Positions 1 to 64,000 of a stretch of 64,000 nucleotides of DNA are shown here, piece by piece. A program made the position numbers and the translations under genes. The DNA comes from Felis catus (lineage: Eukaryota): assembly GCF_018350175.1 (NCBI RefSeq), contig NC_058368.1, forward strand, positions 49,973,815 through 50,037,814, written 5' to 3'. Under the pieces are notes generated by a model that did not search any database, was not told the DNA's origin, and saw only the letters and a list, made by a program, of their open reading frames with translations. Each line of letters starts with the position of its first letter. Within the stretch, counting starts at the first letter, position 1.

Positions 1-1275
1 GTATATTAAAGCTTCTAGCATGCTTTCTGATACATGACACTTTTTAAAAATATTTACAAATAATTTTAAATGGTGTTTATTTGGTGGAAAAATTTATCAT
101 TGGACCATAGAATTAAAAAAAAAAAGTTGCCTCATATTTTAAGGGCACATATCCTAAATTACTCATTTTTCTTGATTGGACAAAATTACAGTGGCATTGT
201 GAAAATTTAGTGGGCTAATCGGTCAGAACTTTGTTATTACCCAATGTTTAGAAAGGCCAGATTGGTATTAGGTTGTAAGTCCTTTTATCCCGCTTGATGC
301 AAACTGCATGCTTCTATTGTGTAGAGATGGCTTTGGAAATGCATATACGGAATACTCTGTGGGTAGTCTGGAGAAATTTTTTTGGAATAGTTTTAAGGTC
401 ATTACTTTGAGTTTTTCTCCCAGTTTTGTAAATTTAACTAAAACATGTGTATCAGTTCTATAGATTTTTATAACTTACAAACTACATATAACTATTATAA
501 AAATAACACATTTTTTAAAACTGGAAAATAAGTTGAGTTCACATCACCCAAGCTAACTGCAGTCAATATTTTTATGTATGTATGTATGTATGTATGTATT
601 TTTAAGCAGTCAATATTTTAGAGAACTTCCTTCCAATCATTCTCTATTTACGTAGGATAATTTTAAACACAGATGCGTTTGTTTAATTATCAAAGTAGGA
701 CAGCTTCATGATTAAAAAAAAAGAGAGAGAAAAGTAAACGTTGAAGACCTTCCCCACCCTTTCTCCACTTCCCAGAGGTAGTGACTATTAGTAGCTGCTT
801 TTGTCTTTTCATTCATAGATGACTTCCTGTGTGAATCTTACAGCAATCCGGAATCAGAGGATGCAACAAATGTACTTGATAGATATTGATTGGCCTTTTT
901 ATGTCAATCTCTTTGAGATTAGCAGTATGAGTAAAAATTTAAGTGTGATTCCAGTTAAAATGTAGCCATTTTTATGTTAATGTAGTCATTCATTCCTCAG
1001 TTACTAATCATTCTTTCTACAGTGGCTGCCTTGGATCTTAGTATTTTTCATCCTTAATAGCTTTGGCTGACCTGAAGTAAGACTGTCCCTAAAATGTTTC
1101 ACTGTTACTTCCAGTTTGCAGCACAGATGTGTTTCTCTGTTACGTGTACCATGCTGTTTTATAATTTTATGACAGTATGACTTTTTGGGGTGTATAAAAT
1201 TAACAAATTTAAATCCTCTTATCAGGATTTATGATTCTTTTCCCTTTAGAGCTTTCAATCCTAGGCAGATAGTAT

Positions 1276-1366
1276 TCTCCTATCCAGGTTCTAACCAGGT
1301 TCAACCCTCCCTAGCTTCCAAGGTCAGAGGAGACCAGGGCACCTTCAGGGTGGTATGGCTATAGAC
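1276..1366 (-). pseudogene. 3'-truncated 5S rRNA retropseudogene
   Basis: Reverse complement GTCTATAGCCATACCACCCTGAAGGTGCCCTGGTCTCCTCTGACCTTGGAAGCTAGGGAGGGTTGAACCTGGTTAGAACCTGGATAGGAGA aligns to 5S rRNA nt 1 to about 90; decayed target-site duplication at 1262-1278 and 1367-1383. Confidence 0.9.
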
Positions 1367-1480
1367 TGGGCAGGCAGTGTTCTGTGTTGATTAAATGAAT
1401 GCCTGGTTTTCGATTAGAAGCCAAATATATCTTTCCTCCTTATTTAACATGACATAAATACAAATGAATATATTTTAAAT

Positions 1481-1639
1481 TTTTAAAAAAATATTTATTT
1501 ACATTTTGAGAGAGAGAGAGGGGGACAGAATCCGAAGCCTGCTCGAGCTGACAGCAGTGAGCCTGATGCGGGGCTCGAACTCATGAACCATGAGATCATG
1601 ACCTGAGCAGAAGTTGGACACTCAACCGACTGAGCCACC
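1481..1639 (-). mobile_element. Felid CanSINE (SINEC_Fc-like), truncated
   Basis: Poly-T, (GA)n, tRNA-like head; TSD aaatgaatat. Confidence 0.9.
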
Positions 1640-2110
1640 AAATGAATATGTTTTAAATATTCATGATAAATACAGCTTAATGGACATCCATAGACATACA
1701 GATGGCAAGATTATCTGTTAAAATAGGGATGTGATCTTCAGTTCAACAAATAAAACTTGAGTGTCTTTGGGTTAACCAGGTACAGTGCTAGGCGATGGGA
1801 TTAAAAAGATGATTAAGACACAGTTCCTTCTCTTGACTTGTGGGTCAGTTTTAATTCTTTCTGGTTTCTAGATCAAATTGAATATAGAGAAGGGCATAGA
1901 CTAAGGATTTTGGAGAAAGTGGAGAACAGAGAGGGAAGTAGTTTGGAGTACTTGAGTGACCTTTATTAAAAGTGTAGAATCAGATGAAGAATAGGTATGC
2001 TATAGAAGAGTCCATTGATTTCTGTGGCCTCAGACTTTGGAAAGCATGTGACTTAAACTCATAGGTGTTGAGTACATTCTACCAAGAGTCTTTTAATTCA
2101 ATATATTTCT

Positions 2111-2339
2111 TTTTTATTTTTTTTTATTTTTTTTTTCAACGTTTATTTATTTTTGGGACAGAGAGAGACAGAGCATGAACGGGGGAGGGGCAGAGAGAGA
2201 GGGAGACACAGAATCCGAAGCAGGCTCCAGGCTCTGAGCCATCAGCCCAGAGCCTGAAGCGGGGCTCGAACTCACGGACCGCGAGATCGTGACCTGGCTG
2301 AAGTCGGACGCTTAACCGACTGCGCCACCCAGGCGACCC
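2111..2339 (-). mobile_element. Felid SINE, young subfamily
   Basis: Full-length and CpG-rich; TSD tcaatatatttctt. Confidence 0.95.
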
Positions 2340-2675
2340 TCAATATATTTCTTATTAAACCTATCTAGGACCTTATTTTTGACCAACCATATTATCGTTA
2401 GAGTTTCTTTGCCAGGCCGAGAAGCAGAGTGATGGAAAGTAGCCCTTTAACTGGGAAAGTCTTTTCTTACAGAACCTGACTGTGTGAGATTAATGGCACG
2501 GTTCATGTGACATAACATGCTTTCTGTTGGTTTTATAAGATCTCAATTGATGGTCTAGGAACATGTGATCATTCTTCAAGGAGAAATACTCAAGGCACCT
2601 TAGTTTCAAACTTCAGATAGTGTTAGACTGGTAGATAACTTATAATATATTCTTGAGGTAAGGAATAATGATGCA

Positions 2676-2885
2676 TTTTTTTTTTAACGTTTTATTTATT
2701 TTTGAGACAGAGACAGAGCATGAACGGGGGAGGGGCATAGAGAGAGGGAGACACAGAATCGGAAGCAGGCTCCAGGCTCTGAGCCATCAGCCCAGAGCCT
2801 GACGCGGGGCTCGAACTCACGGACCGCGAGATCGTGACCTGAGCTGAAGTCGGAAGCCCAACCGACTGAGCCACCCAGGCGCCCC
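2676..2885 (-). mobile_element. Felid SINE
   Basis: Full-length; TSD aatgatgcattttt. Confidence 0.95.
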
Positions 2886-3721
2886 AAATGATGCATTTTT
2901 AATACATTTTTTTTCCTCTCCTCCTTTTTTTCCCCCTCTCACCTAAAACTTATTTTGTGATGGTGTACTTTTGTAAATCATCAGCTTCATTCAACACAAA
3001 CATATATTAAGACTTTATTGGGAAATTGACATTATTCACATTACTTTTTCTTTTTCCCTCTGCAGTAGATTAGGGTCTGACATTTTATTTTCCTGTGAAA
3101 TCTTAAGAGTTTAAAAAAATACTAATCTTCTGTTATACTCGTTTTACCAGGTATGAGAGACAGTGGAGTCGAGTGGGTTTCATTGTGTACTAGAGGTCAG
3201 GAAGCCAGTTTACTTCTAGCATTTTCTGGCATTCATATAATCACTTGGACTCTTTTGGCTTTATGTACTTTTTGCTCATTGATGTAATTTGTGATATCTG
3301 TCTATCTTTAAACCTCAGGCGTCATTTTTGGTAAGTAGGATAAACTGTGTTGATCATCTAATATAATTGTTTATTTGAGAGAACTTAAAATACATCTTCC
3401 TAAAAGTCATTGTAGTGAAAATGAGTTTAACATATCAACCAAGCTAAGCTGTATGTGTTTGGTGAAGTCCTGGCTTATTATGTTTAATCCCAAAGTAATG
3501 GATTTTGAAAAGGATTTTGCTTAATATAAACTTTTAATGTTTGTTAATTGATATAAATAAATTGCTATCTCTTCTCACCCTATTCGTGGAAAACCTTTAC
3601 TTTTCTTGCTGAACATTAGTAATAAGTATACCTTGCATTCACTTTATTTATTAGATGTGCAGTAATACATGTTATTTCCCTGTTAATGTTGCAATGTTTG
3701 TTTGTTTTCAACTTTTACCAG

Positions 3722-3850
3722 TTTCTCAAACAATTAGGTCTACATCCTAACTGGCAGTTTGTTGATGTATATGGAATGGATCCTGAACTTCTTAGCATGG
3801 TACCAAGACCAGTGTGTGCAGTGTTACTTCTCTTCCCTATTACAGAAAAG
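3722..3850 (+). CDS. UCHL3: UCHL3 coding exon 3 ([43 protein letters not shown])
   Basis: Acceptor ttttaccag at 3720-3721 and donor gtactt at 3851; 129 nt, phase 0-0; translation matches UCH-L3 residues 19-61. Confidence 0.98.
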
Positions 3851-3970
3851 GTACTTGTTAACTGAGATGAAGTCTCTGGTAAATGTAATGTTCTCTTTCA
3901 ATGTTGAGTTAAAAACATGGTCTGCTTTAAGAATAAATGACTCCCTTCTTGCATTAAATGAGGAAATCTA

Positions 3971-4188
3971 GGGGCCCCTGGGTGGCTCAGTCGGTTGAGC
4001 GTCCAACTTTGGCTCAGGTCATGATCTCATGGTTTGTGAGTTCAGGCCCCGCGTCAGGCTCTGTGCTAACAGCTCGGAGCCTGGAACCTGCTTTGGATTC
4101 TGTGTCTCCATCTCTCTCCCCCTTCCCTGCTTGGGCTCTGTCTCTCTCTCTCAAAAGTAAATAAACATTTTTACAATTTTTAAAAAAT
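3971..4188 (+). mobile_element. Felid SINE
   Basis: ggggcccctgggtggctcagtcggtt head, (CT)n, A tail; TSD atgaggaaatct. Confidence 0.95.
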
Positions 4189-4213
4189 ATGAGGAAATCT
4201 AAAAGACATCTTA

Positions 4214-4329
4214 GGGGCACCTGGGTGGCTCAGTTGGTTGACTGTCCAGCTCTTGGTTTCAGCTCAGGTCATGATCCCAGGGTCCTTGGATCAAGCCCTA
4301 CATTGGGCTGAGTGTGGAGCCTGCTTGGG

Positions 4330-4365
<36 letters not shown>

Positions 4366-4556
4366 CCTCTCCCTCTCCCTCTCCCTCTCCCTCTCCCTCT
4401 CCCTCTCCCTCTCCCTCTCCCTCACCCTCTCCCTCTCCCTCTCCCTCTCCCTCTCCCTCTCCCTCTCCCTCTCCCTCTCCCACTCCCTCTCCCTCTCCCT
4501 CTCCCTCTTTCCCTTTCCCCCACTCACATGCTCTCTCTCTCTAAAATTAAAAACAT
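4214..4556 (+). mobile_element. Felid SINE with expanded (CT)n/(CCCTCT)n tract
   Basis: SINE head, about 180-nt pyrimidine tract, A tail; TSD gacatctta. Confidence 0.93.
4331..4510. repeat. (CT)n followed by (CCCTCT)n hexamer array
   Basis: Directly visible tandem hexamers with two variant units. Confidence 0.97.
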
Positions 4557-5442
4557 AAAGGACATCTTAGAAACTTAGTTTTATTAAAGAGCTGATATTT
4601 AGATTTTGATTTATAAATTCACAATAAAGCCCTGAATTAGACTTTTAAACTTGGGTAGTTTTCTTCTTTTATAAAATATGATTAGTTTGCCTCAGTGTGT
4701 TTCGGTATCACATTTAGTCACATTTTGATGTATATACTTTAGGAATGTTAAGTACTAGAATAATCTTAAATCTGTCTTAGAGAAGGTATAAATAAATAAT
4801 ATTCACATTTTAAGTATATGTGTAATTGTTTCCAATCCATAATTAAAAACAAGTCTTTAAGGAGGAAGGTATAATTAATGATAGGGGTTACATTATTTTC
4901 AGAATAAACTTGATATGTGTGGAAATCATTAAGTTTAAACAGCTTAATTGGCAGGTTTAGGATGTGTTGGGGATTATAATTATCTATTTTTAGAGTTTGA
5001 TATTTAATTTCAAATCTCCATATTTCAGCCTTTTCTTAGAATGTCATATAGATATATGTATTTTGAAACCAACATTTTTAAGTTCATTGTGAAACAGCTT
5101 TTGAGACTATATCCTTCTGATTTCTATTTTTAAACTTAACAATAGGATGAACTTAGTAGCTGTGAAAGATGAAGAAGTGAATGTTTGGGAAGATGTGAGA
5201 GAAGTGTTGGTGACTTTGTCATATACATGCTCAGGCCATGTTATTTTTCAGGAATAAATGGAGCCAAGTCTCATAGAAATTAAGAATTAGGCTTTGTTCA
5301 GTCCTAGAAATTTCTGGATAATTTTCTTTATGCCATAACTAAGTAGCCTCAGTTTAATATAAACAAAAAATACTGAAATAGTTCTCTTTTCTAGTTAAAG
5401 TTCTACCAAACAAATTATTTAATTAAAGAAGGGGTATTTCTT

Positions 5443-5660
5443 GGGGCATCTGGGCGGCTCAGTCCGTTAAGCGTCTGACTCTTGATTTTGGCTTATGTCT
5501 TGATCTCATGGTTTCATGAGTTCAAGCCCCATGCCACGTCAGGCTCTGCGTTGGTGGTACAGAGCCTGCTTGGGATTCTCTGTCTTCCTCTCTCTATCCC
5601 TCCCCCTCTCGCACTATCTCTGTCTCTGTCAAATAAATAAAATTTAAAAAATTTTTAAAA
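5443..5660 (+). mobile_element. Felid SINE
   Basis: SINE head, CT tract and tail; TSD aaagaaggg.tatttctt. Confidence 0.93.
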
Positions 5661-6844
5661 AGAAGGGATATTTCTTCATATTTGCTGTTTGTAATATAGA
5701 ATTCAAAGTTATTAATTTCTTAGTGATTATCCATTATTAGACCAAACTACTTTTAATGGTGAGGTTGTAATTATTCTGAAATTTGAGGAGGGGTTAGGAC
5801 ACTTAAGTTTACTCTCTTAGTCCAATGTTATTCTCATTTTTCTTTTTTTTTTTTGTTACTAAAGTAAGCCAATAGCTATCCCAGGACCCCAACTGTAAAG
5901 AATAATAAAAAGAAAAGAAAAAAAAAAGCTTAAAGCTTAGGCTTTCTTAGTTGGTGTTATACAAATGTGAGTTTATGGTCCAAGTTGGAAATTTCCCAAA
6001 GCATTGAGATGTAGACCTACCTTTTTTTTTTTTTCCTTATTAAAGAATAAATTGGATTTGGTCTCCTTCATGTAGTGGGTCATCAGTTTTTAAAAAAGCA
6101 TGTTGTCCTTATCAAGCATGTTGTCTTCATTTAGTGGATAACCTGTACTGAAAAGGTCATTGGACCCATTGTTAGAAAAAAAACACAATTCTAAAATATT
6201 AAAGCGAAGAATATAATGGCATCTGCCATGTTTGGTTGTTTCTTATAATTTGGCATATTTCCATTTCAGTTCATAAGGGACATATTAAAGTCACTCAAAG
6301 GGTATCTAGTGGATGTTTTAGGAGATACAAAGTGTTTCAGTCTTCTGTGTTCTGATTTAGAAAGTGATTATGTAATTGCACATGGCTAAAGCATACTAAT
6401 ACCAAAAGAACTGACATGGATACTTCGTTACTCTTTAAAGAAAGTCAGTTATGGTGATTTAAATGTGTGCCAATGAATTGCAAGGGAAGAGGCTATAAAT
6501 TTCTCTCTGATATTTTTGTCTCTTGACCCTGTGTTTTCACTTTAGTCTGCTATTAATAACTTTTTCTCCTATGCTTGCTCTGTGTCATTTTAGGATTTTT
6601 CTTCTTAAATATTAAATCTTGAGAAGTTGCCATTTTGCTTTGTCAGCAAAGAACACTGATATTAAACAACGGTAAACTAAGCTGTAGGACCATATAAACA
6701 TTTCAGCATAAGCTTACTATATTGAATCTTTTACAGTTTTTATCAGTTAAAGTCATATGAATGAATTAATGATTCAGAATTTATTCTGAAAATGTAAATT
6801 AAAAATTTGATTTTGAAGCAAATTCATAAAAATTATTATTTTTA

Positions 6845-7073
6845 TTAATGTTTATTATTATTATTATTTTTTTTTTTTGAGAGAGAGAGAGAGAGAGAGA
6901 CAGAGCACAAGTGGGAGAGGGGCAGAGAGAGAGGGAGACACAGAATCCAAAGCAGGCTCCAGGCTCGGAGCTGTCAGCACGGAGCCCGACACGGGGCTCA
7001 AACTCATGAGTCATGAGATCACGACCTGAGCTGAAGTCAGATGCTTAATTGGCTGAGCCACTCAAGTGCCCCC
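6845..7073 (-). mobile_element. Felid SINE
   Basis: Poly-T, (GA)n, SINE body. Confidence 0.93.
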
Positions 7074-7167
7074 ATAAAAATGATGTTTTAAGGCATATAT
7101 ACATTTGTTGTTAGAGGCAGTTTCTGAATTATGGGTTTAGTGTAGACATCATTTGTCTCCTTAATTG

Positions 7168-7368
7168 CAAGGATCAGCCATCTTTTTCTGTGGAGGGCCA
7201 GATAATGAAGATTTTCAACTTTGCAGGCCTACAGAGTCTGTGGTAAAACTATCGTACTTTGCTTTTTAGTGTGAAAACAGCCATAGACAATACAAAAATA
7301 AAACTTTTCTTATGAGAACAGGCAGCGGGCCAGATTTGGCCACTAGGCTATAGTTTGCAGATTTCCTA
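7168..7368. mobile_element. MER58-like hAT-Charlie MITE
   Basis: tttttctgt...gggccagata...ttgcaggcc...cagccatagacaa...gggccagatttggcc...tagtttgc matches the MER58A layout. Confidence 0.75.
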
Positions 7369-8101
7369 CTTTATTGGATTCTGAACATTATAGAACAAAA
7401 CAATAAAATCATCTTTCTACTCTCTCCCTCCTCCTTCTCATCACTCGTTTTTTAACCTCTTTATTATTTTTTAACCTTTTTTTTACAATTAGGAAAATGA
7501 GACACAGAGTCATTAAGTAACTTGTGAAGTAATAATCACACAGCAAGTAATAATGGAGCCAGGATGTGGGCTTAGGCAGTCAGGTGTAGAGCACACACTT
7601 CTGACATTTATTATTCCCATATTGTTTTTAAATCAGTTATTAGAGATAATGGTGAACGTTTGTTATGAATACAATATGCTAAGAATTTGTTAGTACAGTA
7701 TAATTTAACAATATAGAAATGTAAAGAAAAGAGTGTTTTATTCTAAAGATGAGATAAAAGTCCTCCAGTAATCTATGGTCGCAGAGATAACCTGTTACAT
7801 TTTTGTATACTCTTTCAGATTTTTCAATGCATACATAAAGTATATTTTTTAAAAACATAAATGAGAACCATGGTAATATATATTGACCTAGAACCACCCT
7901 ATAATCATGGACAGATTTCTGAGTCAGAATATATAAATCTATTTTATTCTTTTCTAAGTGCTTTATAGGATTCCATTAAGATATGCTGTAGTATGTTAAC
8001 CAAATGCCCATTAATGGGTATTTAGAAGTTTCCTGGTTTTTTGTTTGAGTACTTTTTAACGTATTGTTTTCATAAGTAGACTATTGACTTTTTTTTAATA
8101 G

Positions 8102-8258
8102 TATGAAGTATTCAGAACGGAGGAGGAGGAAAAAATAAAGTCTCAGGGACAAGATGTTACGTCATCAGTATATTTCATGAAGCAAACAATCAGCAATGCC
8201 TGCGGAACAATTGGACTCATCCATGCTATTGCCAACAATAAAGACAAGATGCACTTTG
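8102..8258 (+). CDS. UCHL3: UCHL3 coding exon 4 ([52 protein letters not shown]), contains catalytic Cys95
   Basis: ttttaatag acceptor and gtaaat donor; 157 nt; QTISNACGT motif with TGC at 8201-8203. Confidence 0.98.
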
Positions 8259-8655
8259 GTAAATAATTTTTTATTACTGCTTGTCCATCACCTCCCCCCA
8301 ACCCCAGCCACCAGAAGTCATGAGTTGACTTATTGAGCAGTAGGTGGTGCTGTGGTTCTTTCTTTTAAAGTATCAAATAAAGCATTTTCCTTTCTTTTTC
8401 TTCTTTTTTTCCCCTAGTGGGAATGTATATACTGTTAGAAGAAATATTAATCTTTCCCATTCTTTTATAATGTTGATAAAAAGAGGTTTCACAAAAAACT
8501 TAAAGCCTATCATTTATCCCAGTATTCTTATATTCCCAACTTAGCAGTGAAAGGGTTTTTATCTAAAAAAAAAAGAGCATGCTTCTAGTATTTTCATATA
8601 TCAGTGTCTTTGAGATAACAAACCTTCTCAATTTTATCTTCTTTAATATTCTCAG

Positions 8656-8741
8656 AATCTGGATCAACCTTGAAAAAATTCCTAGAGGAGTCTGTGTCAA
8701 TGAGCCCCGAAGAACGAGCCAGATACCTAGAGAACTATGAC
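8656..8741 (+). CDS. UCHL3: UCHL3 coding exon 5 ((E)[28 protein letters not shown])
   Basis: attctcag acceptor and gtcggt donor; 86 nt restores phase 0; overlaps ORF 8670-8864. Confidence 0.96.
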
Positions 8742-9569
8742 GTCGGTACCTTCTTTCTGTCTCGATCTCATTTACGGGCAGTTTTGTGGGATTGTAGATA
8801 CTTTTGGGATGTTTGTCTTGAAACTTTAGTTTTGAGCAATTATGGATTTTATTGTGTCCGTTAAAAAAGACCTTCTGTACTTCATGTAACATTACCTGAA
8901 ATATCCAGAAATGTTGATGAATTGCCACTTCTTTTCTACATCTAGAGCTGAATGACAGAAAAAAAGTTTGATTTACAAATTTTTAAAATATTTTATGATT
9001 GACTGTTCCTTACCACTCCCTCCCCATAGTAAATAGATGCCTGCCAATGCCCTGTGTGTGTTTCACTGGGAATTTGGAACAAGGCTGAAGACCAGTGGAA
9101 AAAACAAAGGCTTAAGGCTAGATGTCAGATCATATGTTAGCTATTCTATCAGCTTAGTAATGTTTTTGCCTGTGTGAAGACATAATCTACTTGTACCATT
9201 TCATAGAATTGTTTTAGAGTGACATTTAAATCTTACTGGTTTTGGACTCTTATTTTTCTTTTGAAGGACTTTTTAACTTTAATTAACACTACTAGGTAGA
9301 TGTTAAGTTCTTTGGAATTAGAAGGAGTATAATGTACAGATTATTTGGCTAGAAAAATGCCTTATACAGAGTTTGTGTCCAATAGATTCATTGATTTCAT
9401 CATGTTTTAGCATTCTTACCTACTTTGACTATCTTAAATTGTTTTTTCTTTAAAAAACCTGCAGATCATAAAACATCTTTATTTTACACAAAAGTAAATT
9501 AAACAACATAAAAGTCACCAGTAATCCTACCAATAAGAAGTAGCTGCCATTATTAATATTTTTATAGGG

Positions 9570-10030
9570 AGTATATATGTATATACACAAGTTTTTAAAA
9601 CAAAAAGTTGATCACACTGTAATATTGTTTTATAACTTGCTTTTTTCACTTAACTTATCACAAACGTATACCATACCAGTAAGTATATATTTGACATCAT
9701 CATTTAATGGCTGCATAGCTTTCCATTGTACAGTATTTTATTTTACCAATAAATTATTGTTGGTAATTTAATACTTTTCCTCTTTATTCACTATTTAAAG
9801 AAATACTACAAGGTATATTATTGTAGCTAAATCTTTGAAAATGTCCTTAATTATATATACTTATGTACAGTTATATGTAAATACGTAAACTCCCAGAAGA
9901 GAAATTGCTGGATCAAACAATTTGCATGTTTTTAAGGCTTTGATACTTATTGCCAAATTGCCATTCATAAAGGTTGTACTTTTCACCCGAAAATGACTAC
10001 TTTTGCCCATTTTCTTCATGTTTGCTAATA
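9570..10030 (-). mobile_element. Old L1 (L1M-type) 3' fragment
   Basis: ttttaatggctgcatag...ttccattgta...gaaattgctggatcaaa...tattgccaaattgcc pattern. Confidence 0.7.
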
Positions 10031-10568
10031 GTGGGTACTGTAAGGGCATTTTTTTTTTTTTCTTAAGTTCAGAAAACTGAAATCTCTAGCTTCTGATAAA
10101 TGCATGCTTTTTGCTCCACATTTTTAAACTGCTGACTGAAGCTGCATGATTAAGCATAACTACAGCCAGAGCCGCAGAGGAGCATGTAACCTGGAGAAAC
10201 AGATGAGATCAGCTTTTTCAGTCTCTATCTGTGAGATGCTTACTTTATTCTAGTACCAGTTGAATAAAGTGTTAAGTGTTAGTTCTAACAGATAATTTAA
10301 ATGACTCCCACTTAACACCTGGAAATTACAAATAATCAAATATTCAGTTTCCTAAGTCTTCAGGGATTTGTGGGTTAGAAAGTACAGCAATTCATTTGGT
10401 TACTCAGAAATCATTCTTAAATATGTAATGCTAAACTGTTCCTAAACTTTCTTCCGATTTGTTGTTTCTTAACAAAGCTTTAGATGTTAAAACTTAGCAT
10501 TGTTGTTTTCTTTTAGAAAGTTGGACACGGTCATTTTTTCCTGTTAATTCCTTGTGTTCTCATTACAG

Positions 10569-10616
10569 GCTATCCGAGTCACTCATGAGACCAGTGCCCA
10601 TGAAGGTCAGACTGAG
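10569..10616 (+). CDS. UCHL3: UCHL3 coding exon 6 (AIRVTHETSAHEGQTE)
   Basis: cattacag acceptor and gtattt donor; 48 nt, phase 0-0; start of the crossover loop. Confidence 0.97.
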
Positions 10617-11619
10617 GTATTTCCCATTTTTCAAAACTTTCCTTGCCATGTGTAAGTCTAACCACAGTGTTCTCATATGGCATGTAGTTTTAGAAAACCA
10701 CTTGGACTTTTTTTTCCTTTGAAGGAATCTGCTTATGTAAAAGTCGTCATGAAGTAGCACAAGAACGTATATTGGTAAACTATTAGTAGGCACTTTGATA
10801 TCAGCTGTCTCAGTCTGTCTAATCATTTAGACAGATTGCAGGCTGTGGGCTGTTTGCGTTCCCTATTAGAGTCCTCTGATTTGTGCAAGTGTTTCGAGAA
10901 AAATACCTGTGCTATAGTATGAGCAGATGAGCCTGTATGATTTTCAAGACTCTATCATGCCCAACTTGTGGCAAAAAGCTGCGTCCTTCTCTTTGCTCGG
11001 TAAATCTGTTCCAGGGCAATATGATGGTTTTTTACCATTTTCACCCGGGTAGCTAGTTCCTCACCTGGCTCACCTCTCCTCTCCTTCTCTTGCCTCTTTT
11101 TTTCTTTCTCTTGGTTGTCTTCATTCCCTCTTCCATTTCTTTTCCTTCCCTCTAAGCCTTGTGCTCCTGCTCGTGGGAGGGGTGTCAAAAGGTATTTCAG
11201 CAAGATGAATTAGAGTTCAATTGAAGTTGTTTGGTGAATTCATAGCACATCTGAGTGTTAACACCAGAGAATTATAGATTTTCTTTCTTATCCATCTAGG
11301 ACTTGAAACCATAGTTTTTCGTGTACAAAGATCATATTACCTTTATGCATTAAGAGTACTTGAAAACACATTTGAAAAATACCTGATTTAAAAATATTGG
11401 TCTTAAATATTTGCACTATCTGCAAAAAAATTTAAGGAGAAAACAATTTGATACTATGGTATGACTGCAGTTTTTCATAGATTGAACTGGATAACTGAGT
11501 GTTTATAATAAAACCATCTAAGAATTTGAACACTAATTCCCCCTATAATTATATCTTCTTGGTTGGTCTCAGGTTCTACTTTCAGAGGTGTGGACTATTG
11601 TTTTTTGACCAAGTTTGCA

Positions 11620-11623
<4 letters not shown>

Positions 11624-11666
<43 letters not shown>
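11624..11666. repeat. (CA)n microsatellite
   Basis: About 21 uninterrupted CA units. Confidence 0.97.
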
Positions 11667-11668
<2 letters not shown>

Positions 11669-11998
11669 TCTCCAGATGGCTATAACACCAGATTGTGGAT
11701 TAATCAAACACTCCCTTTTTTTTATTGCTTTGTATGATCCTAAGCATGTTCTTAATCTTCACTCTGCTTTGCTTGTTTGTTTGTACATTTATAGTGTTAG
11801 AATTAGCAATGACGATAATCAGCATGAGATTGTTATAAAATACGAAGATAGCTATTTGTAATGAAGCAATTGTGTAATAAAGCAACATTAATACATGTTT
11901 ACTTCAAAAATTTGTCTTTGCGTTACCTTATCTTGCCTTTTTTTGGTGGCTTTATCCATATTATGGCTTCAGTAACTCCTTTTATTTTATTAAAAACA

Positions 11999-12019
11999 TT
12001 TTTTTAATGTTTATTTAGT

Positions 12020-12051
<32 letters not shown>

Positions 12052-12204
12052 CAAGCAGGAGAGGGACAGAGAGAGAGAGAGAGGGAGACACAGAATCTGA
12101 AGCAGGCTCCGGGCTCTGAGCTGTCAGCACAGAGCCTGAGATGGGGCTTGAACCCTCCTGAGCTGAAGTTGGAGGCTTAACCAACTGAGCCACCCAGGCG
12201 CCCC
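11999..12204 (-). mobile_element. Felid SINE with internal deletion
   Basis: SINE body lacking the ...gagatcatga... segment; TSD cttca.taactc. Confidence 0.92.
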
Positions 12205-13631
12205 TTCAATAACTCTTTTTAGATGATGTTCACAGCTCTTTCCAGACCTGACTCCGCTTTTTCTAATCTTGGATGTATTTTAGACATCACCTGAATGACC
12301 CCCAGTATTTTGGAATACACTTGTCCTTGTTTGAGCTTATTATATTGTATTTTAAACTTTTCTTTCCTTTATTTTTTTCTGTTTCTTGTAATAGTTTCAT
12401 CATACGTTTTCCCCACTGTCACTAATTTAATAGAAATTTGTTTAACTTCTTCCTGGAAGATCAGCTTCTTATGTAGATTGTCAATCCTTAATCTTTATTC
12501 TAATACTCATTCATTTTTACACAGTTCTCCTGGATTACCTTTCCTGAAATGTAACTTGAATTATTTTGGGTACTCGGATTTTTCTGAAGTGTTTTAGTGT
12601 ATAGAAAACAGTGATTTTCAAGGCAAGGTAGAGGTAGAAGTTAGGATTTTCTGAATAGCTTTTTCTAAATTTACTTTCAGAAGAATTAATCCCTTTTGTT
12701 CATTTTGCATCTTTCATAGTTGAGAATCCTTGCTAGAGTGAACCCTATTTTTTTGTGTATTATAGCCCTAAAGTGTATTAGGGTAAAAAAAAAAAAAAAA
12801 AGAAATGTGTTTGAGAACCATTTCCCAGGCATATACAATAAATTTCAGGCTCTTTAGCCTAGCTCTAGTCAAGCTTTTCCTAACTCTTGTCTTTCTAACT
12901 TTTCAACAGTGTTCTCTCGTTAAATATTTCTCTCTTGCTTTCCTTCACTTAACTGTTGCTAGGCTTTACCTCTTGCAGTTTACTTTTCTAAAATTATTCC
13001 TTCTGTTCATCTCTGCTCTTCCTACTTCTACCCATCCTTCAAGATCTGGCTTAAATACTACCTTCTGCATGAAGCAATCCATTCCCTTTATGGACTCTTT
13101 ATATGACTTCTATTATTTGCATTTAGCTATTTTCATATTCTTTTTCATTTATTTAAGATGTATATATTTTCACCTTTTAACAGCTCTGAAATTAGGATGT
13201 ATTTTTGCAGTTAATGTCGTAATTTACTCTTTAGTATCCCCTGATTAGTTGTGTATAAAGTGACATATCTTATAGCCACTGGTCCCTTAGCTTTGACGAA
13301 ATGTGGTGTCATGTCTACCTTACTGTGGCACTTAGACCTAGGATTGGTGTCTGATTCATTTGGACATGCTCCAAAATATCCACACTATTCCTTGCACATG
13401 AGCACAGTACATATTTATTATTTCACCAAAATTCCCTCAGAACTATCCTTAGTGGTGTAAGAACTTAAAAAAAAAAAATTGTTTTTTTCCATAGTCCTCT
13501 AGGTAAACAGGACATACCCATTACCCGTTGTTCTTCAATACCGCACTATTAACATTTTGGGAAGGGTTCAGTTCTTTGTTGTATGGGCTGTTTTGTGCAT
13601 TCCAAAGTGGAATATATATTACTATAGTCCA

Positions 13632-13820
13632 GGGGCACCCAGTTGGCTCAGACGATTAAGTGTCCAACTCTTGATTTCAGCTCAGGCCGTGGTCTCACAG
13701 TCATAGGATTAAGCCCCACATCAGGCTCTGTGCTGAGTGTGGAGCCTGCTTGGAATTCTCTTTCCCCTCTCTCTGCCCTTCCTCAGTTCACGCTCTCTCT
13801 TTCTCTCTCAAAAAAAAAAA
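13632..13820 (+). mobile_element. Felid SINE
   Basis: ggggcacc head, (CT)n, A tail. Confidence 0.92.
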
Positions 13821-13883
13821 TTACTATATTATACTCACTATTTTATTGACTCTCAGTCACTGAGAGAACAAAACTTAATAGCA

Positions 13884-14096
13884 TTTTTTTTTTCCAACGT
13901 TTATTTATTTTTGGGACAGAGAGAGACAGAGCATGAACGGGGGAGGGGCAGAGAGAGAGGGAGACACAGAATCGGAAACAGGCTCCAGGCTCCGAGCCAT
14001 CAGCCCAGAGCCCGACGCGGGGCTCGAACCCACGGACCGCGAGATCGTGACCTGGCTGAAGTCGGACGCTTAACCGACTGCGCCACCCAGGCACCC
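13884..14096 (-). mobile_element. Felid SINE, young subfamily
   Basis: Full-length and CpG-rich; TSD aatagcat. Confidence 0.95.
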
Positions 14097-14295
14097 AATA
14101 GCATATATTTTCAAATCTAGTATGAACCAGCTTAAAACTTTTGCACCAGGTACTGTTTTTGTGATCATCTTATTTCAGGTTCATCTACCATCTATGGGCT
14201 GAAGAGTCTTTGACATATTATTACCTCCATTGCTCTCTATATTCTAAGCACACTGGTTTTTGTCAGTTCCTGGGAAACACCTAAGTCTTTCCAGT

Positions 14296-14520
14296 TTGTT
14301 TTTGTTTGCTTGGGCTGCCATAACAAAATATCACAGACTGGATGACTTAAAGAACAGAAATTTATTTTCTCACAGTTTGGAGGCTAGAAGTCAATATGGT
14401 ACCATCAGGGTTGGTTTCTGGTGAGCCTCTCTTCCTGGCTTGTAGATGGATGCTTTCTCACTGTGTCCTCACATGGCCTTTTCTCTGTGTGCATGTGGAG
14501 AGAGGGAGAGAGAGAGAAAG

Positions 14521-14571
<51 letters not shown>

Positions 14572-14753
14572 TCAATCGATCAATATCTTGTATCTCCTCT
14601 TCTTCTTCTAAAGACACCAGTCCTATCCAAGGTAGAGCATTACCATTATTAACCTTATTTACCTCCTTGAAGACCCTATCTCCAAATATAGTCACATTGG
14701 GGGTTAGGGCTTCAACATTAGAATTTGGGGGGAACACAGTTCAATGTATAACA
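14296..14753 (-). mobile_element. MLT1 (MaLR) solo LTR with internal (AT)n(AG)n microsatellite
   Basis: gggctgccataacaaaata.cacagactg...aatttatttt.tcacagtt.ggaggctagaagtc...atagtcacattgggggttagggcttcaaca. Confidence 0.88.
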
Positions 14754-14769
14754 CCACCTGACTCAGTCC

Positions 14770-15060
14770 TCTCCTGGAAATGTCCCTCCTGTTTGCATGG
14801 ACCTCTCATCCATGGGGTCACTCCTTAAAAGTCATTTTTTCAGAGGTGTTTCTTTTATCACTCTCATATACATCCACCTCTGAATTTTCTGTCACAAAAT
14901 CCTGTTTATTTTCTTCCTGGCACTTTTAAATGATTTATAATAAGGTTTTTTGCTTGTTTGTTTCTTCTGTTTATTTATTAGACTGTAAGTGCCATGAGCT
15001 TTGTCCCATTCACCTTGAATCCCCAAGACAATGCTTGGCATGTGTAGGAATTTATGAGAA
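14770..15060 (+). mobile_element. L2 3' fragment
   Basis: tagactgtaag.gccatgag...ttcacc..gaatcccca...atgcttggcatgtgtagg. Confidence 0.6.
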
Positions 15061-15084
15061 ATTACATATACAAAGGTAAGGAGC

Positions 15085-15262
15085 ACAAGATGTAGGTTTG
15101 TATGCTCCACTACTTAGCAGCTTAGGCAAGATACTTTCCTCAGTGTAAAATGGAGACAGCAGCATCTACCTTATGGGATTGTTGTGAAGATTGATGAGCT
15201 AATCATATAAAGTCCCTGGCATATAATGGACCTTCAATAAATTTTAGGTGGTAATTTTATTT
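15085..15262 (+). mobile_element. MIR
   Basis: gctccactactta...ttcctca.tgtaaaatgg...ctacctt.tgggattgttgtgaagatt core. Confidence 0.75.
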
Positions 15263-18200
15263 TATAAGCATTCAGAAAAATGAATATGAATGGCAGAGGA
15301 TGAGGCTATAAGAAGGTGAGGATGAGGCAGAGGAGGAAGTTAACAAGGTGAAGCCAGACAAGGAGGGGGCCTGGATTTTATAGGCAACAGGAAGCCACCA
15401 AGGATGGTGTGTTTAGTTTAGTTCATGGGTCATCTGTGTGGAAGTTGGATATGGAGCCTCACGCTATGGGGAGATAGCTGAAATCTTTTGTATTTGGGTA
15501 GTAGTTAGAGCCTTGAGAATTCTATAGAGGGGGAGTGGTGGTGGGCCACAATAAATCCCTGGGGCATGTTGGTGTTTACAGAGTGGGTAGAGGGGGAAGA
15601 GAAGCCAGTAATAACAGTGTCATAGCAATGGCAGTTGTCAGGGACATCTTTGTTACTCTGTCAGAACATGTCCATGGGAGTAGAGCAGCCCAGAGCCTTA
15701 GTGCATGCAGAGATTTATAGCCTGAATGAGAAATCAGTAAGTTGAGTCACCCAAATACAGTGGTATTTTCAGAAGACTGGCTTACTTAATAGGTTTCTGT
15801 AGACCAGTTGTCTGTTTACTCATGTCGTTTTCCCATCCCATCATCCCACCATGATCGTCAGGCAGCCTTTGGCTAATCCAGAAATTTGGACAGTAGCCCC
15901 ACTTCACTTAAGTTTCATTAACCCAAACTGAAAATTATTGCTTTCGTTTTTCACTTAAGATAAAAGAACAATGGGATATGAGGAACTTAAATTGTGTGTT
16001 GTTAAAATTGTGAACAAGTGTCAGTGATACAGTCAGTAATGGAAGCAATCTGCCAAGTCCAAGGTGAAGAAAAGAAAAAAAAATCCAGAAAGGTTTAATT
16101 TGCCTTTAAACTCTACTTTTACTTCATTGATGCTTACCTAAAAAGCAGTTTCTCCCAAAATATTTGAAAAATTAAAAAAAAAAAAAAAGCAATTTTAAAA
16201 GTTTGTCTTTTGTCCATGTTAGTCTAGGAGCTAGTCCAGATAGGAGTAGAGCTCTCCTGATGATTTATTGTTTATTTAACTTTTTACAAAATAATACATT
16301 TATCATACTTTTCAGAGCCTTCCATTCAAGTTTATCACAACCGTGAAAAGTAATAGAAATGGCACTACTGTTTTATTTATGGTTTTAAATAAACATGCCA
16401 AAGTGGAAAGTGCTTTTTGACTTACATATATTCACTTCCAATCTTTTTAAAAAATTTTATCTTTAAAATAGTTAAGATCAAAGAATTTTGTGGGAATTTT
16501 TTTCTTTACATTTTATCATGAGCATTTTCTTGTTTCATCAAGACCTCTTCATAAAAAATTCTATGTGGCTATCTACTGTTATGTGAATGAACCATAATTT
16601 ACTTTCCAGGTTTTTTTTTTTAACTTTTGATGTTTGTATTGTTTTCAGTTTTTCAAGTTAAAATGGTAACTTTACTGAATGTCTTTCTTTATCCAAGTAT
16701 TTATTCTACGTTCTCTTTTTAAAGATAGTTTCCTATATGTAGAATTACTGAATCAAAGGGCTGAATATTTCTAAGTTTCTTATTATATAAAATAAAATTG
16801 TCTTTCTTTCATTTGATCAACTAAGTAACCTGTTTGAGTACCTGTAGTACCAGGCACTGGGCTAGGAGATGTACGTACAAAGGTGAATAATATGTAGTTT
16901 GTGTCTTTCAGGATCTCTTACTTCAGTGGAGATAATCTCAAAAGTAACCCTTACCGGTGTTGAATTCTGTTTTTAAATTTTACCATGTGTGATAGAGGGA
17001 ATATGTTTGATTGCTAAAGATAGTTCAGAATTCTTTACTAAAAGTTTATAGAAGGAATTTAAATCATGACATTGAATTATAATTTATTTATAATGAAATA
17101 CGTAATAATGTGTTTTGCTTAGTGTTGTCCATTAAGTGGGAGTTTATTTGTTAGGTAAGCAGTAGATAAATTGTGATTTTAAGTATGTGTTCATATATGT
17201 ATACACAGAGATAAAGTGTGTGTGTGTGTATGCATGCGTGTGTGCGTGTGCATGCATGTATGTGTATCTGGTTGGCTTGGCCCTATCAATGCAGACTGTC
17301 AGTGGAGGAAAACAGTGTCAAGTCTCATTTTAATTCAGTGTATAAATATACTTTGCATGGCTTCATTTTGCTCTTCAATACAGTTTTGAGTGATTTTGAT
17401 TATGTTAGAGTAAATTAAAGTGCTTACATTTATTTCTCTTCTTTAAGGATTTATTTTCTTCTTTCCCATGTTTGAAAGAAGCTAAACCTGTTAGGAAGAA
17501 ACTTACTTCTTATACAACATAAAGTTTAAGTTTCTAATATTCTTAGAAGAATCAGATGGAAACAAATGGAACTCTGATGCAAAGTATGCTTTTTAAACCA
17601 TATGGCCTGCTTTTGTTAGGAAATCTGAAATTGCACTTTCTGACTTTTTTTTTCCATTTACTTTCCATGCCTCATTTTCTTTGTTTCATTCCAGTAAGAC
17701 TTAAGGTAAATCTTTTTTTGGGCAGCTTCATTTAATTTCATTCTTAAAATTGAGAAATTCTCTGGAACTCCTGGTTCTTTATACTTTTGCCTCTGTTTCT
17801 CTTATTTTTCTTTTTTATTGTTGTCATTCCTTCTTAATATTATTACCCAGAGAAAGGCATGTTTTGAAAGTATATGTAAAGTTGAATGGGGGAGCTGAGT
17901 TGGAAGGAGGGAATACAAATTAGAATTAGTCACATTTGGGAAAATGTTATTGGAATGGTTCTTTTTGTTCCTGTATTTTCAAGCACTGACACCATGTCTC
18001 CAAGCATGTAATCAGTTCTTTAATATCACTAGAAAAAAATGTATAGATAGATTAAATTAGTTGTTGAAAGGTAAGAAATGTAAATACTACTCCATCCTGA
18101 TTATACTTTTTTCCCCCTTTCTTAGGTTAAGTGCTTTGTCCTAAAATGGATCAAGATATTCTTATCTTTCTTCTTCGTCATCTTTTTAACTTATTTATTA

Positions 18201-21200
18201 TTTTTTTGGTACGCTGAGGGTTTTGGAAATAGCAATATTAAACTATTACTTATTTTGAAGGAAAATTCTTAGACTGAATTAATGAGTATACTCTTTTAGA
18301 TCTGACTAAATGTAACCCTTCTGTGTAAAAATGTCTTCAGTAATAAACATAGAATCAAGATTAGGTTTGAAGATGGTGAGGTTTTTGTTTGTTTTGTTTA
18401 AAACCATAGCTTTCCAAAATGAAGGGGGTGATGCTAGGATTTAAGATTCTTTCATTTGTAATAAATGAGAACCTGTTCTCACGTTGTTAAAAAAAAAAAA
18501 AATCTGGGAATTAGCTTGACCAGCTTAACAATGGTAAGCTTGAATTTAATGTAACATGTACAGATATGTCATTATATTGATAGAGATTTCTGACATGGAG
18601 AATTGTAAATTGAAGTGAGGAAACACAGTTGTTAAATTAGTAGAGGAAAAGTCTTTCAAGAATGTCTTGAAATCTGTGGGCATCTTGATTTATTAGATGA
18701 ACAAACTGAATACATTTGCCATCGTGCAGATTTTCCATGGAATATGTAGTGATATTTTGTGTATTTTGATATGTAGCCCATGTTTCACTTTGACTTCTTT
18801 GCCAGCTGAACATGGACACTCTGTAGGAAAGTTTGTATCTTTTGCATGAATATGGTTTTACTTTCCTATTTTAAATTTGGACCTTACCTTTAGTGCAATC
18901 CGATATATTGTACTGAGCTTTCCAAAAAAATCTACAGAAATCCATTTAGAATTAATTTATAGTTGTGATTTTAAACTTTTCAAGTTTTACGTATATGGGC
19001 ATATTCCCATGCATGTGCATATACATACTCATACATGAATGCACACACATTTACAATTTAACTTCTTTTCATAGCATTTGGCAGCCCTAGAGAAGTTCCT
19101 CATACTTTTTCTTTCCATGTGCCATTTTAAACTCAGCGATATTGCTGAGGTCTGAAAGGACATATACATTCAGGAAATAACTGTTAAATTTAATTGTGAT
19201 CAAATACATATTTTATCAACAGGTCAATAAAAGGAGTCATGATTTCCAATGATCATATAAAGAAGCTAAAATTATTTTTTAAAGTGGAATTTGAATTTTT
19301 TACAGCATTTTATTCTCATTTCTACCCTGTAGAAGGAAAGGAGATATTATAAAGGAAATGCACATTGTTTTCTACTAGAGGTGCACAAATATCGTAGGTT
19401 CTCAAGCCAGAAAACTCTCACTCTGAGATGACTGGGGATGCTTGGAGACATTAGGCGTCACTTTGGGTGCCACAGTGTCAATTGAGGAAGTTTTCTTTGT
19501 ACTCTTAGTGTCATTTATGGTTGAAAGTAATGGAAATTGAGGTGCTTATTAGCTTCCAAATATTCTCATCTTAATCCTCACTGCTTTTGAAACCATGTTT
19601 GTCATCTTCCTTTAATGATGGTTACATTTACTGAATGCATCTTACATGGTGGGCATTATACTATAGGACAGGTGTCCCCTATTCTAATCTTCTAAATTCC
19701 TTAAGATCTATGTTACCCCATTTTACAGATGGTAAGACTAAGAAGTAACTCATCCAAGGTCACATAGCTAGTAAGTACTGACCATGCTATCAAGGCAGAA
19801 AAACAAAATAACTCAAAATTGCTAAAACAAAAAAAGAAGAAAGGGAGGATTTTTCATTTTAAATTTTTGTTTTTATCCTAAGAGCAAAGTTAAACACAGC
19901 TAATAATTTAATGCAAATATGTAATGCATCACAAGCGACCATTCTTAGTTGTACTGAATACTTTTATTCTTTGTTACCCTTATATCTAAGTTAGCTCTTA
20001 GTAGATTTTTCCTTATATTAAACATAAAATCTTCCCCTTAAACTAACCACAGTCTTTTGGTTATCATATTGTGTATATTTCAGAAAACAGTAATTATTTT
20101 AAGTATCTACCAGCTAATGATCCCTTCGTGTTCAGAAAATTACATGGTTATAATGATATTTTTCTTAATAACAGGATGCCTATTAAAATGAGAAAATGTT
20201 TTGGGTGTAAGCCAAAATCACTTAGTTTATTTTCGCATTTTAGAATAATTCAGATTTAAGCACTTACAACAACCTTCCAAACACTTGATTTCTTAATAGA
20301 CAAGCATTTTTTAGGCAGACCCTTGGCCCCCTTTTTAAAAATGTGTGTATCATTTCTTTTTAGCCTTTACAGTATTTTTAATTCATTGGTTAAACAGTTT
20401 AAAGAGTAATCTTGTCATTTACATACACACAGGGACATGTACATTAATGGAAAGAAGGTTTTAAACAGACACACATCCTTTTTAAACAGGCACACAACCT
20501 CCACCTTTTAATTAAAGGTTTAGATCATTTCTTTGTAGCCTTCATGATATTTCTAATTTTTTTTTTATTGTTATTAAACAGTTTAAAGAGTAGTTGACTC
20601 ATTTTCTCACATACAAAGTGACATGCACATTAACTGTGAAGGAAAAATAATTTGGCTTTGTAGGACCTGGGTATTTTATTTTTGTTTTATTTGTTTATTC
20701 TGAACTAGCTATAAGTGTTTAAAAACAGAAACATTTGAATTGTGTTTGAGGAATACAAATAGAGATAGTAATAGATTTCCCTCTATGAATCAGCTAAATT
20801 AATTGACAGTTGACGGGTGAGTGGCTCTGTATGCAATGAAAACACTGAAATTAGAGTCAGGAGTCATGTGTTCTGCCTCTGGTTTTGACTGTTACTAGTT
20901 GAATGCTTTGGGCAAGTCAGCTAAGTCCTTGTGCTTCTAAATATTAAAAAACAAAAAACCAGCTCCCCCCCCCCCAAAAAAAAAAACCACTGTCCTAATA
21001 AACCCACTCTGTGTTAGTATTTTATTTTATTATTTTTTATTTTTTTGTCTTTTATTTTTGACTCTAACAGGATTTAAGTTAGAATCAGAATGCTTGAAAA
21101 TCTCTGAAAATGAGTATTTATGCCTAAATCTTTCATGCAACAATAATTTATTAAATTCCTAAGGGTTCTTTGTGAAGAGCAAAACATTTAAGCTGCTTTT

Positions 21201-23134
21201 GAAATGCCTGGGGTTCTGAAAAGTCTATTCTAGATTTTCCTGAATATTATGTAATGAAGAGATAGATTTGTTATTACATGTGAAGTGTTCTATATGAAGT
21301 CACCCTATACTGCTGCATTGCCTACACAGCAGAGGGGATGTAGAGTCAATGGTAAAGTCTGGCACATGTTGATATTTTTAATAATTTTAATGAAGTAAGT
21401 AATTTTTTAAGCAATTTTGGATTCTAAAAGACTATAAAATCACCATAAGCAGTCCCAAAAGGGAAGCTCTCATTCACTCCACCAGCCTCACTGATACTTA
21501 TGAGATAGACTAGGGACAAGACTAGAGAGAGCTCTAAGGTGCAAACCTGGGGAAGGGAGCAGTTTCTACTTTGGTTATGGCACCAAGTCTGGATTCTTCT
21601 CTACAGAGCAAAACCTAAAGATGCTAGGACAAAAAAACCTTCTTTGGGGAAGGGAATAGATAAAAACCACCCCTTGGGGGAGGGGCAGAAATCTATGAGA
21701 CAAATCACTGGAGGAGGAAAGCCTGATTCTTGATATTCAGGGACAAACAGCCTACCTATAATGGTAGAGCCAATGGCTAAACCAGAACAATAAAGAATGT
21801 CTCTATCATCTCACCATTAAAGACCAGCATGCACCAATAAATGTCAAAAGTTTGAGAGTGAGCAAGAACAAGGAGAAAAACCTCTGAGCACAGGCTCTGA
21901 GAAAAATCCTCTATCTGTCAGTGGAACAAGAACATTGAAAAAGAAAGCGTCAAACAACCCAGCTGCTACCCTAAGCACAGGGTAATGGTAGATGAATTTT
22001 AAGGTGGTAGGTTGGTAAGGTTAACCATAGCCAAATAAAACCCAAACAGCTCAACTCCTGACTAGATTGATTCAGTTCCACACATTAAGGCCTACCAGAA
22101 GGGACATGCCCATTCTCAGGCATAAGTACTATTTATCTCAGTTTGCTCTTCCACAAGATGTATAGCTTTTAACCAAAAATTATAAGACAAGAAACAAGAA
22201 AAATAACAGTACACTGTTATAAGACAAAGCAGTCAAAAACCAGAGTCAGATATGATTTGGATATTGGAACTGTCAGATGCAGCTTGAAATAACTATAATT
22301 AACATATTAAAGGCTCATGTGAAAAAGGTAGACATGTACTAACAAATAGGGAATATCAGCAGAGAGTTTGAAAGTACAAGAAAGAATCAAATGGAAATGA
22401 TAGTAATGAAAAATATGGTACCAGAGATGAAGAATGCCCTTAATGGGCTCACCAACCAATAGAATTGACAAAATTGAGGAGAGAATCAGTAAATTTGAGG
22501 GCACATCACTAAAAATTGCTCATACTGAACCACAAAAGTAAAATACACTGTGGTAGTGGTTTTAGGGGACCCAGGGCATCTCAGAGTTGTGGAGCAATCT
22601 CAAATGATCTGATACATGACAGTAGAATCCCAGAAGGAAAAGAGAGAGGTGGGGGCTAGATGGAGACATAGACAGTAAAAATATTTCAAGATCTAATGGC
22701 TGTTTTTCAAAGAATAATTAAAGACATCAAAGCACAGCTTCAAGAATCTCAACACTAAATACCTCTATGCTCCCAAAACCAAACACACATAGACACGGAG
22801 ATATATAATATTCAAACTGCAGAATATGAAAGCTCAATAGAAAATGTTCAAGGCAGCCAGAAGAAAAAGACACATTGGATACAGAGGAACAAAGATAAGA
22901 GTTACATCAAGCCTCTCAGATATTATACAAGCCAGAACACCATGGAATGATATTTTTGAAGATGAAAAAATTAAAATGAAACAAAAATATCTTTTAAAAC
23001 TAAAGGACACATAAAGAGATTAAAACAAAAACAGAGAATTCATTAGCAGGTTACCTGCACTACGATTTGGTACTACACAAAGATTTGTGGAGTGCTGAAA
23101 ATGGAACAAGTGAAAGTAAATATAAATACTGTTC

Positions 23135-23349
23135 TTTTTTTTAATGTTTATTATTTATTTTTGAGAGAGAGAGACAGAGTGCAAGCAGGGGAGGGTTAGA
23201 GAGAGAGACAGACACAGAATCCGAAGCAGGATCCAGGCTCTGAGCTGTTAGCACAGAGCCCAATGCGGGCAGGACTCGAATCCACAAACTGTGAGATTAT
23301 TACCTGAGCTGAAGTCAGATGCTCAACTGAGTGAGCCACCAGGCGCCCC
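23135..23349 (-). mobile_element. Felid SINE
   Basis: SINE body; TSD ta.tgttcttttt. Confidence 0.93.
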
Positions 23350-23717
23350 TATTGTTCTTTTTAAAAATTGTTTTAGAAGACAATTGACTATCAAAATAAA
23401 AAATGATAATCATGTATTGTAAATTTATAGCATATATAAAAATAAAATGTGTGACATTAGCACAAAGGATGGAAGAAAGAATTTGGAATACTGCTGTAAG
23501 ATTTTTAGATGACTTACGATGTGGTATAATATTACTTGAAGGTACACTGTGACTAAAGATATGTATTTTAAACCCAAGCACAATTACTGAAAAAGTTAGA
23601 AGTATAAACAATAAGACAATAGTACATATTAAATGGAATCATAGAAATAATTCAAAAAAAAGGCAGACAAGGAACAAAGAACAAATGGAGAAAGTAGAGA
23701 ACTGACAAGATGATAGA

Positions 23718-23946
23718 TTTTATTTTATTTTTTTTTTCAACGTTTATTTTATTTATTTTTGAGACAGAGAGAGACAGAGCATGAACGGGGGAGGGGCAGA
23801 GAGAGAGGGAGACACAGAATCGGAAACAGGCTCCAGGCTCTGAGCCATCAGCCCAGAGCCTGACGCGGGGCTCGAACTCACGGGCCGCGAGATCGTGACC
23901 TGGCTGAAGTCGGACGCTTAACCGACTGCGCCACCCAGGCGCCCCC
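23718..23946 (-). mobile_element. Felid SINE, young subfamily
   Basis: Full-length; TSD aagatgatagatttta. Confidence 0.95.
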
Positions 23947-25599
23947 AAGATGATAGATTTTAATTCAACCATGTTAATAGTTACATGAAATTAATAAAAT
24001 ATAAATGGACTAAATGTGAACAAACAAATTGAAAGAAAGATTATCACATTAGTAAAAAAGCAAAACTCAATTATGTGTATCTACAGGAAAGTCACTTTAA
24101 ATATAAAGACATGGAAATATTAAAATAATTGGGAAAGATACACAATGAAAACATCAAACAAAAGAAAGCTGGGATAACTGTATTGAAATTAGGTGAAGTA
24201 GACTTCAGAACCAGGAATATTACCAATGATAAGGACATTATAAGAATAAAGAGATCAATTCACCATACCTAAAGTTTGTGTATGTAGCTAAAAATAGAAC
24301 CTCTAAACATATGAGATGAACACTGACAAAACTGAAGAGAGTAATAGACAAATCCACAAATACAGTTGGATATTTCAACACTCCTCTCAGTAATCAGTAG
24401 AACAAGTAGACCCAGAAAATTAGTAAGTATATAGAAGACCTTAACAGCATTATTATACAACTTGGCCCTACTAACAGTTGTGGAACATTCCATCCCAAAA
24501 CAGCTGAATATACATTCTTTTCAAGTACACATGGGATGTTCACCAGGACGTACCATATCCTGGACCAGGAAATTAACAATTTTTTAAAACGTTGAAATCA
24601 TACAATGAATGCTTACTAGCCATAATGGAATTAAATTAGAAATCATTAACAGAAAAAATATCTGGAAAGTTACCAAATATTTAGACTTGAAACACTATAC
24701 TTTTAAATAGTTCATGGATCAAAGAGGAAGTCACAAAGGAAATTAGAAAATATTTTGAATAAAAATTTAAAAAATCCAAATTCAAAAGCAGGGATTAGAG
24801 AGAAGTCGCTAACTTTAAATGCTTATAGTAGAAAAGAAAAACAGGAGTTACAGAAAAATCTATAGCATTGAATGCATAAAGTAGAAAAGAAAAAACATGG
24901 ATTCTAGAGAATTGATAGTATTAAATGCTATGATAGAAAAGAAAAGAGGCTTCAAGTCAGTGATTTAAAGTTTTACCTTAAGGTGGTAAAAGGAGCAAAT
25001 TAAACTGAAACCAAGCAGAAGGAAGAAATGATAAAAGCAGAAATCAATGAAATTCATTATTGTATTAAAGGTCCTTGCCAATGCAATAAGGCAAGAAGAA
25101 AGAAAAGGCATATGGATTAGGAAAGAAGAAATAAAAGTGTCTGTATCCATAGTGAGCATGTTTTTTTTATGTAGAAAATTATTTATATAAAAATGTCAAC
25201 TAGCAAAATATGGGCAGTCTAGATGAGATATTATAACAATATAGAATCATGAAGGTGATAACTACACTGCTGTTATGCAAGAGAGTTCTCTTGGTTATAG
25301 GAAATACTGAAGTATTTAGGGGTAAAGGACCAAGTATGTAACTTACCTTAAACCCTCAAATGGTTCAGGAAGAACATTACATAGAGCATAAATGCAGAGG
25401 ACAAAGCAAATGGGGGGTAGGATGTCATAGGCATACATTTCAGTGTTTCCTGTACTTTCTGCTTTTATAACTCTATAAATGTGAATTAAGAGTTTTTAAA
25501 GGGTTTTTTCAAAAATGGCAAAAAAAGAGGGCCATTAAACTTCAAGTCGGAAATTACTTACAGTAAGCAAACATGAGGGATTAGGTAATATCTGCCTGT

Positions 25600-25825
25600 A
25601 GGAAAGAGTATGCTTGCTTACTGCGTGCTATAAAACATGTTTCCCCAAACTGAGTGTTTCTCTCCTGTAACACAGCTCACATGTGTGCAGCCATCCTTCT
25701 GGGCCCTCTGTGTTGCCTTGATGTGAGTGGATGCAAACATATAGATGATCATGCTCCTGGCTGTGCTATAAGTAAAGTCCTGTTTCTCTGACCCAGGAGT
25801 CTCATGTCTTCTCCCAGGATCAACT
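25600..25825 (+). mobile_element. Possible ERVL-type LTR fragment
   Basis: TATA-like ctataaaa and agtaaagtcc...tctgacccaggagtctcatgtcttc 3' LTR pattern; subfamily not assigned. Confidence 0.5.
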
Positions 25826-26035
25826 TTTTCAATTGAAAGGGTGAAATCAAATCTCAGACCTAATGGTCTAGTGCTGTGAACATTTCCTACTTGTCCCTAT
25901 TTCTCTTCTTTTTCTCACACTGAATTCTTTGCCAGGAATCCCTTTCCCATTTCACCTGCCCAAACCTTACACATTCTTTCAATGTACACCCTTCAGTTCT
26001 GCTTCTAGCTTAGTGATCACTCCCTCCCAGATTCT

Positions 26036-26260
26036 TTTTTTTTTTTAATTTTTTTCAACGTTTTTATTTATTTTTGGGACAGAGAGAGACAGAGCATGAA
26101 CGGGGGAGGGGCAGAGAGAGAGGGAGACACAGAATTGGAAACAGGCTCCAGGCTCTGAGCCATCAGCCCAGAGCCCGACGCGGGGCTCGAACCCACGGAC
26201 CGCGAGATCGTGACCTGGCTGAAGTCGGACGCTTAACCGACTGCGCCACCCAGGCGCCCC
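26036..26260 (-). mobile_element. Felid SINE, young subfamily
   Basis: Full-length; long TSD actccctcccagattctt. Confidence 0.95.
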
Positions 26261-26503
26261 GACTCCCTCCCAGATTCTTAGAAGATTTTTGTTTTATTCC
26301 ACTGCTCAGTCATCTTTCCTTCCCTTTCCTTTTTTACTCCATTTTCTTTTCCCTCTTCATCCATTTTTCTTCTCTTCCCCATTCGCTCCTCTCTTTTTCC
26401 TATTGAAATGTAATTGGATTGAATATGACAAACTTCTGATTAGACTATGTGAGAGCAGTTTATTCCTGTATACAGCCAAGTATAGGTTTTTTTAATGTAT
26501 TTC

Positions 26504-26726
26504 TTTTTTTTTAAGTTTTTTTTTTTTAATGTTTTATTTATTTTTGAGAGACAGCGTGAACCGGAGGAGGAGAGGGACAGAGAGAGAGGAAGACACAGAA
26601 TCCAAAGCAGGCACCAGGCTCTGAGCTGTCTGCACAGAGCCCAAGGCAGGGCTCAAACTCACCAGCTGTGAGATCATGACCTGAACCCAAGTCAGACATT
26701 CAACTGACTGAGCCACCCAGGCACCC
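26504..26726 (-). mobile_element. Felid SINE
   Basis: SINE body; TSD atgtatttct. Confidence 0.92.
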
Positions 26727-27334
26727 TTATTTATGTATTTCTGATTGACTGGTTCTTATTAAGAGCCACTGAAGTGTTCACAAACATGTTTTTTAAACCC
26801 TCATCACAGAGATAGCTTTATTTTAGGTTAGTGTATTGTTTATATAGATTGAAAGTACTAAGTAGGATCATAAAATTTTCAGGGTTCAGAGAGTCCTAGA
26901 AATCATTCAGGGAAAAACATGTCATTTTCCTGAAGAGAATAAGGTCATGGTTAGTGAAATTATTGCTTCCCAAGGACTCATATTACTATTCTTATTGCTG
27001 CTTCTCACTATGGTTATAAATGATTATAGTTTTTTCATACTGCTTTAAATCAATTTTTTTTATTTCATGTACTGGTTGTATTTATTGGAAGTAGCAATCA
27101 TAAAATTATCATTTGGATTACCATTAATAAGTTAGGTATTGTAATGTGCATTTTGTGGAAAACTGTTGGACCAGATTCAACGTTTGTGGTATAATTATGT
27201 TTGAAAGTTTCCACTCTCAAAATATCTAATTTTAAGAGGATTATACTTCTTGTTATTAGAATCTAGTCTAATAAATTAGTAATAAAATCTTTCTTGTGGA
27301 CAGTTGGGCAATACATCAAGGTGATTCTACACAT

Positions 27335-27565
27335 TGCATTCCAGAACCAGATTTCCTGTATTTGAATCCCATCCCTGCCACTTGCTAGCACTGTGGCCTT
27401 TATATTGGTTATATCGGTTGTATTCATTAACCTCTATGTGCTCTGATTCCTCATTTGCAAAATGGGAATATAGTACCTATCTCATGGGTTACTGGGAGAT
27501 TAATGAATTCATATATGTAAAGTGCTTAAAGGAGTGCCCAGGACAAAATAAGTGGTACATATTTT
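27335..27565 (+). mobile_element. MIR
   Basis: ttgaatccc...gccacttgctagc...ttaacctct.tgtgctctg.ttcctcatttgcaaaatggg...atgtaaagtgctta. Confidence 0.85.
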
Positions 27566-28159
27566 AACTAACACTGTTGATTACTAAAAGATGGCTAGTA
27601 GGCTGTGATAGTTTCTATTTGTCAGCCTAAGTAAGAGGGTAGTTTATGCAAGCCATCAGCTTCAGAGGGGTTAAATTTCACTCCTCTTTATATTCTGAAG
27701 GGGGTTTTTCCCCCCTTAGAGCTTATTCTCGCTAAGGAATTCTTTTCACCAGTGCCTCTGTCACCATTCAGTTTTCTTCTACACATTATTTTTTGTTTTG
27801 TATGTGTAACATATTGTGTGTTCTCCGTGTGTGTGTGTGTGTGCCTGTTTTTTAAACCATTTGATGTAATAATTCCATTTTAGTGGCTTTTAAAGAATTC
27901 CATGAGTCTGTGTTATGCAAATGAGGATAGGTAAACATTTTAGATGGGTACTTACAGAAGCTATGGCATATAACCTGATACTTGGTTATATATTTCCACT
28001 TTATCTAGTTTTAACCAATATTCATATATAATTCTTTCTGGATTATGGTTGGTTAAAGTACTAGACCATATAAATACAAATATGACCATACGTTGCTTTG
28101 AAAAAATAAATGATCGCCCAGTAACGTGGTCTAAGTATAATGTTCTCTTTTTTAATTAT

Positions 28160-28990
28160 GTAGTCCTCCTCGCCATCCTCATCACAGCCTCATTCTAGCC
28201 ACTGCAGAACGAAGGCCTCATCATTGTGTCACCATGCATCCCTGCCCTGGGTCAAACGTAACCATGTAGGCCCTGCAAAGGCTACCAGTCCATCTCTCCG
28301 TCTTCGTCGCTGGCGACCCTTCTTACGCCTACCATCTATGGGTCTCCATTCTGTTGTAAGTGTAGTCAATCTTCCATCTCTTCTTCCAGTGACAAGGATA
28401 GTCCATTTTTTTTCCCTACACTTCTTCAGTCTTCAAAGTGCTTTTCTCTTGGTTCACTCAACCATTAGCTTTTTCTCCCCCAATAAGATTGCAAGCATAC
28501 CTCTATGCTTTGCAGTCTAGCTTGACTTTCACCAGTGCCTCGGTGAACATTCATCTTCCCACTCCATATCCCGCCAACATAAGGATGCCTGCCTTTTGAT
28601 GAGTACTGATTGACGTTCATGATAATGTTTAAGTTCCTGTCAGTTGTTAAAGTGAATATGTATTCTCTTACCCTTCATCTTTATGATTTCATTTAGTTGA
28701 CTTAGGTCAACAAATGCTATGTACCTTCTGAGTTCTTTGCCATCTCTTTGGTTTTTTTTTTTTTTTTTTTTTTTCATGTTTCTGAGCATGACTATAGTCT
28801 CTTGTCATGCTCTGGGGTCACTTTACTTACTCTATCCTTAACCTAATCCTTCCATGGTGTAGGGTGTTTCATCTAAGCTATTTTATTCCCTGAGGTGTCT
28901 CAGGTACTTGGTTTAATCTTGATCCAATCTTCCCTGCCTATTCAGTTTCTAAAGATCTTTTCCAAGTAGGAGGTGAAGATTTTCTCCTTG
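28160..28990 (-). mobile_element. Ancient RTE-clade LINE fragment (RT and C-terminal region plus 3' tail)
   Basis: Minus-strand translations IFTSYLEKIFRN*, KYLRHLR, ILMLAGYGVGR*MFT, RGMLAIL and KKWTILVTGRRDGRLTTLTTEWRPIDGRRKKGRQRRRRRDGLVAFAGPTWLRLTQGRDAW*HNDEAFVLQWLE* followed by a GAT/GAG-type tail; collinear with RTE ORF motifs. Confidence 0.8.
28164..28355 (+). CDS. UCHL3: Candidate alternative in-frame cassette exon of UCHL3 (64 aa: SSSPSSSQPHSSHCRTKASSLCHHASLPWVKRNHVGPAKATSPSLRLRRWRPFLRLPSMGLHSV)
   Basis: Acceptor tgttctcttttttaattatgtag and consensus donor gtaagt at 28356; 192 nt, no stop, phase 0-0 matching intron 6; GC/CpG-rich patch in an AT-rich intron. Confidence 0.72.
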
Positions 28991-29861
28991 TGAATTGATG
29001 TAGGCTTCCCACAAGTTTTATGATTTCTCCTTCTTAGGTTGATAATATTAGCAAACTATTAAAAAGTGCATTCTTTCTTTTAATCTTGCTAATTATCTTA
29101 AATGTTGAGGTTGATGGTGGAATTCTAATAATTCTCATAATTGACATCAACTGCAGGGTTAGGCAACTCCAGCTCTATCTTTCTGCTGTTTTAGACTTAT
29201 ATAGCAATGACTTTCATTTGGCAGAGCCTACCTAGAAATGCTACCTCTGAAAGATTTGGTGTATGCCATCCATTTATGAAAAACTTCATGCTTCTGGAAA
29301 TCATCATGACTTTTGAAGCTAGAGGAAGTCTCATTCCTCATACATTTAATGCTTCAATAAATTGAAAGTTGATGTCAAACATTCTTTCTTCCCCTTTATG
29401 TACTCTTTTAGAGCTATGCTCAAACTGTGAAGCAGAGTTTTGACAGTTTTCCTAAAATATGTACATCCCCCAAATATCAGTATGGTCATAAAATAGCCTT
29501 TCATTTGTGCTGAGTATCAAGCAACAAACTGGTGTCTATTTCATTTTCCTCATTGGATCACAACATGCATTTGCCATTTTTATTCATTTACCTGTTTAAT
29601 ATTTTTTGCTTCCCTACTGTGCCACACATTGGCATAGTAGGAGATATAAGGTGAATTATAGGACCAGAGTAAAACCCTAATTTTGTAAATTCTAACTTGG
29701 GCACAATTGATTCTAAATATTCCTTTGTACTTTTAAAATATTCTGAATATAAATGAACATATCATAAAGTTGGTGTTTCCAGTTTTATATGATTTTATAT
29801 AAGTTTGATCTTTGCTTTCCATATTAATTCTGTTGCTTTATCGCTTCATAAATATTTTCAT

Positions 29862-30055
29862 AGCATAGCGTGGATTCTGGAACTACCCTGCCTGAGTTTG
29901 AAACCAGATTCCATCACTTCCTAGCTGTATAACAGTTTTCTTGAGTACAAATGAGTGTATTACCTGCCTCATAGAGTTTATATGATGATTCATTGGTCAG
30001 TACTTTAAGTACATAAACATATACCAGTGCCTGGTATATATTAAGTATCAGATAA
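29862..30055 (+). mobile_element. MIR
   Basis: agcgtggattctgga...ctgcctgagtttgaa.cc...cacttcctagctgt...acct.cctcatagagtt. Confidence 0.75.
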
Positions 30056-31069
30056 TTACAAATTAAATTTAAACTATATTTTCTACAATTTGAAATTTAT
30101 ATTTAATATTTAATTTCTAATTGATTTATTATGTGACTTTTTAATTGTTTGAGATAATAATAAGTGTTATAAATTAGGGAACTTTGTAAAAAATAATATA
30201 TAAAAAATAGGCAAAATATGATCCAATCTATAGTTTCTGGTTTCTTCCTTCTTGGTCATTTTTTGAAATTGAAGACTTTGCCTTTTCTTTTATTGTTCTT
30301 GTTTTTAGTGGAATAGTTTTTAAGCATTTGGGATAATTGCAAATTTCAGACTAATGAAGTTGACCAAAGGGAAAGGCTCCTAGTAGGTACTGAGGTTTTG
30401 TGGAAGGCTTAGAAATTTCGAGCTTTACTTACCTTTTATAACAATTTGAAGGCTTCTCATACCCTCTTTGGAGTTTTATATTTTTAGTACACACTTTTGG
30501 ATAAAAGGTGTAATGACTCACAATTATGAGTCACTAGCTTGAGTGATTTCTTTTATTTGTGATAATGGAGTATTAATATTTTTAACATTACGTAATGCTT
30601 TTATAGCACTTAACAATTTACAAAGTACTTTCATGCATCTCACTTCAACTTTAAAACAGATAAGAAACCCAGTGCGTACAGGGATTGGGTACATATTCAG
30701 GTCTAGAACTCCAGTTGTACTACTTTACCTCTAGAATGGTTGTATGTACTGACAGATTATGAAAAATAGAAGCTATAAGATGTATTATTCTTAAGAGATG
30801 GGGTTAAAATAATTTATACTTTTTGAAAATACAATAGTTCTAAACATTTAAAGTACTTGATATCTTGTTGGGAGAATTGTCTTAAAATGAGTAAAGACCA
30901 CTTTCTAGTTGGATAAAAAATCATTTCTAGTATTTGTTGTTATAGAACTGAATGTATAGTTTGTAGAATTGCTTAGGTGTAGCCTTGAAAAATTGGAATT
31001 TTCTTTTGGTCATTAGTAAAACGAGGATATTGGATTGAGTGATCACTAATATTTTTTGATTCTCTGACC

Positions 31070-31340
31070 AGGAAAATAAGGGAACTCAATATCACTGTCT
31101 TTAAATATCTGAAGAAATACCATGTTCAAGAGGGGCTAGACTTTTTCTAACATAATGGAAAATAGTGGGAGACATATATTAGCCTCAGATGAAGGATAAC
31201 TCCAACAAATGGTCCAAGATGGAATGGACTCCCTCCTAATCCATTCTCATAGAGGCCACTGCAAGACGGGGGTTGAGAGGAGTCTACTATTGGAGCAATA
31301 GTAAAAGTAGATAATTCTGATTACTACCAACAGTGGAATT
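31070..31340 (+). mobile_element. CR1/L3 3' fragment
   Basis: Translates ITVFKYLKKYHVQEGLDFF, typical of the CR1 ORF2 C-terminus; atggaatggactccct motif. Confidence 0.6.
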
Positions 31341-32635
31341 CTTCATTCTAAATTGAAATTAAGAAGAACTAGTTTGCCACATTAATGTTACATTGAGGTT
31401 CTCCCATTCATAATTAGGGGGAAATAGTCTCTGAAGAATAATGTGAATTTAGATGAGTCACACTATCTGTAAATGTTTTAGAAGCATTCAGTAAATCCAA
31501 AATAATGTTTATTCTATAAATTTCAATTTTTGCATCTGAAAACTTCTTATTAAAACTATTTTAAAATTATAAAATTACCTGAAGGTGAAAAAAAAATTTT
31601 GCAGTTCAGATAGTGTTGTGCTACTTACAGGATGTTAATATGAGATGTAATTTGATTTATGCCTCTTTAAAACGTTTGCCTCTAAAATTTGTACTTGCAT
31701 TTAACAGTGATTGCATTTTCTTTCAGACTATTTAGATTTGATATATAGCTAACACATAGTAGTGTTAAACTGTACAGCTTACTCGGTATCATAGACAGTG
31801 CCAGTTAATCATGTATTGACCTTGGGTAATTTATTTAAATTTCTAAGAAATGTAGCAGATATTACTTAATGAAAATTGAATTCAGTGAACTAAAACACAC
31901 ACACACACACACACACAAAACAAGAAACAAGTAGACGTAATTTTAATTTCAAATAGTTTACTAAGAAAGCCGGAGAAAAATCATAGGTTATAGTTAATTG
32001 TATTTTAATTTGCTTTTATCTTTTTTTCCCCCTTTACTCTTTTGGGCTATTTTCCTGAATTTATTCATTTTTAAACCTTTTGATCTGTGATGAATAATGA
32101 GAGTTATTTTATTCTAAGACTATTTATATTACATTGTTCAAAAACTGAGATTATCAAGTTCAAATCATGAAGGAAATAATTCACTTTCTTGATGTCTTAA
32201 AATTTAGCTTGAAAAGTTTCTTTTAACTTTATGCTATTACTTTTTTTAAAAACATTCTTATTTCAAATTTCAAAAATTAGACAAATCAGTTCACGCACTC
32301 ATGTCATTCAGCAGGTATGCATCGTGCATCCACTAGACACCCAGCTTGTACTAGGTACTGGGCCTTCCAGGGTTGGACAATACTAAAGGTTTTTAGATCT
32401 GTTGAGATTAAGAAAGATGTGCTTTAGTCGATGTTTTCCTGGTGGATGTTTTTCAGTGTTTCCACATTGTCATAAATGTGGTCATGTTCATTCTTTGTCC
32501 ACCATATCAAAGATTAATAAGCCTTGAATTATGTTGGATAAATGTTCTCTCATGCCATTTCATATTTGTATGTGTTTACAATGTACTTGATTGACTACTA
32601 ACATGTATAATATATATTTTTCCCTCCTATTTCAG

Positions 32636-32711
32636 GCACCAAGTATAGATGAAAAAGTAGATCTTCATTTTATTGCATTAGTTCATGTAGATGGGCATCT
32701 CTATGAATTAG
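32636..32711 (+). CDS. UCHL3: UCHL3 coding exon 7 ([25 protein letters not shown]), contains catalytic His169
   Basis: ctcctatttcag acceptor and gtaaga donor; 76 nt; CAT at 32666-32668. Confidence 0.98.
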
Positions 32712-33899
32712 GTAAGATCTATTTAAATTTATTCTGGGGAAGGAAATGATAAATGGGAAAGTATTTATGATTAACAGGATTGTTGACATTTACTGTATTT
32801 ACTTGAGTTGGCATAAGGACAGTTTTCCATTTAAGATTTTTTACTAGAAAAAAATAATTTTTTTGACGTTTAAGCAACTTAAAATTCAAGAAAGTGTGCA
32901 TACCACCTTTGCATCTCAAGCAAAGCACAGAAGTAAAAATCATAGAAAACTCCTATAAATCACTTCAGCATTCTTAACTAAATTACTAAGTTAGTTATCA
33001 TTATCTGGATGAACTATCTTGATCCTGAAACAACTTTTAAAACACCATGTAATATTCATAATGACTAATTTTTGTATTCAGTAATGGGTATTACTAGTTT
33101 CAGGCTTTTGTACTATCTCTTTGTGTTGCCTCTGATTTTTTAACTTTACAGGAGTTTGTGTTTTCTGGCAGCCATTCCTTAAGACGTATGTCAAAGTAAC
33201 TGTGATTAATTATTTGGCATTCTGGCCTATAGCTGCACTTATTTTCTAGAAATTACCTGTAGGTGGACTACTTCAGGGAGTGGTGGAGGAGATCCTCATA
33301 GTGTTAATTGATCCATTCAAACATAACACACCTCTTAACGATTCTTTAATAGTTGGTATATAGTACTTATTGTGAGTCCTTCTTGTCTCCGCCATGACAC
33401 CTTCTTGGGCTAAAAAAAAGACCAAATACAAAAGAGAAGTCTTTTCAATTTCTAGACACCATAATTTTTAGTTATCTTTCTTCTCATTTGCCATCTACAT
33501 ATTAACTTGCAACTTATTTAAAGGTGGAAGAGTTCTGAAAGAACTCCTGTGACTGTAAATGTGGTCCATAAAATTTAGGTAGATTTTATGTTTGGAAAAT
33601 AGTAACAGAATAATATACTTGATTAAAAAGAATGGCTCTATTAAAGGGGTGAGGAAAGGAAAGAACACAATTGTATAGATACCTGTACCCCTGAGGGTTG
33701 TTTACAATAGTAGAGTGTTTTGAGTTAGAATCAAGCTGAAGGGAAGTCATTGTCACGGGAGTGTGTGACAGACCCGCATGGCTGCGTGAAGACAAGCTTT
33801 GCTAACTCAGTCTACCAAGTCTGTATAGAGATAAGATGTAGCAGTGATTGGGGATCACATGTCTGGTTGCTGGAAGCTGAGTTTCTACTCTGAAGCTTA

Positions 33900-35290
33900 A
33901 ATAATGAAGAATAGCTAGTGGAAATGGAAGTAAAGAGAGTGCTATGACTTACCAGACACATTTTGTTGACTTCAAGAAAGTAGACTTAGGAAAGGCCAGA
34001 GAAATAACAACTATGAGCCATAACCAAAACCATGAAAGTGATGATGACTTTCCTAATGAGAGAATTATCATTAGAACGAAAAATAACATCTAAGAAATAT
34101 TTAGGGAAAAGAAATCTCTGATCATCTCAATAGGAAGGAGTTGACTAAAAAACTCTATTTGGTTAGCTAGCTCTATGAGCTCAAAGGCCAAAAAAGACAG
34201 AAGGAAAGATGTGTATCAAAGGGTAAGCTACATATGAAGAATGGTTTTCTTTTGTAGCATGCCAAGATCAGCACAAAAGGATTTTAAAATCGGTTTGAAC
34301 ACCAGAAAAGGAAGAACATCAGAAAAGAAAGGCACAACTACTGAGGTCTTGTTTGGTTAGGTGTTCTTTAGCAAGAAGAATGATCATGGCTAATAGAGAA
34401 TTAGAGCCCTCTGGGGATTACTTTCTTTAAATGTGTTTAAAGAATTTCAGAGTTCTAAAGAATAGCAGTAATCTTTTAGATGTCATAGAGAAGAGGGATA
34501 AGTACAAAACAAATGAAAATGGGCAGTTGCTGATTCACTGCAAGGGAAACTGGCAGCAAAACCCTGTTGAGAATTCCTAATAAATGTAAAAGGAATGTTG
34601 AGGGAGAAGACTATGGAGTCAGTGAATAGAAAACAGTGATTAAGAGAACAGCATGTGGTTTTTAAGGAAAAAAAATCATTTTGAAGTAATCTTATTTTTA
34701 AAAATTAGGCTATCAGGGACTCCTGGGTGGGTGGCTCAGTCGGTTAAGTGTCCAACTTTGGCTCAGGTCATGACCTCACAGTTCAGGAGCTTGAGCCCCC
34801 TGTTAGGCTTTATGCTGACAGCTCAGAGCCTGGAGCCTGCTTCAGATTCTGTTTCTCCGTCTCTCTCTGCCTGTTCCCTGTTCACGCTCTGTCTGTCTCT
34901 CAAAAAATAAATAAACATTAAAAAAAATTAAAAATTAAATAAAAATAAGACTATCAGAGTGTAGACATAGTGCAAGTTAATTTCTACACGGTAATTATTC
35001 AACAAAGGATAGTGGTCATCTTGAATACTATCATTCTCTACTAAATTGTAAGTTTAGCTGATGAAAGGAATGGAATTATTCATATTTTTCTTATCACATC
35101 TTCCTTTTCCATAGGGCTTCATGTCATTCCTGCATATGTAGGGTGAGGAAGAAGTACATATTTTTAAATAGATGTAATTAGTCTTTATGGATACATTAGA
35201 ATAATGAAGTTTGAAAGTGGATTTAGAACTGATTGAACCAGCAGATTTGAAAACTGTTAACCAGAAAATTATTGTCTACCTAGAGTAACA
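33900..35290 (+). mobile_element. CR1/L3 ORF2 remnant interrupted by a SINE
   Basis: DFKKVDLGKARE near 33968 (CR1 LDFRKADF..LR), a QHGF..KS..NL-like region near 34650 and VDIV near 34960. Confidence 0.55.
34716..34947 (+). mobile_element. Felid SINE
   Basis: SINE head, CT tract, A tail; TSD aaaat.ag.ctatcag. Confidence 0.93.
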
Positions 35291-35349
35291 AGAATACTAG
35301 TTGATCATTTAAAACATTTTAACATTTAAAACATTTAAAACATTAAAAC

Positions 35350-36990
35350 ATTTTAATTTTGAAATCATATTAATTTTATATAAAAATGTATAGAAATTAT
35401 ATGAGTTCCCATAAACTCTTAGATTTCCCAGATTCAGTTAGTATGTCTGAACTATTTGAAAATAAGGTGCAGACATGGTGCCCCATTATTCTGTAATATT
35501 TATGTATTTCTTCAAAACAGATGGATGCTCCCTTACATAACTACAGTGTAACTATCAAAATCAGGAATTAACACTGATCCATATTATCATTGAATTCGCG
35601 GATCCTAGTAAAATTTTTCTGATGTTTACAATATCCTCTGTAGGTCCAGAGTCTAGTCAGTCCAGGGTTGTGTGTTGTATTTAGTTGTCATATTTGTCTC
35701 CTTTAATCTGGAATGGCTCCTCAATCTATTCTTCTTTTTTTTTTTTTTTTAATTTTTTTTTTCAACGTTTATTTTTTTATTTATTTTTGGGACAGAGAGA
35801 GACAGAGCATGAACAGGGGAGGGGCAGAGAGAGAGGGAGACACAGAATCGGAAACAGGCTCCAGGCTCCGAGCCATCAGCCCAGAGCCTGACGCGGGGCT
35901 CGAACTCACGGACCGCGAGATCGTGACCTGGCTGAAGTTGGAGGCTTAACCGACTGCGCCACCCAGGCGCCCCTCCTCAATCTATTCTTAACTCTCATGT
36001 CTTTCACATTAATTTTTAAGCATATAGGGCAGTTACTTTGATATTATTTTCCAATTTGGGTTGTCTGATAATTTTCTCATAATTTGTACATTTTTAGCAC
36101 ATGTACCGTAGAAGTGGTGCTGTGGAGCATCATTTCAGGAGGCTCATGATGTTGATTTGTCCCATTATTGGTGATGATAACCTTTATCATTTGGTTTAGA
36201 TGGTATATGCCTGGTTTCTCCACTATAAAGTTAACAAGTATGTTAAATATTAATATGTTAATATGTTATACTTATTAGTTAGGAAGTGATGAATAAATAT
36301 TCAGGAGATACTTCAAGCCTATGTAAATGTACAGTTTCTCTTTAAGCCTTTATCAGATTTAGCATCCATTGATGATTCTTAACTGAATTATCACTATGAT
36401 GGTTGCCAAATGGTGATTTGAAAAAAAAATTCCTCCAGCATTAGCAACGTTCCTTTTTTTTCCCTTCATTCATTCAATGTCAGAATGGACTCCTGGGTTC
36501 ATATTTTACTCAGGAGGTTACAGTCCATTACCATAATTTATTTTCATCCTCAGATTTTCCCAGACTTGGCCTTGAAGGGAACCCTTTCAAGCTGGCTCTT
36601 TTGTCCTTTTGATATGTTTCTGTCATTCTTCAAGCACTTTCTACCTATCACGTAGAATAAGATGTTCTAGGCTCATCTTTTATTTTCTGTGCCCCAGCCC
36701 TCTCTTCAGTTGCTTTTTCATAGAGCCCTGGTTCTTTTTAGCAGAAAATAGTATTTAGAACCAACATCTGGGCTGTAAGTGTGCTCATTGCTACCAGGCC
36801 CTCTCAGCAGACAAAGCTATATTTGTGTGTATTATAAAAATACGCTCACATATGTATATGTACATATGAGTATAGATGTACCCACAATTATATGTTTATA
36901 TAGTTAAAAGCATTCATTTACATTAATACTTCTAAATCTAATCTAATACCATACAGTTTATTCTAGTGTTCTTCTCCATTACTCTTTGTG
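35350..36990 (-). mobile_element. Old L1 (L1MC-like) 3' region interrupted by a SINE
   Basis: aatcaggaattaacactgat..., ccaatttgggttgtctgat..., agccctggttc.ttttag...gtatttagaacca..atctggg patterns. Confidence 0.7.
35734..35973 (-). mobile_element. Felid SINE, young subfamily
   Basis: Full-length; TSD tcctcaatctattctt. Confidence 0.95.
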
Positions 36991-38173
36991 TATTTCTTGA
37001 TTTACCCAATCGTCTTGTACATAAATGAGCTCTTGGCCACCCCAAGCCTAAAACTCAGACCCAGACACACTGCTCCCTGCCCCACCTGGCACGCTGATCC
37101 TGGCCCAGACAAAGAGCAACAGCTCTGCAAAGTGGGGAGCTACTTTCTCTCTGATGTTGTGCAAATTCCTGAACTCTGCTCTTGTTCTGCTCAGTCTCCT
37201 CATTAAGGCGATTGTGCTCTACTTGGGTTTCCCATTATGGACTTGGCAGGAAGCTACTATTACTCTTGGGCTTTCATACAGGCTACCTATTTTCTAATGT
37301 CTAAGAACAACTGTTTCAGCTATTTCGTCCAGTTTTTTAAGTTGTTTCTGGTGGGAGGCCTCGTCTGGTACCAGTTACTCCATCCTGGCTGGAGGTGGAA
37401 GTGGCCAAAGTATTATTTCTTCACTCCCCATGAGGAAAAGAATTTACTTCTCCTGTGTCACCCTTGTTCCTTACCCACCCTCCCAATCACAAAATAGATT
37501 ATTTCCTTTCTCTTCTTCTAGTTCTGTTGTAGTTGTTTGTATTATTGTAACCACAGAAATATTATTCTAAGCTGAGCCATAATTAATGCACTTTTTAAAA
37601 AACTTTTTATTTCTCCAGACTTAGTATTTGTCTCATTTTGCCTTTCAGTTTGTTTGGTTAATCTTCCCTCATATTTTTCTTCCAAAGTGGTTTCTATCGG
37701 TCCAACTCTTATCATTGTATATGCATATGGATTCAAACATTTTTATTACATTTGGAAGCCAGGAATTATAAAAGGGATTGTGTTTTATGAATTGAACTTG
37801 ACGTGCCACTTATAAGACATCTGAGATTTAGATTTGGATAGAGTATCAATTAACTTTTGGTTAGGATGAGTTTATATAATACTGGACTTTTTCCTTTTTT
37901 CATAGCATTCATGAAGGAGTAGTTTGTTCAAGATGTTTATATTTGTGTTTAATTAATTTTGGTGATCCGTGAAATGACCCTCAGTTGTTTAGACTGCTGC
38001 TCTGTACTCCTGCCTTGGTGGTACACAATTATTGGTGGTAATAAAGAAATCTTGTGGTGGCTCCCTTTCATTGGTGTAAGCATGTCAGTCTCACTTAGGA
38101 GCCTTCTGATTCAGCTTTTAAAATGAAGCAATACATTTTTCATATTTATGAGAGTAGAAACTAGGATTTTAAC

Positions 38174-38416
38174 TTTTTATTTATTTTTTATTTTTTTATT
38201 AAAAAAATTTTTTTTTCAACATTTATTTATTTTTGGGACAGAGAGACAGAGCGTGAACAGGGGAGGGGCAGAGAGAGAGGGAGACACAGAATCGGAAACA
38301 GGCTCCAGGCTCTGAGCCATCAGCCCAGAGCCCGACGTGGGGCTCGAACCCACGGACCGCGAGATCGTGACCTGGCTGAAGTCGGACACTTAACCGACTG
38401 CGCCACCCAGGCGCCC
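38174..38416 (-). mobile_element. Felid SINE, young subfamily
   Basis: Full-length; TSD taggattttaacttttta. Confidence 0.95.
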
Positions 38417-38719
38417 CTAGGATTTTAACTTTTTAAAAACTGGCTTACTAGTTTTGCTTTTCTTAGGGAAATTAAAACTGTGTATGTTTCTAAATCTTCT
38501 GTTTATGAAGCTAATTTAGACTTTCAAACATGGAAGCAAGGTTCTAATAACATTTAATGTAGAAAAATATTGATAGCACATTTGAAATCGTTTTTATAGG
38601 ATATATCATTTCCATTATCTTTTAACTTTGCCTCCCTGTGGGAGGAGGAAGATGCAAGCTGGAAGTACATTGTCCTGTATAAGCAGCTAAACGTTTAACT
38701 GTTTCTTAATTTTCCACAG

Positions 38720-38778
38720 ATGGACGGAAACCATTTCCAATTAACCATGGGGAAACTAGTGATGAAACTTTATTAGAG
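38720..38778 (+). CDS. UCHL3: UCHL3 coding exon 8 ((D)[19 protein letters not shown]); the Asp184 codon is split across exons 7/8
   Basis: tttccacag acceptor and gtaaca donor; 59 nt. Confidence 0.98.
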
Positions 38779-39344
38779 GTAACAACAAAACTTGTTGGCC
38801 ACGTTAAGTGTTATTAATGTTCTTGTTATCCTTAAAATACCTCTAAAGATCACTTGTATAACATTTTCTCTGTATTTGGGTGCTTCCATGTCTTTCTTTT
38901 TTGAGAAAATCCAAAAAGAAAACTCTGAATTCGTGTTAAAAATCTACAGCAAATGAAGAGGTTTTCAGAGCTCTTTGTGTGAACAAGTATCAAATTTGAA
39001 AAAGAACAAGAACAGTATTGAAAGAGGTGCACATCCTATCCCGTATTTCACTGAATCAAAGATACCATCATTTGTGTCTTGATCCTCATTTAGAGATTTT
39101 TAAATTGATGAACAAATTGTGTGGCTGATAATCAACAAAATATGTATCTTATAGTTTTGTACTAAGCAAATTAGGCCACCAACCATTCACTCTTCTGGTA
39201 TGCTTAAAGTTATTTTGCATTGGGAAAAAAGAGGGCTGCAATATAAAATTAGTATGAATTAGGAAAATATGAAACACTTATTTATCATTTAGTAATAAAA
39301 TGCATGTTTATAAACTGAAAAATTACCCGTTTTTGTCCCTATAG

Positions 39345-39428
39345 GATGCCATAGAAGTTTGCAAGAAGTTTATGGAACGTGACCCTGATGAATTGAGGTT
39401 CAATGCAATTGCTCTATCTGCAGCATAG
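39345..39428 (+). CDS. UCHL3: UCHL3 last coding exon 9 (DAIEVCKKFMERDPDELRFNAIALSAA*)
   Basis: ttttgtccctatag acceptor; TAG stop at 39426-39428; matches the UCH-L3 C-terminus. Confidence 0.98.
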   Translation, partial: DAIEVCKKFMERDPDELRFNAIALSAA

Positions 39429-39534
39429 CTTGTCAGTAATGGAAACACCAAATACTGTATTATTTGCAACAAAAATTAAGTTTCTGCTGCCATACACTAA
39501 CTGAGAAATTTTGATATTTTCATTAACTTGACTG

Positions 39535-39556
39535 ATTAAACTTTATGTGAATTAAA
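39535..39556 (+). terminator. UCHL3: UCHL3 polyadenylation signals (two ATTAAA at 39535 and 39551)
   Basis: ATTAAA hexamers about 110-130 nt after the stop, followed by T/GT-rich sequence; no AATAAA nearer the stop. Confidence 0.7.
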
Positions 39557-39762
39557 CTTTGACTTAATCTGCGTTTTATTTTTGCCCCACATTACAGCTG
39601 CAGTTCTTTTCTTACCTTTCTTTCTTGTGAAAGACTTACCTTGTTTGCGGACTGGCAATAGCTTTCTTATTCTCTTTTTAATTTCGTGGGAGATTTTGTA
39701 CGGGGACACAGGCACAATTTCCATCTGCGTAGTATGAATATATGTTGTATCATAAATTTTGA

Positions 39763-40490
39763 CATTTATTTAACGACCATTTGTTGCACATCTACTTAGA
39801 ATGAGCTGGACAGTGTTCTAGGTGCAGAAGTTACAGCAGTGAACACCATCCACAGGTTCCACAGTCATGGGGCTTATGCTCTTGTGAGAAGAGACAAATA
39901 ACAAACACATCAATAAGAAATATACCAACGATAGGTACTATGCACACAAAGTCGAATTTGTTTTAGAAGATGACTGAGTGGGGACTTTAGATTTTGTAGT
40001 CAGGGAAGGCTCCCATGAGGAAGTAACTTTGAAGTTGAGATCGGAACAGCAGAAAAATAGCCAGTCAGAGAAAGGTGAATAATTAATGCAGAGTCCCTGA
40101 AGTAGGAAAATCTCACTGTGTTGTAGGGCCAGAAAGAAGGTCCATATGGCCAATGACCAGAGCATAGAAAGTAATGGGGAAATTAGCAAGAGCTGAGGTT
40201 AGAGAAGGAGGGGCTTAGTGATACAGGACAACAGAAAAAGGCGTTTGGATTTATTGCAAATGTGACGGTAAGCCTTGGAAGATTTTAAGCAGGAGAATGA
40301 CCAGATTTGATTTATAATTTTTGAAGATCACTCTGAGTCCTCTGTGAATAATATATTGGGGGGGCTAAGAATGGAGGTAGAGAGGTTTGTGAGGAGATCA
40401 CTGCAATTAGTTCGGTGACGGTGGTGGCTCGGTCTTAAAAAGAAGTAGTAATTTAGATAGAGGTATGTGTGTGAATTTGATGTGTGTTTT
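39763..40490 (-). mobile_element. L2 3' region
   Basis: catttattta...agtgttctaggtgc...cagcagtgaaca...tcagggaaggc...gattttaagcaggaga...gatcactctg. Confidence 0.8.
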
Positions 40491-40889
40491 GAAGAAGGAA
40501 GGGCTTCAGCTGAGTCCTCAAGGATAGGTGAAAGGCGGAGGAAAGGTGGAAGGGTATTTATAAACCTGGGTCAAAACACAGGGTTGGTGTGATGGCAATG
40601 TCCCATATCTTTGGGGGAGGGCATTGGTTACACAGGTGTATGCAATGATCAAATCTGTACTTCACTGCGTATACATTTTACCTCAGGGGAAAAAGATGCA
40701 GAGGTGGGTTGGAATGAGCATAGCAGTTAGGAGAAAGACCACATTGGTCTTGAATGAAGTTCTGGACCAATAACTGATTGCCAGTGTGTACACGCGATCC
40801 ACAGAGTTCACCTAGATTCCTGAGGCAGTGACGAGATCAGTATTTTAGGAAGAGTAATGGGGCAATGGCTTACAGAATGGGTTAGATCT

Positions 40890-41041
40890 ATGTTATCCAA
40901 AGTGTGGTTGTATCAGTATTACCTGAGAGCTTGTTAAAAAAGAAGAATTTCAGACCCCAGTCTAGACCTACCAAATCAGAACTTACATTTCCACAAGATC
41001 TCTGGGTAATTCAGTTGCATATTAAGTTTGGGAAACGCTGG
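40890..41041. mobile_element. MER5-like DNA transposon
   Basis: caaagtgtggt...acctgagagcttgtta...agaccta..aaatcagaa...caagatc..ctgggt.att...aagtttgggaaac.ctg. Confidence 0.75.
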
Positions 41042-42643
41042 ATTAGAAAAGATAGACTATAATGAGGAGAGTCACTTTGGAAAAATCTTAAGTTCTTTTT
41101 GTGGTGAAGAGGGCCTGAATGAAGTGATGGCAATAGGGCTGAAGAAATAATCTGAAACAACTGAGAGTGTTAGCAGATGGTGCCTCTGTCCTGCCAATAA
41201 CAACCAACCAAGTGTCTCTTTTTTTTACATCAGTTGCATTTTGTACTCACGTCTATCTTGTATATTATCTTAGAATTTTAAGTATTCCTCAATAGTTTTC
41301 GCTGAATTTCTCCTAACATAGAATTTATTACTAAAATTTTACATCATTTCTCAAAGATTGCTGTGAGGAGTACTAATTTTTCAGACACTTAATATGCAAG
41401 AAGGGTTTGAAGTCAAGTATCGTGAAAATATCGGCTTAAAGTTTTGGTTTTTTTTTAATTACAGTTATATGGGCGGGGGCAACTGCAGAACTCAGAGCTT
41501 TTTAAAAAATAATCTGTATTATGGATGTCATTTTATAGACATTTTATGGAGCAACATTTTAGGGCTGGCATTCTTTTGCACACACATTAGGATGCTGGTC
41601 CCTTGTGAAACTCTTTTCTCTTAGGTTTATGCCTAGAATTTCAGTCCTACTGTATTAACTACAATACGTGGGTCACTTTCTTAAAATTTAGCACTTGGAG
41701 AAGAAATTGATGGTTAATTTTGTGTAGAAACTTCCAGAGAGACACACTAAGGGTGGTCGAGTCATGGGTCACTTCTGGAAATTGTTGTTAATGATTGATA
41801 TACAAGTGGAACTGAATAGAACTAACACCTTAAATGTTTTTTGCTTGGACTTTCGGGAATTGACGAAACATCACCTTTCAGTGGTTGTAATGGTTTGCTT
41901 TCAAGTACTGAAATGGTTTATGATATCCATATTTAACCTCTAATATTCTCCATGTTCATTTGTGACTAAAATAGGGATTTTCTGTATTCCGTGGTGAATC
42001 CATTTTAATATGTCTTAAGTGAAAACTATCTTTAATACTGTATAAAAATTGTTTACGCCTGATTTAAATTTAGTTCATTCCATCTTAGATTTGTGTACAG
42101 TTCTTATTAGGTAAGCTTGGTATTGGGTTATGTATAACCTATAACTTGCTTGTTTCATTTTGAAAACAATATAAATTTTCAGCTATTGTCTGTGTACTAT
42201 AATATCTTTCAAAGTAGCATCTATAAGCTTATTCCTGTACTGGAGCTTGTAAAAGAAAACTGCTAAAATTAATATTTTCATCACTTAAAATTTTTTTCTA
42301 TTTATAGAAATTCATTTCTTTTAGAGAAAGCTTACATATATGTCTATATATATTTGTACCTATATATATTTTTATATATATGCATTATTTGAGAACTAAC
42401 AAATATATAGATATGTTTGTTCATGCATATATATGTGTAAACACATGCACACATGTTCACACATTCATACTTTGAATAGGCAAATAATGGGTCTAAATTC
42501 TCTGTGGATTATTTAAATCCTTGGCTGAAATTAAAGTAAAACCACTCTGAAAACTATATAATCATTGTAGAAGGTTTAGAGCTAATTTAAAGTACACATA
42601 TAAAGTTTAATAGTTAATGTCTTTATTAACATTCTCTGGTAAT

Positions 42644-42857
42644 GGGGCGCCTGGGTGGCTCAGTTGGTTAAGCATCGAACTTTGGCTCAGGTCATGATCT
42701 CAGGGTTTGTGGGTTTGAGCCCCGCATTGGGCTCTGTGCTGATGGCTCAGAGCCTGGACCCTGCTTTGGATTCTTTGTCTCCCTCTCTGCTCCTCCCCCA
42801 CTCACACTGTGTCTCTCTCAAAAATAAATAAACGTTAGAAAAAAATTTAAAAAAAAT
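42644..42857 (+). mobile_element. Felid SINE
   Basis: ggggcgcctgggtggctcag head; TSD attctctggtaa. Confidence 0.95.
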
Positions 42858-43849
42858 TCTCTGGTAAGATCTTAAAACGAGGTTCCTTGTGCTGTCAACA
42901 AAATTAATACTAAAATCCAAGTGTGGAATATATTGAGTTTTCAGGTAGCCGAAAGTAAGTTTCGTCATTTCTTTTGATTTCAAAATATGGCCTGCAGAAA
43001 CTATTGTGATGTAGAAGATCCAGTGTCATGAAGAACATTTGTCTAAGTGCTAGTGGCACTAGCTGATCAGACAAATCCCCATGCCTGGTTTCCTGTATAT
43101 TTTTACTTGTTTTGCTTTTGAATAAAAGTTATTCTAAATCTTTCTCTTGATTTCTTTGTTTAGGATAGTGGTTCTGAACCTGTCTGTTCCTTCCACCTAC
43201 TTGATAGGTGAGAGTCCCCAGTATGACATTTCCATAGTCCACACCTAGGTGATACATGGGAAGTTATGTAGACAATAAAGGCCATATATTGTGAGCATTA
43301 CCTTATTGTGTAACTGTTGGAGTGATGGGAATCCGTGGTTTAGGGCATTAAGTGGACATAACCTATACTAAAAGCTATTTTGCAAAATCAATTATTTAAA
43401 TGGCTTGGAAAAAGATAACAAAGCCTTCCTACTCTATAAGACAGCTATGAATATAAACTGAATTATTTAGAATAAAAATCCATGTGGTCAAGAATAAATC
43501 CCAAAGAATGTGAATGACATATTTTAGTGTCAAAATGTGTCATTCAAAATGTGTCCTTTATCAACATGTAAACATAGTTGGTATTTATTATTTATTTTAC
43601 AAAGTCATCCATTTATTTGCTCTGCCACCCTATTATAACTACAGTTAGTAATATGTCACCCTTTTATTATATGCTTGGTGTGTTATTACATCCATGATCC
43701 TACCCACTCATACACTTTCATATCCTGCTTTATTATTTATAGACTTCCTTATGTTTTCCATTCTATTCATTACTAATTTTCAATGAGTACACAATGTACC
43801 ATTCATTGGATACCATGGCTATATATGTTTATTGACTATTTCCCTATAC

Positions 43850-44048
43850 CGGGGGTTGGCAAACTTGGCTCTGCATTTGTAAATAAAGTTTTATTGGAAC
43901 ACAGCCAGGCCCATTTACTTACATATTGTCTATGGTTATTTTTGTACTACAGACACCACATTTGAGAAGTTTTAAGAGAGACTATATGGCTTGCAAAGCC
44001 TAAAATATTTCCTTTCTGGCCATTTACAGAAAAAGTTTGCTGACCCCT
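43850..44048. mobile_element. MER58-like hAT-Charlie MITE
   Basis: Termini ggggttggcaaact...aagtttgctgacccct; tttgtaaataaagttttattggaacacagcc core. Confidence 0.85.
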
Positions 44049-45448
44049 CCCTTAAACTTTTAAGTGGTTTATAATTAGGGCCATTACAACTAATACCACT
44101 TAGGATATCTTTGTGCATATAATTTTGTATACTCTAGGCACCATAATTGGGAGGTATTAACAAAAGTGGAATAACTGGGTCTACTTAACAAAGATGTTTC
44201 TAAGGCTGACACTGTCCTCACCATCTCTCTAATATTCTTGCCAGGATACAATAAGGGCAGTGGTAAGAATAGAAAGCAAGGCCCCATGCTCTTATAGGCG
44301 GCACTATTAATCTACACGTGTATGTACTTTTACAGTCAGAATGAGCATATTTTTACTTTTGATTTAAAGTTAACAGTAATTGCCACAAAAACCAACTGAA
44401 AGAAAACTTTTACTTTCTATTGGGGATTTCAATAAGTTATGTTCAATAGGGTATCCTTTTAGAGCTACAGGATACACTGTCCTGCACATGTTTTGGGAGG
44501 ACAAGATGGAAACAAACTGCTTGAGGCCGTATTTGTATCCTAAACATGAAAGACTTGAAACACATGCAAAAGTTGCAAATTAGACTATATTTAAAAGTGT
44601 CCTAAAACCTGTCTGTGAAAAAGTTGCATTGCCTACAGAGAGTTTAACTACCTGTAGTAGAAGATGACGGTATGACAAAAGTTTACATTTCTATTTTCCT
44701 TTAGGGCTAAGCAGTAGTAAGAAGTTATTTTTTCTTTATTCTTCCTGGAATACAAAGTCTTTGGAACCAGAAGTTCCTCCTGTCCTTCATCACCGCTAAA
44801 GAACTACACGCATTTGATAATAGCATGGACAGTTAATGGGGATGTGACATTGTTCACTGTTCACGACCAAAGTGTGATATTTCATGGTCTGAGTATAATT
44901 TAAAAGATGCATTCTTCTAAAAAATTGATTTATTTTAGAAACAAAATACAAGTCCTGAAATATTTCTTCATTTTAATGTTGTAAATATAATTGCTCTTAT
45001 AGCCACAGTCCAGTATGGCTTGATAATCTAGTACGTATGAAGGATTCAAGATAACAGCATAATTGTACTTACTGATTTTATTTTTAAGAACTTTAGAAAA
45101 TATTGCTTGTGGGCAACATAAAGACAGAAGGAATATTTAAAAACTGTTTTAGTTTTTACCTTGTTGTCCATTTTCAGGAGACAGGAGCATGGATCTCAGT
45201 TGCTAAAAATATTCCAGGGAAGACTTAGTTTTTCAGGGCTAGTAGCCAACTATTTCCAACTAGTTCAGTTGGTTTCCTGACTGTGCATGAAATGCCTAGA
45301 GAAAGTTTCATCTTTAGCTAAATTAATAAAACATAGGGTAGACATGCTTAGGCCAATTTATTCATATCCCTCTGATATTACTTGTATAGTTGATAGCTAC
45401 AGAGTTCAGTGATTTGTTGAGCAACTAAGCTGGTTTTCAAATGGGATC

Positions 45449-45773
45449 TAGTTGTTCTCAAACTTTTCAGTCTCGGGAGCCCCATTACATTCGTAAAAAT
45501 TATTGAGGAGCCCAGAGAGAGATTTTATAGCGATGACATCTGTTGATCTACAAATATTAGACATTAAAACACTTTCACAATATTTATTCATTTTAAAATT
45601 AAAAATAACCCCATAATGTTAGCATAAAAAATTTTTATGAAAATAACTATTTTGGGGGTGCCTGGGTGGCTCTCTCGGTTAAATATTCGACTTCAGCTCA
45701 GGTCATGATGTCAGGGTTCATGGGTTTGAGCCCCACATCGGGCTTCACACTGGTGGAGTGCAGCCTGCTTGGG

Positions 45774-45811
<38 letters not shown>

Positions 45812-45950
45812 CTTCTCCCACACTCTCTCTCAAAATAAAAACACTTAAAAAATAACTATTTTCCTTAAAAAGGTAGGGAGAAGAGTAGCAGTATTTTACA
45901 TTTTTCCAAAATCTCTTCAACCTCTGACTTATGGAAGACAGTTGAATCCT
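45449..45950. mobile_element. Charlie1-like hAT DNA transposon end interrupted by a SINE
   Basis: gttctcaaactttt..gtctc.gga.cccc..tacat...taaaaattattgagga.ccca terminal motif. Confidence 0.65.
45654..45851 (+). mobile_element. Felid SINE
   Basis: SINE head, (CT)n; TSD aaaataactatttt. Confidence 0.93.
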
Positions 45951-46392
45951 CTTACCTGATAATGAACGAAAAGTGGAATTGGCAATTTAGAGAGTCAGTT
46001 GGTTATCGATGTCAAAGCAATTTCAGAGACAGTCATTTGAGGACAAGAACTGTGTCTCTTGCACAACCAGTTTATCCTCAGAGTCTGGTACAGTGTTTGG
46101 CATAGAGTAGAGGGCCAGATGATGTTCGGTGGGTGATTATGCTGCAGCAGGTTGAGACGTGAACAAGAGGCAAGATGTAGATTCGGGGAGTACAGACAGC
46201 TCCTTCAAGGCACTTGGTTGAGAAAAGAGAAATGACGCGGGATGCACGGAGACAGCAGAGGACTTTTAAAGGAGTATTTCTGTGTGAGGGTAAACAAGAC
46301 AAAAAACAGCAGAGAGAAATTGAAAACACAGGTAAGAAAGGGGATGATTGAGGATCTAAGGAGGTGGGAGATAAGAAAATGCATCATCTAGT

Positions 46393-46538
46393 AGAGCATT
46401 TCAAACTTTAGTGAACATACAAGGTGCCAGATCTTGTCAAAATGCAGATTCCAATTCAGCCATTAGGTGTAGGGCCTGAGATTATACGTTTCTAACAAGG
46501 ACCCAATCTGATGGTCTGAGGACCCACTTTGAGTAGGG
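46393..46538. mobile_element. MER5-like DNA transposon
   Basis: tttcaaacttta...cttgt.aaaatgcagattc...gggcctgaga...ttctaacaag...gacccactttgagtag. Confidence 0.75.
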
Positions 46539-47561
46539 AGATTCTAGAACTCAGTTGAAGAGGTAAACCACCTCTGTAGGATTAAACACCTCTTCTATTC
46601 AATTTGGAGATCCTGGCTGATGGAACTTTTTTAAAACAGAATTTCCCCCCCTAATGTCCAGTTGGTACTCTTTCTCACTAAATGGATATCTTGTGAGAAT
46701 TGCTTCACTAGAAAATTTCTAGCCTTGGTGGGTTAGAATCTCCGTATTCTCACAATGCTTGATTGATGACATGATACTGAGGTTATGGCATAAAATACAG
46801 TGGTTCTACAAAAAAAATTATCTAAATGTCATTGATTCAGGAACACAACTTAGACTTTTGTGTTAGACATGGTTTGATTCTTGGTTCTTCTGTCTCTGTG
46901 TGGTCTTGAGCAAATGAACACATTAGATAAATGACTGATGTGGGTCTTTTGTGAGAATTATAAATCTAGTACATAAAAGCCGGCGCTCAAAAATGATAGC
47001 TATTATTATCATAATCACCCCCAAGAGTGCAACAAGCTATACTGAACATAATTTTAAAGTTCGTTTCATGAATCATCAGACTCACCTAATTTTCTAAAGA
47101 ATTTAAATAAGATGGAATGAATAGATAACATTTCGTTTCCAGGCACAAGGGAACTGTGCATACTTCTTCTGTAACTCAGAAACGGTTTAACTTTAAAAAA
47201 AATCTCAAAATAGCTGAAGTTAGCAAACATGCAATTTAGCAAGGACGATTGGAATTTTGGTCTTTCCTGTAATAATACTATACCAGAGCATACTGCTCAT
47301 TAGGAAAACATTTTTATCTGAATCTTTTACTCTGGAGGGCCAAGAATGCTGTTTTTCTTTTTGACAGCTATGTTTACAGAATCTAAATCACCCTGAGTAA
47401 TTAATTCAACATTTCAAGTTAGTATTACTGTCCATGCTTCGTTTATAAGCTATTTGAATTTTGATGAATTCCAACATGGTGCTAGAATGACAAAACAAGG
47501 TCAGATAAGTTCAATATATATATGGTTGTGACAAAACCTATTTTAATTTTTATTACAACAG

Positions 47562-47727
47562 CTGTTAAGAAAATTCGGATATTCAATATTTCCACTTTTC
47601 ACAGTTGGACTTCTTATGCTGAGGACAGACCTCTGAGCACTGGAAATTTGGAGGCAACTGGTCAATGCCTACATCCGGCTACATGTGGGTTGGCTATAAC
47701 CCATGGAGGGAGTCAGCATCATGGAAG
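47562..47727 (+). pseudogene. LMO7: Decayed homolog of the upstream LMO7 5' exon (human MKKIRICHIF... isoform); probably an alternative 5' exon that is mostly non-coding here
   Basis: Frame A gives KKIRIFNISTFHSWTSY and frame B gives ALEIWRQLVNAYIRLHVGWL*, both resembling the human isoform N-terminus as I recall it; GTT in place of ATG, a frameshift, TGA/TAA stops; donor AG|gtaata at 47728. Confidence 0.7.
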
Positions 47728-49311
47728 GTAATAGTTCTTTGACTCCTTCTATATTGTTGCTTTGAAAGCTCGAAGGTGTGTCTCCATTTGGCTTTCTTCC
47801 AGAACACGTGCAGATGGAAAAAAGGAAGTCAGAAGGAGGTTAGGAAGTAAATACTACAATTGAGATAAAGTTGTCCATTTTGCAGACTATCCCCAGGCAT
47901 ATTCAATCTGAAATTTCATTGTCAGTAGCAAGAATACTGCAAATATTTAGCCCCCTCCTAAAAATTTTATACAATCATTATTGATCTCTTGCACTGGCAG
48001 AGTATGTCTGGGTGGTGGAGGATATTAAGGTAGCATAAAGCATGTTGTAGTTTGTAAGGTGCTATCCCATACAAGGTGTTAAGGGCATGCAGAAATGTCA
48101 ACCAAGCTACTCAAAGCCAGTTTTAGTTTAGATTTGTGGGCCCAGTGTTATTAAGATCCTTCTGGACTTAGCTTTGAAAAGTTTTTCTCCTTTTTCTAAA
48201 TCTGGTAATTGTCTGTAACTACTACCTTCGTAATTGATGCTCCCACTCTAGCCATGCTTTTAAGAGTTTTAAGAATTATAAGCCCAAAGACTCCTTTCAA
48301 AAGAACCAAACTAGAAATGGATACTTAAGGCAGGTGACATGTTGATTTATGGTCACGGTCCTAACCTGACATTAGATCTATTCAACTGATAGGACAATAA
48401 ACATAGACACTACTAATGTCTGATTCTGAAAAATCTAGTTATGTGGGAGAAGAGTTTATTTTCTCTTCATGGTTTTAGTTGGATATGTCAATTAAAAACA
48501 GGTCAAAAACAAATCCTGCTCTTTTGGTTTAGTATACAATAAATTTTTCCCTGGCCACGAGGGCTTAATGAACAAAGCACCTCTTTGGCAAATAATTTTT
48601 CTGGCATGAAATAGTACTGTAAATTTATTTTGTTGTACAGATTAAAACAAAAGATTAATTTTACATTGCCAATATATCTTGCAAAGAATTTTTCCTGTCT
48701 ACAACAAACAGCCCTCTATATTATACACAGCAAAGTTTTAGGCCTTTCTCCCCATATTCTTCTATTTATCTAGATCGTGCCTGGAGGCCTATCTCTGCAA
48801 GAATAAAATACAGTCCATTATAATACTTCCTAAAGTAACAAAGCCATATGGCCCTAATCACTACATCTCATTATTCAAAGAACCAGCAGAAGAAGATATA
48901 TGTGTGTGTAATCTGTGGAGGAGTGTGCATGTGTGTGTATACATGTGTGTGTAGCCTTGATCCATATCAAAGTCTAATTTATTGTCTCGGTAAGCAGAAA
49001 TGGAGTAGATAATTGTCTTCTTTCTCTGTCCTGAGAAAGCCCCAATGTCATGTTTTTGTTTTTATTTTTTAATTGAGTTATATAGGATTGAAATAGTTTG
49101 GCCTGACTGGTCTATTTCTGTCCACAGCAACCAGAGAAATTTATCATAGACTCATGGATGGAGCATTCCTCCAGGGGACTTGGGTGATTTATCTCAGAGG
49201 CCACTTGCTTTCATTGCTGATTCTCAGGAGCATTCTAAACTGAGGTCCACCTTCAAGGGAACTCCTTTACCTCATTTCGTATGGAAGCTGCTGCTCCTCC
49301 TGCTTCTTCTT

Positions 49312-49332
49312 CTTTTTTTAATGTTTGTTTGT

Positions 49333-49367
<35 letters not shown>

Positions 49368-49523
49368 TTTGAGAGAGAGAGACAGAGACAGAGAATCCCA
49401 AACAGGCCCCACAGCTGTCAGTGCAGAGCCCAATGTGGGGCTCATACTCACAAACAGTGAGATCATGACCTGAGCTGAAAGCAAGAGTCAGATGCTTAAC
49501 CAACTGAGCCACTCAGGTGCCCC
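49312..49523 (-). mobile_element. Felid SINE with (TTTA)n tail
   Basis: SINE body; TSD tatggaagct. Confidence 0.92.
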
Positions 49524-49844
49524 ACTCTATGGAAGCTTCTGATGGAGCTGAGTGCAAGACTGGCCTCTTCTGTGACTATTTCTAATCCTTGAGGGAGCAT
49601 CAGACCTGTGTCAGCACAGACAGATTTCATGGCCATACTGGAACTCTGAAGAACAGTCAAAGGCTTCTTTTCATTGCTGTTTGTAGTTTCTTTACATCGC
49701 ATGAAAGTAAGAGTGAGCTTTGTTAGAAATCTGTCATCTTACGACTGAGGCCTGACTAAGTACTAGTGGTAAGCCTAGGAGCCCAACTTGGGTCTCGTTT
49801 CCCAAGCCAGTTTATTTTGTGGTTTTTGAATCCTTTCCTTTCCT

Positions 49845-50054
49845 TTTTTTTTTTTTTAAGTTTATTTATTTTTGAGAGAGAGAGAGAGAGACCGCGCACA
49901 AGGGGGGCAGGGGCAGAGAGAGAAGGAGACAAAGAATCCCAAGCAGGCTCCTTGCTGTCAGCACAGAGCCCAACACAGGGCTCCAACTCACAAACTGGCA
50001 GATCATGACCTGAGCCAAAGTCCAGAGTCAGACGCTTAAGCCACTCAGCTCCCC
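49845..50054 (-). mobile_element. Felid SINE
   Basis: Poly-T, (GA)n, SINE body; TSD aatcctttc. Confidence 0.92.
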
Positions 50055-50330
50055 AAATCCTTTCGTTTTTGCAGCTAATATATTATCAATACCCAGCCAG
50101 TTCTCATACAATAGGGAGAATGAAAGGGTTATTAAAAAATTCTTTCCTATAATTATATAAAATTAAGTTTCCTATAACAGATGAGCTGTTTCTTCTGTGG
50201 GTTCAATATCAAAATGTAAACAATGGTTATTACAATTCTAAAGTATTAATAATATAGTAAACACCATGCTTAATTTTTTCCCTCTGGCTTTTTAGCAGAA
50301 CAATTTGAACAGGTAGTATGGCTGTTGCTC

Positions 50331-50537
50331 TTTTTTAGTTAATTTTTTCAATGTTTATTTTTGAGAGACAGAGCGTGAGCAGGGGATGGTCAGAGAGAGG
50401 GAGACACAGAATCAGAGTCAGGCTCCAGGCTCTGAGCTTTCAGCACAGAGCTCTATGTGGGCTCGAACTCACAGACTGCGAGATCATGACCTGAGCCAAA
50501 GTCTGATGCTCAACCAACAGAGCCACCCAGGCACCCC
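50331..50537 (-). mobile_element. Felid SINE
   Basis: SINE body; TSD ctcttttttt.agt. Confidence 0.92.
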
Positions 50538-51404
50538 TCTTTTTTTAGTAAACTTAATGAGAGGCCAGGAAAATCTTTTCTACCAAAACATAAAAACACA
50601 AAGAAAAAAATAAATGTATTTTAAGGAAATCTGGACTTCACAATTTTTATCTGATGCTAGTTATTAAAGATATCCTTTTAAGGAAAATACAGTTTATTTT
50701 ACTCATCTTACTGGGCTTCCAGAAGAGAAGTGTAGTAAACACACATTCTCTCCTTTCCCAGAAGCCCCAATAGTTTATTTTAAAGCTAATTCTAGGGTAA
50801 GTTCTTTTGATCTCGCTGCTATCACTCAGAGAATTATAGTGTGGTTTTGCAATTCTGCCTAGAATGAGGATGCAGGACCTTAACAACAACAAGAAGTCCT
50901 AGATTTTATGTTAAATGATTTGAGTTCAATGATAGGAAACTGTTCTACATGTTAAAACAAACAAACCAAAAACCCCCAACAACTCTCCCCCCCCCCCGCC
51001 CCAAACTTCAAGCCCTTAAGATCTTTACAGTAGGAAGAAATAATCAACTGTTCTTCATGTTATGGGCTTGGTCGCATGGACCAAAGTTACCATCTGCATC
51101 GACCTCTTGATGAGAGGTCTGTGAACACAGGGGAATATTGATAAGGACCAAGGGCTTCTCATCTGTCTCTTCTCAGTTAACCATCCAGCAGATTCAGAAG
51201 ACAAGTGTAGGACCCTTGCCTTCATCCATTGGGCAGAGCCCTCATCTCATCCTAAGGCTGCACTGAAAGCCTTCTCAAGGTTTGTCTACATTTTAGGGGG
51301 AATGATCATATATGGGTTTACCTTGATTGTCCCCTTCTGGCTCCTGGCACATCTCTATCTCCACCCTGCCTCCCCCCAACTTCCCCCCGCCCACCCCCAC
51401 CTTA

Positions 51405-51417
51405 TCTTTCTTTCTTT

Positions 51418-51473
<56 letters not shown>

Positions 51474-51495
51474 TTCTTTCTTTTTCTTTCTTTTT
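51405..51495. repeat. (CTTT)n tetranucleotide microsatellite in a SINE tail
   Basis: Directly visible. Confidence 0.95.
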
Positions 51496-51707
51496 TTTTA
51501 ATTTTTAAAAAATGTTCATTTATTTTTGAGATGGAGACAGAGCGCGAGTGGGGGAGGAGCAGAGAGAGAGTGAGACACAGAATCTGAAGCAGGCTCCAGG
51601 CTCTGAGCTGCCAACACAGCCGGATGCGGGGCTCAAACCCACGAACCGTTTGATCATGATCTGAGCCGAAGTCGGACGCTTAGCTGACTGAGCCACTCAG
51701 GCACCCC
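51487..51707 (-). mobile_element. Felid SINE
   Basis: SINE body. Confidence 0.92.
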
Positions 51708-52930
51708 TGCCTTGTCTTTATTTCTTAACTATTATCTGTTTTTCTTTTTTTTTCTTTAGTTTCCAATTCCAAGTACAGAATCGAACCTACTTGTCTGAAT
51801 GTCATTCTGTAAGTACTGACATCATAATCTTCTAATTACTAACACTATTGGATATATTTTTGTGGGTAAAGGTGGGATAATTGGGACTTTATCATTATAT
51901 ATGTGTGTACTTTTTATTTACATGAACTTTATTTTTTCCAGTTTTGAGATATAACTGCCATACAACATTACGTAAGTTTAGTGTGCACAACATGATTTGA
52001 TAGACACATAGTTGTGAAATGATTACAATAAGGTTAACACCTCCATCACCTCACAAAATTAACATTTTTTTCTTTTTATTGTGTTAATAACACTTAAGAT
52101 TTACTGTTAGTAACTTTCAAGTGTATAATACAGTATTGTTAACTATAGTCCCCATACTGTGCCTTAACATCCTAGAATTTATTCATCTTATACCTGGGGA
52201 GTTTGCACCTTTTGACCAAATCTGCTCATTCTATGCCCCACCTCCCCCCGCCCCCCAAGCCCTTGGCAACCACCATTCTTGTCTCTATTTCTATGGGTTT
52301 GGTTTCTTTAGACTCCACATGTAGGTAAGAATATACAGTATTTGTCTTTCTCTGTCTGACTTATTTTCCTTAGCATAATACCCTCAAGGTCCATCCATGT
52401 TGTCCCAAAAGGCAGGATTTCCTTATTCTTTTTTTTTTTTTATGGCTGAATATTTCATTTTGTATGTGCATGTGTGTGCAAGCGTGTGTTTAGATTTTTC
52501 ATCTATTGATGGATACTTGGGTTGTTTCCATGACTTGGCTATTGTGAATAATGCTGCAATGAACATGGGGTTGCAGATTTAGTGATTATGTTTCCTTTGG
52601 ATATATACCCAGAAGTAGAACTGCTGGATCATAGTTTTATTGTTAATTTTCTGAGGAAACTCCATATTTATTTTCACAGTGGCTGCACCAATACCATTTG
52701 CCACCACAGCGCACAAGTGCTCCCTTTCCCCCACATCCTTGCCAAGACTTGTTATTTTTTTGTCTTTTTGATACTAGCCGTTCTGACAGGTATAGGGTGA
52801 CACGTCATTGTGGTTTTGATTTGCATTTCTCTAATGATTAGTGATGAGCATCTTTTCTTGTACCTGTTGGCCATTTGTATATCTTCTTTGGAAAAAATGT
52901 CTATTCAGGTCCTCTGGCCATTTTCTTTTC

Positions 52931-53160
52931 TTTTTTTGTTTTTTAATTTTTTTTTTTTAATGTTTGTTTATTTTTGAGAGACAGAGAGACAGAGCACGAG
53001 CCAGGGAAGGAGAGAGAGAGAGGGACAAAGAGAATCTGAAGCAGGCTCCAGGCTCTGAGCTGTCAACACAGATCTGATGCTGGGCTCAAATTCATAAGCC
53101 ATGTGATCATGACCTGAGCAGAAGTTGGACGCTTAACCGACTGAGCCACCCAGGTGCCCC
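52931..53160 (-). mobile_element. Felid SINE
   Basis: SINE body; TSD tcctct..ccatttt. Confidence 0.92.
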
Positions 53161-53190
53161 ATCCTCTACCCATTTTCAAGTCATATTTCT

Positions 53191-53230
<40 letters not shown>

Positions 53231-53254
53231 TCATTTTGCCTTTGAATTATATGG

Positions 53255-53256
<2 letters not shown>

Positions 53257-53300
<44 letters not shown>
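53257..53300. repeat. (TA)n microsatellite
   Basis: About 22 TA units. Confidence 0.96.
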
Positions 53301-53304
<4 letters not shown>

Positions 53305-54615
53305 TGATATTAACTCCTTATCGGATAGGCGGTTGCAAATATTTTTTCCCATTATGTAGGTTGTCTTCTCATTTTGTTGATTGTTTCCATTGTTGTGCAG
53401 GAGCGTTTAATTTGATGTAGAACCACTTCTTTATTTTTGCTTTTGTTGCTTGTGCTTAGTGTCATATCCAAAAAATCATTGCTAATCCTCATGTCAAGGA
53501 GTTTTTCTCCTATGTTTTCCTTTGGTAGTTTTATAGTTTCAGGTATCACAATCCATTTCAGGTTAACTTTTGTAAATGGTGAAAAATAGGGGTCCAATTT
53601 CATTCTTTTGTGCATGACTATCCAATTTTCCTAACACCATTTATTGAAGAGAATATCCTCTCCAATGAATGTTCTTGATAGGGATTGTACTGAACTCATA
53701 GACGGCTTTGGGTACTATGGACATTTTAACAATATTAATTCTTCCAACCCATTAATACGAATATCTTTCCATTTAATTTGTGTCTTTGATTTCCTTCATA
53801 AATGTCTTGTAATTTTCAGGGTACAGATCTTTCACCTTCTTTGTTAAATTTATTATTTAAGTATTTTATTTTACTTTTTGAAGATGTTATAAATGTTGTT
53901 CTTTATTTCTTTTTCAGATAGTTTGTTGTTAGTATGTAGAAATGCAACTGATTTTTGTATGTTGATTTTGTATTCTGTGGCAATTTTACTGAAATCATTC
54001 ATTAGTTTTAAGTTTTTTGGTGGAGTCTTTGGAATTTTCTCTATGCAAGACCATATTGTCTGCAAACAGGAACAATTTTCATGTTTTATATAATGGAATG
54101 TATTTATATATTTATGAAATATATTGAAATATTTTATAAAATATATTATGTTTTGAAATATATTCATATACATACATTTTTTCCATATATTTTATATATA
54201 TGTTTATCTACCTTGTAGAGGTGAATCTTCCTGTTAATAAAGATATTCTATAAGCATGAGAAATATACAATCCAGATGTTGGCTATCTTGGAACTCATAA
54301 GGGCTAGTACTTTTTGAACCATAACCAACGACAGTATAAATTCAGTTCTTTTATTAGAAGCATTTCCACTGTGCCTGTCTCTTCTCGCAGACCTTTCCAG
54401 TCACCAGATCCCTTTCCTTTTAGAGTCTTTGCCCCAGGCACCATTCAGTCCAGTTCTCTCTTGCCCCTTCCCCCATTAGAACACAGAATAGCCTTTTTCC
54501 TATGGTTCACGCTATCTCTTCTCTACCCCTACCACTTGTTTCAAGAAACCCGGGCTGGAGTTACACTTCATAGTGCCAAAGCATTAGCTATCAAAGCCAG
54601 TCACCTCCTGTATAG

Positions 54616-54832
54616 CAGTGGTTCTCACCTGAGGTGATCTTGTTCTCAACTGAGGGGACATCTGGCAATCCCTGGAGACATTTTTGGTTGTTGAATTTTC
54701 AGGGATGCTCCTAGTACCTAGTGGTTAGAGACTGGCGATGCTGCTAAACATCCTACAATGCACAGGACAATTCCCCATAGTAAAGAATTATCTAGCCCAA
54801 GGCATTAATTGTACTTCTGTTTAGAAACCCTG
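54616..54832. mobile_element. MER20 hAT-Charlie MITE
   Basis: cagtggttctca...ggggaca..tggcaat...tggagacatttttggttgt...gatgctgctaaacatcctacaatgcacaggaca...agaaaccctg. Confidence 0.9.
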
Positions 54833-54931
54833 CTGTAAAGAAACTCTTGTATTAGCTGCAGTAATCAGCAGTACTTTCTACTCTGCTCTCAATGTTTTAT
54901 TTTTTCTGTGCATTAAGAGTGATAGTATATT

Positions 54932-55143
54932 GGGGCACCTGGGTGGCTCAGTCGGTTAAGTGTCCAACTTCGGCTCAGGTCATGATCTCACTGCTCGTGA
55001 GTTTGAGTGCCATGTCGGGCTCTGTGCTGACAGCTCAGAGCCTGGAGCCTGCTTTGGATTCTGTGTCTCCCTCTTTCTCTGCCCCTCCCCTGCTCATGCT
55101 CTCTCTCTCTCTCTCTCTCAAAAGGAAATAAACATTAAAAAAA
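54932..55143 (+). mobile_element. Felid SINE
   Basis: Full SINE; TSD agtgatagtatatt. Confidence 0.95.
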
Positions 55144-55160
55144 GTGATAGTATATTAATT

Positions 55161-55310
55161 ATATATATGTGTATATATGTATATGTATATGTGTGTGTGT
55201 ATATCTATATATATGTGTATATATGTATATGTATATGTGTGTGTGTATATCTATATATCTATATATAGATATACACACACACATATACATATACACACCC
55301 ACACCCACAT
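55161..55310. repeat. TA/TG low-complexity repeat with a 46-bp tandem duplication and a 35-bp perfect inverted repeat
   Basis: 55161-55206 equals 55207-55252; 55224-55258 is the reverse complement of 55261-55295. Confidence 0.9.
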
Positions 55311-55319
55311 ACATGTCGA

Positions 55320-56010
55320 TCAATAAACAGTTGTTGAACACCAGATGTGTGTCACACACTCCTATTGCTCATGGTTCAATGAGAAAAATAGACAATAGAA
55401 ATATAATACTTCATGAAAGGGGCAAAGACTACATAAAGAAGAGATAACTAACCTAGCCCAGGATGATCTGCAAAGATGTTTTAAAACTGAGATGCAAGAG
55501 ACCTGAATTGAGCCTGGTAGAATAAGGAGGAGAAAGCCAGGCAAGGAGAGAGAGAAGCACATTTCCCACAAGGGGAGAAATATGGGTCCAAACAGGTGGT
55601 TAGAGATGTGGGCAGGCGCAAATTCTGAAGGATGCCACTTAATGTTCTAGAAATCATCAATGGCCCTTGAAGGCAACTGGGAGTCATTGAAGGAGTAAAG
55701 GGAGGTGGGATGTTTTGGTAGTGTGGTAAGATTTACATTTTAGAAAGGTCATATGATTTGTGAAATCTAGCTGAGAGCTAATGAGGGCCAGACCTAAGGT
55801 ACTGGAAATGGGGATGGAGAAGAGGGGCCAATTGGAGAGATATTTAAGAAATAAATGGAAAGGAGTAGTATTGGGGTAGACATGGGGGTGAGAGACAAGA
55901 AGTCCAGCACAGTTCCCAAATTTTAGGCATGGTACTATTTACCAAGTCAGAGAAGGCAGGAGGAAGCTGAAGTTTGTGGGATGAGATAGTCAAAAAAGAT
56001 ATTTGGACGT
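55320..56010 (-). mobile_element. L2 fragment
   Basis: caataaaca.ttgttgaacacc...gggagtcattgaagg...tttacattttagaaag.tca...gatggagaagaggg...gagagatattta. Confidence 0.65.
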
Positions 56011-56279
56011 CTCCTTTCTCGTTTATAAAAGTAACATATATGTCTCTTGCTAAAAAAAAAATTGTAAAAGAGAGAGAAGTACCATATCTTCATTTAAAAA
56101 TAGCTGGCATTAAAATTTAAGTGGAGTTTTTTTCTAGTTTGTTCTATGTGAGAAAATAAGCATTTTAAAAATATAATCACAAATTAGGGTGCTTTATACA
56201 TTGCTATTTTACCCACTTCACTATATACCTTTAAACATCCCCCTGTGTCACTGAATAGGCTTTTACATTAAAAAACAAA

Positions 56280-56490
56280 TTTTTTTAACGTTTATTCACT
56301 TTTGAGAGACACAGAGAGACACAATGTGAGTGGGGGATAGACAGAGATAGAGGGAGGCACAGAATCCGAAGCAGGCTCCAGGCTCTGAGCTGTCAGCACA
56401 GAGCCCGACACGGGGCTCAAACCCACTGACCGTGAGATCATGACTTGAGCTGAAGTCAGACACTTAGTGGACTGAGCCACCCAGGTGCCC
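56280..56490 (-). mobile_element. Felid SINE (1 of 3 in tandem)
   Basis: SINE body flanked by g.cttttacatt. Confidence 0.93.
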
Positions 56491-56501
56491 TGCCTTTTAC
56501 A

Positions 56502-56560
56502 TTTTTAAAAAGTTTATTTACTTATTTTGAGAGAGACAGAGACAGCATGAGAGGAGGAGG

Positions 56561-56606
<46 letters not shown>

Positions 56607-56731
56607 CCCAAGCAGTTCTGTGCTATCAGCACAGAGCCAGAGGCAGGGCTCGAACTCACAAAGCCGTGAGATCATGGCCTGAGCCAAAACCAAGAGTCCA
56701 ACGCTCAACCTACTGAGCTATCCAGGTGCCC
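56502..56731 (-). mobile_element. Felid SINE (2 of 3 in tandem)
   Basis: SINE body flanked by gccttttacatt. Confidence 0.93.
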
Positions 56732-56743
56732 AAGCCTTTTACA

Positions 56744-56994
56744 TTTTTTTTTAAGTTTATTTTGAGAGAGAGAGAGAGAGAGACAGAGAGACAGAGACAG
56801 AGAGACAGAGACAGAGACAGAGACAGCAAGTGTGGTTGGGGCAGAGAGAGAGGGGAGAGAGCGAATTCCAAGCAGGCTCTGCACAGTCAGTGCAGAACCC
56901 AATGTGGGGCTTAAACTCACAAACCGTGAGATCATGACCTGAGCCGAAATCAAGAGTTGTACCCTTAACCGACTGAGCCACCCAGGTGCCCCCC
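56744..56994 (-). mobile_element. Felid SINE (3 of 3 in tandem)
   Basis: SINE body flanked by gccttttacatt. Confidence 0.93.
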
Positions 56995-57134
56995 GCCTTT
57001 TACATTTTTAATGACTGTGTAATATCTCACTGTATGGAAGAAACGTGATTTACTCCACTGTCCCTGTTGTTGTTGGCTTAGATTGTTTTGGGATTTTCAT
57101 TTTTAATGAATGCTTCTTGCCATCAAAGGTTTAG

Positions 57135-57468
57135 TCCTCCAGAAATGGCATTAGAAGAGCAGGTATTTATTAGCGATTGACCCCTGTGCAATGAAGAGGA
57201 AAGAACAAGGGAGAAGCTGAACTGTGACACTGGCCTCATGTTTATGGGAAGAACCTATCAGAGGTACTCAACTCACTTAGGTGGAGATGACTGAGCTTTT
57301 CTAAGTACAGTCACTCAATCACCAGATGAGAGCCACTCTGGGAGGACTATGACCTCAGAAGAGGTCTGCAGCTAAGGCCGACCTCAAGGAGCTGGCAGAT
57401 GCAGGCTGGCTGCTGACCACAGTCCTCCTCTAAAGGGAGGTTTGGCTAGTGTATCTGTGTCCACCACA
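57135..57468. mobile_element. LTR16-like ERVL solo LTR
   Basis: agggagaagctgaactgtga...tctgcagct.aggc.gac...gtgtccaccaca terminus. Confidence 0.6.
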
Positions 57469-58014
57469 CATGCTCATTTTGCACATAGATCTTCCTTCAT
57501 ATCCTTAGGATAAATTCCCAGAAGTGAAATTGCTGCAACAGAGCACAGATAGTTAAAAAACTTTTTAATATTTATTGCCCAATTACCTTCCAGAAAGATT
57601 GTACCACTTTCTCCCACCAACAGTTCATCGGTAACATATAACACATGACAGTTGTACTGTTTTTAAATAATGAAAGTATCTCCAATTCTCCTGGAAAATG
57701 AGTAATATTTTTGATGTTTTATTGTTGTGAATTTAATTGTAAACTCCTCAGGTAGGTTACTTTTCTTTATAGGGCTGATTCAATCTTTCCAGAAGGTTAA
57801 AACGCTCACTCTCATGCCTGATAGAAGGCAAAGATTTGGATTTGGGTTTTCTGACTTGCAAATTTGCATCATTAAAGAGACAGAAATGGCTGCTGCCTGA
57901 GCTGATTTGAAACCAAATTGGCAATGGGAATACTTGAGCAAATAAATGAAATCCCCATTTATAAGGAAAAAATCCATATTTGACACACTACTGTTAAAGA
58001 GACTAATGGGAAAT

Positions 58015-58190
58015 AACCATTATTTACTTAGTGTCCTCCTATGCCAAGCAGTGCCCTAGGCTTTTACATACACCATCCTATTTAATTTTCACAACCTTAT
58101 TTACTTTGAAGTAGTAATTATCAGCACAATTTTCAGACGAGGAAATTGAAGCTCAGCGTGTCTGGTGACTTGGTAACTTCAGTCATTCAT
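58015..58190 (-). mobile_element. MIR
   Basis: ctatgccaagca.tg..ctagg..ttttacata...atttaat.ttcacaacc...attttcaga.gaggaaa.tgaagctcag. Confidence 0.75.
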
Positions 58191-58404
58191 ATTCGTGTCT
58201 ATGTGCTTCTTACCAACCTGGGCTGTTACCCCCATAGCTTTAGGTCAAGTTACAGAGCAGTAGCTTTAAACAGTGTAGTATATGTACATAGTAACTGTAG
58301 TAACAATAACTCTTATGAAGCTTGGGGAATGTCTGTCCTTCTCCTGGACTAGAAGTACATAGGAGTCTGTCTAACAAGACAATGCCATTCTTAAAAAAAA
58401 AAAA

Positions 58405-58700
58405 AGCAGGAATTTGAGAAACAAAACAAACAAGCAAAGGGGGAAAGAATGAACGAGAGAGAGGCAAATCAAGAAACAGACTCTTCAATACAGAAAACTG
58501 ATGGTTATGAGAGGGGAGGGGTGTGTGGGGATGGGTTAAATAGGTGCTGGGGATTAAGGAGGGCACTTGTCCTGATGAGCACAGGGTGATGTATGGAAGT
58601 GTTGAAAAACTACATTGTATACCTGAAACTAATATAACATTGTATGTTAACTGGAATTAAAATAAAAACTTAAAAAAATTCAGTAATAAAAAATAAAAAA
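58405..58700 (+). mobile_element. Carnivore L1 3' end
   Basis: agaaacaaaacaaa...agaaacagactctt...gggattaaggagggcacttgt..tgatgagcac.gggtgatgtatggaagtgttgaa...ctggaattaaaataaaaacttaaaa. Confidence 0.88.
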
Positions 58701-58744
58701 GCGGGTTGGGGGCATTGAAAGAGGAAGCCATTCTAGGTTAAAAA

Positions 58745-59115
58745 AAGATGTAACCAAATGCAACGTGTGGTCATTGTTTGGATTCTGTTCTGAGTAAGAC
58801 AGCTGTAAAAGACATTTTGGGATCAGTGGGGGAATTTGAGTCCGGATTGGGTATAAATTGACACTGGGTAATTGTTAGCTTTGGTTAGAGGTGAAAATGG
58901 TAATATGATTTTGTAGACAAGTGTCCTTTAAAAAAAAAGAGATTCATATTGTACTATTTTGGGGTGAAGTATAATAATATCTATCTTTAAGCAGGAAATG
59001 AAGGTGATAAGCAAATAAGGCAAAATGCAAACGATTGTTAACTATAGGCGCTAGGTTTTAGCTTTTCATTACACTAGACTCCCTGCTCCTTACTTGTTTA
59101 CTCTTTATGATGAAA
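58745..59115 (+). mobile_element. Old L1 (L1ME/MC-like) 3' end
   Basis: aaccaaatgcaa.gtgtggtc.ttg.ttggatt...gctgtaaaagacattttggga...ggggaatttga. Confidence 0.7.
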
Positions 59116-59319
59116 AACGACATCAATCAACCGGAAAAACGAAAGTAAGGGGTTATTTACGGGAGTAAGAACCGATCTTTATCTTCCTCCAAAGGTGACG
59201 CCATCAACATGTGGCCTAAACAGGGTTTCAGGAGTTTCAAGCGAGGTCCCAGGGAGACTAGACCAACGAACACATTCCTTTCCGAAGACCTGACTTTCGT
59301 GTGAACAGAGACCTCACGT

Positions 59320-60980
59320 AAGCCTTGAGCCTCCGAGCCTCCAGCCCCGGACCTACCCAGGACCGCTGCGGCCACTGAATAACCTGTCACCCTACCGACC
59401 GACGCTCGGGGTAAGCGCGGGAGAAACTCAGGTGGCCACCCGCTCGCATCCTTTGCGACGCGATCCAGGTCCCTTCCACCTCACCCACCTGGAAGCGGGG
59501 AGGAGCGGGGCCGGCTTAGTGTGGGGGGAAATGGGCGGCACGCGCTCGGGCCACTACCCCCACCTGCCGCCAGGAGGGCCCGGGCGGCACAAGGGGGCGG
59601 AGAACTTGGGGTGGGGAAGGCCGCGCACCTGGCTGCGGGGCTGCGCGCAGCGGGACGGCGGGCTCCGGCCGCAGGTGAGGGCGGCGGGCTGGGCGGCTGC
59701 GCGTCGCGGAGGGCCGCGCTCCTCCACCGGGGAAGTTTCTTGGCCCGGAAAGGTGCAATTGTGTGCAGCTATTTCTGGTATGTCAGGCGGGCCGGGCGGC
59801 CGAAAGCCGAGGGGGCGCCTCTTACCGGGGCCCCGGGACATGGAAGGCGGCCAGGCGGGCAGAGGCTGGAAGGATGCGGGCGTGGGGGCGCCGTCCCTCG
59901 GGGCGGAGCCGCGGTCTGGGCGGGCAGCGCGGGAGCGGGAGCGTGGTCTCGGCCACGGCCTCCTGGCGGCCGGTGGCATCCCCTGGCCCAGACAGTCTGA
60001 CCACAAAGGCGGCTGCGGCCGGGAGCCCCGGGGAGCCGCAGGGGGGGCGGACGGAAGCGGCGACTCTGCGGCTCGCGGTGGGCGGCGGGGTGGGCTGGGG
60101 CGGGGCCATTCCGGGGAGGGCGGCGGCTGCGGCGTTGCGACTTTTGAAGTCCAAACAGTTGCCCGGCTGGTGAGACGCGCCGCCTCTAGTCCCCCGTCCA
60201 CCTCCCGCGCCCTGTCCGGCTGCCCGGAGCCCCGGGGTTGTTTTCAGGAGTTGAGAGGAAGCCACGTCTTCAGGTTCTCGTGGGTTCGAAACTTTAGCGA
60301 ACTGCAGAGAGCAACAAAGGGAAAGAGAACCCGGGAGCCTCGCAGCTTGAGCAGAGGCCGGGCGCCGGGGCCAGACGCGCGCGGGACCCCCCGCCCCTCC
60401 GTGCACTCACCGCGTCTCTCTCTCTCCCTCTTACCCTAGTCCTGGAAGGGATGGAGGAGGCCGGGGCCGACTGCGCCCTGGCGTTCGCCGAGGCCCAGAG
60501 ATGGGTGGAGGTGAGTGCCTTTACCATTTTCCGCACGAGTTTGCGGCCTCGAGGCCGCTCCCGCCGATCTGCGCCCCAGCCTCCTCCCGGGACCTGCGCC
60601 GGCGCGTGGCAGCTGGTTGGCTTTGCAGTTTGGGGGACTTTGCAAGTCCTGCTTCTCTGATCTTTTAACGTCCAGCTGAGCTTAGTGCTGCGCTCCCCAC
60701 GACAGCCTCGCTGGCTTCCCCAGAGCTCCTCTGCCAGGGCTCAGTGCAGAGCCGAGCGTTCGCCCTCTTGGGTTCGGGGACCGCGCATCCTTGTGAGCCA
60801 GACCACGTCAGCACAGGGGCAGAGTCGACCCCGCGTCCTCCGGAGCGGTTCTTTGCGGTGGTTACAGTGGGGATGCCCGACACTTACCTGCGCAGGGTAT
60901 TTCGTGTGTGTGGTGTGGGAGGGTGAGTGGAGGAGGTTGGACGCTAAAGTCGCATCCGGAGAGATATTTTCTCGCGCGCG
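59320..60980. promoter_or_regulatory. LMO7: CpG island / LMO7 promoter
   Basis: Very high GC and CpG density, several GGGCGG (Sp1) boxes, surrounds the LMO7 start exon. Confidence 0.92.
60451..60510 (+). CDS. LMO7: LMO7 first coding exon (MEEAGADCALAFAEAQRWVE), start of the calponin-homology domain
   Basis: gggATGG Kozak context; AFAEAQRWVE motif of LMO7/LIMCH1; consensus donor GAG|gtgagt at 60511; position downstream of UCHL3 fits known synteny. Confidence 0.93.
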
Positions 60981-62227
60981 GCATCTGGAGTCAAGGTTTT
61001 TACTTATTCAAAGTCGGCGTTGATGAGACTAAGATCTCCTGGGGTCACTCACTGACCCCGGTTGTGCCTTAGGGACAAGATCTTCCATTCCCTTTTCCCC
61101 CCGTCGAAATGGAGATGGTCTCTAGGAGGTTTCTTCGTCAACACCTAAGGTTGCACTTATCTGTAAAAAAGTTAACACCAGGACTTGCACCCGCTATTCT
61201 GCTGGATGAAAAAGGTGACTTTTTAAATGATGCTAAGGCAGTCTTCAGAACAGATGTGAGCCAGGAACAACCGCTTGTTAGAAAATTGTTGCCTACACCA
61301 GCCTTGCAGTTATTTAGGAGTTATAGATGCCACGTGCTGGCTTACTCAAGGTATTTAAAAATGCAGATTAGGTTTAAAGGTTATTCCAGCGGGGGGGGGG
61401 GGGGGGGGGGAGGAACCAGCATATTTAGGAATTCCCAAAGCACACAATGTTTAAGAAGAATTAATTTGTCCTTAAGAAAACAAATGTATATATGGGGGGA
61501 AAGAAGAGAATAAACTTTCAGTGTTCCATTTCTAACAGTAAATAAAGGAATGTGAAATGTGAGTAGGGGGGTCAAGAAATCAGCTGTTGATGTCCTTTTT
61601 TGGACTGAAACTTTGAGCTAGTCTGAAGGTGACTTAGAAGGTTGGGGTGGGGGGAAGGTGTGAGGGGAGGGTATGCAGAGGTTGAGAGAAGAATAAACAG
61701 TGTATTTTGAATTGAAATGAGAGTTGGGAAAATTCCAGCAGTGCCGTTGAGAGAAATGACTTCCCTCATTCATAAACTTTGAAAGACCAGGGCATCCAAA
61801 GGTAATTTTCCATTAGTAGGATTTGTTCTTCATAATTTTAGAAAAGAAATTAAAGTTGCCTTTTTGGTTTTGAGTGTTAGGGCCGGAGGGAGAGAGAAGG
61901 GAAGAACTATGGGGACACTTTTGGTCATACGTGATTCCTATAAGGTGTTTGTATCTGCGTGCTCTGTATTTGCACAGGAAATCTATGAATATGGATGATT
62001 TCACACTTTCCTTGTTTAGTATACAGATTTTTGAAGTCTAAAAAATTCCTTGTTTGTTTTAGCTTGCTCATGACGGTGTAGGCTTTCTGTGAGAAATTTG
62101 CATCTAACAAACCCTAGGGAAGTGTGTTGCAGTAAAAGATATCATAGTGCAGGGTATACGTGCTCACCTTCCCACTCTCAAACGTCCCCTCTAAACGCGT
62201 TTTTTTCATCTTTAGCAGAGAGACCAT

Positions 62228-62450
62228 TTTTTTTTACATTTTTTTTAGTGTTTATTTTTGAGAGAGTGAATGAGAGAGAACGTGCGCGAGTGGAGGAGGG
62301 GCAGAGAGAGAGGGAGACACAGAATTGGAAGCCAGCTCCAGGCTCTGAGCTGTCCACACAGAGCCCAACTTGGGGCTCGACTCATAGACCGTGAGATCAT
62401 GACCTGAGCCGAAGTCGGACGTTTAACCCACTGAGCCACCCAGGCGCCCC
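62228..62450 (-). mobile_element. Felid SINE
   Basis: SINE body in LMO7 intron 1. Confidence 0.93.
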
Positions 62451-62817
62451 AAACCTATTGGTCTTCTTTTCTCCAAAATCATTTCCAATACCACCCATCA
62501 CTGTTTTGCTTCCTACTACCAACACATTCAAAGAAGGCCTGTCTCTTCAAGTACAAGAGCAGAGCTTACCTTGCCATCAGTAAATAAGGGTCAAACATAA
62601 GTAATACATGGTAGGACCCAAAACAATCCCAATAAGCTATATAAGTATAGTCATTTTTGAAATCCATTAAAAAAAACAGGGTATAAAAAAAACCCAACTA
62701 AATGAACAAAACTCTAGAAAATAACAAGCTCATAAAAAAGAAACAACCCATAGCTGCTGTCATCTCTGAAATAGGGAACGATCTGCCACTGATAAAAGTA
62801 ATGAGGACCAGTCTACC

Positions 62818-63035
62818 TTTTTTTTTTTTTTTTTAATGTTTATTTGCTTTTGAGAGACAGAGACAGACTGCAAGTGGGGGAGGAGCAGAGAGAGAGGGAG
62901 ACACAGAATCCGAGGCAGACTCCAGGCTCTGAGCTGTCAGCACAGAGCCCGATGCAGGGCTTGAACCCACAGGCTGTGAGATGATGACTGAAGCCGAAGT
63001 TGGACACTCAACCGGCTGAGCCACCCAGGCGCCCC
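62818..63035 (-). mobile_element. Felid SINE
   Basis: SINE body in LMO7 intron 1. Confidence 0.93.
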
Positions 63036-64000
63036 AAGAGACAATTTTTCTAAAGGCTTTGCCATATCATTATAATATAGTTAATGAAATTAACATTCAA
63101 GTCATTTTTTTTTTCCCCCTCCTGCCACTGGGAGCAAGGCAGTATGCTCATTGAAGATATGTGAACGCTTTACATATTCATGTACACTTTGGGCATGCTC
63201 TGGGCATTCAGAGTGACAGCAGTGTGCCTACTGTTAGGTTTACTTTATTTCTCCAGTTAGTGTCCAAATTTGTTTGTCTCCTTAGCTTTGCCTTTACAAC
63301 TAACTAAAGCACATAGTTTAAAACACTGTTCTTGCCAAAAGAAGCAGAATGGGTGACTCCTTTGTTGCCACAATCGCCTCTGAATTCCGAGAACCCCTAA
63401 TTTAAAGATAAAATATCGATTCCAAAGTGTATCTTATAACATATTTTGGCAAGTGAAGAAGATTATGGTGTAAGTCTTTCTTTTGCCATGCTAATGTTCT
63501 TGCTCCTGCTCCATTTTCTCTACCGTACTTTTCTCGACATATATTGAGACATATGTGGGTTATTCATATATATAAACATATATGTATTATATGGCATACT
63601 TTGCTGCCTTTATTCTCAGCTGCAGCTTTGACTAACCCAAGGTTGAGGAACTCCAATAACCTTGTAAAATTTTGAGTGACGGCCAGTGTCCATGTTAGTA
63701 TGTTCTTTGTCATTTCCATTCTTTTGTGATAGCTAATACATTATTTCCCACAACCAGAGTTAAAGTTTTATTTATTTTATTTTGAGAGGGGAAGGTGAAA
63801 GGGTGGGGCAAGGGCCAGTGATTGTTATTCTACCAACTAAAATTTTATGGCTATTTTAAATTGTGCTTAAATGGTTAAGAGTGTATGTATTTTTGGGGGG
63901 CTAGCTTAACATTTAAATTTAAAGCAAATGTAGGAATGTGCACTCTTTAATCCAACATAATGATATTGGATTATTATCTGGTTGGAAATGCTGTTTGGAA

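Follow-up and report, generated by a model that had tools for sequence, protein, structure and literature searches.

Intron 6 of the UCHL3 gene of Felis catus, within the 64-kb window analyzed here (the whole stretch of 64,000 nucleotides), very probably contains at 28164-28355 a genuine alternative exon of low usage that was exapted from a non-LTR retrotransposon (LINE) and is constrained at the nucleotide level. The exon is real and ancient, it is LINE-derived, it falls in the crossover loop of the enzyme, and its nucleotide sequence is constrained. Its low usage appears to be regulated, and the sequence probably carries signals beyond the peptide. The exon is already present in public annotation and in one paper (PMC7456611), and its origin, its age and the type of constraint acting on it appear undescribed. 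The LINE origin was also absent from an earlier note on this DNA, which had proposed the exon from the cat sequence.

The acceptor of the cassette exon reads ..ttctcttttttaattatgtag/TCC (boundary 28163/28164) and the donor GTT/gtaagt (boundary 28355/28356), with 192 nucleotides or 64 codons between them that are free of stops in the UCHL3 frame. Splice sites, open frame and 0-0 phase, all proposed in the earlier note, are thereby confirmed to the base, and translation of the interval returns the peptide quoted there. UCHL3 exon 6 ends in ..GGTCAGACTGAG/gta at 10616 and exon 7 begins with cag/GCACCAAGT at 32636, each in phase 0; since both exons are bounded by full codons, both introns are of phase 0. 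The description of a CpG-containing patch in a 22-kb AT-rich intron is also accurate, with a GC content of 0.55, 8 CpGs and a CpG observed/expected ratio of 0.64 in the exon, as against a GC content of 0.35 and a ratio of 0.22 for intron 6 (22,019 nt). The locus is single-copy (blastn against its own 2.43-Gb genome). The encoded peptide has a pI of about 12, with 10 K/R, no D/E, 15 Ser and 7 Pro. Coordinates are collected in Table 1.

Table 1 Features of the UCHL3 locus in the window, with the cassette exon and its LINE-related surroundings
Feature	Coordinates	Strand	Remarks
UCHL3 coding exons 3-5	3722-3850, 8102-8257, 8655-8741	+	Exons 3-5, 8 and 9: encoded protein the same as human UCH-L3, despite 32 synonymous differences over 515 nt
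UCHL3 exon 6 (AIRVTHETSAHEGQTE)	10569-10616	+	Last codon complete, Glu158
Polypyrimidine tract and AG acceptor (atgttctcttttttaattatgtag)	28140-28163	+	Probable antisense of an A-rich sequence immediately downstream of the LINE ORF; translation kept in bird ORFs (MF..MQ / DYI.IKKE)
Alternative cassette exon	28164-28355	+	192 nt, 64 codons, phase 0-0, 8 CpGs, basic Ser/Pro-rich peptide
Consensus donor GTAAGT	28356-28361	+	Read-through translation HSV-VS-VV identical in mammals and birds
Homologue of LINE ORF2 C-terminal tail (non-LTR retrotransposon)	28187-28513	-	2 stops in this genome
Downstream intron	28356-28610	+	Conserved in eutherians, with frame-shifting indels; read into the coding sequence of truncated isoforms predicted for primates, cattle and whales
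UCHL3 exon 7 (APSIDEK...)	32636-32711	+	First codon Ala159
UCHL3 coding exons 8 and 9	38720-38778, 39345-39428	+	

The cat sequence by itself does not go beyond chance, since 16% of shuffles at the composition of the exon remain open and intron 6 offers 3 donor sites with open phase-0 candidates of the form AG...GTRAGT; the other two sense frames of the exon contain 1 and 2 stops. The exon is judged real because of the comparative evidence. Two special kinds of exon were considered and rejected: a poison exon, because the cassette has neither an in-frame stop nor a frameshift (192 = 3 x 64), and a recursive-splicing exon, because TCCTCC and not GTRAGT directly follows the acceptor. An Rfam search of 27500-29200 gave no match at E <= 1, and the predicted fold of 28140-28400 revealed no special structure (z-score -0.54, with 63 of 200 shuffles equally stable), so neither a known RNA family nor RNA stability explains the conservation of the region.

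With the 64-aa peptide as query, 22 matches were obtained among 85 candidate proteins. Apart from 4 ORFs on short contigs and 2 entries named 'hypothetical protein', all of them are predicted UCHL3 isoforms (NCBI/UniProt), which bears out the mention in the earlier note of a similar peptide in predicted mammalian isoforms. The cassette motif is present in 89 of the 243 proteins collected. In 48 of the 89 the cassette is joined in frame to exon 7, 20 of these forms having the full N-terminus and 17 starting at Met37, that is, without the N-terminal 36 residues; another 37 run past the donor into the intron and end without His169 and Asp184, and 4 are other forms. Predicted isoforms with the cassette come from primates, rodents (Cricetulus, Marmota, Microtus), bats, cetaceans, pinnipeds, deer, hedgehog and marsupials among mammals, and from birds including Gallus, Crocodylus porosus, two turtles and five squamates among sauropsids; examples are XP_027961932.1 of Eumetopias, XP_043854209.1 of Dromiciops and UniRef A0A8V0X8W4 of Gallus. 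All evidence outside human consists of automatic models (XP_, TrEMBL), which counts somewhat against our explanation. Such models are reported only with an open frame, so that lineages with a broken frame would be invisible.

A profile search with the cassette alignment produced 23 matches among 8000 scored candidates, all from mammals, birds or crocodile; the lizard and turtle forms surfaced only in the whole-protein search. Among the entries listed in the latter search, those from frog, coelacanth, shark and ray-finned fish have 226-230 aa, except for two proteins of 254 and 288 aa that both lack the cassette, which is weak evidence for absence. Pattern scans for cassette DNA of other vertebrates confirmed none of 293 candidates in metagenome contigs and none of 27 in genome contigs.

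A human PacBio isoform in supplementary file 3 of PMC7456611 carries the cassette as ...CAGACTGAG/TCCTCCTCG...CATTCTGTT/GCACCAAGT, and its junctions, CAGACTGAG/TCCTCC...TCTGTT/GCACCAAGT, fall exactly on the boundaries in cat. Together with the predicted isoforms of many species, this full-length cDNA identifies 28164-28355 as a true in-frame cassette exon. The human RNA evidence is one isoform in one data set, with 2 full-length reads for the cassette form against 39 full-length and 31 other reads for the canonical isoform, a small number that also tells against our explanation. The RT-PCR primers given in the same source match the window exactly at 28171-28190 (+) and 28265-28286 (-); as both lie inside the exon, unspliced RNA could have given the same product. 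Since the human cassette isoform has an alternative first exon according to that source, its ORF would start at Met37. The canonical 230-aa form makes up the largest protein clusters (e.g. P0145 with 161 members and P0166 with 248), and the cassette is skipped in the major transcript. Our literature search for function or activity of the cassette isoform turned up only PMC7456611; the accessible parts of PMC5381560 and PMC6727631 contain nothing on it.

The opposite strand of the exon region reads ...EWRPIDGRRKKGRQRRRRRDGLVAFAGPTWLRLTQGRDAW, a stop, HNDEAFVLQWLE and a second stop. The stop-free antisense peptide of 67 aa (P0024) had 41 matches at E <= 1e-3 in a search of 1.84 billion representatives. 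The top four (74-91% identity) come from the corresponding locus of other species, and most of the remaining ones are short ORFs with the same terminal motif. In 2 of the 14 matches scanned with Pfam (P0113 and P0128) an RVT_1 domain lies just N-terminal of the matched tail; that only these two carry a reverse-transcriptase domain, the others being short fragments and one, P0100, an unrelated bacterial repeat protein, weighs against the proposed origin. Alignment placed every one of eight LINE-tail proteins on the minus strand inside 28187-28513, up to their own C-termini. A blastn search of the genome for further copies of the cassette region found none. A paralogue search of 21 candidates gave two matches, the locus itself and a decayed LINE tail with 47% identity (E 6.7e-7) and two TGA stops at L003:1501-1653 of contig C46; the latter is the sole further copy found in the genome, another point against the explanation. 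The C46 copy lacks the conservation of the UCHL3 copy and is a useful neutral comparator.

By this homology, the cassette exon corresponds, in antisense, to the final ~55 codons of a LINE ORF2 and some 25 nt past its stop. On the same evidence, a 5'-truncated LINE inserted in antisense orientation into intron 6 before the split of mammals and sauropsids and was exapted there. Read in antisense, its A-rich, GAT/GAG-rich 3' end would have provided the pyrimidine tract and AG of the acceptor as well as the Ser-rich start of the cassette, and its reverse-transcriptase tail would have contributed the open frame together with the Arg-rich patch and the GTAAGT donor; related LINE tails indeed end in runs of Asp/Glu. 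Because the exon is common to mammals, birds, crocodiles, turtles and lizards, the insertion predates the amniote ancestor. The antisense (LINE) frame across the exon is fully open in one bat-like and three bird-like orthologues (P0096-P0099), and over 28164-28355 (-) it contains two TGA stops in this genome and in human. The sense and antisense frames have their third codon positions in common, for which reason a comparison of the two was dropped as a coding test.

Cat and human are identical at 190 of the 192 bases of the cassette exon and share all 8 CpGs; the two changes are CGC/CGT (synonymous) and ATG/TTG (replacement). In the constitutive exons 3-9, 35 of 639 bases differ, all synonymously. 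A synonymous change is present in 1 of 64 codons of the cassette against 34 of 213 in the constitutive exons (Fisher p = 0.001), and a replacement in 1 of 64 against 0 of 213; synonymous sites are about 10 times more conserved in the cassette, in a comparison made by eye against a human PacBio consensus with at least one apparent error elsewhere. A duck-type orthologue differs from cat at 8, 3 and at least 6 of 58 codons in positions 1, 2 and 3, with transversions at 4 of the 39 classifiable third positions, and a bat orthologue at 1, 2 and at least 2; the bases of both were deduced by script from paired sense and antisense ORFs, which makes the values for position 3 lower bounds. Third codon positions are normally saturated at the distance between birds and mammals. 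Here they appear to be far from it, as far as the deduced bases go. No excess of third-position differences, that is, no three-base periodicity, was found for human or for the duck-type orthologue, the latter test being weak with position 3 a lower bound. As to the conservation of frame and splice sites raised in the earlier note, the frame is open in the lineages retrieved, and mammals and birds share both the acceptor AG and the donor GTAAGT.

Near-invariance at all codon positions, CpGs included, thus holds for cat and human and in part for duck and bat, and eutherian similarity extends about 255 nt past the donor, to about 28610, with frame-shifting indels. From the codon positions, the CpGs and the flanking intron we infer selection on the nucleic-acid sequence itself and not on the peptide only. 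The interpretation in the earlier note is supported as regards cassette, position in the loop and catalytic triad, and several observations, among them the constraint at synonymous sites, weigh against a purely protein-level reading. The signals in the nucleic acid would most likely control the use of the cassette exon.

A possible but doubtful alternative is that the conserved sequence is a non-coding LINE-exapted element (an enhancer, say, or some other signal in DNA or RNA), with splicing as tolerated noise and an isoform devoid of function. The constraint over all codon positions and the conserved eutherian flank with its frame-shifting indels would suit such an element, as would the low usage of the cassette. 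In isoforms predicted for marsupials, muroid rodents, Dipodomys and Numida, intron 6 also gives rise to further in-frame exons specific to the lineage, so that insertion at this position of the loop seems to be easily tolerated. On the other hand, all 8 CpGs lie in the exon part and none in the downstream LINE part at 28356-28520, the splice sites are kept from mammals to birds while bird-mammal similarity fades soon after the donor, and the frame is open in every lineage retrieved (55-76 codons), with the caveat that retrieval favours open-frame models. Length varies mostly in the Ser triplet repeat, where in-frame changes could arise by slippage without coding selection.

The cassette peptide is conserved like the core of the protein in mammals and diverges faster in sauropsids. 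Relative to cat, its identity is 97% in marsupial (core 94%), 80% in Gallus (core 87%), 75% in crocodile (core 86%), 67% in turtle (core 87%) and 56-60% in lizards (core 83-84%). The motifs KATSP, RW.P/CWQP and GLHS/GLRS persist in all lineages. Regarding the Ser-rich segment and basic RLRRWR patch that inclusion was expected to add, a Ser-rich and basic peptide is indeed present, but the patch is not retained in turtle and lizards, where it reads CLRCWQ and SLQRWR, respectively.

Spliced in, the exon would separate Glu158 from Ala159 by 64 residues (55-76 in other lineages) and leave the catalytic residues untouched. The natural 294-aa isoform P0008 is identical to the solved UCH-L3 (1UCH) at 1-158 and 159-230 and has the 64 residues in between, so that the insertion point named in the earlier note is correct; it lies within the crossover-loop region. 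Pfam finds one Peptidase_C12 domain in P0008 at residues 6-278 (profile 1-211). The Cys95/His169/Asp184 triad is retained as claimed, with C95, H233 (=169) and D248 (=184) invariant in the 69-sequence alignment A3; in the read-through form P0004, Peptidase_C12 covers only profile positions 14-156. With that alignment, AlphaFold2 gave a pLDDT of 85-96 for the core blocks and below 50 for residues 158-228, the latter without secondary structure (a previous run with 17 sequences and a mean pLDDT of 36.7 is superseded). The model predicts a disordered insert of 64 residues on a core that still folds.

According to the available text of PMC4822132, UCH crossover loops have 11-21 residues, substrates must thread through them, and lengthening or shortening the loop alters specificity, with size and not sequence being what matters; PMC12278599, as far as accessible, makes the same statement on loop length for UCHL3. 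With 64 residues added, the loop would be several times longer than any natural UCH loop, and by analogy with engineered loops it is plausible that the insert relaxes the filter on substrate size. That the long-loop isoform is actually made as a protein and has a wider substrate range is rather unlikely.

The exon may exist for the sake of this second enzyme, a long-loop UCH-L3 of 294 aa acting on larger or chain substrates with Ser-rich and basic regulatory handles, which we regard as rather unlikely. It would account for the in-frame joining in 48 predicted isoforms from mammals to lizards, even where peptide identity has dropped to 56-60%, and for the persistence of the KATSP, RW.P and GLHS motifs; it also agrees with the retained catalytic residues, with the predicted folding of the core and with the reviews that place UCH specificity on loop length rather than sequence (PMC4822132, PMC12278599, in their accessible text). 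Peptide function would nevertheless leave unexplained why synonymous sites are as constrained as the others, RLRRWR is not kept in turtle or lizards, and the insert is predicted to be disordered. The low read count (2 vs. 39), the 17 of 48 cassette forms without the N-terminal 36 residues and the lack of a paper reporting activity of the isoform, among those found, speak against it as well. We think it unlikely, too, that amniotes have retained for more than 300 million years a regulated, LINE-born exon that makes UCH-L3 a natural long-loop deubiquitinase with altered substrates, the nucleotide conservation reflecting a dual code of peptide and of RNA signals that turn the exon on in particular cells.

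Control of UCHL3 dosage by unproductive splicing, where use of the acceptor, with the donor or without it, diverts transcripts to weak or dead products in the manner of ultraconserved regulatory exons, appears quite improbable. The 37 of 89 motif-bearing proteins that end in the intron without His169 and Asp184 would be such products, and the conservation of exon and flank nucleotides resembles that of regulatory exons; however, the cassette has no stop and a length that is a multiple of three, which is not what a poison exon looks like, and 4 of the 37 read-through proteins are mere ORFs on unspliced contigs. A chance open frame between chance splice-like sites that are never used, for all its openness probability of 0.16 and the 3 candidate donor sites in the intron, is ruled out for practical purposes by the exact junctions in human cDNA (PMC7456611, available data), the deep conservation and the many predicted isoforms across species.

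The LINE-exapted exon of low usage can be compared with several known systems. The predicted UCHL3 isoforms and the human 'novel isoform' of PMC7456611 represent the same exon with the same junctions, and neither these models nor the accessible parts of that paper say anything of the crossover loop, of an origin from a LINE, of the age across amniotes or of the synonymous constraint. The ultraconserved PCBP2 exon derived from LF-SINE is likewise an ancient retroposon fragment that became a deeply conserved alternative exon (PMC9148063 and PMC2394776, in the parts available). The source there is an LF-SINE, whereas the UCHL3 exon goes back to a LINE coding tail read in antisense; moreover, 11 of 19 LF-SINE exons introduce an early stop according to the available text of PMC9148063, and the UCHL3 cassette is in frame and stop-free. 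The accessible part of PMC2394776 counts 103 exonisations of L2 and 12 of CR1 in human, 60% and 67% of them antisense, and as in UCHL3 an antisense intronic LINE supplies splice sites and exon. Most L2 and CR1 exons are young or weakly conserved, in contrast to the UCHL3 cassette, which is of at least amniote age and nearly invariant in mammals.

Engineered crossover-loop variants of UCH-L1 and UCH-L3 (cited in PMC4822132 and PMC12278599, accessible text) lengthen the same loop, in UCH-L3 of the same enzyme. The cassette differs from their short artificial inserts in being a natural insert of 64 residues. The artificial inserts of Popp 2009 and Zhou 2012 reportedly ranged from a few residues to about a dozen. 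Ultraconserved poison exons of splicing-factor genes, to judge from the accessible accounts of them, show a similar conservation of nucleotides that includes synonymous positions and flanking intron. The UCHL3 cassette is unlike them in having no premature stop and no frameshift, and its host gene encodes a deubiquitinase and not a splicing factor. Strictly defined, an ultraconserved element is a run of 200 bp or more without a difference between human, mouse and rat. The cassette is near-ultraconserved in mammals and yet contains no stop codon, so that the usual explanation by poison exons does not fit.

UCH-L3 is treated as a single enzyme of 230 residues in the literature searched, and a term search of the accessible 2025 UCHL3 review (PMC12278599) found no text on isoforms or exons. 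The crossover loop is generally accepted to filter the substrates of UCH enzymes by size, and its natural, deeply conserved lengthening would make the question of which large substrates UCH-L3 can handle testable with one recombinant protein. The exon is also a clear example of LINE exaptation in which the antisense of the coding tail became an exon in the amniote ancestor or earlier.

Predicted isoforms of other species carry different inserts at the same position of the loop, with 38 aa in marsupials, 41 aa in Mus caroli, 38 aa in Mesocricetus, 35 aa in Dipodomys and 39 aa in Numida (proteins P0148, P0140, P0143, P0142 and P0156). None of these lineage-specific inserts has a match in the 64-kb window. 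Exons seem to have been gained repeatedly at the crossover-loop position, at least in gene models. The cassette of an isoform predicted for Tursiops is preceded by an extra segment, MLSHFTDWKTKKLLTQ, which is matched in intron 6 of the cat at 19710-19757 (+) over 12 of 16 residues (E 0.007), with a stop.

In intron 5, the interval 8956-9117 (+) has 70-76% protein identity to an alternative N-terminal exon in the predicted X5 isoforms of Manis and Hippopotamus, where MIDYSLPFPP...GLK is joined to exon 6; the cat homologue contains one in-frame stop. It may represent a conserved alternative first exon or an internal promoter. Translations such as GAWVAQSVECLTWVQVMISQLVSLSPALGS recur at about 26500-26700 (-) and, in L003, at about 830-1000 and 2420-2560; we take these repeats to be tRNA-derived SINE copies of the carnivore kind, and they account for the GC-rich patch at 26100-26300.

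Follow-up and report, generated by a model that had tools for sequence, protein, structure and literature searches.

How does a host gene come to carry, deep in one of its introns, an exon whose opposite strand still reads as the end of a retrotransposon protein? The question is raised by the deubiquitinase gene UCHL3 in the cat (Felis catus), within a stretch of 64,000 nt that was analysed as a whole (NC_058368.1, positions 49,973,815 to 50,037,814; hereafter the window). A sequence-only reading had proposed that a cassette exon at this locus is the antisense strand of an ancient RTE-clade LINE, preserved by purifying selection after exonization. Gene models and protein comparisons point the same way: the end of an RTE-type LINE was probably exonized in antisense before the amniote ancestor and kept as an alternative exon of UCHL3, the isoforms concerned being predicted models.

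The exon (Table 1) comprises 192 nt, or 64 codons, in a single open frame, with stops in the other two frames, and lies in frame between two flanking UCHL3 exons in a 22-kb intron (10616 to 32636). Its peptide, SSSPSSSQPH...GLHSV, has a pI of 12 and contains 15 Ser, 7 Pro and 7 Arg. Both splice signals are consensus-like, lie at or inside the edge of the transposable element and keep the frame of the host gene. The acceptor tract is the reverse complement of the A-rich DNA just beyond the trinucleotide tail of the LINE, and the donor is the reverse complement of ACTTAC within the LINE codons ACA CTT ACA (Thr-Leu-Thr). Read in reverse complement, the GAT/GAG tail gives the poly-Ser stretch with which the exon opens; the earlier claim that the tail supplies it is correct.

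Table 1. The UCHL3 alternative exon, its splice signals and neighbours, and the LINE fossil on the opposite strand (positions in the window).
Feature	Position	Strand	Basis
Upstream constitutive UCHL3 exon, ending in AIRVTHETSAHEGQTE	10569..10616	+	alignment to UCHL3
Polypyrimidine tract and AG acceptor, tctcttttttaattatgtag/TCC, AG at 28162-63	28144..28163	+	sequence; models join HEGQTE to SSS
Alternative exon	28164..28355	+	open frame; UCHL3 isoform matches; predicted gene models
Donor GTAAGT	28356..28361	+	sequence; spliced models join GLHSV to APSIDEK
Downstream constitutive UCHL3 exon, presumed catalytic His within	32636..32710	+	alignment to UCHL3, 1UCH
Degenerate GAT/GAG-type trinucleotide tail, GGCTGTGATGAGGATGGCGAGGAGGA	28164..28189	-	sequence; poly-Ser exon start on + strand
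TGA stop where related full-length ORFs end, 0-4 residues past LQWT.NG	28190..28192	-	tblastn; relatives' alignments
C-terminal ~110 residues of RTE-like LINE ORF, well preserved	28193..28513 (profile match to 28510)	-	profile, tblastn
Decayed piece ILMLAGYGVGR*MFT, YG.ETW motif upstream of the tail, other frame	28542..28586	-	position, frame; orthologous ORF
Weak frame-shifted RT-domain-end remnants (GKPTS..IFTSYLEKIFRN; KYLRHLR)	28889..29010	-	tblastn E 0.33; profile i-E 2.7

The exon is not confined to the cat. A search with its peptide returned 22 matches, all UCHL3 isoforms at 81-100% identity, and of 90 UCHL3 gene models or ORFs examined, drawn from placental and marsupial mammals, birds and one crocodile, 79 carry the cassette; lizards, turtles, monotremes and amphibians are not represented among the sequences. 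When the bird cassette served as query in a further protein search, no new taxa came up. The named cassette isoforms are all predicted models. All 79 carriers, from mammals to crocodile, keep the cassette frame open and in phase with UCHL3, and in-frame splicing in gene models across amniotes agrees with the proposed exaptation as an exon. Cassette length varies by lineage (64, 63 or about 70 codons), the variation falling within the trinucleotide repeat. Slippage in such a repeat yields multiples of three anyway.

Carriers differ in how the exon is used: 42 are spliced to the next exon (HEGQTE/SSS...HSV/APSIDEK), 34 read through and 3 do something else. The read-through sequences come from primates, cetaceans, cattle and bats, together with four contig ORFs, which could be nothing more than genomic DNA. 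One alternative is that the main conserved role is that of an alternative terminal exon, producing a truncated UCHL3 without the catalytic His and Asp that would act as a regulatory or dominant-negative form, the long-loop enzyme not being the main product. The 34 carriers that run past the donor into VVSVVNLPSLLPV, plus-strand poly(A) signals downstream (29058 and 29356) and conservation of the flank beyond the donor all fit such a role. However, the 42 spliced sequences include every bird, crocodile and marsupial carrier, the donor is a perfect GTAAGT, and the read-through peptide diverges fast, with frameshifts between species, and is not conserved as protein. A predominantly terminal exon is considered unlikely.

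The preferred reading, an exon retained as coding sequence, is consistent with the pattern of conservation. Between bird ORFs and the window, 47-52 of the 64 exon residues are identical, against 19/53, 8/15 and 13/39 (about 33-53%) in the flanks of the element. This comparison, made at the amino-acid level only, indicates stronger purifying selection on the exon than on the remainder of the element, as had been predicted. Among 13 sequences, marsupials and a bird included, 45 columns of the 64-residue cassette are invariant. The constitutive UCHL3 exons show 67-93% identity to duck, and the cassette falls in the same range. The retention of CpGs noted earlier was also found: the exon holds 8 (o/e 0.64, against 0.22 for the whole intron), and 28356-28520 holds none. 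The claim that the exon part is the least decayed of the element stands in that the exon is free of frameshifts and more conserved; its boundary does not, since frameshift-free preservation runs about 155 nt past the exon, to 28510.

Conservation likewise continues about 150 nt into the downstream intron, which implies that part of the constraint is not coding. A further geometric feature complicates the signal: the UCHL3 frame and the LINE frame share their third codon positions. Selection that holds the UCHL3 frame therefore maintains the LINE frame as well, and with a shared wobble position the data cannot display freer third positions, the signature of protein-level selection.

These features leave room for the view that the block is conserved mainly for a reason other than protein, e.g. 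because it regulates splicing or transcription or acts as RNA, and that the coding isoforms are low-level or model-driven by-products; the LINE origin would stand, but protein-level selection on the exon would not. Conservation past the donor is joined by conservation some way upstream of the acceptor, the cassette isoforms are predictions, the peptide is low-complexity and basic without a Pfam family, and in the available portion of a UCHL3 review (PMC12278599) isoforms are not discussed. Yet the exon outranks its flanks in conservation at bird depth, and an open, in-phase frame in all carriers with two consensus-like splice signals also speaks against this view. Rfam gave no match at E<=1 across 27000-30000. 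The folding energy of the exon is unremarkable against shuffles (z -0.8 and -0.6 with and without near flanks; -2.4 for a control flank), and there is no UGCAUG motif near the exon. Conservation of the block mainly for such reasons is rather improbable.

The identity of the element rests on the opposite strand. The minus-strand translation of 28420-28160 in the sequence-only reading was reproduced letter for letter, both TGA stops included, and ggctgtgatgaggatggcgaggag follows next, as described. A profile built from 19 RTE-like APE+RT protein tails and run as a six-frame scan of all 64 kb matched the fossil over hmm positions 216-324 of 326 (i-E 6.8e-21). The fossil contains no frameshifts, one 3-residue gap and three internal TGA codons (28456-54, 28435-33 and 28231-29). 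With four stops and upstream frameshifts, it is, to judge from its reading frame, non-functional as a LINE. The LINE copy is more than 300 My old.

Protein databases give the same picture. The fossil core has 186 matches at E<=1e-3 (HMMER, 1.84 billion proteins), and many independent matches reach E 1e-8 to 1e-6. In tblastn, 147 of the 179 HSPs from 146 hits lie on the minus strand at 28000-28399. Long matches align at their extreme C-terminus (P0069, 892-967 of 971; P0133, 772-843 of 843; P0160, 571-648 of 651). Among the 15 longer matches, RVT_1 is present in 10 (9 above the Pfam cut-off), APE in 3 and no domain at all in 3. The closest intact relatives are APE+RT proteins of 916-984 aa on 3.2-3.5-kb contigs, whose last ~110 aa align to the window at 38-43% identity; P0265, P0266, P0268, P0269 and P0271 (916-984 aa) carry PF03372/PF14529 plus PF00078, and P0069 combines APE and RVT_1 in 971 aa. 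The anticipated similarity to RTE ORFs is thus highly significant at the protein level, and it is located at the extreme C-terminus of these proteins.

Upstream of this core, the signal fades. Four further strings had been named as parts of the same ORF. All lie on the minus strand; RGMLAIL (28504-28484) shares the core frame, and the other motifs match weakly. ILMLAGYGVGR*MFT was located (28586-28542), in another frame, and its YG.ETW piece has no score in the cat window; in the orthologous ORF P0023 the alignment reaches hmm position 193, with YGVERW against YGaeTW. KYLRHLR (28909-28889) and IFTSYLEKIFRN (28980-28945) fall in two different frames. The segment 28915-28986, collinear with the core and the best of the three weak remaining matches reported, has a window-wide i-E of 2.7, and the score is 7.4 bits once KYLRHLR is joined via an X at the frame break. 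These remnants at 28889..29010 probably mark the 5' limit of the recognisable element. The last ~110 residues are retained well and ~300 faintly; the RT domain itself is not recognisable.

Interspersed repeats leave paralogous copies with the same terminus, and one such copy (L003) lies on another contig of the cat genome (G000:C46). It matches with E 6.7e-7 and 74% identity over 202 aligned nt; the alignment scores 88, against 22+-2.5 for 200 shuffles (maximum 36), and ends in the tail. L003 shares TGAGGCTG followed by a trinucleotide tail (gat cat gat aat atc gat), and ACTTAC occurs in it at the aligned position. Since the search scored the best candidates only, there is at least one paralogue, and the count is a lower bound. 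With the intact relative P0027 as query against the 2.4-Gb genome, the UCHL3 locus was the sole match (E 2.2e-15). Full-length P0069, searched under a stricter filter, found L1-like ORF2 copies only, whose alignments extend to residue 787 at most and all stop short of the tail; this search serves as a control for the tail and is of no use for counting RTE fossils.

The RTE clade comprises RTE-1, Bov-B and Rex3, together with ancient mammalian families such as MamRTE1 and the L4/L5-type elements. RTE elements are about 3.3 kb long, with a single ORF of about 1000 aa encoding APE and reverse transcriptase, and their 3' UTR is extremely short, consisting of simple repeats, often trinucleotide ones, that begin right behind the stop codon (PMC2887409). 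The fossil has such a 3' end: past the minus-strand TGA (28192-28190) the DNA reads GGC TGT GAT GAG GAT GGC GAG GAG GA. The tail is longer in birds and the crocodile, giving EDSEDDDD on the minus strand and SSSSSLSSPP on the plus strand. Only the 3' part of the element is left, as in typical truncated copies. Unlike a full RTE element, the fossil has no recognisable RT domain, and the RTE assignment, resting on the ORF architecture of the relatives and on the tail type, is largely supported.

Derivation from another LINE clade (CR1, L2 or another APE-type) with a similar C-terminal tail could be argued from the loss of the RT domain in the window and from relatives that are at most named 'endonuclease-reverse transcriptase'. 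It is nevertheless very improbable: the relatives are APE+RT proteins of about 920-985 aa that fill 3.2-3.5-kb contigs and end a few residues past the motif, and L1-type ORF2 copies in the genome do not match the tail. In both the window and L003 the trinucleotide repeat begins within a few bases of the stop; this and the ORF type of the relatives are both described for RTE elements (PMC2887409). That the likeness arose by chance, or from the composition of an Arg-rich frame lying across from a Ser/Pro-rich exon, as a partly low-complexity peptide (RRKKGRQRRRRRDG) and an uninformative Pfam scan of four window peptides (the RTE tail corresponds to no Pfam family) might suggest, is hardly credible and was rejected, being contradicted by the protein matches, the profile score, the tblastn alignment of conserved Trp, Gly, Asp and Phe outside the Arg run, and a DNA paralogue with the same tail.

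For the RTE-type origin, the following course of events is proposed. Before the amniote ancestor, a non-LTR retrotransposon of this type, 5'-truncated or since decayed, would have inserted antisense into the UCHL3 intron. A-rich DNA past its tail would have provided the polypyrimidine tract with its AG, and the trinucleotide tail the opening run of Ser codons. In reverse complement, the end of the ORF, rich in Arg, Trp and Gly, would by chance have offered the UCHL3 frame 64 codons without a stop, and the ORF codons ACA-CTT-ACA, reversed, would have formed the consensus donor. Mammals, birds and crocodilians have probably kept it as an alternative exon ever since. By acting on the UCHL3 frame, purifying selection would freeze LINE codon positions 1 and 2, and this host-frame selection with a shared wobble position would be the reason why the UCHL3 fossil is the best preserved of its family in the genome.

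The position of the insert in the protein bears on its possible function. The alignment to 1UCH breaks at 158/159, placing the insertion between E158 and A159, in the crossover loop that covers the active site, between the preceding helix and the strand of the catalytic His; the His of DLHFIAL is residue 169. Here the precise limits of the loop and the numbers of the catalytic residues, with the assignment of the His in the downstream exon, are those we take to hold for UCHL3. The spliced-in form would thus carry 64 basic, Ser/Pro/Arg-rich and probably disordered residues in the crossover loop, 10 residues before the catalytic His. Where the donor is not used, the product would end before the catalytic residues of the C-terminal part and should have no activity. 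An AlphaFold2 model of the 294-aa isoform, based on a 13-sequence alignment, gave a mean pLDDT of 40.9, with cassette blocks at 20-29 and no secondary structure there; the whole model being poor, it was rejected as evidence of disorder.

In UCHL3 the crossover loop runs on into a strand whose first residue is the catalytic His, and the human enzyme has a disordered element of 20 residues (PMC12409989). Loop length is reported to set substrate size, and engineered extensions (Zhou et al. 2012; Popp et al. 2009) let UCHL3 cleave di-ubiquitin (PMC9501053, PMC12409989). In contrast to these engineered loops, the cassette is a natural 64-residue insert introduced via alternative splicing and known from sequence. 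Since engineered extensions enable di-ubiquitin cleavage, one would expect the filter on substrate size to be looser in a natural long-loop isoform. A more ambitious model follows, to be held only tentatively: a natural long-loop UCHL3 isoform more than 300 My old, whose basic insert might open the substrate filter or retarget the enzyme, with an amniote splice switch between a small-adduct hydrolase and a form acting on ubiquitin chains or large conjugates, the LINE fossil having survived only via the shared wobble. Its location at the crossover loop makes the cassette a directly testable hypothesis for a natural isoform.

A literature search found no paper tying UCHL3 to a TE-derived or ultraconserved exon. 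A close parallel is a survey of LINE fossils, in which 13 RTE fossils are listed and the pre-amniote fossils number 28 for BovB and 4 for RTE-X. As there, the UCHL3 element is a piece of LINE ORF that predates the amniote ancestor and survived through exaptation; unlike those, it is a coding exon on the opposite strand and not a putative regulatory element. UCHL3 is absent from the survey's main text and from the supplement searched, and the survey's pipeline dropped alignments overlapping protein-coding annotation, which could exclude the locus. Bejerano et al. 2006 reportedly described an ultraconserved alternative exon of PCBP2 derived from an LF-SINE. That exon too is an ancient retroposon fragment serving as a highly conserved alternative exon in deep vertebrate lineages, but it comes from a SINE without an ORF, whereas the UCHL3 exon is an antisense LINE coding region with a shared wobble.

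In antisense Alu, MIR and L2 exonization, the A-rich 3' end likewise yields a polypyrimidine tract and AG, with a cryptic donor inside the element. Most such exons are young, confined to one lineage and included at low levels, and many break the frame, whereas the UCHL3 exon is amniote-wide, frame-preserving and conserved like constitutive UCHL3 exons. It is rare for a TE-derived coding exon to preserve the frame and to be conserved throughout the amniotes. The shared-wobble geometry offers a simple, general explanation of how certain TE protein fossils can still be read after hundreds of My, with selection on the opposite strand preserving them, and it could be used in the search for further antisense exaptations.

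The 22-kb UCHL3 intron between 10616 and 32636 holds both a predicted alternative exon and an antisense LINE fossil. On the plus strand, 28164-28355 (192 nt) is open in a single frame only and is flanked by tctcttttttaattatgtag before and gtaagt after. The genome comprises 2.43 Gb in 71 contigs, and the window is AT-rich and vertebrate-like.

Exons of UCHL3 in the window, mapped by tblastn of a 294-aa UCHL3 isoform
Feature	Positions	Strand	Evidence
UCHL3 exon	3719-3850	+	tblastn, 294-aa isoform
UCHL3 exon	8102-8257	+	tblastn, 294-aa isoform
UCHL3 exon	8655-8744	+	tblastn, 294-aa isoform
UCHL3 exon	10569-10616	+	tblastn, 294-aa isoform
UCHL3 exon	32636-32710	+	tblastn, 294-aa isoform
UCHL3 exon	38710-38778	+	tblastn, 294-aa isoform
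UCHL3 exon	39345-39425	+	tblastn, 294-aa isoform

Among 85 candidate proteins, 22 matched the 64-residue translation of the cassette at E<=0.01: 17 named UCHL3 isoforms, one named hypothetical protein (bat) and four unnamed contig ORFs. Placental sequences are 92-100% identical to the window, marsupial ones 95-97% and bird-type ones 81-83%; a second protein search with the bird cassette yielded no further taxa. Together with 68 cluster members, 90 proteins were examined, the named models all being predictions; the cassette is present in 79 and absent from 11. Of these 79, 42 are predicted models spliced as HEGQTE-cassette-APSIDEK, from pinnipeds, bats, deer, rodents, cetaceans, hedgehog, chimpanzee and marsupials, and also from Crocodylus porosus and at least 10 bird species. 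In a further 34 the sequence continues past the donor into the intron; these come mainly from primates, cetaceans, cattle and a bat, with four unnamed contig ORFs among them. The last three show other arrangements. Four marsupial UCHL3 models (P0009, P0223, P0231 and P0233) carry an extra insert of ~38 residues (GAELGPKSGSYWEANF...HMDCHVE) immediately upstream of the cassette, and in a dolphin model this place holds another short insert; the intron thus seems to be a source of further alternative exons in individual lineages.

The sequence-only reading had taken this exon for the antisense strand of an ancient RTE-clade LINE. Its minus-strand translation of 28420-28160 is reproduced exactly, including two TGA stops and the following tail ggctgtgatgaggatggcgaggag, and its four upstream strings occur, spread over three frames, at 28504-28484, 28586-28542, 28909-28889 and 28980-28945. 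The similarity to RTE-type ORFs also holds: an 80-residue minus-strand peptide (one stop as X), searched with HMMER against 1.84 billion representative proteins, gave 186 matches at E<=1e-3; Pfam gave no match for the antisense peptide. The five best matches come from this locus in other species; the remaining long matches align by their extreme C-terminus, as in the database proteins P0069 (892-967 of 971 residues), P0133 (772-843 of 843) and P0160 (571-648 of 651). A Pfam scan of 15 longer matches found RVT_1 in 10 (nine over the curated cut-off), APE-type endonuclease domains in three, a weak DDE_3 in one and nothing in three; "endonuclease-reverse transcriptase" is the source's own name for one short match. 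The other 146 listed matches (P0027-P0172), aligned back to the window at E<=1, produced 179 HSPs: 147 at 28000-28399 on the minus strand, one near 28945-29010 and 31 scattered.

A 326-position profile built from 19 RTE-like APE+RT protein tails was scanned in six frames over all 64 kb. It scored 28193-28510 at i-E 6.8e-21 (hmm 216-324), without a frameshift and with one 3-residue gap. The nearest intact relatives are P0027 (54% identity) and the related full-length P0265-P0271, APE+RT proteins of 916-984 aa on 3.2-3.5-kb contigs, whose last ~110 residues are 38-43% identical to the window. These relatives terminate 0-4 residues past ...LQWT.NG, and the window has a TGA at the same place (28192-28190, minus). 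As a control, full-length P0069 was searched against the cat genome; it found L1-type ORF2 copies only, with matches ending by residue 787 under a stricter first-pass filter, so the tail is not shared by LINEs in general.

The cat genome contains one other match to the window peptide (E 6.7e-7, among 14 matches listed at E<=10). This locus, L003 (G000:C46:39060897-39064049, positions 1514-1726), is the one paralogue of the intronic fossil that could be detected. At the DNA level it is 74% identical to window 28380-28175 over 202 aligned bases (alignment score 88 vs 22±2.5, maximum 36, in 200 shuffles), and it has the same TGAGGCTG.GAT... continuation, running into gat/cat/aat triplets. As judged from that identity, kept after >300 My, L003 may also be under constraint. 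RTE elements often leave 3'-partial copies, according to a passage in PMC2887409. In the window a trinucleotide repeat follows the stop, as in RTE tails, and the database relatives have RTE ORF architecture; on these two grounds the assignment to an RTE-type element has good but not complete support. Genome-wide, P0027 matches only the UCHL3-intron locus at E<=0.01 (27 candidates scored), as expected if this were the one copy retained.

Further 5', the claimed collinear extension of the element stands in part: it is traceable to about 29010, and the trace is faint, with at least three frame changes. The second-best profile match in the whole window (28915-28986, hmm 41-64, i-E 2.7) is collinear with the core, and joining it to KYLRHLR by an X at the frame break raises the score from 1.0 to 7.4 bits. 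The YG.ETW piece (28586-28542) has no profile score in this genome; the motif is weakly visible in a bird ORF (P0025), and P0023, an orthologous antisense ORF from another mammal, has an unbroken frame in which the profile aligns as far as hmm 193. The core is less decayed than the remainder, as had been proposed: 28513-28187 has no frame changes vs at least three further 5' to ~29010. Within the decayed part lies a perfect 23-base T run (28752-28774, plus; an A run on the minus strand); a later insertion, of which this would be the tail, may have split the fossil.

The splice signals may go back to the element and its immediate edge. Read in reverse, ACTTAC within the LINE codons ACA-CTT-ACA gives the donor GTAAGT. 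ACTTAC occurs at the aligned place in L003, so the donor-like hexamer was probably already present in the repeat family. The GAT/GAG tail in reverse forms the exon start, in agreement with a microsatellite origin of the poly-Ser start, which is longer in birds and crocodile. The acceptor AG and pyrimidine tract would come from the reverse of CT and an A-rich run just past the tail, the run being either element or target-site DNA.

Conservation is higher in the exon than in the rest of the element at the amino-acid level, as anticipated. Against bird-type ORFs, the exon is identical at 47-52 of 64 residues on either strand vs 19 of 53 in the downstream intronic part (minus-strand reading) and 8 of 15, then 13 of 39, in the downstream flank on the plus strand. 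Among mammals the flanks are 79-84% identical (minus-strand reading). Between this genome and duck, the constitutive UCHL3 exons share 67-93% identity, so the cassette matches ordinary coding exons in conservation. Across 13 aligned isoforms, including marsupials and duck, the 64-residue cassette contains 45 invariant columns. CpG retention is likewise borne out (o/e 0.64 in the exon vs 0.22 in the intron, with no CpG in the following 165 nt). The first ~150 nt of intron after the cassette (28356-28520, plus) are conserved in mammals and partly to birds; this stretch contains neither UGCAUG nor CpG and may be a splicing-regulatory flank.

Codon geometry explains the legibility of the fossil. 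Plus codons begin at 28164 and minus codons lie at 28231-28229 etc., so third positions coincide on both strands: a change at UCHL3 codon position 1 or 2 is a change at LINE codon position 2 or 1, and a wobble change on one strand is a wobble change on the other. The LINE peptide is legible because selection on the host frame freezes the coinciding LINE codon positions, and by the same geometry amino-acid data fit selection on either strand. Two in-exon antisense-frame TGA stops are TGG in birds and another mammal, and one such position appears on the plus strand as Ser vs Pro (KASSLC vs KASPLC). The antisense stops, the splice signals and the phase fitting UCHL3 together speak for selection on the plus strand.

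In the alignment to the solved structure of UCH-L3, the insert falls between residues 158 and 159. The His of DLHFIAL, ten residues further on, we take to be the catalytic His of UCHL3. Passages in two papers describe a crossover loop that crosses above the active site and leads into the strand starting with the catalytic His, a 20-residue element of it that is disordered in free human UCHL3, and in vitro cleavage of K48 di-ubiquitin by UCHL3 with a longer crossover loop (PMC12409989, PMC9501053). The cassette has a pI of 12 (15 Ser, 7 Pro and 7 Arg among 64 residues) and no Pfam family; AlphaFold2 gives it the lowest confidence in a model that is poor as a whole (mean pLDDT 40.9) and so uninformative. 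In the preferred reading, splicing would control a long-loop isoform whose substrate filter is relaxed by the cassette. A serious competing or additional possibility is that read-through transcripts would give a truncated inactive UCHL3 form. A purely nucleic-acid-level function of the locus, with which conservation reaching into the intron would agree, is less likely; Rfam gave no match at E<=1 in 27000-30000, and folding energy is not unusual.

The exon is already in many automatic annotations. The full-text literature searched contains no description of UCHL3 exonization, exaptation, a TE-derived exon or an ultraconserved exon, and that on RTE exonization does not describe the UCHL3 exon; supplementary TE-exon tables and RepeatMasker/Dfam annotation may hold the locus. 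Protein fossils of RTE, BovB and RTE-X elements that predate amniotes are catalogued for human by Frith (2022), with a method that removed alignments overlapping coding annotation, and UCHL3 is absent from passages, tables and one supplement of that work (PMC9004415). Parts of a UCHL3 review likewise contain no discussion of UCHL3 isoforms (PMC12278599). We rate the UCHL3 exon as an ancient TE exonization/exaptation that is unusual in its age, conservation and place in the protein.

Elsewhere in the genome, dozens of L1-type ORF2 copies have unbroken 1303-aa frames on many contigs (e.g. C17:137322595-137324541), and L1 looks recently active judging by these frames. At 58000-62000 in the window, GC is 0.50-0.54 vs ~0.35 elsewhere. 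The stretch resembles a CpG island ~19 kb past the last UCHL3 exon and is presumably a neighbouring gene's promoter.
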